The position numbers and the translations under genes are program-made. Positions 1-64,000 of a stretch of 64,000 nucleotides of DNA are shown here, in pieces. The notes beneath the pieces were generated by a model. The model saw nothing but the letters and a program-made list of their open reading frames with translations. It had not been told where the DNA came from and searched no databases. Every line of letters starts with the position of its first letter. Within the stretch, counting starts at the first letter, position 1. Source of the stretch: Macrostomum lignano (lineage: Eukaryota); NCBI GenBank assembly GCA_002269645.1, contig NIVC01002438.1:1-64000 (forward strand), in the 5' to 3' direction.

Positions 1-920
1 GTGGCTACAAAGACTTTTCCAAAGAAGAAAAAAACTCAATCCGTGGCCCATCACGTAGTCTGCAAGTCGCGCAGTCCGCTGTGTTTGAAGGCCTTGATTA
101 ACAGGCTCGGAGCAGAATGTCTGACTTGCACGAACGATTGTGGGGAGACACCTGTGCACCTGGCTGCAAAGTACCGCACCGACTCGTGGATGGTGCTACT
201 TCAAGACTCACTGAAAAATGATCTCCTCTTCAACAAGAAGACCCGATCTGGCAAAACGGTAACTCATTATGCTTCCATGAACAAGGTGAGCAATGCCGCA
301 TTGAAATGGATTGTGAAAAAATTTGGACGAGACTGGCTCACGATTCTGACGAGGATGGCAATACGCGCAGTCCACCTTGCTATTCAGTGTCAAGGTGTCG
401 ATTCAATGGAACTGATAAAAAAGACTTGGTACTGACTGCTTCAAACAAAGAGTTGTCACCATAAAAGAGCGCCTTTTCATCTTGCTGCGATGATTCCGAT
501 AGCACAGCACCACTTGAGTGGCTCATCAGAGAGTTAGGCTGCGACTGTCTCACAGTTCCGACGAAGACGGAAACACGGCCGTACATCTTGCCGCTCAATA
601 TCAGGGCGTCGATTCGTTGCAACTGATAAAGATAGTGCTCGGCGTGAATGCTTGTATCGAATGAAAGGCTTTCGAGACAGAACGGCCGTTCATTGCGCTG
701 CTACAAATCTCGTAAATGACATAAATCTTGAATGGCTTGTTCAAGAGTGCGGATCCCAGTGTCTTACAGTTCGCGACAAACACGGAGACACAGCCGTCCA
801 TCTGGCTGCCCAGCACCAGTCAGCCGAGTTGCTGCAGTATCTGGCCGACCAACTTGGACATCAGATGTTTGCTCTGAAGAACAGTAAAGGAGAGAACATT
901 TCTGACTACGTAAGAATGGA
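1..920 (+). CDS. Ankyrin repeat array (N-terminal part of the gene above)
   Basis: Repeated TxVHxAA...L.WL...G..CLT..D..G motifs across several frames. One-base shifts fall at about 346, 363, 424, 447, 492, 560 and 645. Confidence 0.85.
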
Positions 921-3812
921 CAAGCATAGTGATAGGAAATTCAGAAAGCTGTCTTGGTTGGCCGGTGAGAAGTCACCAAAACAGCCTAATCAGCCAGGGC
1001 CGCGTCCGAATGTTCGAAAGTTCGAAGATGGTCGAACGTCGGTGGCACAAATAAAATATTCCCAAAAATCTTGCAGTGTTCGCGCTGCTAACAGTATGAA
1101 CAAAAGTAACAATTGCAGTACCGCATCAACAGTTCAAAAGCCCAGAACAGTACCTCAGCCATTGAAAAAGCCGATCATTCGCTCTGGGCGAATTCGGCAA
1201 GGTGTACACGACTCTTGCTGACCAAATCCAGACTGCAGCCACCAAGATTCTCGCCAAAAAGTCGTTAGAACTGAAAATATTAGAAATAGAAATACGAGCA
1301 GTCAAAGATATTATTTATCCCACCAGCATCCGGCAGTTTCTCAAGTGTGAGTTCCTGAAGACTGGCGGTTTCTACAGCCTCGATGTGCTTGTCTCCGGAC
1401 ACAGCCTATTTGAGTTGATAGAGAGACAGCTAAACCTGATTCCACAGGTGGATGTAGCAGAGTTTGCGCGTCAGGTTAGTTTAATTACAAAAGCTCCGTG
1501 TCTTGGAGCTAATTTGACTCTATTCTGTTTGACTTTGACGATATTAACGTATTGCTCTTTTTAAGTGACAGATATTAAATTGCAATGATGTGAGCTAAAA
1601 ACTGGTTCAAATATTTAATAAATGAATCTGCTTTTAAAAGTTCTTAAACAGTGATTCTATTTGCGATTAGACAGGCACAATGAACCTAGCTCACACCAAA
1701 TTCTAGGTCTGCTCGGGCCTCAGATGTCTAGATCGCCAACGACATTTCACTGCGCACAGCAGTGCATTGTGCTCAACATCGTGATCACTACTGACGGTCT
1801 TATCAAGGTTATCGACTTTCCTCAGGCCGTGGCCAGCTGCGGACTCAGCACGAACCCGAGCGGGACCAACCACTCCACGGCACCCGAGCTACTCGGATGT
1901 GCGGTGTTTGAGTTAAAAGAAACGCAGCAACGCAAGCGGGATGCTGCGATGTTCCAGATCCCGATGCTCACCCTGACCGACTCTGCGATGCCGAAGCCTT
2001 CTATGCGACTGGTAACTGCTCTGTCGAAATTTTATCGACGCTGCAAGGAATTTGACGCAAAGAGGGTGAAAAATTCCTCGGAGATGCTGCAGCACAGCTC
2101 AGGAAGCACACCCTCAAGGTGAGTGAGGGTTCATTTTTTGTATAATGCAGATAGTCGAACTTTTGTGAAAGTCCGAGTGTGGTATTGAGCTTGAAATCGC
2201 TCTCAGAAATCAGGATTCAAGCTCGTTGAACATTTCACGTCCATGAGCATCACCAACAAAAAAGACACATAGCCTGTACCAAGGACCACTAGAAGTTATC
2301 TTCGTATCGTCGTTATATGAGCGTACCGCTGATGCAACGGTAACTTCTAGTGGTCTTTGGTCTGTACATTCCTGGTGATAAAGAGGTCTGTGTCGTCGTT
2401 GTAAAATCAAGTGTGAGTACTCGTATCTGAGTGCCATGGGTCAATGCAATATACTGTACCTACGAGTATGACTACCACCTAAGTACGAGTTTACTGCTAT
2501 TTTGTCTGCTAAAACGGACGTCAGTACGGGTAGAAAGAGGCATTCAAGTGCTTTTTAGATTCAGGAATCGGTCAGTTTTTTTCATGAGAAAAAATTCTAA
2601 CTAAAGCATGGGTAAAAGGCCATTCAGCGATAGCATACTGAGAGATTTCAGCCACTTGAGTCAGAATTAGTTTAACATAAGAATGCAACAGCGTATTTTG
2701 ATTTTCCCACGCGGAAAGTCAAAGCTAGGTAAAAATAAGGTAAAAAAGGAGCACAATGCTGAAAAAAACTTTCATCTATAATAATTTGTACCTATGCAGC
2801 ACGGAGGAGCCACTTTACCAGGAAAGCTGGACCTCGGTTAGACTCATCGGCAGGGGAGGTTTTGGCGAAATCCACGAAGTCATCACCGACAAGGGCATCC
2901 GATGCGCTACAAAGACTCTCAAGCTGCCCATCCAGCTTGGCGATGAGCTTGAAACTCTTGAAAGAGAGGTCAACGGAGCTGTCGAGAGTGAGAAGAACCT
3001 GCGCCGTCTGCAGCACGACAACATTGTCAAGTTCTTGGACGTTGCTCAGCCCGAGCCAGCGACACTCGTCGTGTTTATGGAGTTGCTGGACGGTCGCACC
3101 TTAGAGAATTACATTAACAACAAACCACTCGATGAAAAAACGGTTCGTCATTTCAGTAAACAGGTAAAAAGTTTTCCCATGTAACTGCTCTGGTCAGATC
3201 TGTTTTGTATTGTGCAATACGAGTGTACGCTTTGATTGCCTTTTCAAATCTCTTCCTTACGACATTTGACTCTACTAGACTAGATCCAATGCCAAATGCT
3301 GCTCAATAAAAACGATTATAGATCTGCAGTGCCCTGCTCTACATGCACAGCCAAGAGCCACCTGTGATTCACAGAGACATCAACTGCACCAACATCATAG
3401 TTCTTGTCGGCAACTCACGAATCAAGCTGATCGATTTCGGCCTGTCAATCAAGCTGGAGCAGTCAGTCAGTCACATCTCAGCCTCTTCTCAAACACCAAG
3501 GGCACTCTAAACTTTATGGCACCTGAGTTACTGGGATCGGGTGAATCAGACAAAACGTTATACAGCAAAAGTGCCGACATCTGGGCGTTCGGCTGCTCGG
3601 TCTTCCAGATGGCCACCGGAGCAAGACCTCACGCCGACACCAGAAGCTTGCTGAAAATGGCCATGAAGCTGTCGAACGACGGAGCCCCCGCTCTGTCAGC
3701 TGATTGCTCCCCAGATCTGCAGGATTTCTACAGCTGTTGCACCGCCAAAAACCGAACTCTGAGAAAGTCCGCGGCACACTTGATGAGGCACAGGTTCCTG
3801 ACTACAGACTGA
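1..3812 (+). CDS. Ankyrin-repeat / pseudokinase / protein kinase gene (5'-partial, multiple frameshifts; could be a pseudogene or contain assembly errors)
   Basis: Reconstructed exons are <1-1474, 1707-2118, 2800-3163 and 3322-3812, with GT-AG introns 1475-1706, 2119-2799 and 3164-3321. Ankyrin motifs (GETPVHLAA, GKTVTHYAS, DGNTAVHLAA, GDTAVHLAA) lie in 1-~920. A degenerate kinase follows at ~1180-2100 and a complete kinase at 2800-3812. Intron 2119-2799 is phase 2 on both sides (AG|C = Ser), joining the two kinase domains in frame. About 10 one-base indels are needed to keep one frame. Confidence 0.8.
1181..2118 (+). CDS. Pseudokinase domain (first kinase fold)
   Basis: ALGEFGKVY (Gly loop), TAATKIL (beta-3 Lys) and EFARQ|intron are followed by VCSGLRCL...AHSSALC-NIV (HRD replaced by HSS), IKVIDFP (DFG changed to DFP, 1814-1822) and GTNHSTAPELLG. 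Frameshifts near 1180 and 1770. Confidence 0.7.
2800..3812 (+). CDS. Ser/Thr kinase domain, STE11/MAP3K-like
   Basis: IGRGGFGEI, CATK, LQHDNIVKFL, VFMELL, HRDINCTN (3370-), IKLIDFG (DFG at 3433-3441), GTLNFMAPE (after a 1-nt shift near 3499), ADIWAFGCSVFQMATG and RHRFLTTD-stop. Confidence 0.9.
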
Positions 3813-3896
3813 GACTTACCTTGTTCTATTCTAGAAATGCACTTACAGCCTAACTGTTAGCTAGCTAATATACTCGTAGAGTCGTATTTCTATGTG

Positions 3897-4990
3897 ATAT
3901 CGCTTTGGACGATCTAAATGGGATCGGTCAGCATTTTGGACAATTAAAATTTTGGCATTTTGGACAATCAAAACGGGACGCCATAGACATTCAAGCCGGG
4001 CCAAAAATCACAGCCTAGTCATGGACTTTAAGCAGTTTAGCAAAGTCTACTAAGGGAGGTTTGGCCATAGACTATAACTTTGGACATTCAATATGGGAAA
4101 AAGCCATTCAAAACGGGAATGGGACTAAGTATTTAGATATTCTATGGGTTTGAGGTCGGTATGTGATTAAATCCCGAGAGCCATACTTGTATGTCTATGG
4201 TTGAAGTTGGGGATGGGAGTGTGGGGGCGAAGCTCCTGCTGGGGGTGTGGGGCGAAGCCTCCACATTCTTACCATAGACAAAATTTCATTAAGAAATTTC
4301 TTGAGTCACGTAGGAAGAGAAGAGAGAAGCTCGCTTATTTAGATACATACAATAATCCTTGAAATATGTCCGGGAAAGTGATCGATTAAATCCCGCAAAA
4401 TAAAATCTATGTCAATAACCTCCCTGAAAGTGAGCTTTAAAGTGGTTTAAGATTTTATAGATCTCTGTCCCTGCCTCCCCTGTTTGCTCGTTTTTGGCCT
4501 GGAAGCGATCCCATTCAATGGCGCCACCAATAGAGATTGAACAAGGGTCATCCATTGCAGGAGCTGTAAGAATCTTGCAAATTAAGAAAACAACCGCATT
4601 CCGAATCGCTGCCAACTTTTGACTCGATGGCAGAGTGGAATCCCTTCCTCGCGGTGGTCAGAAAGAAGAATTGTGCAAGGCCGATCGGGAGATAAGAGAA
4701 TTCTTGGTTGAGAAACTCGATGAAAATCCTTATTGACGCTCAAGGAAATGTCTGAAATGCTGACCGAGCGCTTTCCCGAGAATCCGCATGTTCACTTCGT
4801 TCACTTTTAAATATTCCAATGGCCCTATGATAAGAAATACATTAAAGTTGGCACATTCCCGTTTTGAATGGCTTTTCCAATTTGGATTGTCCATTCCACA
4901 TTCTATGTTTGTGTGTTACCAAGCAGCCCGGTCTGTGGCCTGGCTTGGATGTCTAATATGACGTCCTAATTAGATTGTCAAAAGCGATAT
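3897..4990. mobile_element. Non-autonomous foldback/MITE-like element with long imperfect terminal inverted repeats
   Basis: Three inverted segments match. The left ATATCGCTTTGGACGATCTAAATGGGA (3897-) matches the reverse complement of ~4964-4990. TAGACATTCAAGCCGGGCCA (~3984) matches the reverse complement of ~4937-4956. AAAAGCCATTCAAAACGGGAATG (4099-4121) is a perfect inverse of 4854-4876. No ORF and no clear target-site duplication. Confidence 0.55.
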
Positions 4991-5213
4991 TAAGACTTTA
5001 TATTGTTATTAAAGCAACATAATCCATCGCCAGCTAATTTACACCGATAGTTTTTTCTTAGAATTGATTTATGAAGGATAATATTGCATAAAAAACTTTA
5101 TTCATAAAGCCTCAATGCTTATTTGAACTGTTTCGAACTAGAAAGAGAAACTGCAAAAAATGTCAAATACAGCTGGAAGCCAACATCAAACTGAATGTCG
5201 ATGGTTAGAGAAG

Positions 5214-5436
5214 CGAACTCAGTCTGTGACACATCATGTACTCGTAGTCTCTGTTTTGCTTTGAAGATTGAAGATTTCGATTAACATCATCATGAGCTGA
5301 TTTGAGACACTTTGGACAGGGACTGCTTTCAAGAGACGTGACTCTCCTGCGGAACAGTGACTCATTATGTCATAAAGCTCACAGTTCCTGACAATTCTCA
5401 AACGTCACTGCTGTTCATATCGCCGCAGAATGTCAG
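5214..5436 (+). pseudogene. Decayed ankyrin-repeat fragment paralogous to 1-920
   Basis: Fragmentary translations RTQSVTHHV (cf. KTQSVAHHV at ~31), GTVTHY (cf. GKTVTHY) and LTVPD...TAVHIAA (cf. LTVPDEDGNTAVHLAA), with stops and deletions. Confidence 0.55.
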
Positions 5437-6466
5437 TTAAAAGGCAACAAAGGGAAGACTGTGTTGTACAGGACAAAAAAATTGCATGGCTAGCCAATCC
5501 AGGATGAACAACTTTGCTACAAGCTATTCAAGTCTTGTTTCTTTTAGTTTGAATTATGAATCGCTAAAATAAATCACTTATTGACTTTAGATAACAGGCA
5601 AAGAATTTCACTTCTAGTAACGGCATAAAAGCTGTCAAAATTGTCTGTCTGTCGAGGAACTTCGAGAGGGCCATTAAACGGTTTATCTAACGGTTTATGG
5701 CGATTCTAATTTTTTTCTTACCAAGTTGGACTTTTATTTATGATTTTTCATACATGCAATTGACGGTGGAATAGAATTATTAGGATAGTATGTGATTTAA
5801 ATTTAGAGAACCCAAGAAAGAATGCCTAATAATTATAGCTTATAATTTGATGTGATGTCTAAAAGACTTCTTTAAGTCTAAAAAAACATTTATTCAACGA
5901 TTCTAAACTTACCGTACGAGTGATTTAAAAAAAACTGTTGTACGTTTTTTACTCTTACATGAATGAGCGGAGTTAGAATTTTGAATGGAAAATTTTAATA
6001 CTTCATTCGCTACCGTTTTTTTACTTGCAAAGATTGTTAACGAATTTTCAAAAAACATCCTCATCGTCAAAAAAAGATAAAATGGCACAAATCTTCAGAT
6101 TCTGAAGCATAACTGCTAATCGAATTCGCAGTTATTTTGAGTCTTTGTTTTACTTTTATTCTTCATCGCAATCTCAATATTTGTTCTTTAAAGTCAGTGA
6201 GGCTATGTTCTGAGTAGGCGGCGAATGCAAACTTATAAAAAAGCTGGGCTGGAGACAACCAGAAACTTGATATGTCTTGGGAATTTACGGTTATGCACTG
6301 ATGCGTTGAATCTCTAGTCAAATGGCAGGCTTTAAATTCGCTAAATAAATGGGACCCTAACGTAGAGTCAAACATGCATGCGACAGCTTATAATTACAAC
6401 TTCGTAATAAAGCCGGAAAAAATGGTTCAAAATTTCAACTATGAATAGTCAAGCCCAGTCTGCCAG

Positions 6467-17004
<10,538 letters not shown>

Positions 17005-17304
17005 TTTTGTTTGACAAATTTAACCAACCCGAGGGAAAATCTGTAAGCGTCTCCTGTGAAGAGGTTTTTCTGTTTTATGCTTTCCTATACTGGACTGTTC
17101 GACCAATCAAATGCTGTTTGAATTTAGGCTAGCTAGCTGTTTTTTTTTCATTTCAACTACTGCTTTCCTAGTATGCTACTTTTAGCAGTGTAAAACTTTT
17201 GGTAGTGTAAAACAGTGTATGGAAAATTGAATGTTTTTACAATTTTTTAGTTGGGGAAAGGTGAAGAGGATTAAATGGAATGAAGTGGCGATCAAAGATG
17301 GCAT

Positions 17305-17630
17305 GGTGAGGAGTAGAGATGAGAAGGTGAAGAGTAGAGGTGAAAGGGTGAAGAGTAGGGCTGAGAGGGTGAAGAGTAGGGCTGAGAGGGTGAAGAGTAG
17401 GGCTGAGAGGGTGAAGAGTAGGGCTGAGAGGGTGAAGAGTAGGGCTGAGAGGGTGAAGAGTAGGGCTGAGAGGGTGAAGAGTAGAGGTGAGATGGTGAAG
17501 AGTAGAGGTGAGATGGTGAAGAGTGGATATGAGAGGGTGAAGAGTAGAGTTGAGAAGGTAAAGAGTAGAGTTGAGAGTGTGATGAGTAGATACGGGATGA
17601 TGAGAAGAGTAGGGCTGAGAGGGTGAAGAG
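17305..17630. repeat. 21-bp minisatellite (GAGAGGGTGAAGAGTAGGGCT)n
   Basis: Tandem units upstream of the nAChR start codon. Confidence 0.9.
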
Positions 17631-18024
17631 CAGATGAAGAGTGGATAGACAGATTTTTACTTATAAAATAAAAGGACTGAACATTAGCGGTTTGCTTGGG
17701 GAACAGCAAACTATATCGATCGCTAGAATCTTGGGGGAAGAAGGCTCTTTGTAGATTCGCATCAAATTGGACGAGTAAAGTTCGATTAATCAGGCTTAAC
17801 TAGCTTTGTTCTAAAAGACTTCGATGCCTCTTCTGTAATTAGCAGTGCTATTGAAACTGACGATAATGCGAGCTGCAGAATTGATTTGTACTGGTAAGTT
17901 TCTCCTGAGAAATAATCCGACATAAGGTCGTAATTGCAACAGCTGAAATACATCAATTTGCCAAGCTTGATTCAGCAGTTTCTGAGACACCAAGACTCTG
18001 TCTAATCTTTTGACAGTCTCTGTG

Positions 18025-18335
18025 CCACTTCATCATCTATATACCGCATCATCTTGGTTCTTCATCATCTATCTACGCTCGTAATTAAGCATCCTGGTTC
18101 TTCATCATCTATATACCTCAGCATCCTGGTTCTTCATCATCTATCGACCTCAGCATTCTGGTTCTTCATCATCTATATAACTCACCATCCTGGTTCTTTA
18201 TCATCTATCTACTACAGCATCCTTGTTCTTCATCATCTATATACCAGCTCAGCATCCTGGTTCTTCATCTATATACCAGCTCAGCATCCTGGTTCTTCAT
18301 CTATATACCCCAGCATCCTGGTTCTTGATCATCTA
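18025..18335. repeat. Degenerate ~30-33-bp repeat (CAGCATCCTGGTTCTTCATCATCTATATACC)
   Basis: About 9 diverged copies. Confidence 0.8.
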
Positions 18336-18409
18336 CATTGGAATCCTCGTCTGAAAACAGGCAGTATAGAGCACAGAAAGGCCAATAATGTTCCGTAATA
18401 TTTTCAACA

Positions 18410-18415
18410 TTTATT
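18410..18415 (-). promoter_or_regulatory. Candidate polyadenylation signal (AATAAA) of the membrane-protein gene
   Basis: TTTATT on the + strand, ~400 nt downstream of the stop at 18809. Confidence 0.4.
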
Positions 18416-18808
18416 GCACAGTCATTTACAAGGCTCACCACACTACACAGCTATATTGTACAAACACTCAATACAACAGTTATAAGACAGATGACTGCTA
18501 ATAGTATGATGCTGATGCTGTATGATGCTGTAACACAAACTCTGATGCACTTGGTGACGACCTGTAATGTCCTGTTTAACGCTTCAAGTCAGTCATTCAA
18601 GTTCGCAGGTAGAAAAACAAACATATTCGTAAATAATGCTTACAATGTACATGTAATATAGTTTGTAAGATCAGCGATTCTTGTTATTCAAAAATTCGTC
18701 ATTTCCTGTTGCTATAGTAACCGAATTTACATGTAGCCGCGATGCGTCACAGAAGTTTGGCGTGCTTAATTACGAGCGTAATTATTTTGTTAGAATGATC
18801 ACATTTAT

Positions 18809-20173
18809 TTAAGCCGGAACAACACGCGGCTGTCGATTTTGATGCGGCTGACTGGGAGGTTGCGGTGCCTTCGCTTTGCCAGCGGCTGCCGAGCGCTGAC
18901 GGTTCTGATGGTGCCGCGGAGGAGGCGGCGGTGGCGGTGGCGAAGACGAAGAAGTCAGCGAACGACGGCACTCTCGGGAGTCGGCCTCGGTGGTGGCCGC
19001 AGCAGCGGCGGCGCCGTCCGGGCTCCGGCGTTCCAAGCCCGATGCTGAAGAATTGTCCATGAGGCTGACTGACGTCGCTGCTGGAGGCGGAGGCGGAGGC
19101 GGCGGAGGTCGAGACTTCTGAGTAGCTTTTTGATGAGCCTGCTGATGTTGCTGTTGCTGTGGCTGCTGCTGCTGCTGCTGCTCTTCAGACTCCACCTGCA
19201 GTTGGAGTGTGGAATACCGAGGACTACTGACTGAGATCCTTGGCTCGTCCTCGTAGGGCTGCTGACCCACCTCCGCTGTCGCGTCGAGTTCCGCCGCGTC
19301 GTCACCTGGTCCGCTCAGTTTGTACACGTAGTCGTCATCGATGTCCAGCTCCCTCTTCTGCGAGCAGATCTTGGCCAGGGCGAACACCAGAAATGTTGGC
19401 ACGGAGAAGAATGCAATCCAGGGCAGGTTCTTGGACAGCCAGGTGCCTCCGGAGCCGGGGCCCATCAGGCTGGAGTTGCTGGAGCCCAGCCAGACTGTGT
19501 CCCGGCATTTGGTTGCATCCGAGAACCTGTCGAAGCAGTCATTCTGCAGGGTGCAGCTGCCAGGGTTGATGCACACGAGAGCTGCTGGGCACCAGACGTG
19601 CCCGTAGCGCGAGCAGAGCAACTTTCGCTTCTTCAACGGCAAACTGTCGTTGAACAGAGCGTACGGCGACACCGTGATATTCACGACGTTCTTTGCGTCC
19701 GCTTTGGGCGAGCTGTGCCAGTAGAACCGCAGGTAACGATACCTGAGATAGAAAATCGCCGGGAACTCGGACGAGTGGCTCAAATCGAAGCGTTGGTCAT
19801 TGTTGACTGCGGTGTACTCGGGTATCTCCTTGTCGAAGGTGACAATGGACAGAGTCTGGCCAGCGATGAGGCGGGTGATCCGGACTCGCAGGTACCAGAA
19901 ACGGATGCCATGCGGGTTTACGACCAGATTGCCGAATGGCAGGAGGTGGGTGCGGCAGATTTTGAGCTCGCGCGAGCTGGCTGGAACTGGCGCGGTGGTC
20001 AGCTTGAGGGAGCCGTCCACGGTTAGTCCCGAGTCTAGGCCCAGGTCGCAGTGGCTCTCCTCTTTGTAGCTGCCCAGGTGGTACAAGGTGCGCGAGTAGA
20101 ACAGGCTCTGCAGGAAGTTGCTTTGACACTGGGTGGCCAGGAGGGACAACAGAAGCAGCTGGGAGAGACGCAT
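18809..20173 (-). CDS. Single-exon type I membrane protein, 454 aa: signal peptide, CUB-like domain, LDLa-like Cys module, TM helix, Pro/Gln-rich cytoplasmic tail
   Basis: Uninterrupted ORF with GC-rich codons. [18 protein letters not shown] signal peptide; CUB-like C...C...LRFY...NITVSPY; LDLa-like [30 protein letters not shown]; hydrophobic [21 protein letters not shown]. Domain calls are by motif resemblance only. Confidence 0.75.
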
Positions 20174-20179
20174 TCTGCT

Positions 20180-20706
20180 GGTTGGTTGGTTGGTTGGTTG
20201 GTTGGTTGGTTGGTTGGTTGGTTGGTTGGTTGGTTGGTTGGTTGGTTGGTTGGTTGGTTGGTTGGTTGGTTGGTTGGTTGGTTGGTTGGTTGGTTGGTTG
20301 GTTGGTTGGTTGGTTGGTTGGTTGGTTGGTTGGTTAGTTGGTTGTTGGTTGGTTGGTTGGTTGGTTGGTTGGTTGGTTGGTTGGTTGGTTGATTGGTTGG
20401 TTGGTTGGTTTGTTGGTTGGTTGGTTGGTTGGTTGGTTGGTTGGTTGGTTGGTTGGTTGGTTGGTTGATTGGTTGGTTGGTTGTTGGTTGGTTGGTTGGT
20501 TGGTTGGTTGGTTGGTTGGTTGATTGGTTGGTTGGTTGGTTGGTTGGTTGGTTGGTTGGTTGGTTGATTGGTTGGTTGGTTGGTTGATTGGTTGGTTGGT
20601 TGGTTGGTTGGTTGGTTGGTTGATTGGTTGGTTGGTTGGTTTGTTGGTTGGTTGGTTGGTTGGTTGGTTGGTTTGTTGGTTGGTTGGGTGGTTGGTTGGT
20701 TGGTTG
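20180..20706. repeat. (GGTT)n microsatellite, i.e. (CCAA)n on the gene strand
   Basis: Direct inspection; ends a few nt from the ATG at 20173. Confidence 0.95.
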
Positions 20707-21154
20707 GTGCGTGCGTTAGTTGTTTGATTCAATAATTTCAAAATCGCAGTACATTAATCTAACTCGGTTTTCTGATTTATATGGAACTAACTTCCATTTC
20801 ACTCGGGTTTCCAAGCCCTTTGATAATCCAAAATGGTACGGCGGCTAGATTAATTTGCATCACTGACTGCAGATGAAGGCAACAGCCGCTCAGAAAAGCT
20901 AAAGCAGAGAATTTCTGAGTATGCAAGAAGTATTCTCTTTATCTACGAAGGTCGAGCTAAAAAACAAAGGCAAAATTAATGGGGGCCACGTGCTTCCTTC
21001 GCGCGTAGCATGAATACATGTTGCTGCGCATTTTTTTTACTTTGCTACGAGCGGAGCATAATTTATAGGCAATGAAAGCAGACACAAAAAGCAAGGAGCC
21101 CAGAACCCTCCTCATGGATTTGCAGCGAAGGGTGAAAGACTACCGTACGAGCAG

Positions 21155-21806
<652 letters not shown>

Positions 21807-22319
21807 CTGTCTTTCTGCCCAGATGCCTCTCAGTCCCTATTCCGGCCTACAATGGAACAGCTGTTATTAAATTACCAGCTCTGCTTACATCATCAGTGAG
21901 GACAGCTAACTGTATAGAAACGAATTTATATTGCTGATCCAATCTTCCTTACTTTATTTTATGATGACCAAAGTACTGTTTGTGAGGCCAGAATTGCAGA
22001 AAATAAAAGTTAAGGCGACACAGCACTTGATACAAAGTGGCTCAAGACGGCACGACATGTCAGTTCAGATGTTAATCAACTCGGAATATCTCTCACGAAT
22101 TTTTGGCCCCATCCAGTTACTAAAGGGGATCGTAGCGCTGTCACATCCTTGATCCTTTGCATCCTGCTCATGACAGCCCGCCTCCCATCAGCCATGGCAT
22201 TCCCATCCGATGCTTATCTTGTGCTGCTTGTTGGCGCGAGAAGGAAATTGACGAATTGCGAACTCGTCAGATTGAAACGGAATTAAAAGAAGTTCTGTGC
22301 GCTGCTGTTGCCCAATGTT

Positions 22320-23010
22320 CTGAGATTTCATGTAGTCTCATATGAGATTCGATCCAAAATCATGAGATTTCATGTAGTCTCATATGAGATTCGATCCAAA
22401 CTCATGAGATTTCATGTAGTCTCATATGAGATTCGATCCAAAATCATGAGATTTCATGTAGTCTTATGTGAGATTCGATCCAAACTCATGAGATTTCATG
22501 TAGTCTCATGTGAGATTCGATCCAAACTCATGAGATTTCATGTAGTCTCATATGAGATTCGATCCAAACTCATGAGATTTCATGTAGTCTCATATGAGAT
22601 TCGATCTAGTCTCATGTGATATTTTATCTAGTCTCATATTAGATTGCATCTAGTCTCATATGAGATTCTATCTAGTCTCATATAAGATTTCATCTAGTCT
22701 CATATTAGATTCTATCTAGCCTCATATAAGACTCTATCTTGTCTCATATGAGATTCGATCCAAACTCATGAGATTTTATGTAGTCTCATATGAGATTCGA
22801 TCCAGTTTCATGAGATTATATCTAAACTCATGAGATTTGATCTAGTCTCATGTGATATTTCATCTAGTCTCATATGAGATTATATCTTTAGTCTTTTTCC
22901 AGTTTCTATCTAGTCTCATGTGAGATTTCTATCTAGTCTCATATCTAGTCTCATAGGAGATTATATCTAGTCTCATATGAGATTCTATTTATACTAGTGA
23001 GATTCTAGGT
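22320..23010. repeat. 42-bp minisatellite grading into a 22-bp unit (TCTAGTCTCATATGAGATTCTA)
   Basis: GATCCAAACTCATGAGATTTCATGTAGTCTCATATGAGATTC tandem units, then shorter degenerate units. Confidence 0.9.
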
Positions 23011-23574
23011 ACTATCATATTTGATCATGAATTGTTTCAAATGAGATCATATCTCATGATATAGTCTCTCATGAGATCCAATCTAGTCCTATTTATTCTA
23101 TTCTACTTCCTAACAGATTCCTATTTCATCCTGAAAACTTTTCATATGCTTTCCACCTGGTCCATTAGAGGCGACTCATTTCAGGCCAAATGGAGTAGAA
23201 GCTGTTTGTTCCTAAACCCGAAACTTCTCAACTTTCATCCCTCACCAACAGAGAGCAGCTCTCATCATTTCTCTAATTTGTGTTTGCAAATCGTTAATAA
23301 TTGAGAAGTTGTAGCTCGTACAGGGTAAGCTGGGATTTTTGACCAGCAAAATCTTTTTAAGAGGCCTCTGAGCAGCACTTTAAGATAATTGGGACCACTG
23401 TCTATCAATGGGCGCCTTGAGCAAATATTTTCCAGAATACTCGTATGGCTTGTTTTACTTGAGTGGACAATATGAACTGGGCTCGACTGGGAAAGCATTG
23501 GATTTAAGAAGTTTATTGTTCAATGATGCATTAGATTGTGCAAGACAAGGTGCTGGAGGGTACCTGATGGTGCT

Positions 23575-24190
23575 ATAGAATATACCTCGGGATACTAGAA
23601 TATACCTCAGGATGCTAGAATATACCTCAGGATGCTAGAATATACCTCAGGATGCTAGAATATACCTCAGGATGCTAGAATATACCTCAGGATACTAGAA
23701 TATACCTCAGAATGCTAGAATATACCTCAGGATACTAGAATATACCTCAGGATGTTAGAATATACCTCAGGATGCTAGAATATACCTCAGGATGCTAGAA
23801 TATACCTCGGGATGCTAGAATATACCTCAGGATACTAGAATATACCTCAGAATGCTAGAATATACCTCAGGATGCTAGAATATACCTCAGGATGCTAGAA
23901 TATACCTCAGGATACTAGAATATACCTCAGGATGCTAGAATATACCTTAGAATCCTAGTAGAATATACCACAGGATGCTAGAATATACCTCGGGATACTA
24001 GAATATACCTCAGGATGCTAGAATATACCACAGGATGCTAGAATATACCTCAGGATGCTAGAATATACCTCAGGATGCTAGAATATACCTCAGGATGCTA
24101 GAATATACCTCGGGATGGTAGAATATACCTCGGGATGGTAGAATATACCCCGGGATACTAGAATATACCCCGGGATGGTAGAATATACTA
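23575..24190. repeat. 20-bp minisatellite (TAGAATATACCTCAGGATGC)n
   Basis: About 30 tandem units. Confidence 0.95.
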
Positions 24191-25228
24191 CTTCAGGATG
24201 ATAAAATAGACATGATCATTAGGTGCATATTAGTGCCCCAGATTGTGATTCCAGATATATCGCGAAGACAGAATAAGTTGCCCAGCCGATATGTATTGTA
24301 AGTGATATTATTGAAGGCCACATATATCTTCAATCCACAAGTGGTATCACTTGTCACTGGAGAAGAGCAAAGTCAAAGTAGAAGTGGTAAGCAATTGCCT
24401 CATCAAGTAAAGACTCTTGAGGCTTATTGGCAGTGCTATCACCTGTGCTCACACCTGTAGGTGGACAGTCAAGAGTCGGATACCTGAGCACTGCAGTATC
24501 AACTGACTAAGCATCCAAGTGTAGCTATTGATTTTGGCACCCGAGGCATCAAGTGAAGAGGTGCCAGATTGCCCCTAAATTTATAAATTGACAGATGTGA
24601 CAGTCCCCGACATGTATCGAAATTTACTAAATAACGCCGGATTTTGTCCAAGTTGAAACGAACTACTCAATTGGGGGAGGGAGTAAAGAATTGGCGCAAT
24701 TGAGAGTCAGGGGAAAAGTTGAAGCAATCTTCAGACTCTTGCTGAAGATCTTCATCTCTGATCGAGCTCATTCAGTTCGCGGCATTATTGAATCAGTCAG
24801 GCTCCGCCCGTTTGCCTGAATGATGCAGGGTCCACCGCCAGCCTCCCAGGAGACGAGCTGGGCTCACGGGCAAACCGCCAGTCAAATCGAGGCAATTCTG
24901 TAGATGGTCCCGCAGAGAAATCTTTTATGCCTGCTTTTAGAAGATAGGACTATTCGAAGTTGGCCGAGTATAAAGGTATTATAAATCTATCGGGCTGGGG
25001 GAGGCGTTTGAGGAAAATTCAATTGGGAAAATCGGCTGGGTGCGCTGATGGCCTGGGGTTGGCCAATTTTGAGCTACTCAGAGACTCTGGGATCGTCTCT
25101 GGGGGGGGGGTCTTCTGAAGTGGCTGGCTTGGTGTGCGAGACTGGGGGACTTGTTGATGGGCCTTTGAACTGTTATTCGTCTACAGGTGTCAGAAAAGGC
25201 TGGTGAGCAAATTATTACAGTTTTCAAT

Positions 25229-25675
<447 letters not shown>

Positions 25676-26107
25676 CCAGTAAACCAATTCATCAATCAAT
25701 AGACATTTCAAGTTAGTCAAGAACTAAAATGGATCGCTTACCAAATATTTTCGCAAATTATTCAAAGTTTCAATAAAAATTGATTGTAGAAGAGATCTGC
25801 TACCGATTAAGGTACAGATGATTTAACACTTGAGTCTTCAGCCACCGAGCCTGACTTCTGTTGCCAAATAAACCAAGTTTGTCCGCAAACTTTGGCACTC
25901 TTACCGAAAAGCAGTGCAACAAGGGGAGTTTAGAAATTGATGCAAGTGGGCAGAGTTGGGGAAAAATAGACATCAGAGAGGGCTGGGTGATTGGCTTGGC
26001 ATGACGACTGGCTCAGCCAATAACTGCTGGCTCTCCTGCCAGCCATGCCCTTTTCTCATGTACGCTTGAATTGTTGCAGCTGTCTGCTTTAGTTGGGTGC
26101 AGAGTGC

Positions 26108-26890
26108 TCCTCTCTCTCTCCTCTCTCGCCTCTCTCTCCTCTCTCTCTCTCCTCTCTCGCCTCTCTCTCTCTCTCTCTCTCCTCTCTCTCTTCTCTCTCT
26201 CCTCTCTCTCCTCTCTCCTCTCTCTCCTCTCTCTCTCTCTCCTCTCTTTCCTCTCTCTCCTCTCTATCTCCTCTCTCTCCTCTCTCTCCTCTCTCTCTCT
26301 CTTTCCTCTCTCTCCTCTCTTTCCTCTCTCTCCTCTCTCCCCTCTCTCTCGTCTCTCTCCTCTCTCTCTCTCTTTCCTCTCTCTCCTCTCTCCTCTCTCC
26401 CATCTCCTCTCTCTCCTCTCTCTCCTCTCTCTCTCTCTTTCCTCTCTCTCCTCTCTTTCCTCTCTCTCCTCTCTCTTCTCTCTCTCCTCTCTCTCCTCTC
26501 TCTCGTCTCTCTCCTCTCTCTCTCTCTCTTTCCTCTCTCTCCTCTCTCTCCTCTCTCCTCTCTCTCCTCTCATCTCTGCCTCCTCTCTCTCCTTTGCCTC
26601 CTCTCTCTCCTCTGCCTCCTGTCTCTCCTCTCTCTCCTCTCTCTCCTCTCTCTCCTCTCTCTCATCTCTCTCCTCTCTCTTTCTCTCTTTCCTCTCTCTC
26701 TCTTCTCTCTCCTCTCTCTCCTCTCTCTCCTCTCTCTCTTCTTTCTCTCCTCTCTCTCCTCTCTCTCTTATTTCTCTCCTCTCTCTCCTCTCTCTCTTAT
26801 TTCTCTCCTCTCTCTCCTCTCTCTCCTCTCTCTCCTCTCTCCTCTCTCTCCTCTGTCTCATCTCTCACCTATCTCTCCTCTCTCTCCTTT
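26108..26890. repeat. Degenerate (CT)n/(CCTCTCTCT)n polypyrimidine tract
   Basis: About 780 nt almost entirely C/T. Confidence 0.95.
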
Positions 26891-27244
26891 CCCTCCACTT
26901 CCTCTCAAGGGTCCCCTCAGTCCGCTTTAGAAGTCTCCGATCCTCCCTTTTCAGAAACTGACGATCTGAAATTAGCGCTGCCGGGTGCGTTAGCTAGCAG
27001 ATGGTTAAAAATAACAAAAATAAACGTTGCGGAGAGACAGGCAATAGAAAGACGCAAAGTTGACATCAAAAGCTAAAAGTTGTCCGCTGAAGATCTTCTT
27101 TCTCTGTTCCCTCTTTCCTCAGTTTTCCCGTTTTGCTGAAACACTGTGCTGCAGCCCCGAACCCTGCAATCACTGCTGAGGTTGGCCCGGGACTGCTGAA
27201 TATTATCACCTGGACTGGAACCGATCTAGATAGACACTAGATCA

Positions 27245-27643
<399 letters not shown>

Positions 27644-28211
27644 CATTCTGGCGACAATCTTGCCACAGGATTGGTTCAAATTGTACTGTTTCAATTTCTT
27701 TCCCATTGTACGCTCGTATGAAAATAAATAAATTTTGTCTTAGGTCAGGGTCGGACTGAGATGAGCAACTCTCTCTCTCTCTCTCTCTCCCTCTCTTTCT
27801 GTGTTAGAAGTTGCAACTGACTGACTGGTCGGTTGTAGATAAAAATCAACTTCAGTTTTCGTTCGTCCGCGTGTTGGCGCGAAGACTTGGTTCAATGCAG
27901 ACACAGCTCCGGTGCCCCTGACCCTGTAGTCCCTTGGGGATTCCTGTCGAGGTCGTGGCCAAGGATGAGTGTGAGAGAGAAATAGTAAATTTTTTTGGAC
28001 TTTTTGTTGCCACCAGAGCATTCATAAAGTTTGGCGTCTTGGTTGGCAGTCATAAAAACTTGATGCTTGGCCTCAGGGTGCCACCGAAGTCGTAAAAAAT
28101 TTGGCAAGGAAAGGCGAGAGTCAACACTGATGCAATGTTGCGTGCATCAATGTCATGCTTCCTTTTAGGGTTTTATTAGTTTTTACTGGCCATTGTTGGG
28201 AGAAAGTGTAG

Positions 28212-29430
28212 AAAAAGAGTAGGGTAGAGTGTAGAAATAAGTAGGGTAGAGTATAGAAATACAATAGGGTAGAGTGTAGAACTACAGTAGGGTAGAGTGT
28301 AGAAATAAGTAGGGTAGAGTGTAGAAATAAGTAGGGTAGAGTGTAGAACTACAGTAGGGTAGAGTGTAGAAATAAGTAGGGTGAAGTGTAGAACTACAGT
28401 AGGGTAGAGTGTAGAATTACAGTAGGGTAGAGTGTAGAATTACAGTAGGGTAGAGTGTAGAAATAAGTGGAGTAGAGTGTAGAAATACAGTAGGGTAGAG
28501 TGTAGAATTACAGTAGGGTAGAGTGTAGAATTACAGTAGGGTAGAGTGTAGAAATACAGTAGGGTATAGTGTAGAATTACAGTAGGGTATAGTGTAGAAT
28601 TACAGTAGGGTAGAGTGTAGAATTACAGTAGGGTAGAGTGTAGAAATACAGTAGGGTAGAGTGTAGAAATACAGTAGGGTAGAGTGTAGAAATACAGTAG
28701 GGTAGAGTGTAGAAATACAGTAGGGTATAGTGTAGAATTACAGTAGGGTGAAGTGTAGAACTACAGTAGGGTAGAGTGTAGAATTACAGTAGGGTAGAGT
28801 GTAGAAATAAGTAGGGTAGAGTGTAGAACTATAGTAGGGTAGAGTGTAGAACTACAGTAGGGTAGAGTGTAGAACTACAGTAGGGTAGAGTGTAGAACTA
28901 CAGTAGGGTAGAGTGTAGAAATAAGTAGGGTAGAGTGTAGAAATAAGTAGGGTAGAGTGTAGAAATACAGTAGGGTAGAGTGTAGAAATACAGAAGGGTA
29001 GAGTGTAGAAATCCAGTAGGGTAGAGTGTAGAAATACAGTAGGGTATAGTGTAGAATTACAGTAGGGTGAAGTGTAGAACTACAGTAGGGTAGAGTGTAG
29101 AATTACAGTAGGGTAGAGTGTAGAAATAAGTAGGGTAGAGTGTAGAACTATAGTAGGGTAGAGTGTAGAACTACAGTAGGGTAGAGTGTAGAACTACAGT
29201 AGGGTAGAGTGTAGAACTACAGTAGGGTAGAGTGTAGAAATAAGTAGGGTAGAGTGTAGAAATAAGTAGGGTAGAGTGTAGAAATACAGTAGGGTAGAGT
29301 GTAGAAATACAGAAGGGTAGAGTGTAGAAATCCAGTAGGGTAGAGTGTAGAAATACAGTAGGGTAGAGTATGGAAATACAGTAAGGTAGAGTGTAGAAAT
29401 CCAGTAGGGTAGAGTGTAGAAGTAGAGTAG
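28212..29430. repeat. 23-bp minisatellite (AGGGTAGAGTGTAGAAATACAGT)n
   Basis: About 52 tandem units with variant blocks. Confidence 0.95.
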
Positions 29431-29830
29431 GATATAACATAAAACGCAGGCTTTTCAGACCCAAAAACATTCAAATCCGGATTGCAGTGTTTTCGATGCA
29501 AGAAAAATCTGCACTTCTCAAGAAGTCATTTCGCAGTGGGACTTCGCAGCTGAGCCCGTTTGTCCCTCGAGCCAATTAATCACCAGGCCAGTTTGCTCTT
29601 ATCTTTCATATTTTGCCGCCGAAACTGCATGCAGATTGGGGGGGGGGTTGGGCTTACTTGCGTTTTTTCTCTCTCCGAGGATCATCCTTGACAAATGACT
29701 GGCCCGGGCATTCATCACGGCTGGGTCGGATGAGGTTGGCGGCGATGCGTTGCTGGGTTCCCAGAGACAGTATTGTAGCTAAGTGTAGGAAACAGTGGCA
29801 AGAGGTTTGGTTGCAGTGTTTTCAAGAAAG

Positions 29831-30346
<516 letters not shown>

Positions 30347-31364
30347 AACAGTTTAGCTGATTTCCAGCAAAATCGAACCATTCGATCAGAAATTTTTCCG
30401 TGATAGTACATGCATCGTGGCTAAGAAATCGCTCAATGCTAAAGGGATTAAAAAGGTAAAAAGCTGTTTTTTCCATATGCTTCTAATGTACTAATTTTCT
30501 CACACTAAGAGCTCAATACGTCTATAGCCAGAGACTAAACTTCAATTGTCTAGCTGATGCTATAAATAATCCCTCTATTCCCCCAAGGCCAACCGAAACT
30601 GCAGGTGTGAATTTTCTATTATAATGAGCAAGGGACAGTCCCGTAAGTCACGCTAAGTTACAGGTCACGTTAGCACTAGATAATGAGTTGCGAATGGAAA
30701 ATCTATGCAGTGCTCACGTGACATGTCTAAATTGGGTAAAAATTCCAAACAGGTCGAAATTTGACTTGGTGTCTATGGCAAAAACTATTCGCTTGAAAGC
30801 ACCCGTGGTTTCTCATTGCTCATCTGGTTTATTATCGATTTTCAATTGTCATCTCATTCAGAATCTATTCTCATTTTTCATCTCATTTAGAATCTATTAT
30901 CATTTCTCACATCATTTGGAATCTATTCTCATTTCTCATGTCCCACAAAGTTGTTTCCTTTTTAAGAAAGAATCACATTTTCCAACAAGGCAGTACGGCC
31001 TTATATAAATACGGATATGTGTAGAACTGGTTGCGTAAAATCTGTAATAAAAAATACCCATAAACAGAAAGTCCCAGCTGCACCGCGGTTCAGAAGGCCG
31101 CCAGAAATTTGCTAAATGTTGACGGCTAAATGGCTTCCAGTCTAAAAGCAAAATCTGCCAAAAAAGCAAATGCTTGTTTTGCCTCACGGGCAGGGGGAGG
31201 GGGCAGCCGTGATTTGAAAGGCTGTAAGGTCCGACATGGCAGACTTTCAGTTCCACTATCTCATTGTGGGCGTCTCTTTTGCTGACTTGTTGGCATAAAA
31301 AATAGCCTCTCTGCCTGAAGATGTTGTCTGCTAACCCTGAGGTTTTCCTCTCTTTTGCACTCCC

Positions 31365-31870
31365 TGCCCCTTCTCTCTCTTCTTCTCCTCTCTCTTCCCT
31401 GAAGTCTCTCTTTTCTCGATCCCCTGAAGATTCTCTTCTCTCTTCCCTGAAGATTCTCTTCTCTCTTCCCTGAAGATTGTCTTCTCTCTTCCCTGAAGAT
31501 TGTCTTCTCTCTTCCCTGAAGACTGTCTTCTCTCTTCCCTGAAGATTGTCTTCTCTCTTCTTTGAAGATTCTCTTCCCTCTTCCCTGAAGATTCTCTTCC
31601 CTCTTCCTTGAAGATTGTCTTCTCTCTTCCCTGAAGATTGTCTTCTCTCTTCCCTGAAGACTGTCTTCTCTCTTCCCTGAAGATTGTCTTCTCTCTTCCC
31701 TGAAGATTGTCTTCTCTCTTCCCTGAAGATTCTCTTCTCTCTTCCCTGAAGATTGTCTTCTCTCTTCCCTGAAGATTCTCTTCTCTCTTCCTTGAAGATT
31801 GTCTTCTCTCTTCCTTGAAGACTGTCTTCTCTCTTCCCTGAACAGTTCCCTGCCTCTCCTTGAAGATTTT
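31365..31870. repeat. 23-bp minisatellite (TTCCCTGAAGATTGTCTTCTCTC)n
   Basis: About 20 tandem units. Confidence 0.9.
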
Positions 31871-32555
31871 CTTTTGTCTCTCTGTTCTATCTGTTCTAAG
31901 ATTTATACAGGTATCTCTCCAAAATATTGTTATTTTCTATCCCCACCGAGACAGCGCCATGAATATGACAGTGTCATCCCATCTGCTTGCTGCAACTGAC
32001 ATGCACACCATGAGGCGACACACCCTGACAGAGCAGATGGCCCAGCAAGCAGAAATAATTGCATTTCAAAGAAGCAACTCTTCGGATTTCGGAAGTTCCG
32101 TGCATGATTCAACCCAAGGATATCAAATTGCAGAAATGCCATCATCTCCTTTCTGTCTATCACCATCGTATAGCTCCTATAATCCAGCATCCTTAATTCT
32201 ATCTTCATCCTCACCTATAGCCTATTTTAATTTGATGTCGGAACAAAAAAGGTGAATGAATGAATGAATGGTAAAGTAATGCGGAACCAGATGTGACTCG
32301 CAGATGGGGCAGAGATTCCATCACCCGACATTTAACTTCTTTTTGTTCGAGGTATGAAATGCTGAGATGCCTGGCTGATAAATAGTCTCTTAATTGACTG
32401 ACGCCAATTAGTCAATTTCGCCATCCTTCACATTTTGAAGGAATCCACTTTTCGGATATTTCTTTGGAATTTCGTTGGGGAACTTTGTTGGAGCATTTTG
32501 TAGAATATTTTGTTCCTGGTGGTGTAAACAACTTTTACGTGAAGTTATAGCACCC

Positions 32556-35500
32556 ATCACCACACACAGAATGGCACACATCTGACACTACAAATGACAC
32601 ACACCTGAAACCAAAAATGACACAAATTTGACACCACAAATGACACACATCTGACACTACAAATGACACACATCTGACACCGCAAATGACAAAAATTTGA
32701 CGCTACAAATGACACACATCTGACACCCCAAATGACACATATATGACAGCACAAATGACACAAATTTGACACCGCAAATGACACAAATCTGACACTACAA
32801 ATCTGACACTACAAATGACACAAATCTGACACTACAAATCTGACACTACAAATGACACAAATCTGACACTACAAATGACACACATCTGACACTACAAATG
32901 ACACACATCTGACACTACAAATGACACAAATCTGACACCACAAATGACACAAATCTGACACCACAAATGACACACATCTGACACCACAAATGACACACAT
33001 CTGACACCACAAATGACACACATCTGACACCACAAATGACACACATCTGACACCACAAATGACACAAATCTGACACTACAAATGATACTACAAATGACAC
33101 AAATCTGACAACACAAATGACACACACCTGAAACCAAAAATGACACAAATTTGACACCACAAATGACACAAATCTGAAACCACAAATGACACAAATCTGA
33201 CACCACAAATGACACACATCTGACACCACAAATGACACACATCTGACACTACAAATGACACACATCTGACACCACAAATTACACACATCTGACACCACAA
33301 ATTACACACATCTGACACCACAAATGACACACATCTGACACCACAAATGACACACATCTGACACCACAAATGACACACATCTGACACCACAAATGACACA
33401 AATCTGACACTACAAATGATACTACAAATGACACAAATCTGACAACACAAATGACACACACCTGAAACCAAAAATGACACAAATTTGACACCACAAATGA
33501 CACAAATCTGACACCACAAATGACACACATCTGACACTACAAATCTGACACTACAAATCTGACACTACAAATGACACAAATCTGATACTACGAGTACAAA
33601 TGACACACATCTGACACTACAAATGACACACATCTGACACTACAAATGACACAAATCTGACACTACAAATGACACACATCTGACACTACAAATGACACAT
33701 ATCTGACACCACAAATGACACAAACCTGACACTACAAATGACACAAATCTGACACTACAAATGACACACATCTGACACTACAAATGACACATATCTGACA
33801 CCACAAATGACACAAATCTGACACTACAAATGACACAAATCTGACACTACAAATGACACAAATCTGACACTACAAATGATACTACAAATGACACAAATCT
33901 GACAACACAAATGACACACACCTGAAACCAAAAATGACACAAATCTGACACCACAAATGACACAAATCTGACACTACAAATGATACTACAAATGACACAA
34001 ATCTGACAACACAAATGACACACACCTGAAACCAAAAATGACACAAATCTGACACCACAAATGACACAAATCTGACACCACAAATGACACAAATCTGACA
34101 CTACAAATGACACAAATCTGACACCACAAATGATACACATCTGACACCACAAATGACACACATCTGAAACCACAAATGACACACATCTGAAACCACAAAT
34201 GACACACATCTGATACCACAAATGACACACATCTGATACCACAAATGACACACATCTGAAACCACAAATGACACACATCTGAAACCACAAATGACACACA
34301 TCTGAAACCACAAATGACACACATCTGAAACCACAAATGACACACATCTGACACTACAAATGACACTACAAATGACACAAATCTGACACTACAAATGACA
34401 CACATCTGACACCACAAATGACACAAATTTGACACCACAAATGACACACACCTGAAACCAAAAATGACACAAATTTGACACCACAAATGACACAAATCTG
34501 ACACTACAAATGACACAAATTTGACACCTCAAATGACACAAATTTGACACCGCAAATGACACAAATTTGACGCTACAAATGACACACATCTGACACCCAA
34601 AATGACACATATATGACAGCACAAATGACACAAATTTGACACCGCAAATGACACAAATCTGACACTACAAATCTGACACTACAAATGACACAAATCTGAC
34701 GCTACAAATGACACACATCTGACACTACAAATGACACACATCTGACACTACAAATGACACAAATCTGACACTACAAATGACACACATCTGACACTACAAA
34801 TGACACACATCTGACACTACAAATGACACATATCTGACACCACAAATGACACAAACCTTACACTACAAATGACACACATCTGACACTACAAATGACACAT
34901 ATCTGACACCACAAATGACACAAATCTGACACCACAAATGACACAAATCTGACACTACAAATGACACAAATCTGACACTACAAATGATACTACAAATGAC
35001 ACAAATCTGACAACACAAATGACACACACCTGAAACCAAAAATGACACAAATCTGACACCACAAATGACACAAATCTGACACTACAAATGATACTACAAA
35101 TGACACAAATCTGACAACACAAATGACACACACCTGAAACCAAAAATAACACAAATCTGACACCACAAATGACACAAATTTGACACCACAAATGACACAA
35201 ATCTGACACTACAAATGACACAAATCTGACACCACAAATGATACACATCTGACACCACAAATGACACACATCTGAAACCACAAATGACACACATCTGAAA
35301 CCACAAATGACACACATCTGATACCACAAATGACACACATCTGATACCACAAATGACACACATCTGAAACCACAAATGACACACATCTGAAACCACAAAT
35401 GACACACATCTGAAACCACAAATGACACACATCTGAAACCACAAATGACACACATCTGACACTACAAATGACACTACAAATGACACAAATCTGACACTAC

Positions 35501-37315
35501 AAATGACACACATCTGACACCACAAATGACACAAATCTGACACCACAAATGACACAAATCTGACACCACAAATGACACAAATCTGACACTACAAATGACA
35601 CAAATCTGACACTACAAATGACACAAATCTGACACTACAAATGACACAAATTTGACACCTCAAATGACACAAATTTGACACCGCAAATGACACAAATTTG
35701 ACGCTACAAATGACACACATCTGACACCCTAAATGACACATATATGACAGCACAAATGACACAAATTTGACACCGCAAATGACACAAATCTGACACTACA
35801 AATCTGACACTACAAATGACACAAATCTGACACTACAAATCTGACACTACAAATGACACAAATCTGACACTACAAATGACACACATCTGACACTACAAAT
35901 GACACACATCTGACACCACAAATGACACAAACCTTACACTACAAATGACACAAATCTGACACTACAAATGACACACATCTGACACTACAAATGACACATA
36001 TCTGACACCACAAATGACACAAATCTGACACCACAAATGACACAAATCTGACACTACAAATGACACAAATCTGACACTACAAATGATACTACAAATGACA
36101 CAAATCTGACAACACAAATGACACACACCTGAAACCAAAAATGACACAAATCTGACACCACAAATGACACAAATCTGACACTACAAATGATACTACAAAT
36201 GACACAAATCTGACAACACAAATGACACACACCTGAAACCAAAAATAACACAAATCTGACACCACAAATGACACAAATTTGACACCACAAATGACACAAA
36301 TCTGACACTACAAATGACACAAATCTGACACCACAAATGATACACATCTGACACCACAAATGACACACATCTGAAACCACAAATGACACACATCTGAAAC
36401 CACAAATGACACACATCTGATACCACAAATGACACACATCTGATACCACAAATGACACACATCTGAAACCACAAATGACACACATCTGAAACCACAAATG
36501 ACACACATCTGAAACCACAAATGACACACATCTGAAACCACAAATGACACACATCTGACACTACAAATGACACTACAAATGACACAAATCTGACACTACA
36601 AATGACACACATCTGACACCACAAATGACACAAATCTGACACCACAAATGACACAAATCTGACACCACAAATGACACAAATCTGACACTACAAATGACAC
36701 AAATCTGACACTACAAATGACACAAATCTGACACTACAAATGACACAAATTTGACACCTCAAATGACACAAATTTGACACCGCAAATGACACAAATTTGA
36801 CGCTACAAATGACACACATCTGACACCCTAAATGACACATATATGACAGCACAAATGACACAAATTTGACACCGCAAATGACACAAATCTGACACTACAA
36901 ATCTGACACTACAAATGACACAAATCTGACACTACAAATCTGACACTACAAATGACACAAATCTGACACTACAAATGACACACATCTGACACTACAAATG
37001 ACACACATCTGACACCACAAATGACACAAATCTGACACCACAAATGACACACATCTGACACCACAAATGACACACATCTGACACCACAAATGACACAAAT
37101 CTGACACCACAAATTACACAAATCTGACACCACAAATGACACAAATCTGACACCACAAATGACACAAATCTGACACCACAAATGACACATATCTGACACT
37201 ACAAATGACACAAATCTGACACTACAAATGACACACATCTGACACTAAAAATGACACACTTCTGACACCACAAATGACACACATCTGACACTACAAGTGA
37301 CACACATCTGACATG
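32556..37315. repeat. 4.8-kb satellite of a 23-bp unit (ACAAATGACACACATCTGACACC) with ~1.1-kb higher-order repeats
   Basis: The variant ATATGACAGC recurs at 32741, 34611, 35742 and 36841. Spurious ORFs of identical length and near-identical sequence recur at an offset of 1099. Confidence 0.95.
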
Positions 37316-39156
37316 TGACAAATGACCCTAATTTGACAACCAAGTCCGAAATGACTCATCATCTCATAACAACTAATTTAGCCTGAGTGCCACACGCAGA
37401 TTAAAAAAATATATCCAGATTAATCTCTGAACATTTTCCATCCAAGCCATCAATCAGTCACTGCTCTACCGGTTAAAAAATAAGCAAACATGTATGGCAT
37501 ATCTAATATAACATAAACTCAAGCAAATATTATAAGATGTACTTGTTCAGTGATGTAGAAGCTATAACCAATGTTTGAGAGTTATTCGAACAAAATAGTT
37601 TGGTCTTCTCTGTGGGACGATTGATCAATTCAAACGATTACTCTCTGAAGATGGAGCTCAGTTTAGGTTTGCAACTCCCGAGATTGCTGTCCCTACATCT
37701 AAATCACAGTCAGCATCTTCCATAGCCTCCATCAAAGTGCAACTCAGATACGCATGCGCGCATTCAGGGGGAGGGGGGCCTTAGGAGAGCAATTTCTCTG
37801 TAAGATTGAGTTAGCTTTTTGGGAAGAGCATAGAGAGACATTCGGACGTCAGTTATAAGGAGAGCTTTAGAAGTTGTCTGAGAGAAGTCCCCCAAGTGGC
37901 TGCTGGCAACACACTGCATGGATACTGCAGCTGTGAGAGATATGGCCCAGCTCACTTCGGAACTGTATGTCAGACGGAGTATCAGAGAAGCTATAATTGT
38001 CCATGTGGGTTCAGACCTACGAAAAATTGCTGTAGCTTGTGCGGAAGACAAATGGGATCTGTGTAGCTAGGCTCATAATGGGATATTTAGCGCGCAAAAG
38101 GATCAAGGATTAGCTGATATGCGAAAGAGGAGTCAGGAAAGCAAGAAATATAATTAAGTTTCTATATTTTGTTATTTTTGCTTCCTGCAGTCGATTGAGC
38201 TCTGCCTGATTCTGTACTCCTGAGATGAGGAATTAACCCAATTGGATTATGGATATGCATGGTGAATCCAGTATGAATACAGTGATCTGAGTATAAATAC
38301 TTCTGAAAACAATAATTTACTTACTATTCAATAATTCAGACGCATGCAGCGAGACGCAAAGTGCACACGACTTTGGACACAAGGAAAGACTATAAAATAT
38401 CAATAAATTAACATGTACATGCATCAAGCATGTCCTTTTTCTTATACATAATATACCAGAGAGCGACAAAAATAAATGCATGTATTTTGTCCACATGCTA
38501 AATACATACATGTACATTACGCGTACAATCTGCACACTGCGTGTTAATTTACAGTGTGAATATGCAATATACACATACATTTGCATACCAAGGACCGTGT
38601 ATATACAGTTATATACAGTTGGTCCTTGTTGCATATACATATGTAGATGCATGCTACACGTGCGTTGTTGCTCTTTGCACAGATTTATTGTAATTCGCCT
38701 GTTGTTACGTCGCCACTAAGAACCCCGTTAACTAAGATATTTACGAGAAAATATCTAGCAGAAAGACTGTTTGCACTGAAATTTGCAGCTACAGAATTTC
38801 GGCACTAAAATCTGACTGCTCTTCATTTAATTTGACAATTTCGTGATCATTGTCAATATTTGTGCTATTTTTTAAAAAAACTTTAATTTTTTTAAAAATA
38901 AAGTCTAACAAGTTTACCAATATTTTTTCTGAAAAGTAGTTTAATTTGTGCAGTAAAAATTGTTTGTTAAAACTGTTATCTCCATGGACAACATTTTTTG
39001 ATTTAGACTTTTTCTTAAAAACGCGCATTCAGAACTTGGACTCGGACTCAATCATCGTAAAAAAATCGTAATAAGTGTTATCAAGGCTTGTATTATTTGA
39101 CTCAGTGCACATCAATCGTATAGTCAAATAAAAGTACTTAAATCACATCAGACAAC

Positions 39157-39265
39157 ATGACCGATGTTGAGGGTGAGTAGGACTTGATCTTCATGTTTCT
39201 TTATGAATTTAGGAACTTGACTTTTGTTTGGTAATTTAAAAAAAAATTGAAAAGGTCATTTAAAA

Positions 39266-39320
<55 letters not shown>

Positions 39321-40246
39321 TCAAAAGAGAAATTAGGATTTTCAATTAGTTAGTGGAATGAGCTCATTATTTTAATGTGCAATAAATATTTAGGTATTAT
39401 AATTACTTTTACTACTGGCAATGCCAGCTAGCTACCAGACATATCTTTGTAGATAATATTTTTGTAATTTACATTTTTATTGAAAAAAAGGTGCTGTATT
39501 TAAATTATCAATTTAATTTTTCTATTTTTATCTTCTAATTACTTCCGTTTGAATTTGATTCTTATAACTTTTTAGTTTAAAATAAAGTTGTAAATTGTAG
39601 TCAATGACTAGCTTACTAGCTATAGAAAATAATAATTAGAAATTTTGAATGACTCAAAGTTAATGCACATTTGATGTTTTTATTTTATTGAATTCTGATT
39701 AATTGGATGAGCTTAAAACTAGGGTACATTCTATAGATATTCTGTTAAAAATTGCAACCCCTAACTTCCATTCAGACAAGCAGGAAAACAAGGAGGCCAA
39801 GGTGCTCACAGATGTCAGCCTCATCAATTTGTCCCGAGCAGTGAAGCAAGGCGACCTGCAGCTCTACATGCTGCTAAATATTCCCACCGTGGAAATTATT
39901 CGACTTAAGTTTAAGAATGACGAGCAGCAACAAACTGAGACAGGTAATTTGCTTTTTGTCTTTAATTTTGATTTTCGAGCTATTGGGGTGGGGTCCAAAG
40001 TCTTGGTTCAAAATCCGACCGAAAGAATGTACGAATTTAATCTTTCCAAACACCATCTTTTCAGGTCTGTCGCAAAAGCTATTGCTGTACTGGAAGGCAA
40101 TGCGCAACGTTGCAAAGGAGGGCGAGCTGATCCGAGAATTAGAGGCCGCCCTGGGTGACAGCGGGCAGCAGGACATTGCGGATATCGTGAGCCAGAGGCA
40201 CCAAATCAACCAGGAGATTGTGCCCGAGCTCTTTGTTTCAGCCTAA
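39157..40246 (+). CDS. Stand-alone death-domain-like protein, 121 aa
   Basis: Exons 39157-39172, 39776-39943 and 40065-40246 (GT-AG, phases 1/1, 366 nt total). The protein MTDVEDKQENKEAKVLTDVSLINLSRAV...LSQKLLLYWK...LIRELEAALGDSGQQDIADIVSQRH...SA matches the death-fold pattern (LL..W......L..AL...G..D.A). Confidence 0.75.
39269..39316. repeat. (TA)n microsatellite
   Basis: Direct inspection; lies in intron 1 of the death-domain gene. Confidence 0.95.
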
Positions 40247-40344
40247 AAAAGACGGATTGTTTTTGTGGGACGCAATTAACAATTTCGTGTTTAAAAACTT
40301 GTTGTTCAAAGAAAAGTTAAGAATCTTGGAGTTTTTAGAAGTGG

Positions 40345-40565
40345 GAACGCAGGTGTCTGAGGATTTTTTAAAATTGGGATCACAGGTGTCTGAGGATTTG
40401 GGTGAAAAAGGCATTACATGTGTCTGGGGATCTGGATGAAAATGGGATCACAGGTATCTGGAGATCTGGGTGAAAATGGGATCACAAGTGTCTGGGGCAT
40501 CTGGATGAAAATGGGATCAAAAGTGTCTGGGGATCTGGGTGAAAACGGGATCACAGGTGTCTGAA
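40345..40565. repeat. Degenerate ~34-bp repeat (AATGGGATCACAGGTGTCTGGGGATCTGGGTGAA)
   Basis: About 6 diverged copies just downstream of the death-domain stop. Confidence 0.75.
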
Positions 40566-42640
40566 GATCCTTGCTTTGGGATAATGTAATCAAAAGTTCT
40601 GTCACTGAAGTCATGGCCAATAAATTTTGCTTTATTTCCGCTTTTAAATTTGCATGCTTATAGCAGAAATTGAATCAACTTCTAACGCTCCTTATGCAGC
40701 TGTTCACCTTATACAGTTTTCTAACTTCTGATCATTGTGCTTTGCTTAAAATTTTTATGATAATTTTTTGCAAGTGACATTTCTAGATGTGATTTTTCAC
40801 TAGCCAGCTATTTACAAGTGTACTATCGCTATCTCTCCAAAGATGTTTTGCTAAATCTCTGTTTTCAAATATTCTATCCTTCTAAGCTTTTGTCTGTCTG
40901 TCTGTCTTCCTTTGCAATTTTTCTAATCTTCCTTATCCTTTAAAAATGCAACAATATTTATACAATCTGCTTTCTTTCTAAAAGCTTTTCATGAATTGAT
41001 GCTTTAACAAATAAATTTATCAATCTGCTCCGCATACACTCAACTTTAATGACGATTTCTAAATGATGTTATATTTGTTTTAATGCGTCTAAATATAAAA
41101 CTCCGACCAATGTTTATTATAACACAGCTATACTCGTAAAAAATGTCCATAACGCGACCACATGGTATTCATTTTTTTGGAGAAACACCGCAAAAATGGG
41201 AGTCGGACTACAGATCCCTACTCCATATAATATATTGAGATATATTTGTTATAAATCACCAGTTACTTCATAATTTAAATCAACAAGTGTACGAATTTAA
41301 ACTATTAAGTTATAACAAGTTTTAAATAAGTTCGCATAGCAAGGTAGAGTAAAGAAGAGATTAGTTGAAGCAAAAAATCAGATTTAGAGTGATAGGTGTT
41401 CTGTTTAGAAATCACGCAGGTTAATCAAATAAATCCTGATATTTTTTTTCAGTTTTGAGAATCAGAAGGCCAATAATTAGGTGCGTATTATATAACAGTT
41501 TATAGAGAAATAAGCAGCATTAGATTAACAAACATGGGTGATAGTCTGTTATCCAAATAAACCTACTAGGAAAATCTAATAAACAACGAAAAAAATCTTT
41601 TCATATACTAATATGGCAAACAAGGTGAATGGCATTCAAAATTAAGGATAGCAAAACAGATAGTAAAATGTACTTTATAAGCAATAATTATTGGCGAACT
41701 TATAGTAAAACTACGAAACAAGAATAAGATAGAAAATCTACTAGCTATACACAACTTGGAATGTGTGTTGAAGTAAAAAACCAGGCTTCAAAGACCGCCC
41801 GCGCATCATAGCTGTTTATGGCAATTGATGGCGCAGTCGTTTGAGTCAAGGTTCTTTTAACATGGCACAAAAGAATTAAAAATAGTTAAGTAATAAGTAA
41901 TCTTCTATACTTATAATATACACAGTATGGTCCTCGAAAACCGCGTACAGTCAAATTGGTGAGCATGAGGTGTTACGGAGTCTGTGACACCGTTCTCTGC
42001 CACCAATAGCTACTATAGGCAACGAACATAAAAACTGGAGCAAGCAAAATCATTCAAACTTTTTTCTCTTTTAGAGTTGCGTAATCAGTACTTACTAAAA
42101 CACAAGGTAAGGCAAAGTGGCAATACAGTAATTACAAGTAATTAATAAAAAGTCTCTTTTTACAAGAGTCACAGCGCTTATGAGCCTTGGACGAAATTGA
42201 CCGCTCGCCTCTGCTGTACTTATAGCGGAATTCACGGCAACTGACCAAATCAAGCAGCTTGGGTGTGCGGAAAGCTTAACAAAGACTTCTTAAGTCTTTA
42301 TTCGCTATTCTTGCACAGCCTGGCTTTTAGTAGTCTTGATTGAGCAGATCGCGAGAACAGCTTGAGCACACAGCAGAGAGCAGAGTGTCGCTTTCCCACA
42401 GTTTTCGTACGGTAAATTCATTCACTGCTTTGTTAAAAAGCGTATAAAAGCAAATATTTTTAATTGGATTTTTTGTTATAATTAGATATACCAATCAAGT
42501 GAGAAAATGGATTAACAAAGTAAGCAAAATATCACAGTTAGGCTTAGGCTGGGAGCTAAACAAGGTCATTACGGGTCAATCGATATAACAGTCCAAGTCC
42601 AAGTCATTCGTGGGTGAAAAGCGTCACGTTAATACGGCTC

Positions 42641-42646
42641 TTTATT
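42641..42646 (-). promoter_or_regulatory. Candidate polyadenylation signal of ADGB
   Basis: TTTATT on the + strand, ~195 nt downstream of the stop at 42840. Confidence 0.4.
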
Positions 42647-42839
42647 TTCGTTCCTATTTTAAGACGCCAAAATGTACATCTAGAGAAGTGTACATTGGCC
42701 TAGCCAGTAAAACACCCACCTCACGCCTCGCAGTGGGGGGTTAGAAGGTTCTAGTGATGTACTCTGCCTTATCTCGCCAAGTGTACGCATCTCACCCACG
42801 AAGCAGGCATCTCTCTGCCCCAACCGTCCCAGCCCCAGT

Positions 42840-60294
<17,455 letters not shown>

Positions 60295-61114
60295 CTGAAA
60301 TGTTTTTTGTCTAGTAGATTAATTGACAAAGATGGGGGGTCAGTGGGGGGGAGGGCAGGCCCCCACCTAGACCCCCGTGCCCCCACAGGGGGGGGCTTCT
60401 CGAAACCTCGGTTCTACAGTCGCCTAATCCGTATTTCTTTGACTCAAACAAATGACTCCAGACTTGAATCGATAGCGGACCAGCGAGCTGGCTAAGCTTT
60501 TATAAGCTCACCCGTTTTGCTGCGGAGAGGGGCAGACCGGAGCTACGGTCCCCCCCCCCCAACCCAGCCAACATGCGCTCCAAACCGGGGCAACGCCTCC
60601 AGAACACAATCGCCCTGCCATGCTTGGCCTCACCTTTACACAGCAACTGGAGACTCACGGCGCCCCCAACCAACCCCCCCCCCTCCGCTCTCCCTGTCCT
60701 GCGCACCCACCCCCATTCACTCAACCCCCCCCCTTCTGCAGATTCGCAGCTGCGTAGAAGGAAAAAAACACGCGCCTGAGCCCAAGTCCGCAACCCACCA
60801 CACCCCGTGTGTACGCAGGAGGTAGTGGGGAGTTGTAGATCTGGATGTCACAAAGGCATGCTGGGCCTCCGGTACAGCACAATACCAGGAACTGGGCAGC
60901 TTGGAGAACAGAGGAAGACAGTAGCACGGCGGACGGACTCAGCACGTTGGTCTCGCTCCTCAACCCAGTCTAATGCGATAACACCGTGCTTGCTGCTATC
61001 CCGTCCTTCACATGCTAATGTCAGAAAAAAATGTCAGAGCAGAGTGGACAGGGTCTGGTGTTTTTTTGGATTTTGTGCTGTGATCTGGATTGAAAGGCAT
61101 AGGTAAAGGCGCCG

Positions 61115-61810
61115 TTCTCCTAGGGGCGCCAGATTGACAATCTTGAGGCGCAAAATTAGATAATCTATAGGCGCCGAATTGGGTAATCTGCGCCAATTTA
61201 GATAATCTACAAGCGCCAACATGGGTAATCTAGGGGCGCCAAATTTGGTAATCTAGGGGCGCCAAATTGAAGAATCTAGGGGCGCCAAATTTGGTAACTA
61301 GGGGCGCCAAATTGAAGAATCTAGGGGCGCCAAATTTGGTAATCTAGGAGCACCAAATTGGAGAATCTAGGGGCGTCAAATAAGATAATCTACGGGCGCC
61401 AAATTTGGTAATCTAGGAGCACCAAATCGGAGAATCTAGGGGCGTCAAATAAGATAATCTACGGGCGCCAAATTTGGTAATCTAGGAGCACCAAATTGGA
61501 GAATCTAGGGGCGTCAAATAAGATAATCTACGGGCGCCAAATTTGGTAATCTAGGAGCACCAAATTGGAGAATCTAGGGGCGTCAAATAAGATAATCTAC
61601 GGGCGTCAAATCGGGCAGGCTAGGGGCGCCAGGTTGGATAGTCTATGGGCGCTAAATTGGGCAATCTAGAGGTGCCAAATCGGCTAATCTAGGGACGCGA
61701 ATTCGGTTAATCTAGGGCGCCTAATTGGGTAGTCTATGGGCGCCAAATTGGGTCATCTAGGGGCGCAAAATTGGGTAATCTAGGGGCGCCGAATCGGGTA
61801 ATCCAGGGGT
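61115..61810. repeat. 22-23-bp minisatellite (CTAGGGGCGCCAAATTGGGTAAT)n, same family as 56385-57135
   Basis: Diverged tandem units; a 68-nt three-unit block repeats at ~61325-61600. Confidence 0.9.
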
Positions 61811-62703
61811 GTAATATTGGGTATCGTCGGTTGCTAAAGCTAAAAAAAGCTTGTATCAGTCCAGATACTAATTATCTGAAATCCCTGTCCCAGTATTAGA
61901 AAGCATAGCTTGCTAGAAATGTCGGGTTGGGAACAATAAATATAAAAGCAACTGCTAGGAATTGGAGGGGGAACTGTGAGGGTTAGGATTTGGCTGAGTC
62001 AGCCACGTGGCTGTGAGTGCGCGAGGGTGGGCATTGTTGGGAAGGCTAAGGGTGGGAACTGGGAAGGGAGTTATTGTGACAGTGAGCCCCCACACTTCCC
62101 GAGTCCTTGCTAAGCACACGAGCACGCAGGCACCAAACCAACCCCTTCACCCTCCCATTTTAGGAATCATATTGACCGGTGAAGTCTGGCTGTTCTAGCG
62201 CGTCTTCTGTCTGCCCCGGCCCGTCTGCCTGCCTTTTGTGTTCGCAACAATCAATTATATTTTTTTTGGTTTCTGCTCTGTGTCTCTTTTTGAGCCGCCT
62301 GGTCTTTTAGAAGCAGAAAGCCAGAATCTGCAACCGAATCTGAACCGGCTCTTTCTATGTCTTGCAATTTCTTTTCTATTGAGACTAGCGGGCAGCAGGA
62401 TAGGGCATGTTTTGAATAGCAACAAAGACTTTGTTAAATGGAGTGTGTTGTATCAAGTTTGCTGCAGGCCAGTTGCTATGGCCCAATACTATGCTCCGCA
62501 GGTTTTCTAATTTTTCTCTTTGAGTCAGCTGTGAACAGAAACTCTCTTTGGTTGTTTTACAAGCGATAGTATTTCCCACTGTGTTTGGGCAGATGGAACC
62601 AATTGCCATCGAAATTACTTTAAGAATCTCTGAAGCAATAAATAGTTTTATCAGTGAGAAAAAAGAAGACGATAAGTTTTTGTGGGGTGGGAAGTTGAAA
62701 TGA

Positions 62704-63858
62704 ATGGCGCTGTCTTAGGGCGCTGTCTTAGGGGCGCTGTCTTAGGGGCGCTGTCTTAGGGCGCTGTCTTAAGGGCGCTGTCTTAGGGCGCTGTCTTAGG
62801 GGCGCTGTCTTAGGGCGCTGTCTTAGGGGCGCTGTCTTAGGGGCGTTGTCTTAGGGGCGCTGTCTTAATGGCGCTGTCTTAATGGCGCTGTCTTAGGGGC
62901 GCTGTCTTAGGGCGCTGTCTTAGGGGCGCTGTCTTAGGGCGCTGTCTTGGGGGCGCTGTCTTAGGGCGCTGTCTTAGGGGCGTTGTCTTAGGGGCGCTGT
63001 CTTAATGGCGCTGTCTTAATGGCGCTGTCTTAGGGGCGCTGTCTTAGGGCGCTGTCTTAGGGGCGCTGTCTTAATGGCGCTGTCTTAATGGCGCTGTCTT
63101 AGGGGCGCTGTCTTAGGGGCGCTGTCTTAGGGGCGCTGTCTTAGGGCGCTGTCTTAGGGGCGTTGTCTTAGGGGCGCTGTCTTAGGGGCGTTGTCTTAGG
63201 CGCGCTGTCTTAGGGGCGTTGTCTTAGGGGCGCTGTCTTAGGGCACTGTCTTAGGGGCGCTGTCTTAATGGCGCTGTCTTAATGGCGCTGTCTTAGGGGC
63301 GCTGTCTTAGGGCGCTGTTTTAGGGGCGCTGTCTTAATGGCGCTGTCTTAATGGCGCTGTCTTAGGGGCGCTGTCTTAGGGGCGCTGTCTTAGGGGCGCT
63401 GTCTTAGGGGCGTTGTCTTAGGGGCGCTGTCTTAGGGCGCTGTCTTAGGGGCGTTGTCTTAGGGGCGCTGTCTTAGGGCACTGTCTTAGGGGCGCTGTCT
63501 TAATGGCGCTGTCTTAATGGCGCTGTCTTAATGGCGCTGTCTTAGGGGCGCTGTCTTAGGGGCGCTGTCTTAATGGCGCTGTCTCAGAAGCGCTGTCTCA
63601 GGGGCGCTGTCTTAGGGGCGCTGTCTTAATGGCGCTGTCTTAGGGGCGCTGTCTTAATGGCGCTGTCTTAGGGGCGCTGTCTTAGGAGCGCTGTCTTAGG
63701 GGCGCTGTCTTAGGGGCGCTGTCTTAGGGGCGCTGTCTCAATGGCGCTGTCTCAGGAGCGCTGTCTTAATGGCGCTGTCTTAGGGGCGCTGTCTTAGGGG
63801 CGCTGTCTCAATGGCGCTGTCTCAGGAGCACTGTCTCAGAGGCGCTGACTCAGGGGTA
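62704..63858. repeat. 14-15-bp minisatellite (TTAGGGGCGCTGTC)n
   Basis: About 78 units with TTAGGG/TTAGGGG/TTAAT variants. Confidence 0.95.
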
Positions 63859-64000
63859 ATCTTTAGGACCATGCTATCTCAAGATCAGTGAGATTCCCCG
63901 TGAGAACATGGAACCTGTGCCTGCTGCTTTTTATAGTCGTGCCATGCACGCACACTTATAAGAACTAACAAGAAAAGCAAGATTTTGTGTAACATAATGT

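Follow-up and report, generated by a model that had tools for sequence, protein, structure and literature searches.

A Macrostomum lignano gene encoding ankyrin repeats, a degenerate kinase and an intact kinase in one reading frame, and its probable origin by fusion

Positions 1 to 3812 of the window, by which we mean the whole 64,000-nucleotide stretch of Macrostomum lignano contig NIVC01002438.1 that was analysed, are one assembled copy of the 3′ two-thirds of Mlig002601, a real gene that encodes ankyrin repeats, a dead kinase (PK1) and an intact kinase (PK2) in a single reading frame. The frame is fully open in two other assembled copies, loci g1 and g3 (NIVC01001203.1 and NIVC01003868.1; proteins P0001 and P0083). 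Our preferred joint explanation, to which we give a probability of roughly 0.7 from the sequence data, is that Mlig002601 originated by fusion, that PK2 would be the only catalytic output and PK1 non-catalytic, and that the frameshifts in the window copy are errors.

Gene structure and the window copy

The order in the window is 8-9 ankyrin repeats, a low-complexity linker, the degenerate PK1 and the intact PK2, all on the forward strand. Type A and type B, below, are the two kinase types of the family to which the gene belongs.

1..925, + strand: ankyrin module 2, eight repeats plus a C-terminal cap (Pfam Ank_2/Ank_4), in a long exon that begins upstream, 106 bp before the window start
926..1164 (about), + strand: low-complexity linker KHSDRKFRK...QPNQPGPRPN...STVQKPRTVPQPL, from the translation, continuous with the ankyrin exon
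1165..1474, + strand: PK1 N-lobe exon part, with the RSGEFG Gly loop, β3 Lys, αC and hinge, to ...FARQ, from alignment to type A kinases
1475..1706, + strand: intron 2, inside the kinase domain after ..RQ/..KQ, from the exon map
1707..2118, + strand: PK1 C-terminal exon, with HSS for HRD, DFP for DFG, APE kept and the start of αF deleted, from alignment
2119..2799, + strand: intron 3 (phase 2, GT-AG), from PK1 to PK2, from the exon map
2800..3163, + strand: PK2 exon 1, a type B N-lobe with GRGGFG, the ATK Lys and αC (Pfam Pkinase)
3164..3321, + strand: intron 4, at the conserved intra-kinase position, from the exon map
3322..3812, + strand: PK2 exon 2, with HRDINCTN, DFG, APE and DIWAFG, and the stop codon TGA at 3810-3812 (Pfam Pkinase and translation)

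All introns of the gene are GT-AG, including 2118/2800, which the first-pass annotation had proposed as a phase-matched intron between the two kinases and which is indeed canonical and in phase 2. The PK1 N-lobe exon ends in the donor CAG/GTTAGT, and the intron that follows it lies at the same position as the intra-kinase intron of PK2 and of the type A and type B paralogs. Upstream of the window, the annotated gene contains a further ankyrin module, and the longer ML2-based models P0085 and P0086 add one more upstream of that. The claim of at least eight ankyrin repeats is borne out, as Pfam recognizes Ank_2/Ank_4 on pieces of the window and we count eight full repeats and a cap in the in-window module; in the intact copy P0083, nine Ank_2 stretches are found. 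AlphaFold models ankyrin module 2 of the intact copy with a pLDDT of about 90 and the linker with one below 50, and the translation of about 926-1164 is of low complexity, as had been proposed.

The architecture read by the first-pass annotation is open in g1 and g3, but the window copy is unreadable as it stands. Relative to the near-identical g3, taken as the reference, it carries 15 indels of one or two bases (at about 28, 345, 365, 422, 454, 492, 557, 640, 1186, 1684, 1692, 1774, 1932, 1938 and 3495), 13 of which are exonic. Eight of these, at about 28-640, put in-frame stops into ankyrin module 2, whose frame is 100% open in both g1 and g3; a 1-bp insertion at 1186 shifts the frame of the PK1 N-lobe, further indels at 1774 and 1932/1938 lie in the PK1 C-terminal exon, and a 1-bp deletion at 3495 falls within a run of C in PK2. 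To judge from their distribution, these frameshifts are most likely assembly errors and not decay, because the indels are mostly changes of homopolymer length (13 of 15) and are crowded towards the window start, with 15 of the 19 indels in 13.8 kb falling in the first 3.8 kb (p=5e-6) and the density dropping steeply beyond. Consensus error of long reads, near an end of a contig where coverage is poor, would give such a pattern. The Mlig_3_7 assembly is Pilon-polished, and ML2 is PacBio-based.

The window copy might instead be a true pseudogene now decaying by frameshifts, as one of the three or four redundant homeologs that stem from the recent duplication of the genome, or of a chromosome, in the DV1 line; we consider this reading unlikely. 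The genome of M. lignano is highly redundant, the homeolog g2 is likewise frameshifted in the polished assembly, and intron 3 of the window copy contains four substitutions that are absent from g1, g2 and g3, which mark the window as a separate sequence version. Against decay stands the ratio of indels to substitutions: over the gene region, the window and g3 differ by 15 indels and only about 6 substitutions (over 12 kb, BLAST gives 99.8% identity with 18 gap openings and 5 mismatches), whereas a comparison of two polished homeologs over the same gene gives 1 indel column against 29 substitutions. Moreover, nearly every indel is a homopolymer change of a single base, deletions in the window make up 12 of the 15, and the indels thin out steeply from the window start and are present in intron 2 too.

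The ankyrin-effector family and the two kinases

Proteins of the family consist of an N-terminal helix and 8-14 ankyrin repeats, followed by one effector domain; outside Mlig002601, the ankyrin head is found together with a caspase or with a kinase of type A or type B. The common exon plan of its members is an ankyrin exon, a phase-2 intron, kinase exon 1, an intron after ..RQ/..KQ and kinase exon 2. Mlig002601 has the N-helix and ankyrin head, the phase-2 intron, the intra-kinase intron and kinases of types A and B. The type A (Mlig011736/P0008) and type B (Mlig029208/P0005 and Mlig014711/P0002-4) paralogs share its N-helix, ankyrin head and exon plan; each has one active kinase, whereas a dead type A kinase together with a type B kinase occurs in Mlig002601 only. 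These paralogs are annotated only as hypothetical proteins. The family is large, and it appears to be restricted to Macrostomum. This agrees with the earlier proposal of a lineage-specific combination, as the close relatives found, including those from an exhaustive HMMER search, were all from M. lignano except for one transcript without a named species.

The nearest parallel in the same species and kinase clade is Mlig002250 (P0087), which also has ankyrin repeats followed by two tandem kinases. Unlike Mlig002601, it has classical ankyrin repeats in place of the family head, and no catalytic motif is missing from either kinase. This sister gene is present as three 1180-aa copies and shorter cluster members. 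In the M. lignano proteins P0006, P0023 and P0024, the same ankyrin head as in Mlig002601 precedes a caspase domain instead, which makes the head a shuffled module. According to one study, ANK-caspases occur only in parasitic flatworms, apart from one case in an annelid, and the only M. lignano caspase that it reports in this connection has a kinase-like pro-domain (PMC11463336). Searches of the M. lignano literature for the identifiers Mlig002601 (full texts and supplementary tables) and Mlig002250 (supplementary tables) gave no match, and expression or induction data were not found there.

PK1 had been called a dead-looking kinase that keeps the Gly loop and the β3 Lys. The changes of HRD to HSS and of DFG to DFP are borne out, as is the retained β3 Lys, but the Gly loop survives only in part (RSGEFG, without its first Gly). 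PK1 further retains the DFG Asp, APE and a recognizable N-lobe, and has deletions of 16 residues before αC and of 19 residues at αEF and the start of αF, the latter removing DVWAFG. It is thus a pseudokinase by the sequence definition, with homology to the kinase fold and loss of the catalytic Asp of HRD; the definition, as quoted in PMC13519141, is loss of the β3 Lys, the HRD Asp or the DFG Asp. The Pkinase score of PK1 is 21.7 bits on the broken translation of the window and 39.3 bits on the intact copy P0083 (E 6.5e-10, cut-off 31.7), where the match covers only positions 7-171 of the 263 in the profile. Among 16 aligned domains, PK1 alone breaks the near-invariant G9, the R/D/I/K of HRDIK, the DFG Gly and DVWAF. 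A PK1 of this kind is present in one gene only, in near-identical copies.

As judged by identity and tree position, PK1 derives from the type A kinases of the family. It is 42% identical to type A P0008 versus 26% to PK2, and in the kinase tree it forms a long branch adjoining the P0008/P0089 clade (branch about 0.44 versus 0.15), evolving about 3x faster than its active relatives. The idea that PK1 is a recently dead relic was ruled out by this long branch and by saturated dS relative to type A. The substitution pattern indicates that the PK1 frame is kept open by selection, because dN/dS relative to type A is 0.26 (with dS saturated), neutral simulation gives a chance of only 0.006-0.03 of no stop codon at the observed divergence, and homeolog g2 shows an in-frame 9-bp indel (KEI). 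The comparison of g1 with g3 has no power for dN/dS of the two kinases, since PK1 contains 0 synonymous and 1 nonsynonymous difference, PK2 also contains one difference, and the introns are as quiet.

PK2, in contrast to PK1, is a complete kinase domain by PF00069, with GRGGFG, ATK, HRDINCTN, DFG, APE and DIWAFG, and scores 165 bits over profile positions 2-263. The description of it as intact-looking accordingly stands for the gene, but not for the window copy, which carries the indel at 3495. PK2 is 66-67% identical to the type B kinases P0002 and P0005. The MAP3K-like label that it had been given fits only loosely: MAP3K2 and MAP3K5 (ASK1) are among its best solved matches, but WNK1/3, MST3/4, TNIK and SLK match equally well (E 1e-27 to 1e-23). 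On these similarities PK2 is an STE/WNK-like Ser/Thr kinase, and a narrower label is not justified.

The PK1-PK2 junction and origin by fusion

The proposed junction is exactly the one by which PK1 is linked to PK2 both in the transcript-based gene models and in the independent ML2-based models. GenBank models of M. lignano are built from RNA-seq and transcript assemblies; RNA-seq-derived Mlig_3_7 models exist at three loci, and the junction is used in those of g1 and g3. In both of these copies one ORF runs across PK1 and PK2, and Pkinase recognizes two stretches on P0083. In the polished assembly, the PK1 of homeolog g2 is interrupted by a frameshift, and the locus is annotated as an ankyrin-only protein; if this frameshift is real, at least one copy lacks the PK1-PK2 combination.

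The last codon of PK1 lies on the splice donor AG/GTGAGT, in which GTGA holds the ancestral stop codon TGA, and type A genes end in ...TCA TCG TGA at the position homologous to this donor. The kinase-exon acceptors of type B P0005 and type A P0008 are homologs of the intron 3 acceptor, at the same position and in the same phase. We propose that an ankyrin plus type A kinase gene was joined with both kinase exons of a family member of type B, and that the stop-codon context of the type A gene mutated to the 5′ splice site AG/GTGAGT, with the TGA inside it. The new donor would have been in phase 2, the phase of the normal ankyrin-exon donor of the family, and this shared phase would have allowed in-frame splicing to the conserved acceptor of the kinase exon. 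In the PK1 that had become internal by the fusion, the catalytic Asp, the Lys of the catalytic loop and the Gly of DFG would then have been lost, along with the beginning of αF and some of the Gly loop. Its rate of divergence would have been about threefold that of its active relatives, with its frame open because translation through PK1 was needed to reach PK2. The resulting protein is predicted to be a cytosolic ankyrin scaffold with PK2 as its sole catalytic output and PK1 as a non-catalytic spacer or a docking or regulatory module.

Intron 3 contains a ~20-bp inverted repeat at about 2272-2360. Ankyrin or kinase remnants were looked for in this intron and none was found. We also considered that an ankyrin exon lost from the type B donor might be hidden there, and tblastn detected none.

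An alternative, which we regard as improbable, is that ankyrin-PK1 and PK2 are separate. The product would then end at the TGA of the donor as ankyrin repeats plus a dead type A kinase, the join in the gene models would reflect an artefact or a minor splice in a transcription unit of several genes, and the exons of PK2 would be left over as an orphan remnant. The unspliced frame does stop one codon past 2118. Transcription units of M. lignano often hold several genes, so that a chimeric gene model is possible, and the models chain two or three complete modules of N-helix plus ankyrin repeats, resembling fused tandem genes. A search with the junction-spanning peptide for independent transcripts returned only fragments of type B kinases. 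However, the donor has a strong consensus and the right phase, the acceptor is the conserved kinase-exon acceptor of the family, and the junction is used by two annotation pipelines. PK2 is fully preserved, and its sequence hardly differs between g1, g2, g3 and, the indel aside, the window, which would not be expected of an orphan remnant; the PK2 exon has no usable start of its own downstream of the acceptor, with no start codon before VVFM.

Mlig002601 is annotated as a hypothetical protein, so that its importance is for now only potential. Should the fused protein be produced, the fusion origin that we favour would provide a clear and recent animal example of the birth of a pseudokinase-kinase tandem, in which a stop codon became a donor, the kinase exons of a neighbouring family member were captured in phase, and the kinase that became internal lost catalysis and kept its frame. 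Since RNAi and transgenesis are feasible in M. lignano, a possible regulatory role of the newly internal dead kinase is directly testable.

Possible roles of PK1 and comparison with known systems

PK1 may be a spacer rather than a switch, as the models suggest, because part of the core αF helix is absent and the AlphaFold confidence is very low. In the model of the 975-residue protein, the pLDDT of PK1 is 23-50, but this value is uninformative because in the MAFFT alignment every type A kinase fell on PK2, and PK1 was left without alignment support. When PK1 was modelled with a 16-sequence type A alignment, its pLDDT was 40 versus about 62 for PK2 at similar depth; these alignments are shallow, and a low score is no proof of disorder.

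By analogy with JAK, GCN2 and the plant tandem kinases, the protein could also be a sensor-switch-effector, in which the ankyrin head binds a ligand such as a pathogen or damage signal and a folded PK1 gates PK2 allosterically or as a decoy. Several observations are in keeping with this. The PK1 frame is preserved despite fast divergence, and the β3 Lys, DFG Asp, APE and N-lobe are kept. Homeolog differences number 8 nonsynonymous versus 2 synonymous in the in-window ankyrin module and 4 versus 8 in the upstream module (Fisher p=0.04 between modules). The family has expanded, its members vary in the number of repeats, and their effectors, caspases among them, have been swapped. Mlig002250, with two intact tandem kinases in several copies, indicates that tandem kinases are used in this family. 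Set against these are the 19-residue deletion, which takes the start of αF, the hydrophobic core helix of the C-lobe; the restricted stretch of the profile that Pfam sees; the lower AlphaFold confidence of PK1 even with type A alignment; and the confinement of PK1 to one gene. We find a folded switch of this kind quite improbable. Broader still, and the most doubtful of the readings, is the analogy in which proteins of the Mlig002601 type and the interchangeable ankyrin-head family of STE-like kinases and caspases would form a flatworm-specific intracellular surveillance system, convergent with plant tandem-kinase immune receptors, whose fast-evolving heads would recognize non-self or damage ligands and in which PK1 would be an integrated decoy or an allosteric gate for PK2. 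The wider family, in which one head occurs with a caspase, with two kinases or with a single kinase of type A or type B, is an uncharacterized lineage-specific expansion of interest to researchers on invertebrate innate immunity and cell death.

The first-pass annotation knew of no characterized animal family with the order ankyrin, pseudokinase, kinase, and we likewise found none in the literature. Plant tandem kinase proteins (among them Rpg1, WTK1/Yr15 and WTK4) have two tandem kinase folds, one often a pseudokinase, and sometimes an 'integrated' domain, and their immune role has been demonstrated. They resemble Mlig002601 in the two tandem folds and in the probable derivation of these from fused duplicated kinases, but there is no homology beyond the kinase fold: the plant proteins come from receptor-like kinase lineages, whereas PK1 and PK2 belong to a flatworm-specific clade, and PK2 is nearest to STE/WNK kinases (WNK, MAP3K2, MST and TNIK among those with solved structures). 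RNase L also has N-terminal ankyrin repeats followed by a pseudokinase, but it ends in a KEN ribonuclease where Mlig002601 ends in a kinase, and the two have no specific sequence relationship. On P0083, Pfam recognizes only Ank and kinase families, and no KEN, FERM, SH2, RWD or HisRS-like domain. JAK and GCN2 share with Mlig002601 a pseudokinase followed by a kinase in one polypeptide. JAK, however, has FERM-SH2, a tyrosine kinase and a complete pseudokinase fold, whereas PK1 lacks the start of αF and the catalytic loop of PK2 is HRDINCTN, not the HRDLAARN type of tyrosine kinases; GCN2 has RWD and HisRS-like domains, which Mlig002601 lacks. ILK and TNNI3K, like Mlig002601, have ankyrin repeats before a kinase or pseudokinase, and they are cytosolic, as Mlig002601 is predicted to be, but theirs is a single domain of the TKL group, whereas the best solved relatives of PK2 are STE/WNK and not TKL.

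Gene Structure and State of the Window Copy

Six-frame translation of window bases 1-3900 (+ strand) gives ankyrin-like repeats, a low-complexity stretch and two kinase-like regions, in a frame that jumps repeatedly and meets in-frame stops within the first 700 bases. Pfam matches ankyrin families on pieces of the window; in this copy the first, degenerate kinase domain (PK1) yields a weak Pkinase match (21.7 bits, under the cut-off) and the second (PK2) a strong one (165 bits) once one frame is corrected. The best match to the frame-corrected conceptual protein is BOX15_Mlig002601g1 (P0001, 1485 aa) of the free-living flatworm Macrostomum lignano, with 92% identity across the full query and an identical domain order, which, taken with the Pfam ankyrin and kinase matches, bears out the ankyrin-PK1-PK2 order proposed in the first-pass annotation. 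The 90% cluster of P0001 holds three GenBank loci (g1, g2 and g3) and one model based on the older ML2 assembly. The architecture is real and uncharacterised; Mlig002601 is a lineage-specific fusion inside an expanded family, a variant of the pseudokinase-kinase theme and no new type of system.

The intact g3 protein (P0083) and P0001 were placed exactly on their loci (L002 and L001, respectively), with GT-AG introns in every case. The exon maps give, in window positions:

106 bp upstream of the window to 1474, + strand, ankyrin/linker/PK1 N-lobe exon
1707-2118, + strand, exon
2800-3163, + strand, exon
3322-3812, + strand, exon

The 2118|2800 junction had been placed correctly from the sequence and is in phase 2. 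Upstream, the annotated gene carries a further complete "N-terminal helix + ankyrin" module, linked via a 165-bp intron, and ML2-based models add a third. It is uncertain how far 5' the real mRNA reaches: the g2 model has its start Met shortly before the in-window ankyrin module.

Over 12 kb the window and the g3 locus (NIVC01003868.1) share 99.8% identity; 5 mismatches and 18 gap openings separate them. Short-homopolymer length changes account for 13 of the 15 indels in the gene region, and 12 of the 15 are deletions in the window; two are intronic and about nine fall within bases 1-640. Across the 13.8 kb aligned, 15 of 19 indels lie in the first 3.8 kb (p=5e-6). The ML2 assembly is PacBio-based and the M. 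lignano genome highly redundant, whereas Mlig_3_7, the source of g1-g3, was polished using Illumina and RNA-seq reads. A real decaying copy seems unlikely: four intron substitutions have no counterpart in g1-g3 and therefore mark the window as a separate sequence version, but its gene region differs from g3 by 15 indel events to about 6 substitutions, against one gap column to 29 substitutions between the polished g1 and g3. From the homopolymer indels, their clustering near the start, this contrast and the polishing history, we conclude that the frameshifts are best read as errors of the consensus sequence where its support is poor, probably at a contig end, rather than as pseudogene decay.

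A Degenerate and an Intact Kinase Domain

PK1 is 42% identical to the type A kinases, one of two kinase kinds in M. lignano ankyrin-kinase paralogs, and 26% identical to PK2. Among 16 aligned type A-like domains, only PK1 departs from several near-invariant positions:

first Gly of the Gly loop lost
HRDIK changed to HSSAL
DFG changed to DFP
16 residues missing ahead of alpha-C
19 residues missing, including Y..DVWAF, the start of alpha-F

PK1 does retain APE, the Lys of beta-3, the Asp of DFG and, C-terminally, the FYxRC motif. The HSS and DFP changes noted in the first-pass annotation are thus present in the alignment, as is the Lys that it listed as kept; the Gly loop, listed with it, has lost its first Gly. 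In the intact copy PK1 scores above the Pkinase threshold (39.3 bits), in a match spanning the N-lobe to the activation segment only. PK1 adjoins the clade of type A paralogs P0008 and P0089 in a neighbour-joining tree, on a branch about 3 times longer (~0.44 vs 0.15 differences per site); the comparison with P0008 gives a dN/dS of 0.26 at a saturated dS (1.7). Neutral simulation from a type A sequence, with substitutions only, frameshifts uncounted and the divergence assignable to the PK1 branch, left a stop-free frame in 0.6-3% of trials. Within the activation segment, g2 is separated from g1 and g3 by an indel of 9 bp that preserves the frame: g2 keeps three residues (KEI) absent from PK1 of g1, g3 and the window and is therefore nearer the type A ancestor. 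In the polished assembly the g2 locus (L003, NIVC01001637.1; 3100-3217 and 3628-3993) shows an apparent 1-bp deletion that shifts the frame in PK1 (…PTSIRSFSSVSS*), and g2 is annotated as ankyrin-only. Together, the lost motifs, long branch, dN/dS, rarity of stop-free frames and in-frame g2 indel indicate that PK1 is catalytically dead and fast-evolving, yet kept translatable.

PK2 shares 66-67% identity with type B kinases, the other kind, and has the complete set of catalytic motifs. Its nearest solved kinases (WNK1/3, MAP3K2, MST3/4, TNIK, SLK and ASK1) have similar E-values; the domain is predicted to be an STE/WNK-like Ser/Thr kinase, the evidence reaching no further. The earlier description of an intact-looking MAP3K-like kinase holds as to intactness; the MAP3K label fits only loosely, as WNK, MST, TNIK and SLK score alike. 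The PK2 exon has no Met ahead of VVFM, so translation of PK2 relies on upstream exons.

Structure prediction on a 975-residue protein was confident for the ankyrin module (pLDDT ~90), moderate for PK2 (~62) and very low for the linker and PK1 (23-50), where the alignment gave PK1 no homologs; PK1 alone, aligned with 15 type A domains, showed a kinase-like order of secondary structure at a mean pLDDT of 40. PK2 would be the sole catalytic output of the ankyrin scaffold, and PK1 would have been kept as a spacer or docking module that does no catalysis; PK1 may conceivably be a true allosteric "switch", though this is unsupported. A putative immune-receptor role rests only on analogy and family-level hints, namely fast-changing heads, 8 nonsynonymous vs 2 synonymous changes between homeologs in the in-window head, and caspase-bearing paralogs.

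Family Context and Proposed Origin of the Tandem

One head type (a helix and 8-14 ankyrin repeats with a distinctive 33+33 residue pattern) is shared by some 25 or more M. lignano transcript clusters, in which it is followed by one effector:

type A kinase (HRDIKSSN, LVSGHSLFEL)
type B kinase (VIHRDINCTN, SVSHISAS)
caspase
none

Type A and type B genes have a common exon plan, in which a phase-2 donor follows ...PTAASAG at the end of the ankyrin exon, the kinase exon begins ten codons upstream of a conserved Trp, and the second intron follows ..RQ/..KQ. Heads and effectors have been reshuffled in the family, as shown by paralog P0005, whose head is type-A-style and whose kinase is type B. Among close paralogs the head is the more variable part, at 83% identity (316-457 residues) compared with 90% for the kinase.

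The last codons of type A genes are ...TCA TCG TGA, where PK1 has ...TCA AG|G TGA GT, such that the ancestral type A stop now sits within a donor of consensus sequence, joined in phase 2 in the gene models to the conserved type B kinase-exon acceptor. Unspliced, the protein would stop one codon later; spliced, it continues into PK2. We propose that the type A stop codon context became a splice donor, whose joining in phase 2 to the type B exon acceptor would have produced the tandem. No remnant of another head was found in intron 3. PK1 and PK2 are joined in the GenBank models at g1 and g3, whose pipeline used RNA-seq alignments and a de novo transcriptome, and likewise in the independent ML2-based models; a junction-peptide search returned no further transcripts, and the papers and supplementary tables searched do not mention Mlig002601. 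Intron 3 also holds a ~20 bp inverted repeat (window 2272-2360; CCAAGGACCACTAGAAGTTA ... TAACTTCTAGTGGTCTTTGG) with ~45 bp between its arms, perhaps a small hairpin element.

In an exhaustive profile search, PK1 has just one relative of comparable closeness beyond the M. lignano records. This transcript (L006/L007, Logan transcripts from the RNA runs SRR28338164 and SRR28338163) encodes a protein of 877 aa in which classical ankyrin repeats are combined with one type-A-like kinase. The sister gene Mlig002250 (P0087; three copies, all 1180 aa) has ~16 classical ankyrin repeats, then two type-A-like kinases, both apparently active, so tandem kinases are a recurrent product of the family. The ML2-based model P0088 contains a run of three type B kinase domains. 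Paralogs P0006, P0023 and P0024 join the same head to a caspase (Peptidase_C14). A 2024 survey described ANK-caspases as unique to parasitic flatworms, one annelid apart, and the only case it reported for M. lignano was a caspase whose pro-domain is kinase-like (PMC11463336); in contrast, these three are ANK-caspases of a free-living flatworm.

Other Features of the Window

6467-10038, - strand, cys-loop ligand-gated ion channel exons (Neur_chan_LBD + Neur_chan_memb)
7213-8073, 23-bp minisatellite in an intron of the ion channel gene
8946-9502, CTAT microsatellite in an intron of the ion channel gene
18809-20173, - strand, 454-codon ORF; start resembles a signal peptide, one stretch may be transmembrane, tail rich in Pro/Gln
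43488-49660, - strand, androglobin-like gene exons (Androglobin_IV, Globin, Androglobin_II matches)

For the 454-codon ORF, Pfam gave no match and the assembly index no exact record. The ORF at 43488-44594 (- strand), also lacking a Pfam match, may be part of the androglobin-like gene or of a neighbour. Tetranucleotide microsatellites (CTAT, GACA, TGGT, ATCA, TGTC, AACT) are very abundant at many sites across 7200-63900, together with 11-46-bp minisatellites that include a 4.7-kb array at 32562-37313, a load that fits the published repeat richness of the M. lignano genome.
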